Below the pieces are notes generated by a model that was not told the DNA's origin, searched no databases, and worked only from the letters and a program-made list of their open reading frames with translations. Position numbers and translations under genes: made by a program. Source: Glycera tridactyla (lineage: Eukaryota). Taken from it: a DNA stretch of 64,000 bases. The DNA is taken from assembly GCA_965644265.1 (NCBI GenBank), contig OZ286460.1, forward strand, positions 96,286,001 to 96,350,000. Direction: 5' to 3'. Below are positions 1 through 64,000 of this stretch, one piece after another; position 1 is the first letter of the stretch; the number at the start of each line of letters is the position of its first letter.

Positions 1-162
1 ACATATTTTCCATTCGGCTGATTTTTGAGTCGTTTGAGGACATCCAGAGACACTTTGGCTTTCTTCTTTCCATAGAGATCGACCTCAGCTGGCAGCAGTC
101 CAATCTCCTCGGCAAGTTGTGCGATGTCTTTGGGTGTCTGACTTGTTGCGATTTGAATATCA
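1..162 (-). CDS. MTHFD1: MTHFD1 exon 11 (start of FTHFS domain), truncated by window edge
   Basis: [53 protein letters not shown] after a TAG acceptor. Confidence 0.93.
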
Positions 163-3100
163 CTACAACAATCACACAATCCATGTTGGCGTTGGCTAGC
201 TCATACATGACCAATGTGATTATGATGTACTGACCAGAACTTATGATATGAGAGCTTGTTCATGTCCGATAACTTTTCACATTCTATTAAAGATGGAGAT
301 CAATCTTCAGATCTACAATGTGATCCAACTTATTCAGGACCAAACTTCCTCAAAAAGCATTAATGGGCAAATTCTCGACACACAACTCATCACGGCCAAT
401 ATATCAATTGAGGAATTTTCAAAATTTTACATCTTTGATGAACATAGAATGAAATGTCATAACAGTGCAAATGCTATCCAACTTATGATTTCCAAATGAC
501 CATAGAGGTATCAAGATAGCATCTACCATCAGATTTTGGTGGCAAGGATAGCTCCCTTTCCCTTTCACCGACATGAACAGTCAGACTGTTTCGAGCCTTT
601 TGGTGATATTGGGATGAGTGGAACTCAAAAGATATAGATTAGTGGATGATGATAGTCAGCGATGCATCCATGATTTTCAAAATTGGGGGCATTAGCTCCC
701 TTATATTCAGATAAAGGGGTCATTTTATCAAAGTTCCCCAAATGTATTCACTTTATATAAAATATAGAAGCCTTCTTGTTCATTTAGGGGGCATTGTGGC
801 CCCTGATTGCCGCAAAAAGGGGCCAATAGTTGTTAAACTGGGTGAAATGCCCCCATGCCCCCTTCCCTCCTGGATGCGACTCTGAAGAGTAACGGGCACT
901 CATAAAACAAGCAGGGTGCCTGGGAGGCCAGAAGCACCTGTTGATCATGGTGTGAATGTTGGTTATCTAAATTGTGCCACTGAATAGGCCAAAAAGGGGA
1001 CTGCATTCTGCCCTTTGAAGTGAAGGGATGTTCCTACATAAGGCAATGCAGAAATGCAGAGATTTAGGCATGAGGCAGGCAAGAAGCAACCATCTTTTAG
1101 ACTTGACTCCATGAATGCGACACATGAGCTGGCCTGGCTCTTCGAGAATTCAACAAACATCAAGCCCTGGCACAGAACACCAACCTGGGAACCGGGTCTT
1201 TCAAGTCCAGCTGCAAATAGTCCAACTTCCAGTCCAAACACTGCAACCCAAATGAATGCATACATGTATTCATAAATTCTGTCTGATAGATGAAACACGG
1301 ACGTATATGAAGATCCAGAAATGTAAATACTAGGGAATCTGAGTACACTTGTGGTCCTTTGTCACCATCTGTTTCTTTATACGAGGTTTTATTTACAGAA
1401 TCCATACCTGGAGTCTCAGCTGTGAGCAGATAGAAAAGCAGAAATGTTTAATTTCATACAGAAATGTGATGCCTTGTCCACATTATTACCTGTGAATAGC
1501 TGGCATCAGCTTTGTACCACATATGGCTCATTGTCAGCATCTGTTTCTATAATGAGGTTTTATCCATGCAGAAATGTTTCATCTCATACAGTTCACTTTT
1601 ATCCCGAAAATAAAGAGCAATCAGACATGTAGATCCTGATTATTTAATTGACTGACCAACGGTTACTATCTATAGCTCCTGTCCCGCTGTCTCAGTGGGG
1701 GACAATGAAATGACGGAGAAATGTTTCATCATCTTGTATGTTTTACCTGTTTTGTGAGGGCGCGCTTGGCACAATCCACAGTATTGCTGAGCAGCATAGC
1801 AACAGTCATAGGCCCCACACCACCGGGTACAGGTGTGATCCAAGAGGCATGCTCCTTAGCAGCTTTGTAATCAACATCTCCAACTAGTCGTTTCCCAGAT
1901 TTCTTCGTCTCATCTGGAACAATATTCATCAAATGATCATGTGTGTGTGAGCACATACAAGATGAGACTAAGCGGTGAAATGCTATCTTGATGATAACCA
2001 GTGAAGGACTGCCAATCTGTCTGGGATGCTATCCACCTGCCTGTAAGCTGGGGCAATCAACTTCTTTTATATGGACAGATCTTCAAAAGATAATCAAAAT
2101 ACCACACAAAATTAATAGCCATCACTGATGTTCTCCAATGTTTCTTGCATTATCTCAGTTTGTCGGGTGGAAAATGGAGTTCATGTCCGACAGCTTGCAA
2201 TTTTGGTTGAAAAACACTGAAGACAGACGATAGAGGTGACAGTCCATTGATTACTAAAATGGATTATAGCCAGGACAAGAGTTCATATTGACAAGTCCTC
2301 GGACTCGGTTGCAAAAGTTATGATCGATTAATCAGACTCGCCAGCGATTGATTATCGATTAAATAATTGGAGTTCAGAATCCCCTGGCTGGCCTAAAAAT
2401 ACCCAAAATTTGTAGTGAAATCATAACTTTGTACTGATATTTAGGAGCAATACTCTAATCGATTGTCAACTTGCATGATGGATTAATCGAATCGGACCTC
2501 TCAACGATGCAATAATCGATATACAGTCAAACCTGTTCTAAGCAGCCACCCTTCGGGAAGACAAAAAGTGGCTGCTTAGAACAGGTGGCTGCTTAGGGCA
2601 GGTGAATTATAGTGGAAAAACCTCCGTTGGGAAATTCAAAAGTGGCTGCTTGGGGCAGGTGGCTGCTTAGTACAGTGGCTGCCCAGGACAGGTTAGACTG
2701 TAATTGGGTATCGACTTAACTACAGCAAGATTGAAGGTCAAGGTCGCCTGCATCGGATGGGCTCTTCCTCCACGCCATGAAACATATTTGGTATAAATCA
2801 GATGTCAGTGCATTTCTCTGTGCATATACAGGGTGAGAAGAGATAGCAGCCCACCTGCCTGGGGCAGGTGAATTCTCCTGGTGTACAGGTAAAAAATTCA
2901 TTATAAATGACTTGCATATATAAGCAGGGAAGGTTGATTTCTTAAGTGGGCATGTCAATTTTCCTGATGTCTTCTCGCCCTAACATATTTGGTACAAATC
3001 AAATGACTGTGCATTGCGCTGTTCATATACTTGGCACAAATTAGATGACAGTCCAATGCTATTCGCATATTTGGTACAAATCAGATTAGAGTGCAGTTAA

Positions 3101-6100
3101 CACATTGGGCACAAATCTGATGACAGACGGTGCTCACTTCACAAATTTGGTCCGAATCAGATGTAAGTGCAAATCAAATGACAGTGCGGTTAATATATTT
3201 GGTACAAACCTGATGACGGCCCATGCTCTGCCCACATATTTGGTATAAATCAAATGAGTGTGCAATGCTCCATTTACATTTTTGGTAAAAATTAGATGAC
3301 AGTGGAGTTTACATATTTGGTACAAATCTGAGGACAGGACATGGGACTGTTCACAGGTCGATATGTGAACAAGGCATCGCAATGACTTTTTACCTGAGCA
3401 TCCATAAAGGCAGATCTAAAGGTCATCATTGCTGTGTTTTGGCTGAGATTAAACGGCAGTTTTCAACCAAGAGGATTATGTATGCCATGTGTACCTGATC
3501 AATGAAAGCTAGATGTCGTCTACCCTGCAGACATCACTCTCACAAACCCTCTACAATATACCACGGGAACCTGACAGATTGTCAGGCGGAAGAAACAGAC
3601 AATTCAGACAATTAATGAATGTAAAGATGGCATATCTAACTATGTAACTCGCTGGCAGCTTACCCTCAAGCCTGATAGCAATGCTTTTATTCTAAGCAAA
3701 GCGCAGTGCTTGAAACAAGGAAAAGCATTGGGTTCGGAGAATGGTGACAATATCTGCTACAAGCAATATCTGCTCACAGGAGAAATGAGGAACAGTTTAG
3801 AGGAATAGAACAGATATGAAGAAAGATGCATGGTGATAGTGTAATTCTGGTAGAAAATGGCTATTGAAAGAAAGATGATAAAGAATTGTGAAGGTATGTT
3901 ATCAGGGCTTTTCTGTGTTATTTTTGTTGGCACATTCCATGTTATTTTCTGTTCTTTCCTTCTAAATGCAGAAAGTTTGCATTGTTTTGTCGAAAGGCAC
4001 AAAAATCTGGTCCAATTCTGTGAAATCCATGACATTTTTATGAACAAGATTGAAAAATCTCCAAATTTTGCGCACCACGATGAATGTTGACATCTGATTC
4101 TGTGTTATTCTTAAGGAGGGAAATGAATAATTCTGCAAATTTCTGCACTTGGGTGATGAATTCTTACAAAATCTGCATTCTCTGTGGGTGAAAATTCAAG
4201 GAAATTCTGTATCCCCTACACAGAATGCTAAATTTGAGAAAAAGATAAGGGATGATACTACAGTCACCCCTGCCCTAACGGCCACCTCTACTAAGCGGCC
4301 ACCTGTCCTAAGCGGCCACTGTCAACTCCCCCGAACGTATTTTCACTATATTTCACCTGCTCTAAGCGTGAACCTGGCCTAGGCGGACAGCGGACAACAA
4401 ATAGTCATCCCGTGAGAGCAATTCACCTGTACTAGATGGGCACGAGGCGGCTACAAGCGGTCACGGTAGCCTGCACTCAAACAATAGAGAGTTGTTATCA
4501 GTGGCCAGTGAGCAGATGAGCGCTGTCAAAGCCAACTCACGCCTAACCCCGGCTATTGTTAGGTCTTTCACGCCTGCATACTTCAATGATTCACGGGTAC
4601 AATCCATGCTGAGGCGATCTCCACCACGAAAAACCCATGTCAAAGCCAAATAAGCACGTAATTCGCGATAAAAATGAAAGGCTGGCATCTTTAATAGTGA
4701 ATCTGGCGCCATTGCAGGGCTCTACGCTAACATTTGTCTTCAGCTGTCCTTCAGGCAGGTGAAATAGGATTTTTGCCTGCCCTCCCTGTCATTTTCACCT
4801 GCCCTTCTGCATATAATCATAGCCCAAATAATGATTGGGCACCTGCCCATAGGGCAGGCAGATTAATAAAATCACCTGCCCTAACATCAAATCTGCCTGC
4901 CTGCGCCAGTAGGGCAACCATTAGCGTAGAGCCCTGCATTGTTGTGTCAACTGTCACGAGGTGCTGATATTACCGGAAGTACCTACTGGCATCTTTAATA
5001 GTGAATCTGGCGCCATTGCAGGGCTCTACGCTAACATTTGTCTTCAGCTGTCCTTCAGGCAGGTGAAATAGGATTTTTGCCTGCCCTCCCTGTCATTTTC
5101 ACCTGCCCTTCTGCATATAATCATAGCCCAAATAATGATTGGGCACCTGCCCATAGGGCAGGCAGATTAATAAAATCACCTGCCCTAACATCAAATCTGC
5201 CTGCCTGCGCCAGTAGGGCAACCATTAGCGTAGAGCCCTGCATTGTTGTGTCAACTGTCACGAGGTGCTGATATTACCGGAAGTACCTACTTAACATAAT
5301 TTATGCGAATTGGCAAATTTATTTTCCTCATTGTCGCTCTCCTCAAAGTCTGACGGGGCCCAAGATGGCGGAACACTCTCGAATGATCATACTTGTCCAA
5401 TGTTTTCATCACGTTTATGGTGGAATCGTCATACTTTTATCAGAAACGATCATCAATAACGCAAGTGGAGATACTTTTCTCGCGACTGGTAACTATTTAT
5501 TGACACCTGGTTGTATTTTGGGCACATTGAGAGCGATCGGGGGTTGCCAGCATCATTCTTCACCTACTAGAACTAGAAGTTGGTATCGCGTATGTCGGGA
5601 TGTACTCGAAAACTGTCATCAAACACGCAAGCAAAATCATTATTCGGTCACCTCCACTAGGCGGCCACCTGTCCTAAGCGGCCACTTTTCGAAGTTCCCT
5701 TGGGTGGCCGCTTAGGGCAGGTTCGACTGTATACATAGGAAGCATCATCCCAGATGGTAACACTCATTTGTCCTGAGCCAATCGTGGCTTCCATTGATTC
5801 ACAAGTCAGCACAATGAAGTTCACAAGAGATGTGCTCATGCATTTTATATCAAACATGCACATGAACAGGCTTATAGAGTACACAGAGCTAAATGTTTGA
5901 TCAAGCACCTATTTATTGTGCAATATCACAGTACAGTACTTGACTATCATACATGCTTTGAACACCATCTGATGAATAATGCATGAAGACATGGGCGAGT
6001 GGACATCTTATTAAATACATGAAGACTAGTTGCAAAGTGAAAGTTTGGCATTGAACATTTGGGTACGACAGCTATGAGAGTTTATAGGAGAGAGGGCGCT

Positions 6101-9100
6101 GCAGTCAACTGGTTAAATCTTCACATTCTAAAGCATGAATTCTATTTATAAAAGATGAGTTTCATGATTGAGTGGGTCGAGCGGTGGGCCCATAAACTCT
6201 GGTAGCTGTCTTCTCAAATGCTGTACGTCAAACTTACACCTACAAGGTAAGCATCGTTCGACAAACCGACATTTGTGGAGACGCTACTCGGTTTCTAGGA
6301 GATTTCTAAGCTATAAAATATAAATAGAATGAGATTATTCATATTGATATCCATACTCTCCATTCTAGACATCACACTATAACTAGAACCATGAGGGGAA
6401 ATTTCCCCAAAACTTAATTTGGGGAAGAAAATATTCTACTGACATAGAAAAAGTCTGCATACCCACCATCGGATGTGCTTCTGCATAACGTATACACATT
6501 TATTCCACTAAATCTAGGAATGTGATACTGGAGGGGGAGTCAGTCCTGCAGTAGGAAAGTCATCATGCGAAAGTATGGGTCTGTGGTAATGTCTAGCAAA
6601 AGTAAATTCTCCAGACCAACCTGCAGCTTTCATTATGGAAGTAATCCATAGAGGACAGCTTTAATTGTGGAGGCTGATCTCGTGCCACGGGCTAGTGGTA
6701 GAAATCCGTTGCAAGTTTGCAATCGATCATCAGTTGGGCCTCTCCAACTGATCATCAGTTGAAATTGGTTATTGAACATAGCTTGGAATACTTCATCAAG
6801 CCCCAACCAAGCTTGAAGTAAAATGCAACAAAACACCACTCAATTTCATCCCTTTATCATAGAACCTGAGTTTCCACCTTAACACAGTGATCACGAATTA
6901 GTCGCTGTCTTTATGCATGTGCTTGGTCACCATCAAATACATCGATTCCCAGCATAACGAGAGCGCTATCTCATTTCATCTGACATCCACGCAATGACAA
7001 ACGTGTGATTTGTGATGGAATAAACCAACTCCCGCTTATCCTCATATCAAATGATTATGGATCCTCGTCGCATTCTTACCCTCAATGAAAGTTTATTTGT
7101 AATCTATCTTGTGTGTCTATGTTGACAACTTGGCTTTCTCCGTGAAACTGTTCCTGCGCAGCCATATACCCTGAAATCATCTTCAGCGCATCTAGTTCCC
7201 CGGTGGATAAAAGACTTATGGAAAGAGGCAAGAGAAGGAACACGACATAGCAACTGGTGGGAGGAAATCAAAGAAGCAGCAGAGATACTACAGATTAACC
7301 TGGAAGAATGGCTAGAAAAGAAATCCATAAATGATGGAAAATATCTGCGTATAAAAAAGCCAATACATGGGAACAAAACACATCGATAAAAGAAATAGAT
7401 GGACTGAAACCATACAACTCTACATACAACAGACGCAAACGAGAGCAGAAACTTCACAAAATGGAGACTAAACAGCATAAGATGGAACACAGATACAACA
7501 AAAGGTAAATTGTGCAAGGGATGCAGAAAAACAGAAGGTGGAATTATACACACCTTGATGCAATGCGAAAAAATTAGAAGTAAACATATCATAAAACTGA
7601 AACTAGCGAGTGAAGAAAAAGAGCAGGATATAATAAAACAAATGCTGACTGATGAGACATCGAAGAACATGATGTACTTAGAAGAAGTGATGAAAATATG
7701 GAGAGAAAACAAATGCCAAGCCACCTCTGTAGGAGAGGGTGACGCGTGAACATACCAGGANNNNNNNNNNNNNNNNNNNNNNNNNNNNNNNNNNNNNNNN
7801 NNNNNNNNNNNNNNNNNNNNNNNNNNNNNNNNNNNNNNNNNNNNNNNNNNNNNNNNNNNNNNNNNNNNNNNNNNNNNNNNNNNNNNNNNNNNNNACGCTG
7901 AAACTCCACCATCTCACGGATTTTCTCTGAACGGCACATCTCGTTTTCGTTTGCAAACATGCAAGTTTCACCCGTCAAGATGGCGCGATGAGTAAATAAA
8001 CAAATGCCGTTCTTGTCGATCACCTTTTTTGGCTTCAATCAGCTCGCCAACCAACCGATTTTCTACTACATTCGATCAGCGTTCCACCACTAGGGTGTAT
8101 GGCTATGTGACAGCCTTCTTCAAGAACATATGGTCAGGGTTGGATCACTCACCAGTCATACTTGCCAAGGCGAGGGTTAGGCAATCTTCAGAGTCTATGC
8201 CACCCGAGCAGTCAGTCCCAGCAACGATCCACGATTTCTTGGGGGTGGAGCTATTGGCGAGGCCCGTTTCCTCCATTTTACACACATCTTTGGGTTTGCA
8301 TCCCTCAAGAAGAGTGGGGAGCTCCTCCGAATCCCCGACCACCTGGCTACTGACATCTCCCTTCTCTCCGCGCATGGTCTTGTAGATGAGCTTGTGTCGC
8401 CTCTGAAATGATTCGAGCCAGCCAGTTGATGCCTTGAATTCTTCATTTCCAAGATCCCGGGCGATCTGCAGGGCTCGCTGTTTGATGAGAGGGCCACTGA
8501 TGGGGATATGTCTGATGTTGCAATCTTGCACCCAGATCCAAACCAACTTGTTAACCTCTTCATTGCCAGTTCTTCTACACGCTCGCTTCATTTCTGTATT
8601 TGTGGACTTCTCATATTCTTCGAAGATTTCACGACTTCTCTTCTTCAGGGTGTATATCTGAGTGAGGCCCACTGCCCACTTCTTTGCCACCAGCTTGGGC
8701 GATGTACCGCAGTCCATTTCCTTCAGAACGGCCACTCTATCCTCCAGCGTTAAGCATTTTCGAATAGGCTGAGACGTTTTGTTGGCATGCCCTGAAACTA
8801 AAAATGAGCAACTGAAAATGTAACACAATTGTTTGCTTCCCTCATCTGCCACCAACCAGAGGAAGGCTGGCGAACTGCCATCCTTAAAAAGATCTTCTTG
8901 GTGGGTAGCTACGAGGCTAGCACTGAAAATGCATCCCAACCCAGCTATAAAAGTATTGCACATATGCATGTGTGCACAGGCATGTCGAGGATCGAATAGT
9001 GGACAATGAGGTGCAATATGCGAAGGTAGATTTGCTCACGATGTGAATTGAGTCACTGCACCTCGGGATTCCTTGCGGAACGTGTAGAACTGCTCACAAA

Positions 9101-12100
9101 TGCTGGTTGTCAACCTGTTGTAGGCAAAAGGCACGAATTTAGACTTGCTCACATTATCGGAGACGGTGGATGGTGGAAAAACCGTGAGCAGGGTCATCCC
9201 ACCTCGGAACTAGCGGGCGGATTGCTCCTTGCTCTGGATTTGCGAGCGGAGCACTGCTCATGTAGAAAGTCATGAGTGGGGTCAGTGCTCAACCTTGCTT
9301 TTCGCTTACGACAGGTTGGTGGACTCCGCAGGATATTTTGACGAATAAAAATTCACATAGTGCAAGTATATAAAACTATCCCAATACTTAAGTACAGTTC
9401 CCCTGCCAAGCTTGACTGGCGAAACGATTACTCACCTGACTTTGAATCATCTAGACAAAATAGAAAGTAAGCCTATCACAACATTTGCTTCAAGGGACAG
9501 CAATGGATTGGGTAAGATGATTTGCAGTTGGGACACTGAGTATGAAAGGTTGCAATCTGACATTTCTTCACACATCAAACGGTCATATTCAGTGCATTGA
9601 ACTGAAAGGAATCGAAGAACTTTATTTTACCTCGTCTAAACAAACCATGTATGAGCGATAGAGTGATCAAACATGTGAGAGTTACAGAGATGAGCCAAAT
9701 CACACATCATCCAGGCTACTGATCTGATGTTCGCACCTTCATACTTGAATGATCTATGGCGTTGAATCCATGATGTGGTGATCTGCATACTAAAAACATG
9801 TGTCAATGCTGTATAAACAGAAGACCAGCATCTTGATCTGTGATTTGAGTGCCATTGTTGTCTCAATCAAGAGTTGTTCAACCTCGCTCGCGCATGTTTG
9901 AGATCATCACGCATGTTTAAGATCATCAGAAATGACCCGATAACTTTTGTGATGATGACATGAAACTTCCGGGCTCCCGCCCAAGATCCAGAGCCTGCCA
10001 TTCTGAAAAGCTTTTTAGGAGGTAGGGAAAGATCTCTCAGTCTGACAAGCATTGCTGAAGCTGAGGTTAACATTGTTATCAAGATTATTATTGGAATGAT
10101 GATGATCGATATGTAAAATAGGAATATAGGGTCAATAAGCTTGTGAGTAAGATGATCAAAAAGAAATCATTTGCCTATTCCAAATATTTGATTGTCACTG
10201 CTTATATACTGGCGTATCGCGGTTGTACGCGCAGTAAGCAAAATCGTGAGCGAAATGGGAAAACTGGGGTGCGCGCACCTTGTGAAAACAAGCATATACA
10301 TTAATATTGAATATTAATTTTATTTCTCCCATGATGCTTGCGACCGCGAACCCTAGTCCCGACAGAACGGTCTGCGATCGTATATTTGTATGACGCAAAT
10401 AGAGAACGAGGCTGGGGTTGGAGGGAACAGGGTACGCACCATCAACATTTTTCCACATCTCCCATCATGCAATGCGCGTTTTTCGTGGCTATTTTGCACA
10501 TTTCAACCACGATTTTTCACGGGTGCACGTATGCCCACGAAGGGTGCGCGTATTGCGTAGTTCGAGCAAAACATGGGGGTGCGCGTTTGCTTGAACGTGC
10601 ACGTACACCCGCGATACTACAGTATATAACAGCTGCAATTTTGATAATCTCTGGTTCTTCTCATGGTCTGCAGGGTTCAAGATGGCTGAACATGATCCAG
10701 TGTTTGTCTCCGCATTCATCACATTCTCGGTGAAGAGCTCAGCAATATTTACCAACACTGGATGTTGGGTTTTTTCTTTGCAGTTTGAGGATGACTTAGA
10801 ACATAGTAATTTGTCAATATCCCTGTCTTCCAGAAAGGTCTATCTCACTTTTACATCTTGCATATTGATGAGTAAATGTGTGGGCATGTCTAATTGGATA
10901 CGGGCGTATCTACGGCAATATCCAGCGATGGCACCAGCATAGTTGCAGAGATGCCATTGGCTGACAACCAAAAACCCTGAACACCTGACAGGAGGCCATT
11001 TTCAGCAAGATTTTGTGGAACAGCAAACCCATCAACCTCTAACTGATGACTCTAAAAGCCAAAATGATCAGCATAAAATGGGTATTTCTGTTGTATGCAT
11101 GATTGCTGCAATGCTTATGAATATCACGGAAATCTCCATATCTGCGGAACAATCACATCTCTGATAGTTACCACTGAACAGGTGAAGGAATCCAAATGGC
11201 ATTGTAGATGAGAGTTACCCAAAGCCTTTCAGTTAGTAATACTTCACAAACCTTCAAGAAAGCATATAGTTTCCGGAGGAAATCTGGTCAATTGATTGAG
11301 TTGAAGGTAAGTATACTTCCCAAGAGAATGAAAATAATCATTTGACCTACCAGGAATGGAGTTGATTCCACAGTCTATGACAACCGCGCCTGGTTTAATC
11401 CAGTCTCCTTTCACAAATTCTGGCTGGCCTATCGCCACCACCAGGATATCTGCCTCACGAACCTACAACAGGCATGAACAGTGATGAAATTGGCCCATAA
11501 CCAAATTTCCTGAAAAGCGCGTAAACCCCTATTGTAGGATTCAAACTTTTGCAGGGCGCATTTGTGACATTTGATCCCTCTCCTGCAGTAATGCACTTTA
11601 AACATTAACAGAAATTAAGGAAACCTGACAAAGGAGAAAACAGAGTCTGCATCATCTTTCCATGATCTACCCTGCACTACATTTTCACCTGCACTGTTTC
11701 ATATGATTATATGGACTGAATGGAAACTGTCCAGCAATGGTTAGTTGCGGGATTCAAATACCATCTACCATCAGATCTAACTCCCCTTGCCCCCCACCAA
11801 CATACATGTAAATAGACTGGCTCTTATGATAGTAGTTTGGATGAACTACCAACCATGGTCCTCAAAGAGTTAGGGGTGGAACGATTCACCGAAATTTCGA
11901 CAATATCAATTGTTTGCAAAAGAAACAATCGTCTCGAAACTAGGAGGAGTGTTTCGAAGTGTTTCGAAATACAAAGAAACATGGCTGATGAGTACTTACA
12001 AATGCCAATGAATACAGTAAATGCACCTTGTTTGAAAAAAAAACCATTGCGTAGAGCCCGAATGATGGAGATTTGATGAACTTTTCACTGGAAATGTCTT

Positions 12101-12828
12101 TATATTTGATAGTAATTGGCAATATTTCAAGGCCACCAAAATATGGGTGGCTTGCTCATGTCACTCGCAACCAGGAGGACCACACCAGACTCCTGAAAGA
12201 GGGATGCATGGCATTTCGTTTCGTCATTCATCTCGCGAAGTGTGTTTCTAGAAATGTTTCGTATCGTGACCAAAGTGTTTCGTCCCAGCCCTACGAAGAG
12301 TTGCCTCCAGGATTTTTGAAAATGGGCACATTTGACCTCCTTGAATTTAAGAAAAGAGGGTATATCATAAAAAAAAAACAATCCCAAAATGTGTTCAATC
12401 AATGAGTGAAAGTACAGCCTTCTTGAAGATTTAGGGGGCATAGTGGCTCCTGGTTATCCGTGAAAAGGGGCCATCATTCTATAAAATGTGTGAAATGCCC
12501 TCTCTGAATGCAACCGTGTTAACCCATGCACCTCTACTTGATAACTGCTCACACGGTGGGCATATTTATTTGGAAGAATACATTTAGTCCATAGGTCACA
12601 AAGTCGAATCGATCGTAGGGTCTGTTACCCACCACATCAGCGATGTTTTCAGTTCTTGAATGGCAGATGGTTGTAGTGGCATGATTCCATGTCAGGAGGT
12701 TGGCCATTGGTGAGCCCACGATCTTACTTCGACCAATCACCACTGCTCGCTTGCCCTTCACCTCCACACCTGCGATTAAGACAATTTGAATTGACGCTTC
12801 ACACAAATGAAGAACAAAACATAAATAC

Positions 12829-12869
<41 letters not shown>

Positions 12870-15800
12870 CGTGCGTGCGTGTGTGTGTGTGTGTGTGCGT
12901 GTGTGGCAGCGTGTGCATGGGCGTGTGTGCGTGCATGTGCACACATGCATGTGTGCAATATTTTTTTAGGTGGGTGGGGATGCCTTTTCAGTGCTAGCCT
13001 CATGGCTACACACCAAGAGGTTGATTTTATTTGAGCGATGTTTCGATGGTGCAATGGTTCAGAGTATTGGCAGTGAATTCCTCGTGAGGACGCCATAGAG
13101 TTCATGGATTTGACACTTTCAAACAACCAACAGAATTATCTATGGCATTTAACACTTTCTACAGACCTGCGGCACCTTCATGATGTCTCTGGCATGAATT
13201 AAATCATACGAAAACGGAAAAAAATGTGGACACTACCAGTTCCACGTATCATGATCACATGACCGCTGAGGGATGATACATGGTCAGTGTTAGCCTCATA
13301 GCTGCTCATTTACCATATATTGCCATAAACCCGCACATCCTCAATTAAACGCACACCCCCAATATCCTTGAACAAGAATCTCAAACTAGAGCTTTGTCAC
13401 AGAGGTGACTAAATATACCCCCGCCGCCACTTTGATACTGAGAATGTATGCAATATGACCAAGATATAGCCCACCTGTCTATAAAGGCCACCGACTGTCA
13501 CCAAAAAGTGACCTTTGTAGACATATGGTTTTTAATAGAGGTCATTTACCGGTGAAAAAAGTATCATGATCGCAGCTCAGGGTGAAATTTATAAGCAGGT
13601 GGTCTTTATGGAGAGGTGGTCTCTCAAGAAGGTTTGACTATGTGAGTGCATCCATGTGTGTATTTGTGTTGAGGGTCTGTTATGTAATTGTGGAGAGCGA
13701 AGAGATGGATGACTGCCATAGAGCAGAACAGCAGAAGCACGTCTATTACCAGAGGATCTTATATAACCATGAAAAGAAAGCCAAGGGGAGTGTGAGAGGC
13801 CTTACACCATACAGACAATTAATCAGCCTCGTTGATCCCGCTGTCTCGGTGAATTCCAAACTTACAGATACAACCAAATACACTCACGCACTGTGCGTGT
13901 ATTCGGCAATATACGTTAGCTCCTTTTTTTGTGAATGATGTCTCATAGGTCAAGTGGTTAGGGGTGTGGGCAATGTGTTTACTGCTTAGGATGCCTTTCT
14001 TATTACAGAGAGATTGTGTGTTCATCCTTTATGGAAACCCCAAATTGGGCATGGGTATTGAACATATAAACAGTTGTTGAGATTCTTTTGATACATAAAA
14101 TGTATACATATCGAATCTGCAGCCAAAGGAAAAGGATCCTAGATGGGAAAAGTTTATGTAGATTCCTGGTTCTGCCATAGTATAGCTGACCTCACCAAAG
14201 ACTGGGGCCTATACCTCCACCAATTTATCAGGAGTGACTTGACAAGTCACAAGTTTGACAGGAATTTCTATCATGTGAGATTGATCAATGAAAAAATATT
14301 CTAGGCGACTACATTTTTGGGGCCAGCTCAGAATATCATTCACATAAACTGCTCGAGAATCAGATTAGAAGATTTACAATGCAGTATGCATAGATCAGTC
14401 TGAAAATGTAGGGCATAGGCTGGCTCACTGTTTGATTTTTTATTTGAGAAACACACGTTTGAATATTTCAATTAGGCTGGTTGGTTGGTTGGTTGGTTGA
14501 TTTCTGGTTTGATGTTGTCAGTGCCATATGTGCCATACTGAGACGCCCACATACTGGCATGGTTGGGATCATTCGAGACTCCCCTTCCTGGATACCCAAC
14601 GGATGTTGAAATGTTTCTATACAATTCACAGACACACATGTGTCATTTCTGTTATCGAAAATATCAACCAGTCTAACTCTGTGAAGATGGGATTGAATTA
14701 TATGGTATCAGTTCTCTAAGTCAGTTATTTTTGGTCACTGTGTTCCCCAGAGAATAATCAGGCTGGACATTGCTAGTGTGCTACAGTATGACAAGCTGCC
14801 AATGCTCTACTTCAAAATTTTATTCCATAACTTTTCCAGGATATTTCCAGGTCACCAAGCAATTATTCCAGGACATGCAAATGAGTATGAAAATCTAAAA
14901 TGAGCTGTCATTGACTCATTTTGTGTCATATCTTAGCTAATATTGGTCCAATTTTCACAACGTACACAACAAAATGACTAGTAGAGTGAGATCTTTCAGA
15001 TGGTCTGATTGGGTTTTTATCCAGTATTGAATTTCAAATTCATGATTACCACACATTGACGATGCCATGTTTTTGTCAGTTTTTTAATCATAAAAGATAC
15101 AATATTTCAGCAAATTCTCAAAATTCCAGGACATTTCCAGGACATTCCTGGCAAAATTTATTTTTCCATAACTTTTCCAGTCCTGGAATTCTATTTGGCA
15201 ATTTTCCATAACTTTTTCAGGATTCCAGGACGCGTATGAACCCTGTACTTATGCAACCCTGTCAAGTGAACCCAACCCCTCCAGATACGATAATCAGTAA
15301 TTTATTAGTACCAAAAAGCTAAGTGACAAATGTACAAGAATGTATTCAAATGACACACAGAAAATAGGATGTGAAAAATAAGGTAACAAGGGTCATCAGA
15401 TTAGGTGTATCATCAACTTCTTATCAGCAGTCTGGACTGGAATCCTTATCAGATTAGGGAGTAATATGTTGATATTCAGCAATATCTGATAGCACAAGGT
15501 CATACACTGCATGAAACGGGGCAGAGTTTTCCATGAGTCATCCCTTTCACTTTTTCCACCCATACAGGCAAATGATGGGAAATTCAAGCTCTTGCAAATG
15601 TCCAAGACGAGGAAAACACTTACTACTACTGATGTAATTTCTAATAATAATTTAACATGTCGAAGGAATTAGGGTAGCCTGCCATAGGAAATCAATGCAG
15701 AGTATCTTGAGCTCTGATGAGATCTGGGATGAGGTCGAGGTGACTCTGTCAACATGAAAAATTCTCTTGGTTATCAGTGGTGCACAAATCCAGCACCTGG

Positions 15801-18800
15801 CGGTCCGGGTGTTTTGATATAGGCTGATAACAGCAACCAACACCTTAACTCATGTATATGTGTAAATTGGGAGATATACTGCATCCGCTCCCACTCCCCC
15901 GACCAATGCAAGTTGTTCTCAAATAGCAGACAGGCACTAAAATATCTGTGGGAAGGCCCCGCACCCCCAGGCAATCCATTCCTTCATCACTACATATTTT
16001 CATGTTGAACCCAGGGCTATAAGCTAAGGCCAGTCCTATTGGCATAAATAGATCAACTGTTGAGGAATTTGATCAATACTGTGGGAAGAAGATTCAATGT
16101 TACCGTCCCTATGGAGAGCTAAAGTGAAAGTTGATGTAGAGCCCAGAACCAGTTAATCTGTTCCCACAAATGCTGTGAAAAACATGGCTCTTTTAATGAC
16201 TGGATTGAGCAGTAAAATTCATGCCACAAAGACTGCATCCCATATCGCATAGATCAAGCAGTTCGTATATTACAATTACCTGAGCGTTTGATGAGTTCAA
16301 GACAGCCACGTGGGGTGCAGGAAACAATACAATCTTTCAGGTCACCACGGGACAACTTGGCAGCATTATCACCATGCAACCTGCAAAGTACAGTCGAACC
16401 TGCTCAAAAGACAGTCTCTATACAAAGATCGCCTGCCTACAAAGGACACTCTCTGTGCGATTGCAAAGGTGTTTCCTACAGTGAACAACCCCTCCACAAG
16501 GTTTATCTGTTTACAAGGATCACTTTTGAAAGTAACCAATAGCAGTCTTTGTAAACAGGTATACATGTAGTTACAATCAATTAATGAAGTGCCTTTATCA
16601 ATTGAAACTGAGGAAGTATCCTTGGGTGACATAATTCAAGACTGAAAACCTGGGCTCTACGTTGGTATGGTAGCCAGAGGTTAAATTTGGTAGCCATTGG
16701 CTACCCACAGGTAGCAATGTAGAGCTCTGCTGAAAACTCCTCTCACACACACAACCATATCTTCTCCTCATCCTAAAACCCAGAAATCATGTGTCGGCAC
16801 TAGCCATTGGCAAGTTAGCCAGGGGCTAACACTTCTCTCACCTGGCTAAAGACATTGACAAATCTTTGGCTAAATAGGCTAAGGAACTATATCCTCTTCA
16901 GGGCGCGAAGACATCGAAAAAATCAACCCGCCAGACGGGCGGGTAGAATTCGGATTTGCCCGCCCCCCTCGAAAAACAACACATCCGTACACAAATGTCA
17001 CCGGGATTGAGGAAACACCCATATATATACGTCGAATCGCCTTAGAAATACGTCAAACGTGATAAAATTCATTTGTTACGGGAAATATTGGCTTAATGCC
17101 TATGCAGGCCAGCAATGATTCATATTGTCAAACTCACCCATCAACATCTTTATGGGAGGCAATCTTGTTCAGGACATAATCTGTGTCGATCTGATTCGTG
17201 GTATCTAGCGGCAACTGAAAAAGGTTTCACAATGAAGGCTATTACACGATCAAACAATTTTGAAATGTGCTCGAATGAAGATGAACTTGACCAATCTCAT
17301 CCCATAGACAGCATGGTGAGTATCACAATGTCATCAATGTATGGACATTCCTGAACTCTCCCGTCACACTTTATCCAATGGGCTTCTGTGATTTAATCAT
17401 AAAAATCCCAAACTTGTGTTTTTTGTCTTGACACAAACTGATAACATCATGACAAGAAATGTCCTATAATTCTGCTGCAAATTTGCATATTACTGAATCT
17501 CATGACAGATTCCGTCATGGTGTACTCTGCTGGCACAAGCAGGGAGATCGAACCGTGGATAAGGGCTGGTGAAAATATTCAGGAAGGCAAGTGAAAATTT
17601 TAATTCTATCTGAGAGAGGGACATCCATGTAATAAATCAAATTATGTATTAATTCCTCAAGGCCAAGATAAAAACAGAGCTATGTTACCTGAACAATCAT
17701 ACCATGTACATCAGGGTCGTCATTCAGTTTAGTGATCATAGCAATCAGCTGAAAACAGAACAAAATGGATATTCTCAGATGACATACATTCCAGAGAATA
17801 GATATTGTGCCAAGTACAATTATAAAATTGGGCAATTGGTTACTCAGTAAGTTATCTGGCTTCTGGTTAAACATGGATCAGCATTTATGTGAATATCTCT
17901 ACACAAGAGCTCCAATACTGCTTTCACCACATGTGAGGTACTCCTCCTGCCAAATTGCCTCTGCATCATCGAGCACTGCAAAGGCTAGATGACCGCCTAT
18001 CCCCTTGTCAACCCCCCCCCCCCATCCACGCTAACATAAGACTCCTGAGATAGGAAAAGTACGACACAATCAATGCTTTCTGCCAAGCTGACAGAGTACC
18101 GGTTAGTACTTTGACATTTCCCCGATTCAATCAATTAAATTATTGCATCAGTGAGAAGTCCGATCGATCAATCAATCAGGCACATCAACAACTTTCAAAT
18201 ACCGTATTCTCCCTAATTAGTGCCCCCACCCTCATAAGCGCCCCCCCCCCCCCCCCCCCCTCCCGTTGGAGTTCTAAGTTGCCGACTGACTTTGATACTC
18301 CTGGACATTTGAAGTTCCCGCACTTTCTGAGCAAGCAAGAAGGCCAGATCCAACATGGCGGCGCACACGTGGATGAAAACCCACTCCTTGACGCCTGATA
18401 TTTCCGCTGTTTTTGGCGAATATTCAATGGATTTGAGATATATGCATGGATACCACACGATTTAACACCCAGCAATTTATTCGCACTATCATTTTTACTG
18501 TGAGATTGATATTTCGTGGGTTTTAATCGCGGAAAACTATGTGTGAAAACACAGGATTGACTTGTCGAAGTCAGACTGGTAATGCACACGACACCAGACG
18601 CTGCTATTTATCACTGTTTATTCGGCAAATTTTCGTCATATTCTTGTAGTTTTATCGTTTTTTCTCCTATGTGACACAAATAGTATCCGAGTAATACATT
18701 TATCAAATGTTTCGTTGATATTTTGCCAGCCATCGGCATTTTGTTCGCCAAAATACCCGATTATTGCCCATCGGCGATTTTGACAGATCTCGAACAAATA

Positions 18801-21800
18801 AGTGCCCCCCTTTCTCAATTATCAAGCGCCCTGGGGCACTAATTAGGGAGAATACGGTATACATGGATTCTTAGTATGTCTATGGAATATCTGCTGGAAA
18901 TCTCATCATCAGCAGCATTGCTTCGTTATCTCACAAAACACACAATTTGAGCTGAACATTTCAGTGAGCATTCAAAGTACAACAAAAGCAAGCTTAGGAC
19001 AGTAATATCAGTCAGAGCAGGTTTGATAGTTTTTTCAATGTGTAGATCACCCCTAAATACGGGACAAAGTTATGATTCCATGGCGAACTCTCTGCACTGT
19101 GGGATCAGCCAGATGAGTCTGAACTCTGATTATTTGATCGATCATCACTCACTGCTGAGTCCAATTGATGGATCATCACTTTTGCAACCGAGTCCAAGCA
19201 CTAGCAACACTACCTGTGACTGTGTAGTTGATGAATCCATTTTGATGTGTTCTGCTATCATCCCAATCTCAGACGCTGACCGAATTTTGGCTCCAATGTA
19301 GACATTAGAATCCGAGCGATCTCCAACCTGGAATAACACCATTTGTTGATATTTTCACACCCGATACCTCAAACAGGATACGAGTAAAATCTGATGCCTT
19401 AAAACGGTTTAGGGCATACCTGAAAGACAGGCCAGAGTCAGTTTGCATAGATGGTATTAAGTCAGCAAACTGAACTTTGAAGTATGGTGTCCCCCAAGGC
19501 TCTGTCCTTCATCCCATCCTCTAGACTATAGTGAAACCAGTGATGTAAGACTGCCTTATATTTTACCATATTTCTTAGGTCAATGGCATTAATGACTTGG
19601 ACGCAGCAGCATGCATAAGAATTTCAAATCCCAGGTCATATCTCCAAGGTCAAAGGTCAAAGGAGCAAAATGATATGCCCATGCACACCTGTACAGTGTA
19701 CACCATCAATGGGCATTTCACACATCCAATTTGGCTAATGTACAGCATCAATACCTTGGCCACAGCTGTGTGCAAAAGAATCCATGGAGAGATCAGCAGA
19801 AGAATGGATAAATGCCAGTCATACCGGGCGATTGGACACATAGTTTGATTTAACATTTTCAGTTCCTAGACATGAGGGCAAATCTCGGACATTTCTCCCT
19901 GATGAAGATGTGAAGCAGTGATGAATAGCCGGTTTTTCCAATAAAGCTGGCCTACTGACCTCTGAATTGAACTCATGGGGAAATCAGAATGCAGGTTTTG
20001 CAGATATGCTGCAAGGTCAATTAACAGTTAGCTCATGCATGTTTCATCTTTTGGGCAAGTTAGGGTATATACTTACCCTAGGTACGAACCGAGGTTCCCT
20101 TAATAGAATAGAGTTTTAGCTATTGCCAAAAAGTGAAGTAGAAAAATCCGGTAGAGTAAAACGATTTGCTAAAGTAATTTTTATTCGTGACAGCACAGAT
20201 GCAGTGATGGTGGTTGTTTATCGTAGATGAACATTTTCCTAATTCCATTTGTTTGGGCGAAAAAAATGCAATAGAGATTAGTTTGACATAATATTGCCAT
20301 TACAATGTACTTTGAACTCATTCGATGACATGCATTCTGGATTGCAGGCCTCGACACTAAGGTTTGCTAAGCACTTGCCCGTCGGGCAAGTGCTGAAACA
20401 CTTTTGCTTGCCCGAAAAATTTTCTACTTGCCCGAAAATTAGTTCAGAAGGTATAGATATAATTGTAGGAATGCAAACGTTTTATGACCAAAATTATTAA
20501 TGATGCCAATCTAAAAAAGTGATGATGGTATTATTTGCAATGATCAAATAAAAGATCATGAATTCTTTGAAGCGAGCTTTGCATAAAATGCCAAAATATT
20601 CGCTGAAAAAGAGTGCAGTGAAACCTGTGACAAGAGAACACCTCTGACGGGAGACCACTTTTCCAGGGCAGCTTTTCTATTTGAGATAAACAAACTTCAT
20701 GGCTGGGGTACTTTCAAAGAAAGGTGTTGATTAGAACAATTTACAATCTGTGGATGAGAGTAAGAGGGTCAGGGGTAAATGGAAGCAGGCTATCAGATTA
20801 CCCACTGATGGTAGGAGGGCAGTGGGCTCTTGACAGAGGGGGAGGTTACTCAAATCAACATCAAGAAGAGTCAGACAGCAGGGTTCCTGATGACTTGCCT
20901 GTCGGGCACCCTCATTGAACATTTTTGTTGTCCGACACCTGTGGCTACTTGCCCCGGGCAGTCGGGCAACCGTTAATGTCGAGCCCTGGATTGCTAAATG
21001 TGTTTTCCATCTTGCTGAAATTACACACTAAAAGGTTTAACATCCTAGAGGGATCACAGCGAACTCAATTTGAAGTTGATATATAAACGATGAGTGACGT
21101 ACCTGGATGATGGAGAGGGAGGGCATAAAGTTGGGGTTGTCCTTCCGTACCTTGTCGATCTCTTCCTTCAGTTTGCTGCGGATGTCCCTGGAATTGAAAA
21201 CAAGGTAAGAATTTCAAAAATTTTCTCACTCACTTTGGAATTATCTTTTGAAACGATCACATCTTGACCCCTTTGCAAGGAGTCTTGGTCACGTGATGGG
21301 TTGGTGGATCGTTCCAAAGTAAGTGAAAATGATTTCAATATGAATCATCTTGGAACCAAGAACAATTTTTTTACTGAGTTGAACATTTGCTCTCCTTTCA
21401 TGTTAGTACAGAATTGGCTTATTGGTAGGAGCCTTCAGTTCCCAATCTGAGAATTGATCAATTGGAAGTTTTTTTGACTGAGTTCAAGATTGATTGAAAT
21501 CTAGTCAATACATTTGGAGACAGATCTGGTGATATCAGGAAATATGGTGACTGAAACAGATTTAGAAGTGAGGAAACTTTAGATTATTTGTCAGCAGATG
21601 AAAATCAACCTCCCCCTGGAAAATCAACCTGCCCTGCTCATATATGCAAGTCATTTATGGTCATTTTCCACCTGCCCACCTGTAAAATCTACCTGCCCCA
21701 GGCAGGTGGGTGGCTATCTTTTGCGACTATTTCAATTTCACTGGTCATCTGGACAGATGAATGAGAATCGTTAAGTTTATACACTGATGCTCTCAAACAT

Positions 21801-24800
21801 GGATTGGTAAAGAGTCCTCAATCATGTGAGTGGAGAATAATGCTGCAGATCCTCCAGCCTTTTCAAACTTTTTGAGTTGGGGAGTGATTCGAGGTACAAT
21901 GTATAGAGATTAGATTTTCTTCCCAAGCGAGAATTTCTTCCGTCGAATTGCTTTACAAGAAACCTATATTTCTTCAACTCCCGAGGCAGTGGGCTCATTA
22001 ATCATGTTTATGTTGCTCTAACCATTCAACTGAAACATGCACCAGTCATTAATATATGAATATAAATGTCACCAGCCAAAGACACCAGATGAGGGCATGA
22101 GTACCCAGTATGCCCAAAGAAAACTGCTCACACATGATTCATCTGGGGTATAAAAGCAAGAATGCAGGACAAACAAGTAGAATGACTCATATTTTACTTG
22201 ATGTTCCTGCCAAGGGATCTTACACCCCAGGGAATAGGAGAATTTGATCCAACATTGAACAAATTCCCCCCAAAACCATGGAAGCTGAGTACCAAGTTAC
22301 CAACACCAACAGCTTGTCTTGAAGGAGGTCAAGGCCTGAATAGTTCTGCTACAACACAAAACATGCACAGACCGAACAAGTCAGGAGCTGGAGAGTGACT
22401 CTTCTTATCTTGGAGGTCACACCACTGCTAAGCTGGAGCACATCAGCTGATTCGAGGGATGAACCACCTGTCATCCAGGGTTATGCTTTCAAGGGGGTAT
22501 TTGTCCTATAGCAGGGCTCTACACTGGCTAAAATACACTGGCCAAGGTGAGAACTTCTTCAGTTGGTATTTTTGGTAACTATTGGCAAATTTTGGCATGA
22601 ATCTGAGCGAACCTATCAATGGCATATCGTAACCACTACATTTGAACTTCCATCTGACAGCCATTCTTCTTCCCCATTATCTTGTGTTCGGGATTGGTGA
22701 GAGTGATGCTTGTAGGGGACCTAGCATCCAGCTTCCACGGATAAGGAATACAATGCATACATCATCCTTTAGGTTGATACATATACATTCGTACACGCCA
22801 TTAAATTCCAAGTTGTTAATCAGTCAACCACCTGGCTTGTGAATATTGCTAATTGGCTGAGGCTGCATTGGCTTGACAGACAGAAATACTGATCCCGTGA
22901 ACTAGATGCATTCCCAGCCTACATTCCGTCTCAAACGACTTGACCTAGTGACCCCCAAACCCTCCTAACAACCTGATTTATAGTAACTCATAGCATGGAG
23001 AGTTGCCAAACATATGTCTCGTTAGTTACTCATCAATGAATCATTCACTCTATGTAAACACTAGTGTTAAGACGATTCGCTCAGAAATCGATATAATCGA
23101 TCGAATTCGGTTTTGATTCTACTAATCGCAGTTACTTTGTCAGAATCGATTTTTTGGCTTTCATTTTCAGCAGGACAGATTTCATCATTAAATCTATTTT
23201 TTCTAGAATAATCAGGATCTCGTCATCATTTTTCAAGATTTATTAATCTATCTTTCACTCTCCAGCAACTTTTGACTCTTTTCACAAATGAACTCTTGTC
23301 TCCTCACTTCTCAAGTCATATCAGTCACCATCCTCCATGCACCAAATCAGTCTTCTTTGACACTTGACTAAACATCGATTATAATCGATTAATCAATCGA
23401 AATAAATTCCGATTAATCGATTCCCAAAATAGGCACCGATTCCTAACACTAGTAAACACCAATTTTGGTGAGCAGTAGTATCGGGACGATTTTATCAAAT
23501 TGAAATTGGTTTCGAATCTACTAATCCATGTTACTGTCAGAATTGATTTTTGGCCTCCATCTTCAGCAGAACAGAACTCATCATTGAATGTCTTTTCCTG
23601 AGAATAATCAAGCCGTAGTCATCATCTTTCAAGATTCATTTGTCGATCTTTCACTCTCCAGCATCTTGTAACTTTTCAGAGGAGCTCCTACCTTCTCCCC
23701 CAGGGATTTTTTTTTGCTCAGGAATATGTATGGGTCTTTCGGGTGATAGTGGTATTGATCATCAACTCTCTTACCAAGTGTCCATGAATTTCATATCAGC
23801 ATCAGGGATTTTCTTGCTCGGGAATATGTATGGGTCTTTCGGGCACATTGATGCAGATTTCATGTGCCATTTCAGATTTGTGTGTGCCTCAGACCATGTA
23901 ATCATATCAAAGTATGGAAAATTCCATGTGCCTTCTGGGCACAAGATATATGGTTTAATGTGCCCTTCCACAACTTCATGTGCCATTTGCCACAGGACAC
24001 AGCCCAAAATTATCCCTGAGCATGGTATCATTCACGCAAAATCAATTCGATCTGATTGATCGTATCGAATTGCTGACCAGTTAAATGACTCTGAGATGAG
24101 GACCAATTCTTACCACTTGTGAGCAGACATGATAAAACTAGAAAGGTGTCCATAGGACACGGATGCCTCCGCTGAGACTCTGACCTATGAGTGAGCGACA
24201 CAGTTTTTGCACATAACATGTCGTCTTCATAAGGTGATCATTTGTACCAATTTCTTTGATAATTCTATCATGGAAGACAAAGTTATGGGCCACCATTTGG
24301 TAGAAACTCACTGAAATGTGGTGGATTGTGCATGCAAAACGTGATCCTCATATGATGATCATTTGCACCAATTTATTTGAAAATCCAGTCATGGATGGCA
24401 AAGATATGGGCTGAACACAAATTGGCCAATCAGAGGCAAACATCTGGCGGGAAATCAGTCAAGCATGACACATCGTCTTCATATAATGATCATGTGTACC
24501 AAATTTTATGAAAATCTAGTCATGGATGGCGAAGTTATGGGCCGGACAAGAATTGACCAATCAGAGGCCACTGTTTGGCAGGAAATCACTAAAGCATGAT
24601 GATTCTTGCTCATTACACATCGCTCCCATATGATGATCATGTGTACCAAGTTTCATGAAAATCCAGTCATGGATGGCAAAGTTATGGGCCGGACATCAAT
24701 CAACCAATCAGAGACCACCATTTGGCGGGAAATCACTCAAGCGTGACAGTTCATGCTCATGACACATTGTCTTTATATGATGATCATGTGTACCAAGTTT

Positions 24801-24995
24801 TATGAAAATCCAGTCATGGATGGCAAAGTTATGGGCCGGACACAAATTGACCAATCAGAGGCCACCATTTGGCAGAAAATCATTCAAGCGTGACGGTTCT
24901 TGCTCATGACACATTCCCCCCATATGATGATCATGTGTACCAAGTTTCATGAAAATCCAGTCATGGATGGCAGAGTTATGGGCCGGACACGGAAA

Positions 24996-25075
<80 letters not shown>

Positions 25076-27042
25076 CCCTTCCGCCATGATATGGCGGAGG
25101 CATACAAATCTGCCTCTCCAAGTAAATTTGACATCTATCTCTGACCGAGATTCATCCGCTGGATGTGGAGAAAATAGTCACCTTTCTCAGCAAGTGAAAA
25201 ATTTCATCGCCAATGTGCAGGAACTATGATAAGAGACCAATAAGCATAAGGTGGCCTTTATAGACAGGTGGTCTTTATAGGGTTGGTCTCTCGAGCAGGT
25301 TCGAATGTATATGCAGGATGGCAGGTGGAAATGACAGGGAGGGCAGGTGAAACTTCCACATCACCTGCGCGAAGGACAACTACGGGAAAAAGGTAATGTA
25401 GAGCCCTGCCAGTGCATGATGATGACCCCCCTTCCCCACCATACATCCTCAAGTCTCACAGCTCTTTCCAATCATCAGTTACACATCCAGCTAGTGTATA
25501 TCTTAATTAACAGTCTCACAAGTCATCTCCCTTCACTCTATCTCCGGCAATCAATATCTGTGTTAAATATATGTGTCACTTGATGTTGCACTGCTCTGAA
25601 TACATGCATTTTCTTGATGAATCAATTTTGCCGATACTGTAAAGTGCTCAAAAATCACTAGACGATATTGTGATGATGGTTGATCTTTCAAGAATGTGGC
25701 TACCACAAAAACATGATGTGCATAGAACTGCGACTGGGTGAGACACATGCAAAGTCGGGGAGTGAAGCATGCCCATCACATAACTGATTGATAAATGATT
25801 TGGATTTAGTGATGTGCCAAAGTTCGACTATTGTCGAATTTGATTCGATTTCTCAGAAAAATCGATTTCTCAAAAAAAAAAAACATTCCAATACCAACTT
25901 GATGTTCGATTATTTGATTTTATAACCACCTGATCCCACAAGACTGTTTATTTTGATGGTGGATACATCAACATCTGACCACTATATTAGCTCACCTCAG
26001 CCCCAACTTGAATCTCCGACCCCTCCCAGCTACATGCTGGAACAAATGTGATCTATGAGTGAATGGAAAATAATTGGTTACCATGGAAACTCAGTGAGGC
26101 TTGGTACAAGGCAAGTTCTCAGTTTCTGATGTTATTGGCCCGACCGCTAAATATCATTTCCTTAATTACTTTCTTAATAATTCCCATTTACACTTGTAAT
26201 CCAAAATCTCCTTGAAAGTGGTTGAGTTTGCAAAGGAGTACAGTCGAACCTCCTCTAAAGACCACCTCTCTCTAAAGACCACCCTGAGCTGCAATCTTGG
26301 TAGTACAGTAAAAGCTGTTTTGGGAGACCCCTCTTTTGGGAAACCACCCTCTAATGGGAGACTGCTCATTATCGGCTCTTCTCTATCTGACATAGTCAAA
26401 TATACCTCCAATGAGAGACTACCTGTCTTGAGAGACCATTTCTAATTGGCATTTGGGGCGGTCTCCCAAGACAGGTTTTACTGTATTGCCAACAGTAAAT
26501 TACCTCCCTATAAAGACCACCTCCCTATTAAGTCTACTTTTCGATGCAACCAAAGGCAGTCCTAATAGAGAGTTTTGACTGCAATATACAATGGGGGATG
26601 GGGCTGAATAGAGGAATTTGCATGAGTCCGAAATATGGTAAAAATCAAACATTGCTTGAAGTTCGTTTGGTTTTGAAAATCAAACTTCAAATGTGAAAAA
26701 AAAATTGCACTGCCACAGGACAGTGACTTGAAACAAAATTCATACTGACATTGCCAGTAAATAACAGAAAGACCCCTGACAATGAGCTACAATCCAGAAG
26801 TCAATTTCGATGACAATTCTCTGACAACTTTCTGAGTTCTTCCACAGTTTTTAGTGCTTTTGAAAGGTGGCCACACTGCATCAGTGTGCCTGTGCTATTC
26901 AATCAGTTGGTTGGACACGGTGCACCAATGATCAAGTGAGCAGGTGTCTACCGGCGAATTCTACTCGAATGGACAAAATATATCATATCTTTAGGTATTC
27001 AACTCACGCAGAAACTTCTTTCCCACTCAGAACCTGTGCCAT
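1..27042 (-). CDS. MTHFD1: C-1-tetrahydrofolate synthase, cytoplasmic (methylene-THF dehydrogenase/cyclohydrolase + start of formyl-THF synthetase); spliced, 3' part lies outside the window
   Basis: Exons (minus): 27042-27008, 21187-21103, 19327-19214, 17748-17689, 17214-17138, 16380-16280, 12769-12633, 11462-11351, 1913-1747, 1240-1185, 162-<1. All are GT-AG and in frame. They give [21 protein letters not shown]...[11 protein letters not shown]...KDVDGLH...[10 protein letters not shown]...[11 protein letters not shown]...VIDCGIN...[16 protein letters not shown]...[14 protein letters not shown]...LYGKKKAKV, collinear with human MTHFD1 as recalled. No mitochondrial leader. Confidence 0.97.
1185..1240 (-). 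CDS. MTHFD1: MTHFD1 exon 10 (interdomain linker)
   Basis: 56 nt, [19 protein letters not shown]. Confidence 0.88.
1747..1913 (-). CDS. MTHFD1: MTHFD1 exon 9
   Basis: 167 nt, starts phase 1, [56 protein letters not shown]. Confidence 0.95.
2524..2700. mobile_element. pogo/Tc1-type MITE
   Basis: TA-CAGTCAAACCTGT...ACAGGTTAGACTG-TA. Confidence 0.75.
2782..3340. repeat. degenerate minisatellite (CATATTTGGTACAAATCAGATG core) interrupted by a dispersed repeat
   Basis: About 10 core copies; the insert at about 2815-2945 resembles 21600-21720 and 44440-44540. Confidence 0.75.
3500..3750 (+). repeat. dispersed repeat, second copy on the minus strand at about 63060-63300
   Basis: AAAGCTAGATGT..CCCTGCAGACATCACTCTCACAAACCCT..GGCATATCT.ACTATGTAACT shared. 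Confidence 0.75.
4683..5290. repeat. exact 304-bp tandem duplication
   Basis: 4683-4986 equals 4987-5290; identical ORFs in the track (4734 and 5038). Confidence 0.95.
4715..4936. mobile_element. CAGGGC-ended MITE with 5-bp TSD (hAT5-like); duplicated at 5019-5240, relative at 60980-61186
   Basis: CAGGGCTCTACGCTAA / TTAGCGTAGAGCCCTG TIRs, CATTG direct repeat flanks. Confidence 0.75.
7201..7760 (+). mobile_element. 3' fragment of the same LINE family, antisense in MTHFD1 intron 8
   Basis: Collinear with 47605-48197 ([44 protein letters not shown]); ends ATACCAGGA at an N gap. Confidence 0.9.
7761..7894. other. assembly gap (others at 29687-29853, 32472-32845, 38833-39032, 48198-48355)
   Basis: N runs. 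Confidence 0.99.
8153..8791 (-). CDS. pogo/Tigger (TIGD/CENP-B-like) transposase-derived DNA-binding region; candidate cassette exon inside MTHFD1 intron 8
   Basis: Open 213-codon segment: [13 protein letters not shown]...(psq-type HTH), [10 protein letters not shown]...[15 protein letters not shown]...[15 protein letters not shown] (CENP-B/Tc5 HTH), KMEETGL (degenerate NxDETG). Flanked by TTTCAG| and G|GTGAGT; lies within ORF 8145-8969. The homology is solid, the splicing is inferred. Confidence 0.75.
9436..9450 (-). CDS. candidate 15-nt microexon (D-D-S-K-S-G) in MTHFD1 intron 8
   Basis: CTTACTTTCTATTTTGTCTAG|ATGATTCAAAGTCAG|GTGAGT: strong acceptor and consensus donor, phase 1-1. Confidence 0.5.
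10202..10629. mobile_element. MITE with about 30-bp imperfect TIRs
   Basis: TTATATACTGGCGTATCGCGGTTGTACG vs CGTACACCCGCGATACTACAGTATATAA. Confidence 0.65.
11351..11462 (-). CDS. MTHFD1: MTHFD1 exon 8
   Basis: 112 nt, [37 protein letters not shown], ends phase 1 (G|GTAGG). Confidence 0.95.
12633..12769 (-). CDS. MTHFD1: MTHFD1 exon 7
   Basis: 137 nt, [46 protein letters not shown] (Rossmann GRSKIVG motif). Confidence 0.95.
12832..12955. repeat. (TG)n/(TGCG)n microsatellite
   Basis: seen directly. Confidence 0.95.
16280..16380 (-). CDS. MTHFD1: MTHFD1 exon 6
   Basis: 101 nt, [33 protein letters not shown]. Confidence 0.94.
16391..16560. mobile_element. pogo/Tc1-type MITE abutting the MTHFD1 exon 6 acceptor
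   Basis: TA-CAGTCGAACCTG start, family motifs; right end degenerate. Confidence 0.6.
16650..16729. mobile_element. 80-bp hAT-type MITE with 8-bp TSD
   Basis: CTGGGCTCTAC...GTAGAGCTCTG flanked by CTGAAAAC direct repeats. Confidence 0.7.
17138..17214 (-). CDS. MTHFD1: MTHFD1 exon 5
   Basis: 77 nt, [26 protein letters not shown]. Confidence 0.93.
17689..17748 (-). CDS. MTHFD1: MTHFD1 exon 4
   Basis: 60 nt, [20 protein letters not shown]. Confidence 0.93.
18202..18857. mobile_element. Tc1/pogo-type MITE (CCGTA TIR)
   Basis: TIR CCGTATTCTCCCTAATTAGTGCCCC, perfect over 25 bp, TA TSD. Confidence 0.82.
19214..19327 (-). CDS. MTHFD1: MTHFD1 exon 3
   Basis: 114 nt, [38 protein letters not shown]. 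Confidence 0.93.
19350..19525 (+). mobile_element. L2/CR1-type reverse transcriptase relic
   Basis: Translates [45 protein letters not shown], typical [12 protein letters not shown] region with stops. Confidence 0.8.
20345..20988. mobile_element. hAT5-like MITE with 5-bp TSD
   Basis: CAGGCCTCGACA...TGTCGAGCCCTG, GATTG on both sides. Confidence 0.7.
21103..21187 (-). CDS. MTHFD1: MTHFD1 exon 2
   Basis: 85 nt, [33 protein letters not shown] boundaries. Confidence 0.92.
23062..23451. mobile_element. hAT-type MITE with 8-bp TSD
   Basis: TAGTGTTA...TAACACTA termini, flanked by GTAAACAC on both sides; a related older copy follows at about 23478-23700. Confidence 0.85.
24136..25107 (-). mobile_element. 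Helentron-associated non-autonomous element (HINE/DINE-1-like)
   Basis: subTIRs ATGCCTCCGC (24163-24172) and GCGGAGGGCAT (about 25094-25104); terminal hairpin GTGTCC-ATA-GGACAC; inverted repeat CCGCCAT-GAT-ATGGCGG next to (CA)n; about six internal 120-150-bp tandem units. Confidence 0.75.
24998..25074. repeat. (CA)n microsatellite
   Basis: seen directly. Confidence 0.98.
26241..26581. mobile_element. pogo/Tc1-type MITE(s)
   Basis: TA-CAGTCGAACCTCC start, AAAGACCACC repeats, GTTTTGACTG end; second related end near 26483. Confidence 0.7.
27008..27042 (-). CDS. MTHFD1: MTHFD1 exon 1 ([12 protein letters not shown])
   Basis: ATG at 27042, donor GC|GTGAGT, phase 2 matches exon 2. Confidence 0.9.
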
Positions 27043-27157
27043 CTTCGGATGTCAGCCTTGCAATTCGAGCAAAACGCGAAAACGTGACGGGCCAGTTGCA
27101 CCCTGCCCTGGGGAGAGACAAAATGTAGGTCAAGTAATTTCTTTTTCGATCACCAGG
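27043..27157. promoter_or_regulatory. probable MTHFD1 promoter/5' UTR region, possibly bidirectional
   Basis: Directly upstream of the MTHFD1 ATG, CpG-containing; divergent LRRC74-like gene follows. Confidence 0.45.
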
Positions 27158-27289
27158 ATGTACTCTTCATCAAGAGCGACCCCTTTTGTCCTCAGTGGGA
27201 ATAGACTGGTTCGCGCCGACGACGCTAGGTGGTGTCGGCGCCGAAGAAAATCATATGAAGAATGCTCTAAATGTGGCTCAGTGAAAGAT
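27158..27289 (+). CDS. possible first coding exon of the LRRC74-like gene
   Basis: ATG...GAT|gttcgt, 44 codons, phase 0 compatible with exon 30095; no recognisable homology. Confidence 0.3.
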
Positions 27290-29182
27290 GTTCGTGTCTC
27301 GTTCCTGGTGGTCAACTATGGTTTGAAATGTCATCTGGTGTGTCTGTAACTTTAATATGCTTTTACAGTCGGTTGGAGGCCACAAAGAGGCTTTTAAATG
27401 GGCCACCCCTGTTCAGTGTATGGGTGTCACAATATAGCACACATGACGCTCTCATAGCATTGCCCCCCCCCCCCACACTTAATCTCCTAGTAGATTCTCT
27501 ACAATTTGGATTGCCTCCAAATGTGATGATGAAATTTTAAAGAGTCTTTGGCTCTTTGTGAACTAACTTTGCCATGGTATTAGCTTGGTAAACTGTTTTA
27601 GTCGTGTTCGAGTGTTCACATGCTTTTCAGAAGTTTAGCGTGCACCCTCAAGTCCAAAGCGGCAAAAATATCCGGACACCCTGGTTCCTGATGAAGGAGC
27701 TCACGTGCATTTCATCAGTGAAGGTCACTTGAAATGATATGTCATTCCCATCTGATTTTCGAAATGCTTGAAGAAACATTGGCAATTCAAATATGGCATG
27801 TGGCATCAGTAAGACAACATCGTGAAATCTCACAGCTTATTTGTCCATCATACATATCTATCAAATAACATATGGAAATTCACCGTGCCTGAAATCCTCT
27901 TGAAATCAAATAAGTTTTAGCGAACCTGCCAGCTTACCTTCTAGCACCCATCCAATTTCTTTCATTTGTTGCAAATTCTTCAGTATTTATGTCACTTTTA
28001 ATTAACCACACCGCTCCCTCGTCATGGCTTTAATCAGTGATTTCGCCATATCGAGTTGAAATTTCTTCATACACGATGAATTTGTCATATCATATATATA
28101 TATTGTGGACAGAGTAGTAACAGTCAAATGATATACAATCTCGAACATATAAGTTTGAAAATAGCACAATAGAAACGAAAGCGTTTAATACAAAAGAAAG
28201 CATTCGAAAAGATATAGTGGGAATTTGACCATGCTTAGCCTATCCAGGCCAAAAATCCTTATTGCGTGAAAAGCTTACTTTTCATCTCTCTTGTGAAGAT
28301 CTTCTAACCAAGAAAATGAAAAAGAATAATACGATCGCATCAGTAGATCCCAAGTTATTGGAATTTTAGGGAACCAGATTTTGGAGTTTTCTGTGAACTA
28401 GTTGAATCCCTTATTCTGGGCTGAATTTCTCGGTAAATGTACCATCTTCAAGTACAATATTTGGACAACATATTACTTCTATAGGCATATAATTCTTCAG
28501 CCTATTCACAATGAGTAGGTGTATTCCCTCGCGCCATAGTCAAATGTGACCCGGGGGATTTGGTGATATTTTCTGCATACCCAGAAAGTGCTCATCATGT
28601 CAAATGTGCATGTTCGGCCTTGGTCATTTTCACAGACAGTCACGTGAAATAGGTAAAATCTGGTTTTTGGAAAACTGTTCAAGCAGAGATCATAGGAACT
28701 TGCTCTCAACACCAAACAAATAGATATATTCTTTCCTATGAAATATTTCTTTGAATATGAGAATCAGCACAAATATTTTTGGCCCCACCGAATAATGATA
28801 GAATTTCCACCAAATGGTTGATATTTTGATTACATTGTGTAACAGGAAAATCTTTCAAGTTGATAGAAAGCCAAGCTGTGCTGATTCACATCAATGCTGA
28901 TTGATTTGTGGGATTTTTTTACGGAAAAAGATCCACACACAAAAATTAGAATCTCATACAGAACTATATAACAACAACAACTTCTTGTATGGACATTTTT
29001 CTTCAAGATCAAAAATATTCGAAAACTAGTTTTTGGTGCATGTGAGAAATTTAGGAGTTTTTGCTCATCGTTTGGTATCTTGTGCAACGATTGGTTAGTT
29101 GGTTTACATCCATTGATCACCATCTGGGACATGGGTTCTGGGTTTGAGGTCATGCGTGAATTAGAATTGTCTGAAGATATTT

Positions 29183-29280
29183 CGTCGTCTCAGTGGTAGC
29201 ATGCTGGGCTGGCGTGCAATGGGTCTGGGGTTCAATCCCTGGTCATACCATGCAGGAATGTTTCACCCTTCATCTTCGCT
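29183..29280 (+). mobile_element. tRNA-derived SINE head (not a functional tRNA)
   Basis: A-box-like TCTCAGTGGTAG and B-box GGTTCAATCC at tRNA-like spacing; no acceptor stem. Confidence 0.5.
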
Positions 29281-30094
29281 CCTCCTTGGCAGGTGGTCTG
29301 ATTTAGCCTACTCAAGTGCAGGAAGTGGACCTAAAACCTTAACATTTCATTTCGCCGATCAAGGTCTTCGACCCTCTAGTTGAAGGATGGTCCTCAACTT
29401 GAATGAAACGACCCACCCGCCACAGCTATGATGCTATCATACAGATAAAGTCTGTTGACAGTAGGTGATAGACAATCTCGTTCGGCTGACTTCGCCCTAG
29501 CAACATGGCCCCGTTGTAGCAACCGGCATCGGCAATCATTTTTGGAGAGATACATTTTGCCGTTTTACCAGGTACCGTCTTTTATCTTTGGGTGTCCACC
29601 GTCTCATGCATTTCCCGATTCAGCGCCAGGTATTGGAACATATATCATTGTTGTGAGTAGTAGTGCCGTCTTCATTATGCCGCCATNNNNNNNNNNNNNN
29701 NNNNNNNNNNNNNNNNNNNNNNNNNNNNNNNNNNNNNNNNNNNNNNNNNNNNNNNNNNNNNNNNNNNNNNNNNNNNNNNNNNNNNNNNNNNNNNNNNNNN
29801 NNNNNNNNNNNNNNNNNNNNNNNNNNNNNNNNNNNNNNNNNNNNNNNNNNNNNGCAGCAGCCAGGGACGGATCCAGGGGCCCGCCCCTTTCAGTCTGACC
29901 ATAACTTTTTTTATTTTTTCTATCCACCTTTCCCAGCACTTGGGCATGTTTGGTGCCCCCCCCCCCCCTTCTTCGACATTTGTGGAACGCCACTGACAGC
30001 AGCACTAGCATCACCATCTTCATCTCCATCACCACCAAGATCATCAACATCATCACCACCGCCACCATCGACATCTTCCCTTCCATGCGTCTAG

Positions 30095-30301
30095 ATGATG
30101 TCGACGTTTGCGACTCCTGCCACTACACCTCCACCTATTGTTTATGTCCACGATGACATCCTCACCTATAGGAATATCTGCAGAAAGATGAGACTCACTC
30201 CTTCCTCTCGGATTATCGCTAATCTGATGGATCCAACACTAAATCTTGCCTACCATGGACTCGGAGACAGGGGTCTGTCAGCTCTATTTCTTACTCTAAC
30301 T
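30095..30301 (+). CDS. LRRC74-like exon
   Basis: 207 nt, ...DDILTYRNICRKMRLTPSSRIIANLMDPTLNLAYHGLGDRGLSALFLTLT|gtaagt. Confidence 0.85.
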
Positions 30302-33300
30302 GTAAGTATAGACATTAACAGCAATACACTGAGTCGCCCACTGGTTAGAGTTACACCTGGTGACAATTATTGGAAATGATTGTGTCTCTCCCCTTTGGTA
30401 GACGACGGACACACTGAATTTATGAAATCTATGATAAAGATAGGCATATAGATTGGCATAGCCTTTCATACTGGTGGATTTTTGTTCGTTATGAGGCATG
30501 ATGCTGAAAATTGCCAGCCGTGGGTGTGATTTCTTAGTGAATCAGTGGATTAAGGTGGCTGTGAGCTGAGACTTTCCTTGCAAGGATTTCTCCGGAACCA
30601 TCGCATGCCGACTGCAAGAAGTTTTTTTTGGAATATACCCTTATCCAGGCTCATTTCCATACTATAATCCATTAAAAATGGCCCGAATTGTGAAAAAATT
30701 AGTGAAATTGACTAAATATTTCAAAATATCATGAACTAAATTAGTTTTTTTTTTGTGGATATGATGAGAAATGGTTTTGGGCAAGTATAGGGCTATAGGA
30801 GGCTATTTACTGTACGCAAAGAATTGCTTGAATGTCCATGACCCATCTTTAATTGGACTTGGTATGTGGTCAGATCAGTGAAAGAGGCAGTATTTTGCCC
30901 ATAGATCATTAATTTATCCAAAAATGAATTTGTTCTCGAAAGTTGAATAATGATGTCTTCTTTTGAATGAAAGCAAAGAATACAGCAGTCACCAGCCTAT
31001 ATTTTGCAGGAACAAATTCCGAATCTTAATAAAATTGATAAAATGTAGATTTTCTATGTCGATTCCTTCATATGTCGTGCACACATTCATGGATATTGCT
31101 TATCATTCTCTCTCACAATTTGCATAAATTTATATATCTTTAGATGGGATAAAGAAGATCTCACCAGGCTGATTTTCTTGCTGAAAATCGCTAACGCATC
31201 CACCCAATCGAGTATGAGGAGCTAATTTTGACCTTTTTGTACTCAGTGACCTTAGAATTCGAGATGGCCGCCTAAAAATTGCTAGGCGTTTTGCTGAAGG
31301 ATGGGAGAGCCTGTACACTAAGATTTAGAGGGCTAGCTCTCAAACTCTTGAAGTTATTGTCTGGAAACCATTTTGACACCATGGCCTGCCATCTATTGTT
31401 TTATCTAGAAGGCTTTGGTTACGAAGTTCTGACTAAAAGATGACTCAATCTCAGCTCCCAAACCCCTTAACAATATAGCAATATAGCGATTTCACCGAGT
31501 TGCCAGGTGCCGAGAGACACCTGGTGGTAATTATTGGAAATGGCCGTGTCTCTCCCTTTGGTAGATGACTGACACAATGAATTAATGACATCTATGATAT
31601 AGATAAGCATAGCCTTTCATACTGGGGGATACTGGGGGATATATATTTGTTTCGAGGCATAATGATGAAAATTGCCTAGCTGTGAGTATGATTTATCAGT
31701 GTTTCAGTGGATCAAATAGCTGATTCTGCAGATCAAGATGGCTGTAGATCAAGCATATGATGTGTACGATGGAATTTTGTACTTCATTAGACATAAATTA
31801 GGATACGAATGATTCATCGAGTTGAATGTATCCTATTGCAGAAAACCACACGGAATTATCTCCCACACTGATTTATATGGTAGTGATAGAAACAGGAAGT
31901 GGAAATCAGCTGACTGCAAGTGCCACATTGTGTAAATACAGTGAACTACCCTTGTTCAAATTCTCGGAACTAAAAGTGTTATCCTCTATACGAGAAACGG
32001 AGTGGCGGGGTGATGATGGTCAACTGAAACGATCCGTATTGGTAATTCAAGTCCAGAAGTATTTTGAACGAATAATTTCCTTTATAACTAAAAACAATGA
32101 AATAATCTTTTTGAGGTTACTCAATCCTATGAGCATATTGCCTTTGTTGGCGGGGAAAGACTCCATTTCAAGTCTTGAACTGAATCCATTTGTTATCAGG
32201 ATAACAAAAACCCGGCGGTCATTGGTATATGGTTCATTCTGTTAATAGTATAATTTCACGGTGGAAAATCTCAACCTCACCGAAAACGGTATGACCCTAC
32301 CTGGATTCCTTAAACTGGGAAAGATGCTGGCACTGAACATCAGTCTCACTTATCTGGTATGTACTGTGTGGGGGGGGGGGGGGACGGACGGACGGACGGA
32401 CAGATAGACCGACAGACGGGCAGACTGACTGACCTTTGGTCAAACAGACAAGACAGATGGATGGGTGGACGNNNNNNNNNNNNNNNNNNNNNNNNNNNNN
32501 NNNNNNNNNNNNNNNNNNNNNNNNNNNNNNNNNNNNNNNNNNNNNNNNNNNNNNNNNNNNNNNNNNNNNNNNNNNNNNNNNNNNNNNNNNNNNNNNNNNN
32601 NNNNNNNNNNNNNNNNNNNNNNNNNNNNNNNNNNNNNNNNNNNNNNNNNNNNNNNNNNNNNNNNNNNNNNNNNNNNNNNNNNNNNNNNNNNNNNNNNNNN
32701 NNNNNNNNNNNNNNNNNNNNNNNNNNNNNNNNNNNNNNNNNNNNNNNNNNNNNNNNNNNNNNNNNNNNNNNNNNNNNNNNNNNNNNNNNNNNNNNNNNNN
32801 NNNNNNNNNNNNNNNNNNNNNNNNNNNNNNNNNNNNNNNNNNNNNCATATCTGACCATACAACTCAGTATAATTGAAGATATCCCAAGGTCCGCCTACTA
32901 AAATACGTCTTAAGAGGAACCCTCAGTGGTATTTCCCACTATGAGCCGCACCTCTATAAAGAAGACCACCTGTCCACTAAACCCTCTTCTTTGCGCAATC
33001 CAGTATTGCTTTTGTAGAACGGACCATATATGTTTGCTTCAGAATCTTTCAGATAATGAACCTGGTCGTGAAGGAATCCGGAATCTCGCCGAAGCCCTCC
33101 GAACCAACAGAACTTTGTCTACTCTAATATTGAAAGGTAAATCACGATGCATCAACATCAATTCAAAATTTGTGAAAAACTTATATAAGCCGCCCAGACA
33201 CCCCTGCCATCATGAAGATCGGACGTTAACCCTTAGAGACTGGTTCCAGGTCTGAATATTTCTTCAAATGTCCACCATACTTCGAATAAAGCCAATCAGA

Positions 33301-36300
33301 CATCATGAAGATCGGTCATTTGATTTTTTCATTTTGACACTTTTTCATTATCTTCAAATACAATTAGATACATATATACAGCATTCATTTTTAGGATGAC
33401 GCTACATAACGAACAAAAACACACAAAACAAGAAATTTCTTCAAAAAGAAGAATGGTCGTCGATTTACAGTGGAGAAGTGGTAATTTAAAAGGAAAAATG
33501 AATGAAGTGGAGAGAAAGAAAGAGAGAGAGCCTGTGTTTGTGTTCTCCAAAGAACAAATAGACTGGTTATCACCTCTCGAACTGCGTATATAACGAAAGA
33601 AAACATCAAAATCTTGCCCCACGTGAACTAGCTCGAAGTGATTCCTCCTCATTTCGCCATAAAACGTATTTTTCGACTTGTAAAGCAGCATGAAGAAACT
33701 CGCGATCGCCATCTTGGTATTTCTACAATCGAAGCATATGATGACGGAATTTGCCTCCAACAAAGAAATAGACTGGTTATCACCTCTCAAACTGCGTATA
33801 TAACGAAAGAAAACATCGAAATCTTGCCCCACGTGAACTAGCTCGAAGTGATTCCTCCTCATTTCGCCATAAAACGTATTTTTCGACTTGTAAAGCAGCA
33901 TGAAGAAACTTTGGCCGGCTTTGTTGACAGCTTGTCAAACACGTGGGTTCCGCGAATTCTCACATCGCCTATCAAGGCTAAAATACCAAAGAAATATTGA
34001 ACTCACGGTGAAGACGATTACACGATTGAATCACGGATATCCGATTGTATATACTCCTATGTATAAATTCCGAGAATCCGTCGAATATTCGCCAGAAACA
34101 GTGGAGATGTCAAGCGGGCCGTGTTAGGTTTGGCCTCCTTGTTTCATTCGTGAGTTCGGCTTCCTCGTGTTCCGAAACCTGCGCAGACGCTCTAAAATCG
34201 TCTTCTGCGCACATTGTTGACATCTCGCGACGAGAGCCCCATGAAAGCAGGTGGCTGATTGGTGGATTTCGCCGCGATTCCGGCAATTTGGCCAATCAGT
34301 GAACGCGACACGAATAAATTATTTATAAACTATTATGGGATGGATCGCCGCCTCATTTGCATATCGAAATAATGACGTCACCGGAAAGGCTTCCCCGAGA
34401 AATTCCGCCCTCTCTATCCGTAAGTGTCGCTTTCTTCGTCATATTTTTCGTTTCGAACGTTCTCACGCAGTCATTTATCGATTTTATCAAGATTTCTCTG
34501 TATTTCACGCAAGAAGTAAAGTTTCGCACACAAATCGCATATTTTTCAGGAAGGGCCGATCTAATTCTGATGATTCCAAAAGCATCTTTCACAAAGGGTC
34601 GTACTCAGACTGTGTCGTCTATCAATGTCTACTTTCGCACGTTTCTCTACGGAGTCCTCCACAAAACCAGGCGATTTTATCGTCTACATTGAGAGGGAAT
34701 CCCAAAGTGAAAATAGTACCGTCTCCGACGGAAAAATACGATACAATGTAAATGATTGATGAATATTTACAATGCAGATGAAGATGAAGATGGATGATAT
34801 GAGGGTGAATGATATGTGATACGGCCAATACATTCAATTTACGCCATTCCGATAACCAAACCCTTTTAGACTGATTCCAGCTCTGATTACTGTTTTTTCC
34901 CGCTTTTGTGATAATGACGGTTTGCAGTGGCTGTCCTAATAGAAGATTTGGCCCGTGGGGCCCAACACATGTCACAATTACCACAGTATGACGGTCATCC
35001 ACACGGCTGTGCACTCCTTCACATTCTGATGGTGAGGAGGGGAGGGGGGAGCTGGTGGCTGTATTGAGTTACAAACCCTTGCATGGTCCAGCTCTGCCGG
35101 CTGCATACCTGCGCTCCTCTACACATAGGCAGGTCATTAATGACCAACACTAATTACACCCTGGTAACCTGGCGCATATTTCATTTTTCATTTGTTGGGG
35201 GGGGGGGGGGGGTAGACGTGTTGAACCTTGTTACTCTGTTCGTATCATATATCATATGGTCCTGATAAGTTTCTTCTTGGGGGCTGCTTCTATATATGCC
35301 CAAAACATACTTTTAACAGACGTTAGGGATCTATTATTCGCAGGTTGCCGAATCAAAGATTCCGACGGCGAGGCTATTGACATAATCATCAAAGTAATTA
35401 ATGACCCACACTAATTACACCCTGGTAACCTGGCGCATATTTCATTTTTCATTTGTTGGGGGGGGGGGTAGACATGTTGAACCTTGTTACTCTGTTCGTA
35501 TCATATATCATATGGTCCTGATAAGTTTCTTCTTGGGGGCTGCTTCTATATATGCCCAAAACATACTTTTAACAGACGTTAGGGATCTATTATTCGCAGG
35601 TTGCCGAATCAAAGATTCCGACGGCGAGGCTATTGACATAATCATCAAAGTAAGTAATGAGTAGAGAACGAATCGTTCATCATCATCATCATCATCAACA
35701 ATAACTTATGACAACAACAGCAATAATATTAACAACAACAGCAATAATAATAACAGCAGGTCAACATAAGCACTTCAATAGTATCGGTCAGTTGCGTTCT
35801 CGATTTGTCAAATGCTGTTCTCACGATTCAGGGCTGTACGAGCTTTTCATTACTATTGTATGAATATTGCAGGAGAACCACAGATTACGGAACATAGATT
35901 TGAGCTATAACGAGTTGTGCGAAGAAGGACTGTTGGTCATCGAGAGCTCCTTGGGTATGTTCTCATATCATATCTTACCGAGGCTTATGCTTGAATATAA
36001 TGGAACAGAGCAGAGGCTGCAGTTATCCATATCCTTCACAGTCGAATTGGTGGTATCTTTATACAATACTGGGAAGTGCTGAGTATATCCATGCTTGAGA
36101 GACTAGATCCGCTGTAAAAAAATATCTACATATCTACATATTGCTAAAGCAGAAGAACAGTCCTTCTCAACTAGAGCCCCTGCCTACATGGAATCACATC
36201 CCAAATGATATCAGAGATGCTTGAACACTGACAAAATTCAAACAGCACCATGGGCATATCTATCTATGAAATATGAGTTCAAGTGAGAAGAAAGCACATA

Positions 36301-37620
36301 ATCAACTAGCACCAGGTGAAAGGTATCATTGTGTTCCTATATGTATTGACACCCTGTCTTGTAATATGTCATCTTTGGATGTGATTCCATGTAGGCAGGG
36401 GCTCTAGTTGAGAAGGACTGTTCTACCAATGGATAAGCCTCAATAAAGCTGTTTTGTATACTGAATCTTATATCTCAGAAGTGCAAAAATGATGATGATG
36501 GAGCAGACATCAGTAAACCATCATAATTATTTAGCCAGAAAACGCAAAGAATGGCAATAATTAAACTGTGTTTTCACTTATGAAGCACCTTTGAACATTC
36601 TATAGATATTTGTACCATATAAACACGGTTCCTCTTCTTGTTCTAATCCTCGATATTCTTCTTCTCGAATATTGCGCGTTTCTCTTCCCCAGCACCTCTT
36701 TGATCTTTATTGCAGGAGATAATGATACATTGGAAGTTCTCAACCTGAGTTGGAATCACATACGTCTCAAAGGAAGATTGGCGATCGCACGTGCTTTATC
36801 AGTAAGGAACACATTTCGGATTAGGAAGTAGAAACTATTCATAAACGACAAAAGTGCTTGTTTGCTCCAGTGAATAATTGATTGGCAGATTAATTGATTG
36901 ACTGCTGAATAATTGATTGATTGATTGCATGTTTGATCGATCGATTGATCGATTGATCGATTGAATACTCACATCTTCCACAAAGCTCAGCAAATACACG
37001 ACCCTCATTCGCCATCGGGTGAGACATAAAGCGCGGCAAAACTCGCTCCATGTTGTCTGCATAGCATTACATTTTTCGGTCGGTATCTTGTCATAAGTGT
37101 TATCCCAATAAACAAAACTCACTAAAACACTATTTACGACGTTAGGATACCTGGACATCGTCTAGTAACCACGTGAGAGCGCCGTATGCCCCAATGTTCA
37201 TTTTGGCGTTGGTTACCATTTTGGAATGTTTGCAATCTCAGCTATATAGGTGCATGACACAGAAGAAAGATTAGTGCCAAATCATTGATTTCAACTTTCC
37301 GGTTTTCTCCATTCACGTAGTTTTGTTCCAGCAAAATGTCGGTTTGAAGACTTTGAATCTCTCTTGGAATGGCTTTGGAAACGATGGAGCCAATGCAATA
37401 GCTGATGCACTGAAAGAAAACCGCCATCTAACAGATCTCGACCTGTCCAGCAACAGGATATCATTAGTGGGCATTAGACGTATTGCTTTCTGTCTATCTA
37501 GAAATGACTATCTACAGACACTGAAGGTATTCAACGCGGTTATATTGTTTCTTCCATATCTAAATTCTTGCCTGATTAAAGAACTGGTCAAGATCAGAAA
37601 AAAGAGACTATCGAACATCG

Positions 37621-37690
<70 letters not shown>

Positions 37691-40600
37691 TTACTGTTAC
37701 TACTATTACCAATTCTACAACTACTACTATCACGACGATTACGACGACGAACAGGACAAGCAGGAGGAGGATGTAGGGTTTTTGTGGTTGTACTGACGGT
37801 GGTGGTGGTGGTGGCCGTGGTGCCTCGGAGGTGGTGGTGGTGGTGGTGGTGGTGGTGGCGGCGGCGGCGGTGGTGAAATAATTGGCTCTTTCAGCTCAGT
37901 CATAATCATGTGGGGAGTGACGGAGCACTGGTGTTGGTTTCTGGAATAAAGAAAGCGAAGGACTGCCCGCTTACTTACCTCGAAATAAAGGTAAGTATGG
38001 TTGGATAAAGGGAGAGAATCATCTTCAGTGCGTACTGTGCAACAGCCCCCAAAATCAAAAGAACTGCATATCAGCTAGTGGTCTGACGTATCTCTAAGGC
38101 AGAATTGCATCTTGCAAAATGTATATTGAGCGTTTGCCCCTTTTTAAGGCAACCAGGAGCCACACACGATGCCTCCGAAATCAACAAGAAGACTGCACCT
38201 TTCGGTATCGGTCAGCACCAAATGACCAAAGAGCTCTCACAATCCAGAAAACTTTGGCTGTGCAGACATTTTGCTTACTATAGATATCACACTGTGGCTA
38301 AGGCCTGTCACTAGTTTATAAAGAGGACTTGGATATCAAACATCTCTGGGGAGTCACCTCCGCATGCTGGTTCACGATTTCTGTATATCTGTTGTACCAT
38401 TAAAGTGTAGAACCACAGTTTATTTCGCTGCACTGATTTTTATCCGAGCATTGATCCCGGGGGGGGGGGGGGGGGTCGCATTCCCGACCTAGCACTTCAT
38501 CTTTCCAATAATATATTCCACCGTGTTGACAGGATGTAAGAATCGAGGAGGAGGTTGAGCAGGTTCTTGAGTACATACATGTAGTTCAGGAGCGTGCTCT
38601 TGTATTCAAACATGGTGGACGGCTACGCAGGACTGTTCGCCAGAAGATTCCTCCTCCAGATCTCACTCAGCTTGGTGGCCCTCTCGCTATTCTCATGAAT
38701 TACTTGAAACAGAGCAGCCTTAGATTGATGGATCTGTTCACGCAGTTTGATAAGGACAATAACTGGAGTTTGAGCCCAGAAGAGTTCATGTTTGGAATGA
38801 AGGTGAATGCTCTTTGAAGATCAACTCTGATANNNNNNNNNNNNNNNNNNNNNNNNNNNNNNNNNNNNNNNNNNNNNNNNNNNNNNNNNNNNNNNNNNNN
38901 NNNNNNNNNNNNNNNNNNNNNNNNNNNNNNNNNNNNNNNNNNNNNNNNNNNNNNNNNNNNNNNNNNNNNNNNNNNNNNNNNNNNNNNNNNNNNNNNNNNN
39001 NNNNNNNNNNNNNNNNNNNNNNNNNNNNNNNNGGAAGAAAGATAGGGAGGAGATATGGATTATTCTTTTACCGTCGTTCCTCAAAGTCAGTACGTTGAAT
39101 TCACATTAGATCAATTTGTTGGTGCAATTGGGACAATAGTCTTGCATCATGGTCAATATTACTAGTTGGGTCAATAAAGAAGATGATAATAATAAGGATA
39201 ATAATAATAATATTAATAATCACTTTACATGATGTGTAGGGATTTATATAAGTATCACATATATATAGTGTCATTTTGCAGGGGACAGACCCGGCTCAAA
39301 GACACTTGCTGACTCACAACATTTCTTAGATATCTGCAAATGACTGCTGTAGCAAATGTGATTTGCTTTTCAATTCACCATATTGTCCATTGTTCTAGTA
39401 TGCAAATACATGTTTTTGGGATGGAAGCCGTCAACTGAAAAATGATGGAAAACCATTCAGATCGTAAATTTTTTGACAACATGTCCGCCTATCTCCCAGT
39501 TTCCTACCCGACTGTTGCTATATATTATAGCTTTGGCGAGTATTTGCGCATTCGTGACCCTTTTTTTCAGAAAGCCAAAGTTCCCCTGACCGGACTGCAA
39601 GTCGATGAACTAGTCAAGAGACTGGACAAAAACAAAGATGGAGAGATAGATTTTGGGTAAGACTCTGTCAATCAATTATCATATCAAATGTAATTTCACA
39701 AGGACGCGGAGTCCTCTACTGGGCACAACGCTGGAGAGGAATTCTAAAAAGTAATCAGGCTCTGCAATTCCTTGCTGTTTGAATTATTGTATACACAAAG
39801 AATATCATAATCAAAATCTCCAAGACTTTTCCCCAATATTTTTCCCATCACAGGGCTCATTTCAGATGGGGTTTGTTAATTCTGGAAGTAATCATTATGG
39901 ATGCACAAAGTTGTTGACCGTATTGAGGTTAGACTTGATAGGTCAATGACAGTTCGAGATTCAAACGGATACTTTGTAATATGGAAATATCATCACTTTT
40001 GTCCTGGTTTGATTGATTGGGTTCGGCTTAACGTCATTTCATCCCAGACAGAATTATCCGAGACTGAGGTTATGATCGATTCTAAAATCCTAAAAGAATT
40101 GGTATTTTCATTTTTGTATTTTTCAATGAAGAAAATACTATTGGCTGAAGAATACAGCACTCTTGCCGAGGAACTTCCCCTACTCTGTACTGGTTTTGAA
40201 GATTATATAGAAATTGGAGTTGGAGATTTACTCTGACTTTTCGATTCGCTTTACAGAGAATTGTTGGCTGGACAACGTTATTTCCGTTGGAAAGAGAGGG
40301 AGTTGAAGAAGAAGCAGAAGGAAGCCGAGCAGAAAACACGACAATCTCCTTCATCAAGGCCGGGTTCGAGTGGCCACCTGTCTCGCCCCACCTCGCGATT
40401 CTCCACACTGTCTCGCCCAAACTCAGGGAAGAGTGCAATATCGTACGCACCCCCATCAAGGCCTCTCTCTTCCTCTCTGGTGCATCCTCTCTCAAGACAA
40501 CCAACTTTCTTGATCTCACGCCCCTCCTCCTCCTCACACCACCAAGCAGAACGAGCTTGGTACGACTCCAGGCCTGGTTCTACCGGCTCCGTTAATCAGA

Positions 40601-40722
40601 ATATACTGATGGTACAACACAAACGACATCGGAGTGCCACTTATCATCGTTTGCCCCAGCTTATGCTAGGTGTGACGGATATCACACGTCCACGCTCAGC
40701 TCGTATTTCTACCCCAGGGTAA
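30095..40722 (+). CDS. LRRC74-like leucine-rich repeat protein (RI-like LRRs, two EF-hand-like motifs, Ser/Arg-rich tail); spliced, 5' end uncertain
   Basis: Exons 30095-30301, 32249-32356, 33043-33136, 35344-35393 or 35600-35649, 35873-35954, 36716-36801, 37332-37526, 37895-37990, 38533-38802, 39571-39656, 40257-40722; all GT-AG with consistent phases. N-terminal YRNICRKMRLTPSSRI..LNLAYHGLG block and LxLSWN/LDLSSN repeats as in the LRRC74 family; DKDNNWSLSPEE and DKNKDGEIDF loops. Confidence 0.88.
30355..31720. repeat. diverged about 200-bp direct repeat pair (30355-30555, 31520-31720)
   Basis: AATTATTGGAAATG..GTGTCTCTCCCTTTGGTAGA..GCCTTTCATACTGG shared. Confidence 0.8.
32249..32356 (+). 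CDS. LRRC74-like exon
   Basis: 108 nt, YNFTVENLNLTENGMTLPGFLKLGKMLALNISLTYL|gtatgt. Confidence 0.85.
33043..33136 (+). CDS. LRRC74-like exon
   Basis: 94 nt, NLSDNEPGREGIRNLAEALRTNRTLSTLILK. Confidence 0.88.
33556..33910. repeat. partial tandem duplication (about 145 bp at 210-bp offset)
   Basis: AAATAGACTGGTTATCACCTCTC...GCAGCATGAAGAAACT occurs twice. Confidence 0.9.
35344..35393 (+). CDS. LRRC74-like 50-nt exon, copy 1 (donor gtaatt)
   Basis: GCRIKDSDGEAIDIIIK, inside a tandem duplication. Confidence 0.55.
35600..35649 (+). CDS. LRRC74-like 50-nt exon, copy 2 (donor gtaagt)
   Basis: identical coding sequence with the consensus donor. Confidence 0.75.
35873..35954 (+). CDS. LRRC74-like exon
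   Basis: 82 nt, ENHRLRNIDLSYNELCEEGLLVIESSL. Confidence 0.88.
36154..36424. mobile_element. MITE with 48-bp perfect TIRs
   Basis: AGAACAGTCCTTCTCAACTAGAGCCCCTGCCTACATGGAATCACATCC and its reverse complement. Confidence 0.75.
36716..36801 (+). CDS. LRRC74-like exon
   Basis: 86 nt, GDNDTLEVLNLSWNHIRLKGRLAIARALS. Confidence 0.9.
37332..37526 (+). CDS. LRRC74-like exon
   Basis: 195 nt, QNVGLKTLNLSWNGFGNDGANAIADALKENRHLTDLDLSSNRIS... Confidence 0.92.
37621..37875. repeat. (TAC)n followed by (GGT)n/(GGC)n microsatellites, intronic
   Basis: seen directly. Confidence 0.95.
37895..37990 (+). CDS. LRRC74-like exon
   Basis: 96 nt, LSHNHVGSDGALVLVSGIKKAKDCPLTYLEIK|gtaagt. Confidence 0.87.
38533..38802 (+). 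CDS. LRRC74-like exon with EF-hand 1
   Basis: 270 nt, ...ILMNYLKQSSLRLMDLFTQFDKDNNWSLSPEEFMFGMK. Confidence 0.88.
39571..39656 (+). CDS. LRRC74-like exon with EF-hand 2
   Basis: 86 nt, KAKVPLTGLQVDELVKRLDKNKDGEIDFG. Confidence 0.88.
40257..40722 (+). CDS. LRRC74-like terminal exon
   Basis: ELLAGQRYFRWKERELKKKQKEAEQK + Ser/Arg/Pro-rich tail, stop TAA 40720-40722. Confidence 0.82.
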
Positions 40723-40860
40723 GATGATTCCCAAGGATTTCACCTCCACAAGATCCTGAAATGATTTCACCTAGATATGATTACATGGGTGGAGGTGATT
40801 GAGGACCCGTTGGGAGTCCCAGCGAATTTATTAAGGACCACTGGGGAATCCCAAAGAAAA

Positions 40861-41061
40861 TTCCTGCAAGATTACAATAAGAATAATTAAAAAAAGGTCA
40901 AACAGATTCCTGTAAGATCACAAGAAGAATAATGATAGGGTCAAACAGATTCCTATAGGATCACAAGACGAATAATGAAAGGGTCAAACAAATTCCTATA
41001 AGATCACAAGACGAATAATGAAAGGGTCAAACAAATTCCAGTAAGATCACAAGAAGAATAA
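40861..41061. repeat. 43-bp tandem repeat, about 4.5 copies
   Basis: GATCACAAG at 40916, 40959, 41002, 41045. Confidence 0.9.
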
Positions 41062-42442
41062 CAATATCTGGGAACATGATAGAATATACCAATGGAGAAA
41101 AGGATTTGACTTAGGAATGTTTTGTGGATAGGTGCCTTGAGAGAAGGCCTTGGTGTCCTCCAGTGGCGACGATCTGCATTGCTGGGGGGGGGGGGGGGGC
41201 AAACATTCACCGCGCCATATTGAATCGTATCCATTACCATTTAAAGGCATCCTATTTTGATCCCAATTTCATACTCTTGAATCGCTTCGATCCCACCTCA
41301 CTGAAGCATTGAACTCAATTGACAACATCATCGGCGTGGTGAGGTGGTGATTGGTTTGCTTGTGGTGTTGTTGGGATGGGGTGGATGTAAAGGTGGGCTA
41401 ACGCAGGTTCCAAATGTTGTAGTAATGGGGACGGGAATGTTGTCGGTGTCGTCGTCGTCCTCGTCGTCGTCCTTCTCGTCGTCATAGGGTTGATGGGAAT
41501 TCGGGGTGCTTTTTGGTGTACATTGGTTCTGGCAGCCATGGTAATGACGTGGGTGTTGGTAAGGGATCTACGCCTATGGCCTGCCCTGCTGGCATAAACA
41601 AGCTGATAGTCAGGGCTAGTAGTTTTGTTAGTCTGCGTGCCCTGTGGCTATTATATAGCTTATGAATGTATGCATTCTGTCCTTGCCTTTGTTGATTCTG
41701 CTGCTACTATTATTGTTACTGATTTCATTCTTCACCCAAGGTTGTGAAGTTTATATCAATCTATGAGGTATTATACCTATAGGTCTGCTCAATGAAACAC
41801 GGCAACAAAATGACTGTCATATTTGTTTCTAGGATGCTGGGGCACACGCAAGTTTTGACTGCATCCCATCCTGATCTGTTGATGACTGTACATTAGACCG
41901 ATCCAGATCTAAGGACCTGATCAACCCATGAACGTTTCATGGTCAGCAGCGGGATGGACTCTGCCGGGTTGTTCATTACTAGCGAATTTTCTGTGGATGA
42001 ACATAGTCGCAGACATGGATCCAAGGAATGGGCGACTTTGAAAACCTCTTCACTGTCCAGTCATGTTCAAGATGGCCGCCTGATTGTATAGAGGATAAAA
42101 GCATTCAGTTCCAGGAATTTCCACCCGTGTATTTCACTGTATTGGCAAAAGTCGGCACTTGCAGTGAGGTGACTCCCACTTCCTACTTTCTGTTTCTATC
42201 AGTTACATATACATTTATGTGAATGTGGAATATAATTACAAGTGGGTTTTTTTCTATCAATTTGATATATCCAACTCAATAAGTCATTCTGATTATAATA
42301 TGTGTTTACTTTTAAGTACACGAATCCCATTGTGCAATCCATATGCTAAGTCATCTATCAAAGGAAGAGGAACTATTATTTCCATTAGTTGTCACTAGAT
42401 GTCACTCTAACATGTAGGCTTCTGACTGACTTGCTATCTGTG

Positions 42443-42590
42443 GGCCCATTCGACTGGGCGATTTCGCGAAGCACGAACAATCGTGACCTATCATTTGCAT
42501 TCGGCTGGTAGGGTTACTCCACGATCGTTACTGCTCGGAGAAAATCGGCCGTGAAGTGATGATTGTTCGTGAAGTACCAGTCGAATAGGC
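42443..42590. mobile_element. short MITE
   Basis: GGCCCATTCGACTGG / CCAGTCGAATAGGCC inverted ends. Confidence 0.5.
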
Positions 42591-44046
42591 CTAATGTCTG
42601 ATCTGGGAAGGAACTGACAGTCGAAGCTGACTGCTTGATATGATCTCGTCAGCTGAGATGAATCGTCGTGAATGGTGGTTAATAGTACTCTTTGTCATGT
42701 CAGGCAGCTGAAATTCAGTCTGTGGGTGCCTGCATGTTTTTTTGGAAGAGAGGAGCTCACATCGGGAATGACATTCCAAATATTTTCACATGAATGCGAT
42801 AGCATGCTCCTGTGGTTAATTTTTAAGATAGCGTCCTGAATTGAATATGTCCATTTGGCGAAACGTTCACCGTAAGTTTCCTTTGGTCTATTTTCAGATG
42901 TCCATATTGTTGCATCATATTCAGCACATTAAAGGTCCATGCTCTCTGATGAAAGCCTGTCCTGTATTCCAATCACCTCTCGGAGATTCTATCAGAGAAA
43001 TACATATTCTTTTTTTTTAGGATGGAAGATATTGCGATTGTGCTTGTAGGGAGAATTTGTTGCATATCTTTCAATACATCATTTGAAGCAATCCATTCAT
43101 TGAATCGAGGCTGTTGGGTCACTTATGCCCTTCCCCACTCAAGCATTTACAATACATCTCTACCATGACTGAGTATGGTTTCAATGCATTCAAATCGTAT
43201 GAGTGGTTCGCTATGAATACTCGGATCTCACCATAGGAGGTAGGATAGGTTAAAAGAGAGTATTGGGAATTTCAAGTAGGGTTTTCATAGATCTAGTCAG
43301 GTTTGATGAGCTATATTGGCTCATTTTCAATCAGCCAATTTTCAAAAAGAAAATTAGTCAAATACTCAACCACACATAGGTATATCGCTGACACGGAAAT
43401 AATTGATCCCAGATCATGGCGACAAAAAGTACATCTAATTCCACTATTTGACAGATAGTCATATTTCACCGAACACCATTTGGTTGAAAAGAGCCACACA
43501 CCCATAACTTGAAGGCATTTCCCCTATATGACACTGGACTCAGAAATAGTAATATCGGGTTCCCTACAAAGCATCATTTCATTGAACCTTTCAATGAATA
43601 CTTTTACTTACCTGGAACCATGCATCATTGCATTCACCAATTCTTCTTAAATATGGCAACACTGGCTGTTTCCTCAACATCGCTAGGGAACCACGGAAGT
43701 TGTCACCAGAAACTTCTCTGGATCTATGAACAAAGGGTGGAGATAGATGTCTCCGATGCATACAAAAGTGGCTCGACTTGAAGGACCCAGGACACATTCG
43801 GTAATGACATTCGCAAAAGACGCAGCTGTGGCGAAAGTTGCTGGTAGTTTAAGAATACCTCTGATGACAGAGACAAGGAAAGGCAAAGTATTGCGTCGCA
43901 TATATGAGCATTCAAGTTGCTAAATACCGCTATTATATATGACAGACTGACTGAATATTCAAGGTTCTCAAACAGTCATGTATTTCCATCAAGAGTGGAA
44001 AGTGAACAGACAATTTTTTATCTGAGCGGGAGTGTCAAGGTGCAGA

Positions 44047-44304
44047 GTGGTGAATTGCTGCCTCTGTTGAGCCAAAATCGCCAACAGGACTGAAGAGAAG
44101 CCATAACTCTGGCTTGGGGGTGGTAACGGGTTTTGGCAACCGAAGACAGAACACTTCGCATAAGGGTGAATCGCATAAGGATGAAGTGGTGAATTGCTGC
44201 CTCTGGTGAGCCAAAATCGCCAACAGGACTGAAGAGAAGCCATAACTCTGGCTTGGGGGTGGTAACGGGTTTTGGCAACCAAAGACAGAACACTTCGCAT
44301 AAGG
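44047..44304. repeat. tandem duplication (about 118 bp at 139-bp offset)
   Basis: GTGGTGAATTGCTGCCTCTG...CACTTCGCATAAGGG occurs twice. Confidence 0.9.
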
Positions 44305-44593
44305 GTATTCGCAATTCAGAATTTGCAAAATCAGAATACATTCCTCAATTCGAAGGGAGGTTGCTACTTTCAACAACTTTGTGGTCAATGTTGTGGATAA
44401 AGATCCACGTAGCAGCAGTAGTAGCAGCAGCAGCGCACCTGGAAAATCAACCTGCCCTGCTCGTATATGCGAGCATCTGTGATCAAATTCTACATGCCTA
44501 TCAAGTAAGTCTAACAGCCGGGCAGGTGGGCAGCTATCTCTCCTCATCGGCACTTCAAAGAGCCAGTCGGAGAGCACGAGGTCTTTAAAGAGG

Positions 44594-44596
<3 letters not shown>

Positions 44597-44677
<81 letters not shown>
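44597..44677. repeat. (AG)n microsatellite
   Basis: seen directly. Confidence 0.98.
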
Positions 44678-44681
<4 letters not shown>

Positions 44682-45711
44682 TGGAAAACCGATGGACGTA
44701 TGGGAGCTCAGGGCTGGCAGCAGGTTACTTGGAGATGTTGCGCCACTTGAGGGCCGACATATGCCCAGCTTGTAGCCCACCTCTTTGCCACCCAGCGGTT
44801 GACACTAGGCACACCTCCTCAGTGGTTGTCTGCCTCCAGTGATCCATCGGGGGGTATCGTCGTGGGGTTGGTTGGATGGTTATGGTTTAACTTCACGTCA
44901 GCATCATCTGGGCTATATTGTATATTGTTGACGCCTATTAACTGTCCCCATGTTGGTAAGGTTGATAATCATGTTGAATTGTGATTCTGGTTTCCAATAT
45001 GGTTGGAAATAGAAGAAGTCATCAGTGATGCATGATGCTCACCAATGTTGATGCTATTACAGTGAGCCCCTCTGCCCCTCAAAGAGCCTATGAGTAGCTG
45101 ATCACCTGCCCAATCTCGGGATAGTGAACATATGGTTAGGGCATGTCTGCTCAGCAAGATGCTGATCGAAGGTCAAGTTGGTGTGAATCAATGGATCAGC
45201 TTTTGGACAGATGGGTTTGGCTAGGTGATGGGTGATGGATTTGGCTGAGTTGTTTCAGTCTCAGCAACCGTTTGGGAGTCCCGATGAGAGTGTTTACCAT
45301 CAGATATTTCAACTGCCATGGGTAGCCAATTACACGCCAGACCCCAGAATGAATATGTTAGACCACACCTACACATCAACATGCTTCAGGAAACGAGGCG
45401 TTGACATGGATCGGTGAAGCAGTTCAGGAGATATGAGTTCTGCAAAGTCAAGATATGGGAGTGCATACCATCTTGAGGTCTTCCAGACATCTCAACTGCC
45501 AATGGTAGCTCATCACATGCCTAAAGCCAGATAAAAATGTACCACTGCACATCTTCACATTTAGACACTCCAAGGAAGGTTATAAGACATAAGGAGTTGA
45601 TATGGTAAATGTAAACCAGTGCAGTGATTAGGGAGGTATGAGTTAAATCTGCAAAGTCTGGACGGGTTGCTCACTATCTTGGTTCCGCAAAGTCAGCATA
45701 CACGGATGGAC

Positions 45712-46312
45712 GGATGCATCACAGTCACTGGAGGCGGCATACGTGCGCTTAGTGACAGGCCGGCCAACAAGCGAAGCAAGGAGAAGTTACCTAATTCTGG
45801 CAGCTGGCACGCTGCCTGCACCGGCGATGTTGTGTCACTTTTGGCATTAAATCTAGCTCCAAAATCAATGTCTCACCGAAAACAAGGCACGGATGTGTAG
45901 AGAAATAGATGATTGCATTGAGATATGCGTTTGAGGTGGTTCTGATCGTTCGTTATTGAGAAATCAGCAAGTTTGTGCATGAATGCTGAGAACGTTGAAG
46001 CATACCGAGATCATGCTAGATGGTCTAGGTATGCTCCAACGTTCTCAGAAGATCTGCGAGATTATCACCTTATTAGAGGGTTCAAACGAACAAAATTGAT
46101 GATACAGTTTGATATGTTGATAATTAATACTATCTGGCTGAAATGGTGGTCATATTAGGTGTTCTAACGAAGATTTATGGGGCAAAAGGATGCAGCAGTG
46201 CGGGTGTTGACATTGTGCCACCGCTGGAGTTAGGTAACTTCTCCTCGCTTTGCTTGTCGGCTGGCCTGTCACTTCGTGCACGTATGCCACCTCCAGCGAC
46301 TGTGGGATGCAT
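45712..46312. repeat. fold-back element with about 140-bp diverged inverted arms
   Basis: 45737 GGCATACGTGCGCTTAGTGACAGGCCGGCC...AAATCT matches the reverse complement of about 46173-46290. Confidence 0.75.
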
Positions 46313-46371
46313 GTATGGATAGACAGACAGAAACTATTCTAGCCCCCCTCCTGGTGTCCGATAGGGGGGCA

Positions 46372-48197
46372 CGGCGGAAAGAAGGTGCGAGAACCCATAA
46401 CACTCCTAATAAATAAATGTCTACAAAGAGATTGGCCCAATGGATGGAAAGAAGAGAAAATAAAGCTACTGCACAAGGGAAAATCAAAAACCGACCTAAA
46501 CAACTATAGAGGGATATCAATAGGGAGCAACATGGCAAAAATCGGGACGAGAGTACTAAAAGCAAGAATGAAACATATAGTAGAAAGAGAAAATATATTA
46601 GGAGAAATACAAGCCAGATTCAGACAACACAGATCAACGACAGACAATATCCTAATCCTAAGGGAAGCAATTGAAGAAAGCAAAAGAAAGAAACGAGGAA
46701 TCATATTAAGCTCCATAGACCTAAGAAAGGCGTATGATAGGATATGGAGGAAAGGATTGTGGAAATGCTTGGGAAACAGTGGCTTCAAGGGGAAATGGGT
46801 CAATATGTTGAAGGAAATATACAAAGAAAACAGATGTAAAATAGTGCTGGATATAGGAGAAACGGAATGGATGGATGTGGAAGTAGGAGTGAAACAAGGC
46901 TACCCACTATCACCGGTACTCTTCGCCATATTCATGAGTGAGCTAGGACAAAGACTGTTGGGAAAAAATATTGGCTTCAAAATAAAAGAAGAAAAAACAC
47001 CGGCTCTGTTTTTTGCAGATGACATAGTCCTGATTTCAAATACGGAAGAGGAAAATAGGGAATTGATAAAAGAAGTCATGGCCTTCACGACAGAATGGAA
47101 ATTAGAAATCAGTCAGGAAAAAAGTAGAGTAGTCTGTATAGGAAGCAAAGAGAGAGAGAGATGAGGAATGGACAGTGGAAAATGAAGGAACAAAAATCTC
47201 ACTACAAAACACAGAGATATACAAATACCTAGGTATATACATCAAGGAAAAGAAACCCATTTAAAAAACACCTGGCAGATGTGAAAAAGAAAGGAATAAA
47301 CAAGGTAAATGCCATGAAGATAATAGCAAAACAAAGCATGAACCGAATATGGACAGCAGATGCTCTGTGGAAAGGAGAGATAATCCCATCATTACTGTAT
47401 GCATGCAAAGTACTACCAATTAATAACACAACAAAAAAGGAACTAGAACACATTCAATATGAAGCAGGGAAGTGGATTCTCAAGGGAAACAACGGCATGC
47501 CAAATGCAGGTATGAGGAGTGAATTAGGATGGAAAAAAATTGAAGGAGAGATAATGAGAAGGAAACTAAACTATTTGGTAAAATAGCTTTCATGAAAGAA
47601 ACCCGCTGGATAAAAAGCTTATGGGATGAAGCAAGGCAAGGAATGCGACACAGCAAATGGTGGGAAGAAATTAAAGAAGCAGCAGAGGAAATACAGATTG
47701 ACCTAGAAGAATGGCAGAGGAAAAAATCTCACAAGCAGTGGAGAACCTATATAAACAACAAAGTCGAGATTTGGGAACAAAATACATGGAGGAAGGAAAT
47801 AGAAGGACTGAAATCATTACAACTATATCCGAAAAAGACATTCCGACCGATGCGAGAGGAGTACATAACAGACACAAAAGAGAGCAGGAACTTCACGAAA
47901 TGGAGGCTAAACAACATAAGATGGAACACAGAAACGACAAAAAGAAAGGTATGCAAGGAATGCGAAAAAACAGAAGGGGGAATCATACGAACCCTGACTC
48001 AATGTGATAAAACCAGGAGTTTACATAGCGTTGAGTTGAAACAGAAAAGTGAAGAAGTACAAAAGGATATGATAAGACAAATGTTAACTGACAGAAAACC
48101 AGAGAACATGAGATACATGGAGAAAATAATGGCAACCTGGGAAGAAAATAAATGCCAAGCCACCTCTGTAGAGGAAGGCTCCTGCATATACCAGGAN
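46372..48197 (+). mobile_element. 5'-truncated, decayed non-LTR retrotransposon (LINE ORF2: RT + C-terminal Cys-rich region)
   Basis: YRGIS, FRQHRSTTD, IDLRKAYDRI, GVKQGYPLSP, FADDIVL and YKYLG motifs. Frameshifts at a (GA)n run near 47160 and near 47270, stop at 47584; A-rich sense strand; ends at an N gap. Confidence 0.93.
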
Positions 48198-49745
48198 NNN
48201 NNNNNNNNNNNNNNNNNNNNNNNNNNNNNNNNNNNNNNNNNNNNNNNNNNNNNNNNNNNNNNNNNNNNNNNNNNNNNNNNNNNNNNNNNNNNNNNNNNNN
48301 NNNNNNNNNNNNNNNNNNNNNNNNNNNNNNNNNNNNNNNNNNNNNNNNNNNNNNNCTGTTTAAATTTGACTGGGATTGATAATCAGTACAGGGGACGTTT
48401 ATCCCTCCCCGGGGAGCGCGGCTCGACGAGCCGCCGTGAGTTTCGCTTCTGTAGGTCTAGACACAGAGCCGGCTGGTCGACCTATACTTTGAAACGTAAG
48501 GTGAATTATTTGCGCGCTCTTTCAACAAGAACACTTTATTTTGCCCTTTCTTGATTGCAGTTTCATGCCTCTTCCAGGTGGATTTAGAATTAGTCAGATG
48601 AACGTCACATTGGCCACCAATATGGATTCTGTGTGGCTTTTAACTGTGCAATTTTACCGAGTTTTGCCCTCTATTCCATTATCGCTCACCCAGCAACGCG
48701 TAAACAATAACACCTGGGTCGACTGACGGACTCGCCAACTGAGTGCCGGTTTTTGCTGGTCGATTGACCGCCACCTGTCATTGTCAGATTCTGTCGAAAG
48801 GAGCTTCATTTTCATTCGGAATCAGCATGAAGTTATTTATAATTCATTTTTCATCATTCATCATTGTGAGGGAATTGCCATTTTAATCAGGTCTGGCTCT
48901 GAACGTATTTTTATGTGCTGAGATACAGCTTCTGGTAAGACAAATGCGAGTGGTCGCGCCCAAATTTGTATCGCGATCGTCATAACGAATTCAATTCAGT
49001 TCATATCGAATGAATTGATGGGCGCACAGCGTGAACCTGCGGGCGCCGCCGAATTCGACCTCCAATCTACCAGCGAAACCCAGAGTTGCAGACATCTAAC
49101 ACAAGATGGCGGCCCGAAATACACAAGAAATTCGAACATGCTGATTTAAATCCTCATTTGTTCAAAAATGGCACATAGGATCGAAAATCGGCACGTGGAA
49201 TCGATGAAAAACATCCTAAAGGACATATGAATACATTCAATACAGCTGCCAGACATATAACAGCAATTGCGTAGAGGCTCAGACGTCTAATTTCGGCTGA
49301 TGTGGTCACCACTACTTGACTTTGAACCCTACTCACGTTATAAAAGCCATTTGGCGAGAGGAGAAAATGTAACACGAATCTGAATTGGCTAAAAGCGGCC
49401 AGAAGTGACTTCCGGCTCCTGTCTGCGGCACTTAAATTTACGTGCCGCACATAGTTTTACGCATGTGGCCATTATTCAATCATTCTAAGCAGAGATTGAA
49501 CCAACGATCGACGGGAATTTTGCTTCAGATAGATGCCAAACAATGTTTATTCATATCTAACCATCATTTACGATGGGAAAATGTTTATTAGTGATCAATG
49601 GTGATGTACAACAAATTATAGGTGGCGGCCAGTCGACCAGTGAAAATCGATGGTCAGTTGTCCATGAATCGTGTAGTTGAAGTTGCGTTCTACGCATGCA
49701 GGGTCACGGGGGATGCTTGATGGATCAGGGGGTGATGTCACTACT

Positions 49746-50222
49746 CAGGGTTCACACAGACTCTGGAAATGTTCTGAAAATCATTACCTATACTGGAAAT
49801 GTTCTGGAAAACATGTTTTCACCTTATTGTTCTGGAAAAATACTGGAATTTTGAGATTTGCACTCTGGAACTAGTACCTATGTTCTGGAGATAAACAAAA
49901 ACCTAGTACTTTCACTCATTTTTGCTGATTGACAGTGCACACTGTAGACATCAACAGTTCTGATAGATCTCAAAATGACCACCAAGATGTGCACATGAAA
50001 TATCGTGACCACCATCATGATGGAGAATTTCAGAAAACTCAGTGGTTCGTACTAACTCTAGTCACTGATGCTGCACATTCAAAATCACCATTAATTATGA
50101 GGCATTCATTTCAAAAACCATGAATTTATTGGTTGCGTGTGCTCTTGAATTTCATCATGGTGTACTGGAAATGTTCTGGAAAAACTCTGGAATTCTTTTG
50201 TAAGAACCTTGTATGAACCATG
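49746..50222. mobile_element. hAT-like MITE
   Basis: CAGGGTTCA...TGAACCATG ends, internal TCTGGAAA repeats, CTACT/TTACT flanks. Confidence 0.6.
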
Positions 50223-50405
50223 TTACTGCTCACCAGGTTGTGGACATCATGCCAATTGGGCGATGTTATTTGAAGGGCATCAGGCAATTGAAGGAGGGGG
50301 GTTCCCAGATGTTATCATTGTGCTGAAAATATTTAGATGAATCCGTGAATATTCTCGAGCACTGACCATAAATGCTTCAACTTCCACTGATAAAGATATA
50401 GAATG

Positions 50406-50542
50406 CCCCGAGTGCCGTGGCCGGGAAGGAGTTACGTGACGAGCAGCCTGTCCCGGGAAGGCACGAGTGGCCGCAGGCCACAAGTGCCTTCCCGGGGCAG
50501 GATGCGAGTCACGTAACTCCTTCCCGGCCACGGCACGAGGGG
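50406..50542 (+). repeat. 137-bp GC-rich near-perfect hairpin (related inverted copy about 52016-52135)
   Basis: Arms pair about the centre GCA at 50473-50475; mismatches are almost all tandem GA pairs. Confidence 0.85.
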
Positions 50543-51532
50543 TTTTCTTTATTCATCATCCGATAAATGGATAGAAGAATGTATTACCTTCAATGTGGTC
50601 TTTAGATTGTGAAAATCGAACCAGCGGTTGTTGAGTTACAGCGATTTTTCTCGAGGCATCTCTCCTAACGTTTGCCGTGACGCTATACAAATCGAACTCG
50701 CGACGCTGCCAGTTGACCTTTGACCGTGATTGTTCTTTGGCCAATCAGCGGTGGCGTGCAAGCGTCAGGGTGGTTATACCACTAGGAGTATACTATTCGA
50801 GGTTATACGATTGCTTCTTACGTACACGGTGAACGTCGATTATATACACGATACCCTCTCAATTGAATGATAACAATCATTTCTTGATGTTTTCATTGAC
50901 TATGAGATAACAATATGGGCGCTCATAGCACCTGAAGTACAATGTAGCAAGTTTGTTCAATTTCATTATTTCATCAATGCTCCCTCTTTTTGATCCCATC
51001 TATTTAAACATACTGTGACAAATCTAACAAAAAAAGATCATAAAAATCGGATCAATAGTTTCTGAGTTATTGCAGTTTTAGACATGTTAATTTCCACATT
51101 TCGTGAGAACCTGAAACATCTTGTTCAGACAGGTGTACAAAACTGGTCAAGAAGCCATCTTCAAACCTTCACTGTGAGGAGAATACTACATTTAGAGAAG
51201 ATTTTCAAGGCAAATCCAATTCTTCTCAACACAGATATGAGGATATTAACACACAAACTTGGAGTGAATCATGCCATGGGTTGAAATGTTGACTTCAAAA
51301 CTAGGTTTTTGTTCACTTTCACCAAGGTCCTGCCTTGTCATTGGTTTGAAATGTATTTTTTTCCCGAATATCTTTAAGGATAAAGGAGATAGACTTACTT
51401 TTTCCTTCAAATTGATGCTGGTACAGAGGAATATTTGAAGGGTGAGAATCAGAAGTTACCCAGGTGATCATTATCAAAAAACTAAATATTCAACCACAAA
51501 AATGTAACTATCAGAAGCATCACATACATATA

Positions 51533-51710
51533 CAGTCGAACCTCCTATAAAGACCACCTCTCTATAAAGACCACCTCCCTATAAAGACCACCCTGAGCTG
51601 CGACCGTTGTAGTATTTTCAACAGTAAATGACCTCCCTATAAAGACCACCTCCCTTTAAAGACCACTTTATGATGCAACCAAAGGCAGTCTTTATAGGGA
51701 GGTTCGACTG
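51533..51710. mobile_element. pogo/Tc1-type MITE
   Basis: TIR CAGTCGAACCTCC/GGAGGTTCGACTG, TA TSD, repeated TAAAGACCACC motifs. Confidence 0.85.
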
Positions 51711-52179
51711 TATTTTTTCTTTCAACTTTGTGCATGATGAGCAAAGAGAATCTATTCTGTCTGTGAATCAAAGTTTAAAAGAGGGAGATTATGGAGAATA
51801 ATGATTTTCAAAATTTAACCAAAATATATATTAAAAATTCAAAATTTTATTCTCATGATTTAACTGTGTGAAAGTTTGGAAACCTACATTCTTTCTGTTC
51901 CATTCACATCTTTATTCATGACCAAGATAGATAATCAAAATTTGAAACTTCAAAAATCCACCACCACCACTCACTAATCTTGGTAAACTGCATTAGAGAT
52001 GATGAATTCAGGATGCCCCTCGTGTCGGGCACGGGCCGGCCATGCCCGCCTCGTAGCCTGCCCCAGACAGGCACTCTTGCCTGTCCTGGGCAGGCTACTC
52101 GGCAGTTACGTCCTGCCTGTACCTGGCATTCTGGCATTCTTCATAATTACCAGGATGCAACTTTGCTTGTTCTTTCAGG

Positions 52180-54098
52180 ATGTGGGGCCCATCTAGTATG
52201 AGCGGGGCTCAAGGAGCTGTTAATGGTGAGACAGAGGAGTTGTGCCTGATGGACTGTGGATTGACGTCACTGACAGCTATTGCCCTTCCAGCATCATTAC
52301 GTTCACTCAATGTCCATTGCAATCAGATAACCAGGATCACTGGACTGTCCCACCTGGGCCATCTCACGCATCTTGATCTTTCCTCCAACCAAATTTCTCG
52401 TATGGAAGGTCTATCATTTCTTTCTTCGTTACGAACGCTCAATCTTGCATGTAATCTCATCACAGTTGTGGAGGGCCTACAGGACCTGAAATCATTAGTC
52501 AAAGTGAACCTGTCATTCAATCAGATCGTGAATGTAGACGGATTTCGTGTGATTCAGGACTCATCGTATAGACTGAGCCATATTGAGCTGCATGGCAATT
52601 ATATTGAGTCGGTAGAGCATCTGACACAGTGTCTTCACGAGTGTGACAATCTGCGTCATTTGACGTTGTCGCAGAGTGGCGCTGATAATCCAGTGTGTTC
52701 TCGTCTCGATTACCGCCAGCATGTCCTCCAGCAGCTCCCATACATACAAGTATTGGACGGGCTTGATCGCCATGGGCATCCAGTGGTTGCTGATGATGTC
52801 TTGGCTGATATCCCTGGTTTGGATCAGTATCTTGAATACCTTACATCAAGTAGTAACCCAGAACAGAATCCGATTGCAATGGCAACACCCAGAATAGATG
52901 CGGTACTGCGTATGTTCAAAGAGCAAGGTGCAACAACTCCAGAATTGACCAGTAATACTGAATTAGATACCAGTCATCACAGCAATTCTGGTGAGCAACG
53001 TGATCAAAAACCTCGCACCGATCATGACATACGACTGGAGAATTTGGAGAAACAGTTAGCTGATATATTAGCAACCAAAAAGCATGACAATGTGAAAAAT
53101 GTGAAAAGCCGACATCAGCCCAGAGTGTTCAACCATGTGCGACCTAAACATGATATTGATGTTACGGATGAAAGTGATGAGGATAATTCGGGTCCAGAAC
53201 GACCTCGATCAGCAAGACGAATTCCCACTTATCAGCGACAAACAGCTGCATCAAGGAAACGTGAGAATCAGAGTAAAGCCACCCCAAGTAGTGATAAAAA
53301 CATCAAGGTTGTAGGAAAAACATACACGCCAACTTCCAGCAGTAGCAAGACATCATTGAGTGCCCAGAAGATGAAAAGAACGCCTACCTCCGTAGCTGCT
53401 GATCAGCAGAAACGGGATGAATTGCAGTCAACATATGTCACCCTGATGGAACAATTGGAGAATGAACGTGAAAGGAGGTGGAAGGCAGAACAGGCAGCCA
53501 AAAAACTGGTTGATCATGTAAAAGAGTTACATTCTAAAGCACAAGAGGAGAAAAATCTGAATGAAGTGGCCGTGGAGTCATCAAAGCGATTGAAGGAATT
53601 ACTAACCAATGAGAAAGAAGCAAAGTTGAGACTGCAAGCTGAGCTAGAGGTTACACATGAAGAGTTGAAATCAGTAGCATCGCGCTTTGAAACATCACAA
53701 AAATCAGGCGATGAGCAGCAGAGTGCATTACGTGCAGCACAAGATACCATGGCCCGTATGGAGCGAGAACGTCTACAACAAGAGGCGCATCAAGCACGAA
53801 AAATCCAGGAAACTCAGGCCAAAGCAGCAGTATTGACGCGAGAATTGGAAATTGTCAGGAGTCAAGTGACCAGCTTGAAAGGCCAGGTGCAACAGCTTCA
53901 AGAGTTACTCGCTAATCGTGAGCAAGAGCACAGGCAAGAGCTGTCCTCTAGATACAAGCTTGATAGTGTGGAGCTCAAGGAAGCCATGAGAGAGGAGCGA
54001 GCTCGCATCGAGAAAGTCCACGCCGATGAGTTACGTGTGCAGCAGCAACGCATAGACGCCTTATCAAAACAATATTCTGATCTAGAGGATGAGTTCAG
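52180..54098 (+). CDS. LRRCC1: LRRCC1 large first coding exon
   Basis: 640-aa ORF after acceptor TTTCAG at 52178; donor AG|gtaggt. Confidence 0.95.
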
Positions 54099-57000
54099 GT
54101 AGGTCTCTGTATACCTTCTGAGCTTCCTGTTTTTTCAAATTGTCAGAGTTCAATGTTATGAATAGTTAGTCCAAAGCTGTGCTACAGGACAAATATAAAA
54201 CAGGTAGTTTCGCTGGTGATGATTCACTATACTGTATTGTGTTCAGATTCAAATTTGCTATATTGATGTTCAGATGCATTGTCTTTTAAAATTGATATGC
54301 TGTAGATAGTTCCCATTTTTCATTTCTTTCTGTTTGATGAATGAATTTTTTTGCTAATTTGAAGAAAGAAATCTTTGGACCTTTGTTTGGGCACCATCTC
54401 ATTGCAGTAAACTCCTCCCAATTTTCTTTTCTTGATTTGAGACATATTGAGGTCATGCAATCATCCTAAAGTGATGACCTCATTGACCAGTTGCATGTTG
54501 ATTATAAGGGGAGTGGGGTTAATACATTAGGTGATGAAAGGTATTATGGCACAAATTATCTTGTGACCAATAGTTAGTCTGGGTGTGCCACTACCCAGTA
54601 GCACACCCACCACACAATGGCGGACTGGAAACACATCTGGCCGGAGAGATGTGCCTCGCTATTAAAGGTCTCTGATTAAGCTCTGTCTGGTGGAGTACAA
54701 TTTTCATCTGCCCTCCTCCACATTTTCTTATGCCCCTTTAGAATTACAGTTGAACCTGTATTAAACAATCACTGTATTCAGCAACCACTTTCTCATATCC
54801 AGCTGGATTATTTATCACTCTATCTCACCTGTATTTATCAACCACCTGTCTTAAGCAACCGATTCTTAATTTCCCAAGGGTTGTTGCTCAATACAGGTCC
54901 TGCTGTATGAACCATGTCGGGTTATTGACCTGTATATTGGGCAGGCACACCATTCAAGGTACCTGCCCTAACAGTCCATTTGACCATTTGTGCCAGTGGG
55001 GCAGGCCTTTACAGAGAGCCCTGAATACATGTATTCTTTTTCTCATGATTTTCAGGTTAGCACTGACGATCGAAGCTAATCGATTTAAGGAGATGCAGAC
55101 AGCGTTTGAGAATCTGAGTGAAGAAGCAGCCAGCACTAAGGCAGCATTACTGGCAGCTCACAATAAAGAAGAGAAAACTGCTACTGTTCTCACAGAACTC
55201 ACCTCTCTAGTTAAGGAACAGAAAGGTATGATGATCAGTGATGTCACCAAGATGAAACTAAATTTTCAGAAATACAGTTACATTTTCTTAAAATACTCCC
55301 AAATATTCTCAAACCTATCAACTCTGAAACTCTCGAGCAGATTTTAGCAATTTCTTGATTAAAATTCTTTAACCAATTTTCGGATTTCCCCAAAAAATTC
55401 AGAAAATTTGCACCACTGTAGTCATATGCTTCTACTTTGTTACTAGAGTGAATTAACCCCACGTATGTTTGGTTAGGAGTGTGATTTCATCAAGACAATG
55501 ATCAGATCTTTCTATCAGAAGAAAGATAAAGGATATGGGATATTAGCCAGTCCCTAAAAGTCTTATGATAAGGATGCAATGTTCCTTGCTGAGCCTTAGT
55601 AGTTGGTATCAACTGTTGATGTTCTTCTTGAGAGTGGTGCCAATCATATTGTGTTCCGGGGTCGAGGAAGTGATGCCTGCATGTGACAGTATCCAATTTT
55701 CATAGACCAAGAATAGATAGCAGACAATCCTCTGGTGTGATGCATGTTGTTGAACCTCAAAGAAACCAGAACAAATTACCCATGTGAATGCTGCTCTATT
55801 AGACAGGAACTTGAAGTGGAATAGTGGGAGAAATTCTTCATGTCTAGTTTCCCTTTTTGCTCAAACAAGTATTATGCCAGAACTACTAACTGTACATGCT
55901 TATTCTATCCATGCATTTCATTTGTCAAACAGGCAGAATAACAGAATTAACGCGTTGTAAACAGGAGCAAAGCACGGAGCACCGAGATCGCATAGAAACA
56001 CTGGAGCTGCATCTTGAAGAAGCAAGGAAGAGAATGGTGCAGTTTGAACTTCTGAAGCAAGAAAAGGTAAAACAGAATTAAACTCCAGGGCTCAGTAGTC
56101 ACCTTCAGCAGAGAAAGGCTCAGTGGTATTTTTTGCACAAATGCCATCTGTTTTTATCTCAGTGATGGTTATTTTTCTTGCATGCCAATTTTGTCTTACA
56201 ATATGTCATTCCAATTTATTGCAAATATCATCATTCTCTCATAATTGGCATCATTGTGGCTTCTGGATGGTTTTCATCAATGTTTTTGAAGAGTGAAACC
56301 TCTTGGTCAGGCTGTTTTTGGAGATCCCACCGAGAAACGGACAACCTCAGTATGACCCATGTATCTGGGATGATGTTTCAAATAAATGGAAGAAATAGGC
56401 TGGCTAGTGTGGCCAGGTGACAACTACCAGGGGAACAGAATAGACAATGTCATTCAAGTGCATAAATTGGCCTTTCTGGTGGGTCCATCCAGAAATAGGG
56501 GGGGGGGGGGGGTCCTATCAGGTTTATAGGGGCCAATCGCCCTGGATTAGACACTGAGTGGGGTAGTATGATGCTTCAACTCATTGTGCTAGGGACAGTA
56601 AGAAACTCTGTGATTCTTGCCTGTACCTTTAATTGAATCTCCGGAAGTAATTTTACAAAATTATGGCCCCCGTCAGTCTTATGCGAACTGGGCCACTATC
56701 CGTCAACAGGGAGGCTCAGCTGTGTGTAGGGCTGGGTCGAAACACATTAGTCACGAAATGAAACATTTCTAGAAACGCACCTCACAAAATGAATGACGAA
56801 AAAACACCACTCAACCCTCCTTTAGGTATCCGGCATGGTCCTTCCCAGTGTGAGTTGCACCCCTATTCTGGTGGTCTTGCATCATGGCCCAACTACAGTC
56901 GAACCTGTCTATAAAGACCGCCCTCGGTCGCATTGAAAAGTGGTCTTTATATGCAGGTGGTTTTTATAGAGAGGTCATTTACTATTGAAAATACTACCGC

Positions 57001-59582
57001 GGTCGCACTCAGGGTGGTCTTTATGGAGAGGTGATCTTTATAGAGAGGTGGTCTATAGAGCAGGTACTATCAAATATAGACATGTCTGATAGAAAGTTCA
57101 TCAAATCGACATCATTTGCGCTCTCCGCCACGGGTTTTCTAAACAGGATGTATTTTCATTTCATATCAATGTTGAATTAGATGATGAAAAAAAAACTATA
57201 GGTTCACATCATGGTAATCTTGAATTTGTTGACGAGATTATTCGCAATTGACTGCATTTTGATTGGCATCCTTAAGCATGTGACTTGATTTTTTTCCTTC
57301 ACTCAAGTCGATCATATTTATTGGTATTTTTGTGTACTCATCAGCCAAGTTTTGCCCCATGCTTTATCCTGTAGTTTAATTCGTCAGTGTTGACAGGCTG
57401 GGAAATCTGTTGTTTGTAACGAGATGTTTTTCCTCTGTAGGTAAAAATAACAGCAGAACTGCAGGCACAGAACTCAGTGATTGAGGGCTTGAGAATGGAA
57501 CGCAAAGTCTGGGGTGAAGAGTTGGCGCAGCAGGGATCAAGTTTAGCCGCTGATCGGGGACGTATGGAAGCGAAAATAGCATCACAAACTGCTGAGATCA
57601 ACAACCTCAACAAGCAGCTCCGTCAGGAGACGGATGCTGTCCGGATAAAAACGAAAGTTATCGATGATCAGACTGAGACAATAAGGAAATTGAAGGAGGG
57701 TCTGGTTGAGCGCGATAATGATGTAAGGTCTGCAAGAGAAGAGAACTTGCGAATCCAGCGTTCCCTCGAGGACCAACTGGCCTCAGAGGCATCCAACTAC
57801 CAAGACCTGCAGGTAAGACACAAGTTACTCAGTGCTGTCAGAGTTTATGGCACAAAGCTTTTCCTGGAGAAAATGCATGGTAATATTTTGTGTTCAATAA
57901 GAATTGGTACCTACTCTAAGAAAGTATTCATCAGAAATTATTTCGATTGATCAATTGATCATAATTAATGTTCAGTCAACACTTTTGATGACATAGGGTA
58001 TGATGACAGACATGACTTTTGAAGTGGAGAAGCATGAGTTCACCAATGAAGAGTTTTAAGATGCTAGCGAGTGAAAAACAAATATATGTGAGAAAGTGGT
58101 GAATTGGATATGTTTGTCCAAATAGTGATTTTGATTTGAATTGGAAATCTTTTATTAGAACTTATTTATAGGAGTTTCCAGTGAAGCTGGACTTTTAACA
58201 TTTCAATGAAAATCACATGATCTGAATCTCTAAAATAAAATTGGCTTGTTCATTGAAACGTTTTCATGTTTGACGCTGTATAAATTGCTCCTTCAAATTC
58301 TGTTCAAGTGCCTCATTTTCAAGGATGTAATTGGCTCACAACAAAAAACCCTGAAAATCTGACCGGGGGTTATTCCCACCAAGATTTTGTGGACAAAGAA
58401 ACTTAGCAATTGCTAACTACTGTCTTCTATAACTGCATATGAACTTTTAGCTCTATAATCCGAAATAATTAGCATAAAATGCTCTTTGTGTCATATGCAT
58501 GCATTTGAGATCAGAAACCCGGAAATTACGGATCTGCAGAACAATCGCATCCCTGCTCATTTATTTATCAGTTTACATGCCCACTTATTTCCTGTCAAAT
58601 TTGTCTCCACTGAAGGACGAATTTTCAATTTACATGTGGAGGATTGTGACGTAACAATGCTTCCCCTGCGATGTCATATTCGATTTTGTAGTCGTGGCAT
58701 CCAGTAATAGATTCGCGTAATCTCACACCCCCCTATCTCACTCAGAATGACTCAGTCATGGGAGAAGATGCAAGTCTATAATGATGCTGGTATTCTAACT
58801 CATGGCTGTCGTAAAAGGCTTGGCGAGCTAAATGTGTTTTTTACAAATGTTACGAGTATGAATAAAGAGTTTTGAATTCTTGACTGTCTGTCTGTCCTGT
58901 AATACAGCATGATATTTTAGCATAAAGATTCGCCTAAAATATTTTCTGTTAGGCTACACTTGGTAATTATTGGCACTCACATTCTGGAAATGAGTTAAAC
59001 ATGAGCACATGTATTTTGCCCCATGACCTTTCTAATGTGACCCGTAGCTGCTGATTTCCACTTCATACATGTATAACCATTTTGCAGGAACGCTATGAGC
59101 GTGCTCGCATGAGGAAAGAAGAACTGAAACAACAAGTGGAGGAGCTTGAAGAAGCACTTGACGAATCAAAGAGAACACAGACAGCTACGGAGAATAAATG
59201 GAAAGAAAGATCTTCAGCCATCTCCCAACTCGAGAAGCAAGTGTCAGCCACTAAATCATCCTGGCAGCAGAAGGAGACTAAACTCACTCATGAACGCGAT
59301 CGTGCTATCGATGCAGCCAAAATTGCAGTCGAGAAAATCCGTGCCATGGATGATGCATTCCGTCGTCAACTGGATGCTAAAGTGGAGAGTCATCAGCAGG
59401 AAATGGAACGTCTAGCCGAGGAGAAACAAGAAGAAATTGATGCTGCCAACAAACATATCATCGAAGTGGAGGAAGAGATGAGAGAGCTTCTACATGAGAC
59501 GGCAAAAAACAAACAGGCAATGGAGCAGCGACTCAGGAATTTATCGCAAGCATTTGCTGATCTTCAACAGGGTATTTCATGA
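52180..59582 (+). CDS. LRRCC1: Leucine-rich repeat and coiled-coil domain-containing protein 1 (centrosomal CLERC), about 1029 aa, 5 coding exons
   Basis: Exons 52180-54098, 55056-55225, 55933-56066, 57441-57812, 59088-59582 join in frame (3090 nt). The N-terminus ELCLMDCGL...LNVHCNQI...LTHLDLSSNQISRMEGL...LNLACNLITVVEGL...DNPVC..YRQHVLQQLP matches recalled human LRRCC1; long coiled-coil C-terminus. Start could be 52180 or 52198. Confidence 0.93.
55056..55225 (+). CDS. LRRCC1: LRRCC1 exon
   Basis: LALTIEANRFKEMQTAFENL...SLVKEQK. Confidence 0.92.
55933..56066 (+). CDS. LRRCC1: LRRCC1 exon
   Basis: GRITELTRCKQEQ...LLKQEK. Confidence 0.92.
56896..57066. mobile_element. pogo/Tc1-type MITE
   Basis: TA-CAGTCGAACCTG start with GGTGGTCTTTAT repeats. 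Confidence 0.7.
57441..57812 (+). CDS. LRRCC1: LRRCC1 exon
   Basis: VKITAELQAQNSVIEGLRMERKVWGEELAQQGSSLAADRGR...YQDLQ. Confidence 0.93.
59088..59582 (+). CDS. LRRCC1: LRRCC1 terminal exon
   Basis: ERYERARMRKEELK...AMDDAFRRQL...EMRELL...FADLQQGIS*. Confidence 0.93.
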   Translation, partial: ERYERARMRKEELKQQVEELEEALDESKRTQTATENKWKERSSAISQLEKQVSATKSSWQQKETKLTHERDRAIDAAKIAVEKIRAMDDAFRRQLDAKVESHQQEMERLAEEKQEEIDAANKHIIEVEEEMRELLHETAKNKQAMEQRLRNLSQAFADLQQGIS

Positions 59583-59690
59583 ATATATTAGGTGCAATGA
59601 CACACCGATCACATGTGGGATCTATCAGAGAGCTGGGAAAGATATATATATATATTACATGTAGTTGTTTATATTATAGACCACATTTAG

Positions 59691-59739
59691 TTTTTACCTC
59701 GCCTCAACGAAGTTGAAGAGAGGTATTGTCCTCGCATCA

Positions 59740-59770
<31 letters not shown>

Positions 59771-61397
59771 CACTCTTACAATGTTTTACGTCAAAGTTTT
59801 ACTTCAAAGTTTTTTTTTCTGCAAGATTTCATGTCAAAGTTTTTCTTTAACCCTTCTACCATCATCAGATCTTGTGCACATGGGCTATAATACATCAGGA
59901 ATGATATTAAGAGAGCACTACGTCAAAGTTTTACGTCAAAGTTTTGCGTCAAAGTTTTTCATTGAAGTCTGTAGCTCAGCAACTATGGCTCTTACCACCA
60001 CCAGATTCCATACACACATACCCCTGAGTATTGGAGAAGGTGTCCATCCATCCATACAGCATTATCCCAGTTTTGCATCATATTTTTGGGTAAAAAATGC
60101 ATATTTTTGAGGATATGGACTTCGCGTCAAAGTTTTTGTTGGAGTCAGGTGACTGCACAACCATGGCCCCTACCATCACCAGTTTTCATGCACACATGCT
60201 CCATTGTGTTACAAGGGATGTTTACCCATCACAGCAGCAGTATCTCAGTTCAGGGTAGTGATTTTGGGGTGAAATTGCTCATTTGTGGGAAATTGGACTT
60301 TAGGTCTTAGTTTTTCTTCAGGTCAGGTCACTCTTCAACCATGGCCCCTACCTCCACCAGATTTGATGTACACATGCTCCAGTGTATTCTGGGGGGGGGG
60401 GGGGGCGGGGGCATCCAACCATCACCACAGTCATATGCATGTCAGTCATGTGATGTATCGTAGATTTGGGATAAAACCTCACATTTTTTGATTGAGTACT
60501 GGGACACACCAAACTCAACAAGGATGCATTTTATTGCATCTCCTGATGAATGCCAGCCATAGATGGGGTTTCCCAAAAGGCCTGGTTGGTTTTGGGATGA
60601 AAATTGGTTTTTCTGAAATGGATTTTTCTAAAGATGGTGGCTGTTCACAGCCACACCAAACTTGGCATGGATGCAATTCATAGCATTCCCTAATGAATGC
60701 CAGCCATAGATTAGGGTTTCCCAACAGGCCTGGTTTGTTTTTGGGTGAAAATTGGTTTTTCAGAAATGGATTTTTCTAAAGATGGTGGCTGTTCATAGCC
60801 ACACCAAACTTGGCGTGGATGCAATTCATAGCATTCCCTAATGAATGCCAGCCATGGATGGGGTCTCCCAGCATGCCTGATAGATTTCGGCAGGAACTTG
60901 GTTTTTCAGAAATGGATTCTAGCCAAAGCATCCCTCATCGATTCTCAGGCATGTATGGGATTGCCCATTAGCCCTACTGCAGGGCTTTCCGTTAACTTTT
61001 TTTTCTTCAGCTGTCATTCAGGCAGATGAAGTAGGATTTTTACCTGCCCTCCCTGTCATTTTCACCTGCCCTCCTGCATATAATCATAGCCCAAGTAAGG
61101 GTTGGGTACCTGTCCATCGGGCAGGCAGATTGATCAAGTCACCTGCCTGCCTGTGCCAGTAGGGCAACCACTTGCGTGGAGCCCTGTACTTATTTTAGAG
61201 AAATTTACTTTTTGAGGAAAGTTACCTTTCCAAGCATAATTATGTATTGGGTATTCCTATGCGATCAGGAACTGTGTGCACCCATCAAAGAAGCAGCACT
61301 GTTTTGTTTGTGTAAACTTTAGAAAACATGTCTTTCTTGAAGCGGCGTGTTGTGTGGCTTCGCCAAGGCGAGGTCCGCCTTCAGTGAAGGCTATGTT
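59691..61397 (+). mobile_element. Helentron-associated non-autonomous element (HINE/DINE-1-like) with nested hAT MITE
   Basis: TTTTT-ACCTCGCC ... GGCGAGGT subTIRs; 5' hairpin TCAAC-GAA-GTTGA; (CGGCGT)n microsatellite; two sets of internal tandem repeats; 3' hairpin GCCTTC-AGT-GAAGGC then TATGTTTT. Confidence 0.78.
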
Positions 61398-61473
61398 TTC
61401 AGTCTCCAGATATGTCGACCTGGCCAAGTGGAGCCTTGAGTCTTGAATGATCGCACCCTTGCAGCTCATGGTA

Positions 61474-62429
61474 CTGTCAAACTTGTCCTAAGCGGGAGGT
61501 CACGGGATGGACCAATACCTGTCGCTTAGGACAAGTTCTCGCTTAGTACAAGTTAGTATGAGTACAGATGCCATTGCGAAACACTAACTGGTTGAAGACT
61601 GATGCTGAAAACGATGTTTTTCACAACTGTCGATCGCTCTCGAAATGCCCAAAATACTGCCAGATGTCAGTTGATTGTCGACTATAATCGCTGTTTATTG
61701 CGTGTCTGCTGATTGTTTTGGAGAAAATCCCGACAAATTCGCCATAAGCATGATGAAAACTAGGCCTGTATGACCATCCAATAGTGTTCCGCCATTTTGA
61801 ACATGACAAACAATGAAGAAAAGTCAATTTGCATAATTTATCTGACCTATATATGCCAGCCTCGTGACAATACTCAACAATGGGGCCCAGATTGCCATAT
61901 CCTATGGCATAGGAGAAGCCAGCCTTTTGTTTCTATCGAAGAATACATGCTCTTTTGGCTTTGACAGGTGTTTTTCATGGTGGAGATCGCCTGGATTGCA
62001 CCAGTAGATCATTGAAGTATGGAGGCGCCAACGACCTAACAATAGCCGGGGGAAGGCGTGAATTGGCTTCTTTAGACACTCACTGACCGCCAAGATCAAC
62101 TCATCAGTTGTACTATTGTGTGTATGCACACTAGCGTGACGCTTGTCGCTGGCCCATGTCCGTCTTATTGCAGGTGAAATGTACTGACAGGTCATGTTTA
62201 ATACACGGCCCATGTCCATCTTATTGCAGATGAAATGTACTGACAGGTCACGTTTAATACAGGTTGAGTGGATCGACGGGGAGCCAAATCATTGTTCGCT
62301 ATTCGCGTAAGACAGGTTCCTGCTTAGAAGAGGTGATTTTTAGGGAAAATATGGTCAGGGGGTATTGAAAGTTTTCGCGTAGGACAAGATCCCGCTTAGA
62401 GGAGGTTCACGTTAGGGCAAGTTTGACTG
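61474..62429. mobile_element. pogo/Tc1-type non-autonomous element
   Basis: TA-CTGTCAAACTTGTCCTAA...TTAGGGCAAGTTTGACTG-TA. Confidence 0.7.
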
Positions 62430-64000
62430 TATGTGAAACAACTGACCAGAAATGGTGAATTGTTTGATGGATTGTTTGATACAGCTATACATAATGCCCG
62501 ATCGAATGCATGGGTAACTATTCCCAGCTTATCTCTACATAAATTGTGTGATCTGTTTGACAACATATGTGGTATTTCTTTTGTGAACCTTCACAACTTG
62601 TGGGTAGGGTGGGAATCCAGGGTCTCTAGAGATGGCAGCCACCATACACTGTGAAGTGTTCCCATTGGGGATGATGTGGCCTAGGTGTAGCATCATCCCT
62701 TCTCTTCTTATCAATATCTTTCGGAGCGGGGGGTTGAATAAAGACGTACCTTCAAAATTATCTGTCTTTAGGCATTTTCTACCAAAATTGCACTATCACC
62801 AAATTTTTTCCACCTCTTTCCTACCCCTCTAAGCTCTTGTTTCTTCAGTGAAATGGCCTTAGGTGTAGGTGGCTGATGGTCTACCTGTAGCAGATATTGT
62901 CACTATGCAAAACCTGGATACCAGGCACACCAGTTCTGGGTTACTAGGGCTGCAACTAGGTTGTATGATGGCATTGTACTTCAAGCATAGGGCACCCATT
63001 ATTTTAAAGCTGGTTTGAAGTTGACAGTTCAAAATTGAAGACATTGGTTGAGTATTCTCCAAACCTAATGTTTTTCCTTGTTGCGCTTTGCAAAAAAATG
63101 CATAGCTATCAGGCTTTAGCGTCATCTTGCAGCCAGTTACATAGTCAGATATGCCATTGTCAGGTTCAATATGTCTTTTTTTCTGTAGCCGTTGTTGGAG
63201 GTCTGTCAGCTAATTCCACTTGACAACTTTCAGGTTCCCCATCATCTCGTGTTCAGGGTTTGTGAGAGTGATGTCTGCAGGGGAGAGAACATCTAGCTTT
63301 TATTGACTAGGAACACACAGCATACATAATTCTGTGGGTTGATACGTGCCGTTAGACCACAAACAAACAAAATCTTCACAACTACAGAGAATGTGATGTG
63401 GAGCCAGATGTAAGATGTTCTATCTGTCTTCCCTGTTCCTCTGGTTGACCATCAACTTTGTGAGAGTTTATGAAGAAACAAATATCGGCATGACCTTTTC
63501 ATAGAATTCTGTAGGCGATTCCTGTTGATGCATAAGAAATGATAACTATTTTCTAGGTATAGCAGTTTTCTTCGCATTGTTAACTTGTTAACTGTTTGTG
63601 TTTACATGTTGGAAATGAGAAGTGCACCTATGTGTATATTGACACTGCCTACTGAATGTATGATGTACGGTGTCATCTTTTTTTTCATAGTTTTTTGTAC
63701 AGTACATATGAGATCATGAGAATGAGAAAATCCTTTCTGATATGTTTGTGATTTATATCTCTTGGATCTGCTGATTTTTCGCCACTTGAATCATGATAGT
63801 AAACGTGTGGCGATCGTTCTAGCACAACGCTTCTGGCCGAGTATGTTCTCCAATGGCGCCTTTTCTTCGACTATTCTAATTGAACAAATGCTGATTCTTT
63901 CGCAAATCCAAGATGGCGAGCACGTTTGATAGGATGTTCTCCTCACATGTGCCACATTTCTAACATGAATACCAAATATTTGAGGCGCAGGGATTTATTT

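Follow-up and report, generated by a model that had tools for sequence, protein, structure and literature searches.

Does a stop-free stretch of transposase-like sequence within an intron of the MTHFD1 gene form part of that gene, or is it a gene of its own or the debris of a dead transposon? We examined this in a 64,000-nucleotide window (the whole stretch analysed, positions 96,286,001 to 96,350,000 of contig OZ286460.1 from Glycera tridactyla), in which a first-pass annotation had proposed a fusion between host enzyme and transposase. The features on which the answer depends are collected in Table 1.

Table 1. Features of the MTHFD1 intron and its flanks, in window coordinates (a slash marks a splice junction)
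Feature	Position	Strand	Remarks
MTHFD1 downstream exon (numbered exon 9)	1747..1913	(-)	start ccag/at gag acg, phase 1
Retroelement-associated repeat fragment	7199..7894	(+)	antisense to MTHFD1, ~260 nt downstream of donor; right part is the N run 7761-7894
5' splice site GTGAGT	8147..8152	(-)	last exon base is G at 8153; context CTG/GTGAGT
Candidate cassette exon, corresponding to exon 1 of a pogo/Tigger-like transposase gene	8153..8791	(-)	639 nt: 2 nt + 212 codons + 1 nt
Decayed DDE catalytic-domain stub, residues 146-212	8154..8354	(-)	Glu173 replaces first catalytic Asp
Second helix-turn-helix, HTH_Tnp_Tc5	8388..8564	(-)	Pfam PF03221, E 1.5e-16, clearly over cut-off
First helix-turn-helix, CENP-B_N type	8625..8762	(-)	Pfam PF04218, residues 70-115 of 274-aa ORF
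ATG	8786..8788	(-)	relatives' start position (MASNK.., MSSKRK..); 1 nt out of frame with DNA-binding domain
Candidate 3' splice sites: pyrimidine-rich stretch with three AGs	8792..8813	(-)	G at 8812, 8798, 8792
98-nt repeat	8885..8982		covers sole in-frame upstream ATG (8969); inverted copy 12932-13029, 86% identity
MTHFD1 upstream exon (numbered exon 8)	11351..11462	(-)	end ...DCGINSIP g/gtaggt, phase 1

The host gene and the transposase-derived segment

In a PDB search, exon 8 corresponded to residues 207–242 of human MTHFD1 and residues 3–54 of exon 9 to human residues 246–297; the normal exon 8/9 junction is therefore colinear with the dehydrogenase/cyclohydrolase domain, with no residues lost. 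MTHFD1 outscored MTHFD2 for both exons (54.7 versus 23.4 bits for exon 8). Three more MTHFD1 exons were located, and both the exon numbers and the label "largest intron" are relative to these five. The intron between exons 8 and 9 measures 9,437 nt, and the segment lies in it as the first-pass annotation had stated: 639 nt without a stop, on the MTHFD1 strand of a 9.4-kb intron. That annotation had also described the loop at the insertion point as shorter in bacterial FolD, and in alignments with E. coli FolD the difference amounts to ~6 residues. The formyl-THF synthetase domain, C-terminal in the trifunctional enzyme, would fall past the left edge of the window. Elsewhere in the neighbourhood, an LRRCC1-like ORF reaches no more than 46% identity with any protein matched (amphioxus, brachiopod, molluscs).

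The stop-free frame enclosing the segment extends from 9035 to the TGA at 8147–8145 and holds a 274-codon ATG-initiated ORF (8145–8969). Both helix-turn-helix (HTH) motifs previously recognized in the peptide were recovered in an HMM check as the paired CENP-B_N and HTH_Tnp_Tc5 DNA-binding domain of the pogo/Tigger transposases, the former slightly below its gathering cut-off (E 3.5e-4, 20.6 versus 21.2 bits). The CENP-B DNA-binding domain (1HLV) aligns to segment residues 8–132 at E 2.9e-12, spanning both HTHs. Against a custom profile of 518 positions, made from 56 full-length relatives, the segment matches positions 5–218 at 214 bits. A complete DDE_1 domain with its acidic triad is missing: the segment stops at profile position 218, and the first catalytic Asp reads Glu, as had been noticed earlier (Glu173, GAG at 8273–8271, in a column with Asp in at least 90% of relatives). 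The 212-codon open frame together with the profile match argues, beyond chance, that 8153–8791 is genuine coding-derived sequence. Structure prediction gave a confident two-HTH domain (pLDDT > 90 for the helices of the first HTH) and a low-confidence beta stub (pLDDT 55–75); it is compatible with all expression models alike and does not discriminate among them.

A representative-protein search at E ≤ 0.001 yielded 5,832 proteins matching the segment. The best identity was 49% in a word-indexed search and at most ~50% in an exhaustive representative-protein search, whose top 150 matches included no fusion of MTHFD length. The ORF was absent from the protein collection in an exact look-up, a metagenome scan returned no close relatives, and the Atlas clusters matched were generic jerky/TIGD ones only.

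A native transposase donor and an absent second exon

All four nearest relatives (L001–L004) have a donor at the same codon (..SMT or ..SMR), reading G/GTAAGA, G/GTGAGT, G/GTAGGT and G/GTAAGT, respectively (pattern G/GTRNGN, 4/4), and exon 2 could be recovered in three of them, after introns of 505, 447 and 95 nt. By this comparison, the GTGAGT of the window is the transposase subfamily's own conserved phase-1 intron donor. The first-pass annotation had taken the strength of this donor, and the frame closing just beyond it, as signs of capture; donor and stop are instead inherited from the transposase intron and hence are no such signs. The segment shares the signature ..CASMTG, followed by the same phase-1 intron, with the intron-containing pogo-type L001, L002 and L004, but these keep an exon 2 with DDE_1 and the catalytic Asp, and the window copy has neither. 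The Drosophila pogo element, too, has been described as two spliced ORFs.

Profile positions 219–518, which represent exon 2 and the rest of the catalytic domain, are absent from all frames of the 64-kb window: neither tblastn, for which the queries were 96 relatives at least 400 aa long, nor a six-frame profile search at maximum sensitivity found anything in the window outside 8136–8795. An exon 2 hidden in the N run at 7761–7894 was rejected, given that the other copy of that repeat is masked from the same aligned position; moreover, the run is 134 nt and exon 2 ~900 nt, so that it cannot fit there. A downstream peptide read at first sight as a decayed DDE motif had neither tblastn nor profile support. 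The alignments show the segment to be exon 1, standing alone, of a pogo/Tigger-like transposase gene that contained an intron; it lies in sense orientation within the MTHFD1 intron, with a predicted product comprising the complete two-HTH DNA-binding domain and the initial ~65 residues of the catalytic one.

Around the segment, no convincing terminal inverted repeats were found, in line with the earlier observation: the best flanking pair is 23 nt long with 74% complementarity and no TA duplication, though old repeats can be missed without a family consensus. The antisense repeat at 7199–7894 is 72% identical over 600 aligned columns to 47602–48196, a copy which likewise abuts an N run and adjoins an RVT_1 ORF. 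An Rfam search of the window gave no matches.

Splice sites and frame

The AG acceptor, the G/GTGAGT donor and the frame closing two codons past it (TGA at 8145–8147) are all present as first described. The donor matches the consensus at 8/9 positions, compared to 6–8/9 in the four real MTHFD1 donors scored, and the acceptor has pyrimidines at 9/12 positions, compared to 7–8/12 in five real MTHFD1 acceptors; the splice sites of the segment are on a par with those in use in the gene. The acceptor stretch (context ...catttttagtttcAG/GG) lies immediately 5' of the transposase start and has no equivalent in the four nearest relatives. Its AGs at 8798 and 8792 are in frame and the one at 8812 is not, which agrees with the previous count of two in three. 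A microexon at 9436–9450 was considered as a standalone start exon and rejected: splicing from it to 8791/8797 leads into a reading frame with a stop 12 codons on.

Phase 1 at both ends of the segment and in exons 8 and 9, as claimed before, was verified from the exon boundaries. With AG...GT borders and no stop, the segment is in frame with both host exons, but this match hinges on one base near 8786–8790, because the element's own ATG (8788–8786) is exactly 1 nt off. The base in question sits near an A4 run, where a recent lesion or an assembly error is possible. Further, an in-frame AG was nearly guaranteed, because 81 more open codons extend upstream, and the phase match at the donor is a 1-in-3 coincidence. 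The double phase match is thus much weaker evidence than the open frame and the profile match. Of the host–transposase fusion first proposed, the sense orientation, the splice sites, the frame and the apparent constraint described below continue to speak for it, whereas the argument from the donor falls away and the frame with exon 8 comes down to that single base.

Uneven rates of change along the segment

We then compared rates of change with intact relatives that are 40–50% identical, the stub alignment comprising 62–67 columns. First, 18 of the 21 conserved columns of the DNA-binding domain are kept, and the three misses are all conservative; the stub keeps 11 of 19 strongly conserved residues (eight misses), as against 84% in the relatives. 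Radical misses number 0/21 in the DNA-binding domain and 8/19 in the stub (Fisher p = 0.001, for a post-hoc split). Second, the maximum-likelihood terminal branch of the DNA-binding domain (0.41) is comparable to those of relatives (0.37 and 0.43), while that of the stub is 1.07 versus 0.21 and 0.21. Third, by Tajima relative-rate counts the DNA-binding domain has no significant surplus of unique changes (22:12, 22:19, 13:19, 18:15), in contrast to the stub (20:3, 20:4, 18:5, 19:4; p = 0.0005–0.01). The changes in the DNA-binding domain are conservative and away from conserved columns; those in the stub are neither. Since the split from its nearest intact relatives, the DNA-binding part has evolved at a rate no higher than theirs and mostly by conservative replacements. 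In the catalytic stub, conserved residues have disappeared, the first catalytic Asp among them.

In simulations, decay of the stub to its present state requires ~0.25 substitutions/site, at which 207 codons would escape a stop with a probability of 0.007 and the identity of the DNA-binding domain would drop by a factor of 0.59, a drop that is not observed. That the stub alone has remained open is not significant under substitutions alone (P ~0.24). The stub counts of 20:3, the lack of excess in the DNA-binding domain and the simulation together therefore exclude uniform neutral decay.

How the segment might be expressed

The overall best reading, to which we give about an even chance, is that of a solo transposase exon kept by selection and most simply expressed through MTHFD1 splicing. 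A transposase gene landed sense-wise in the MTHFD1 intron, exon 2 is no longer in the window, and selection would have kept the remaining exon for its DNA-binding coding capacity only, making it an exapted DNA-binding domain of transposase origin. Since the segment's ATG does not share the reading frame, and since the native donor is undamaged and its phase fits exon 9, splicing with MTHFD1 would be the simplest means of expression. This step, for which the case is weaker, would place a cassette of 213 residues in the loop that corresponds to human 242/243 or, alternatively, yield a chimeric transcript continuing into exon 9. The predicted protein would bind DNA as other pogo-derived proteins do, with remnants of its own family of transposons as the probable targets. 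Against this reading stand the one-base frame match to exon 8 beside the A4 run, the length of the cassette, which at 639 nt is far beyond the measured MTHFD1 exons (101–167 nt), the interruption of a Rossmann-type domain of the enzyme, and the dependence of the rate tests on distant relatives and a short stub. A standalone or chimeric DNA-binding gene, or one that died recently, fits the data equally well.

The best-placed rival, possible but on balance doubtful, is a neutral relic. The segment would then be what is left of a dead, truncated transposon, with no function in its open frame, splice-like edges or phase match, and the uneven decay would have come with the source or be sampling noise. 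This account accords with the lost catalytic domain and replaced Asp, the out-of-frame start codon, a donor that is a by-product of the transposase gene, the other repeat fragments in the same intron, and a CpG observed/expected ratio equal to background (0.61 and 0.58, a comparison of no use as an age marker). However, uniform neutral decay cannot yield the stub's 20:3 alongside a DNA-binding domain without excess, the 212 codons carry neither stop nor frameshift, and the GC content is 0.51 versus 0.42 in the intron. Inheritance of the pattern counts against the relic as well, because any source in which the stub had already decayed and the DNA-binding domain was under constraint would have had to be a functional DNA-binding-only gene itself.

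Less probable is a nested or chimeric gene that starts within the intron, leaves MTHFD1 exons 1–8 unused and either ends at 8145–8147 or splices from the native donor to exon 9. Its product would be a DNA-binding-only protein of ~215–274 aa, for example a transposon repressor, consistent with the constrained DNA-binding domain, the stop two codons past the donor and the well-known class of pogo-derived DNA-binding proteins (CENP-B match; jerky and TIGD clusters). The ATG at the relatives' start position is a single base off, by an A4 run prone to assembly errors and indels; as assembled, though, this homologous ATG is out of frame. The sole in-frame upstream ATG lies inside the 98-nt repeat, and a start there would lengthen the protein by 60 residues without homology; no AATAAA follows within 250 nt of the stop at 8145–8147, and a perfect donor left unused would be unexpected.

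For an MTHFD1 cassette exon in the strict sense (exon 8 joined to 8791 or 8797, and 8153 to exon 9, giving an enzyme with a sequence-specific DNA-binding module), both junctions are in phase, two of three AGs are in frame and the splice sites match or beat real MTHFD1 ones. The sequence would then be free of any lesion, with the out-of-frame ATG paralleling the single-base deletion of KRABINER; the frame stays open through the decayed stub to a consensus donor, which only donor-using models need, and the insertion loop is one that is shorter in E. coli FolD. We nevertheless consider it the least likely of the rivals, because the donor phase is inherited and its match a 1-in-3 coincidence, the frame hangs on a single base, the ~65 residues at the 3' end would be left as an isolated part of an RNase-H-like fold (pLDDT 55–75), a literature search for an MTHFD1–transposase fusion found nothing on the subject, and the fusions in the accessible text of Cosby et al. 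take upstream host exons plus an acceptor, with no enzyme-domain cassette among them.

Comparison with known systems

In the accessible portion of the survey by Cosby et al. (bioRxiv 10.1101/2020.05.07.082677), transposase capture employs transposon-borne splice sites: upstream host exons are joined via an acceptor just 5' of the transposase ORF in KRABINER, SETMAR and PGBD3-CSB, and KRABINER required a single-base deletion for one ORF. As far as that text goes, the candidate exon resembles these three in being a sense-oriented DNA transposon in a host intron with at least one transposon-derived splice site, and in keeping the DNA-binding domain with catalysis lost; as in KRABINER, the frame shifts by a single base close to where the transposase begins. 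In contrast to the capture fusions described there, its transposon-derived site is the donor of the element's own intron and not only an acceptor, and in place of a C-terminal DNA-binding domain on a regulatory domain it would be a putative internal cassette or N-terminal domain in a metabolic enzyme.

The segment shares paired CENP-B_N and HTH_Tnp_Tc5 domains and a degenerate catalytic triad with CENP-B, TIGD1-7, JRK, POGK and POGZ. As far as is known, these retain a whole transposase-length ORF, usually intronless, whereas the segment is exon 1 only, lies within another gene and has no in-frame start of its own. Truncated transposases such as the P-element KP act as repressors, and selection could favour, in that role, a protein with DNA binding only, made by an element with an internal deletion; unlike in KP and its kind, no convincing inverted repeats surround the segment.

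Implications

What is new here is the native transposase origin of the donor, the absence of exon 2 together with the one-base offset of the element's ATG, and the lack of excess change in the DNA-binding domain set against decay of the stub. A caution follows for other genomes with intron-bearing pogo elements, in which intronic fragments come with ready-made, good splice sites and will often seem "captured". If the segment is not expressed with MTHFD1, the locus is a clean DNA-binding-only transposase remnant with a measurable constraint signature. If it is, transposase capture would reach a core metabolic enzyme, beyond regulatory-domain partners, and the internal intron donor of a transposase would have been reused for an internal cassette, a route absent from the accessible text of the vertebrate survey. 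An MTHFD1 isoform with a maintained pogo DNA-binding domain, placed in the dehydrogenase/cyclohydrolase domain or upstream of exon 9 and the synthetase half, is on present indications unlikely, and a DNA-tethered or folate-sensing function of the putative fusion is purely speculative. Such an isoform, if real, would give direct access to the nuclear roles that have been reported for MTHFD1. It would also bring an enzyme of one-carbon metabolism to specific DNA sequences, probably remnants of the transposon family from which the domain came.

Domain content and genomic context

Translation and domain searches bore out the first-pass annotation in that the pogo-type segment in the MTHFD1 intron is stop-free and has both HTH motifs. 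The HMM search that it had proposed matched HTH_Tnp_Tc5 (Pfam, E 1.5e-16) and, at 20.6 bits and thus below the 21.2-bit cut-off, CENP-B_N (E 3.5e-4), and residues 8-132 align with 1HLV, the structure of the DNA-binding domain of CENP-B (E 2.9e-12). Against a custom profile of 56 full-length relatives (518 positions), the segment matches positions 5-218 with 214 bits. This covers the entire DNA-binding domain and the start of the DDE domain, where, as had been noticed, Glu173 occupies the site of the first catalytic Asp of at least 90% of the relatives. Profile positions 219-518 left no trace in any frame across the 64-kb window. An AlphaFold model of the segment is confident for the two-HTH domain (pLDDT above 90) and weak for the β stub (55-75). 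Among related proteins, the predicted P0006, P0008, P0010 and P0011 (770-1,350 aa) have two to six HTH_Tnp_Tc5 domains each. CENP-B_N was matched in two to four of these, and LOC114335182 of Diabrotica virgifera has three CENP-B_N + HTH_Tnp_Tc5 pairs; either transposon copies have been chained together by gene prediction, or these proteins truly bind DNA through several domains.

The intron spans 9,437 nt. The normal junction of exons 8 and 9 is colinear with human MTHFD1, with no residues absent, and for both exons MTHFD1 outscores MTHFD2. With 8791-8153 included, 213 residues would be inserted after Pro242 and before Asp243 (human numbering). The loop concerned is about 6 residues shorter in E. 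coli FolD alignments, as had been claimed for bacterial FolD; the earlier description of the locus proved accurate wherever it could be checked.

Features of the locus and its surroundings (window positions)
Feature	Position	Strand	Remarks
Candidate exon	8153-8791	-	Glu173 at 8273-8271
Open frame around it	9035 to TGA at 8147-8145	-	holds a 274-codon ATG ORF
MTHFD1 exon 8 (upstream)	11462-11351	-	ends ...DCGINSIP g|gtaggt; human residues 207-242
MTHFD1 exon 9 (downstream)	1913-1747	-	begins ccag|at gag acg; exon residues 3-54 = human residues 246-297
Three more MTHFD1 exons	near 17214, 16380, 12769
ATG at relatives' start position (MASNK.., MSSKRK..)	8788-8786		off the DNA-binding domain's frame by exactly 1 base
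Sole in-frame upstream ATG	8969		within 98-nt repeat
98-nt repeat, two copies	8885-8982; 12932-13029		inverted to each other, 86% identical
(CA)n tract	~12830-12900		long; adjoins second 98-nt copy
15-nt segment	9436-9450	-	ATGATTCAAAGTCAG, bounded by AG...GTGAGT
Retroelement-associated repeat, fragment	7199-7760 + N run 7761-7894	+	~260 nt downstream of donor
Second copy of that repeat	47602-48355 (N run 48197-48355)	+	47602-48196 is 72% identical to the fragment
RVT_1 reverse-transcriptase ORF	46385-47164		upstream of and adjoining the second copy
LRRCC1-like ORF	52180-54102	+	640 codons, uninterrupted

The flank search found no convincing inverted repeats around the exon, in agreement with the reported lack of TIRs, and no inverted repeats around the second 98-nt copy. 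The 98-nt repeat is perhaps a short non-autonomous element; its two copies lie a short distance upstream of the pogo exon and of an MTHFD1 exon, respectively. Both copies of the retroelement-associated repeat turn to N at the same aligned position, so the N runs seem to result from deliberate masking of a single repeat family and not from gaps in the assembly. Elsewhere, an ORF shows homology, along 98% of its length, to LRRCC1, a centrosomal protein with leucine-rich repeats and coiled coils whose usual length is ~1,020 aa; this single long exon points to a retrocopy or to a gene with few introns. Its best identity of only 46% (Branchiostoma, Lingula, molluscs) indicates a protein collection without a close relative of this genome.

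Origin of the splice donor

The G|GTGAGT donor and the frame closing two codons later had been taken as signs of exon capture; both are present, but they are inherited from the transposase gene. DNA was recovered for four nearest relatives (L001-L004, encoding P0001, P0007, P0089 and P0027), whose proteins share 33-47% identity with the peptide of the exon (alignment A3; P0001 49% by BLASTP). All four read ..C(A/S)SM(T/R) G|GT(A/G)NGN, matching in codon and phase the ..ASMT G|GTGAGT of the window. The ensuing introns of L001, L002 and L004 (505, 447 and 95 nt) close with a good acceptor, after which (G)EKLKP.VIGK.. carries DDE_1 on, and the L003 contig stops too soon to show this second exon. 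Many further database ORFs of ~220-240 aa also terminate near the donor point. Since the relatives share the donor codon and phase, the donor's strength and phase, together with the stop two codons on, are the transposase gene's own features, and the segment itself is exon 1 of that gene. With the phase inherited, its match to MTHFD1 exon 9 is either a 1-in-3 coincidence or the reason why this copy was usable.

Divergence of the DNA-binding part and the catalytic stub

No relative above ~50% identity was found in any collection searched; as the nearest are only ~50% identical, rates within the protein were compared in place of dN/dS, using 141 columns for the DNA-binding part and 62-67 for the catalytic stub, with relatives that are distant and gathered by similarity to the query and a stub that is short. 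The DNA-binding part retains 18 of 21 strongly conserved residues (misses I>L, F>V, I>L), which places it at the 41st percentile among 105 relatives, and the stub 11 of 19 (7th percentile), its misses including W>S, Y>C, N>K, D>E, F>A, K>I, K>E and R>C. On a fixed 35-taxon tree, the ML terminal branches for the DNA-binding part were 0.41 (window), 0.37 (P0001) and 0.43 (P0007), and for the stub 1.07, 0.21 and 0.21. Window-unique versus relative-unique changes were 22:12, 22:19, 13:19 and 18:15 in the former, none significant, and 20:3, 20:4, 18:5 and 19:4 in the latter (p = 0.0005-0.01). The window-unique changes in the DNA-binding part are mild (mean BLOSUM62 +0.68) and fall in less conserved columns (0.45 vs background 0.55); those in the stub average -0.10, with no regard to conservation (0.62 vs 0.64).

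A functionless relic is a possible reading, albeit one we hold to be the less probable. In simulation, the identity loss of the stub equals, under neutrality, ~0.25 substitutions per site. At this level 207 codons would stay free of stops with a probability of 0.007, and the DNA-binding domain's identity to relatives would drop by a factor of 0.59. Neither a stop nor this loss was observed, so uniform neutral decay of the segment is excluded; the open frame of the stub is not significant from substitutions alone (P about 0.24). We infer that the DNA-binding domain has been held by purifying selection and the stub released, and that selection has retained the exon.

Expression context

With one ATG out of frame and the other inside a repeat, the DNA-binding domain, as assembled, cannot be properly translated from any start codon of the exon's own. 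The flanks at 7895-8152 and 8970-9450 have CpG observed/expected ratios of 1.05 and 0.81 against a window average of 0.58; the samples are small and hint only weakly at a promoter-like stretch free of methylation.

In quality, the predicted splice sites equal the real ones of the gene: the donor matches MAG|GTRAGT at 8 of 9 positions (6-8 for four MTHFD1 donors), and the acceptor has 9-10 pyrimidines among the 12 positions from -14 to -3 (7-8 for five MTHFD1 acceptors). Two of its three clustered AGs are in frame, as first noted. The 15-nt segment is phase-neutral, so splicing it in after exon 8 and ahead of the pogo exon would not shift the frame.

An MTHFD1 chimera of any kind is unlikely, and our literature search on the subject found no report of an MTHFD1-transposase fusion. 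The specific form of a cassette spliced between exons 8 and 9, which we count within the maintained-exon reading, is more doubtful still. It would leave the sequence without any lesion and predicts the intact consensus donor and the unbroken frame through the decayed stub. The locus also resembles the path described by Cosby et al. (bioRxiv 10.1101/2020.05.07.082677), in which splice sites carried by the transposon serve the captured transposases and KRABINER required a single-nucleotide deletion to make one ORF; the single-base offset of the ATG here parallels that deletion. Against it, the exon (639 nt) is far above its neighbors (101-167 nt) in length and would divide an enzyme domain, and its frame hangs on one base next to an A4 run prone to natural indels and assembly errors. 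One extra base would put the cassette out of frame and leave a nested gene coding only for the DNA-binding domain intact; as a standalone gene, the locus has exactly one lesion, the 1-base offset of the ATG. Whatever the expression context, we judge the chances to be about even that this solo transposase exon 1 has been maintained as a DNA-binding coding sequence.
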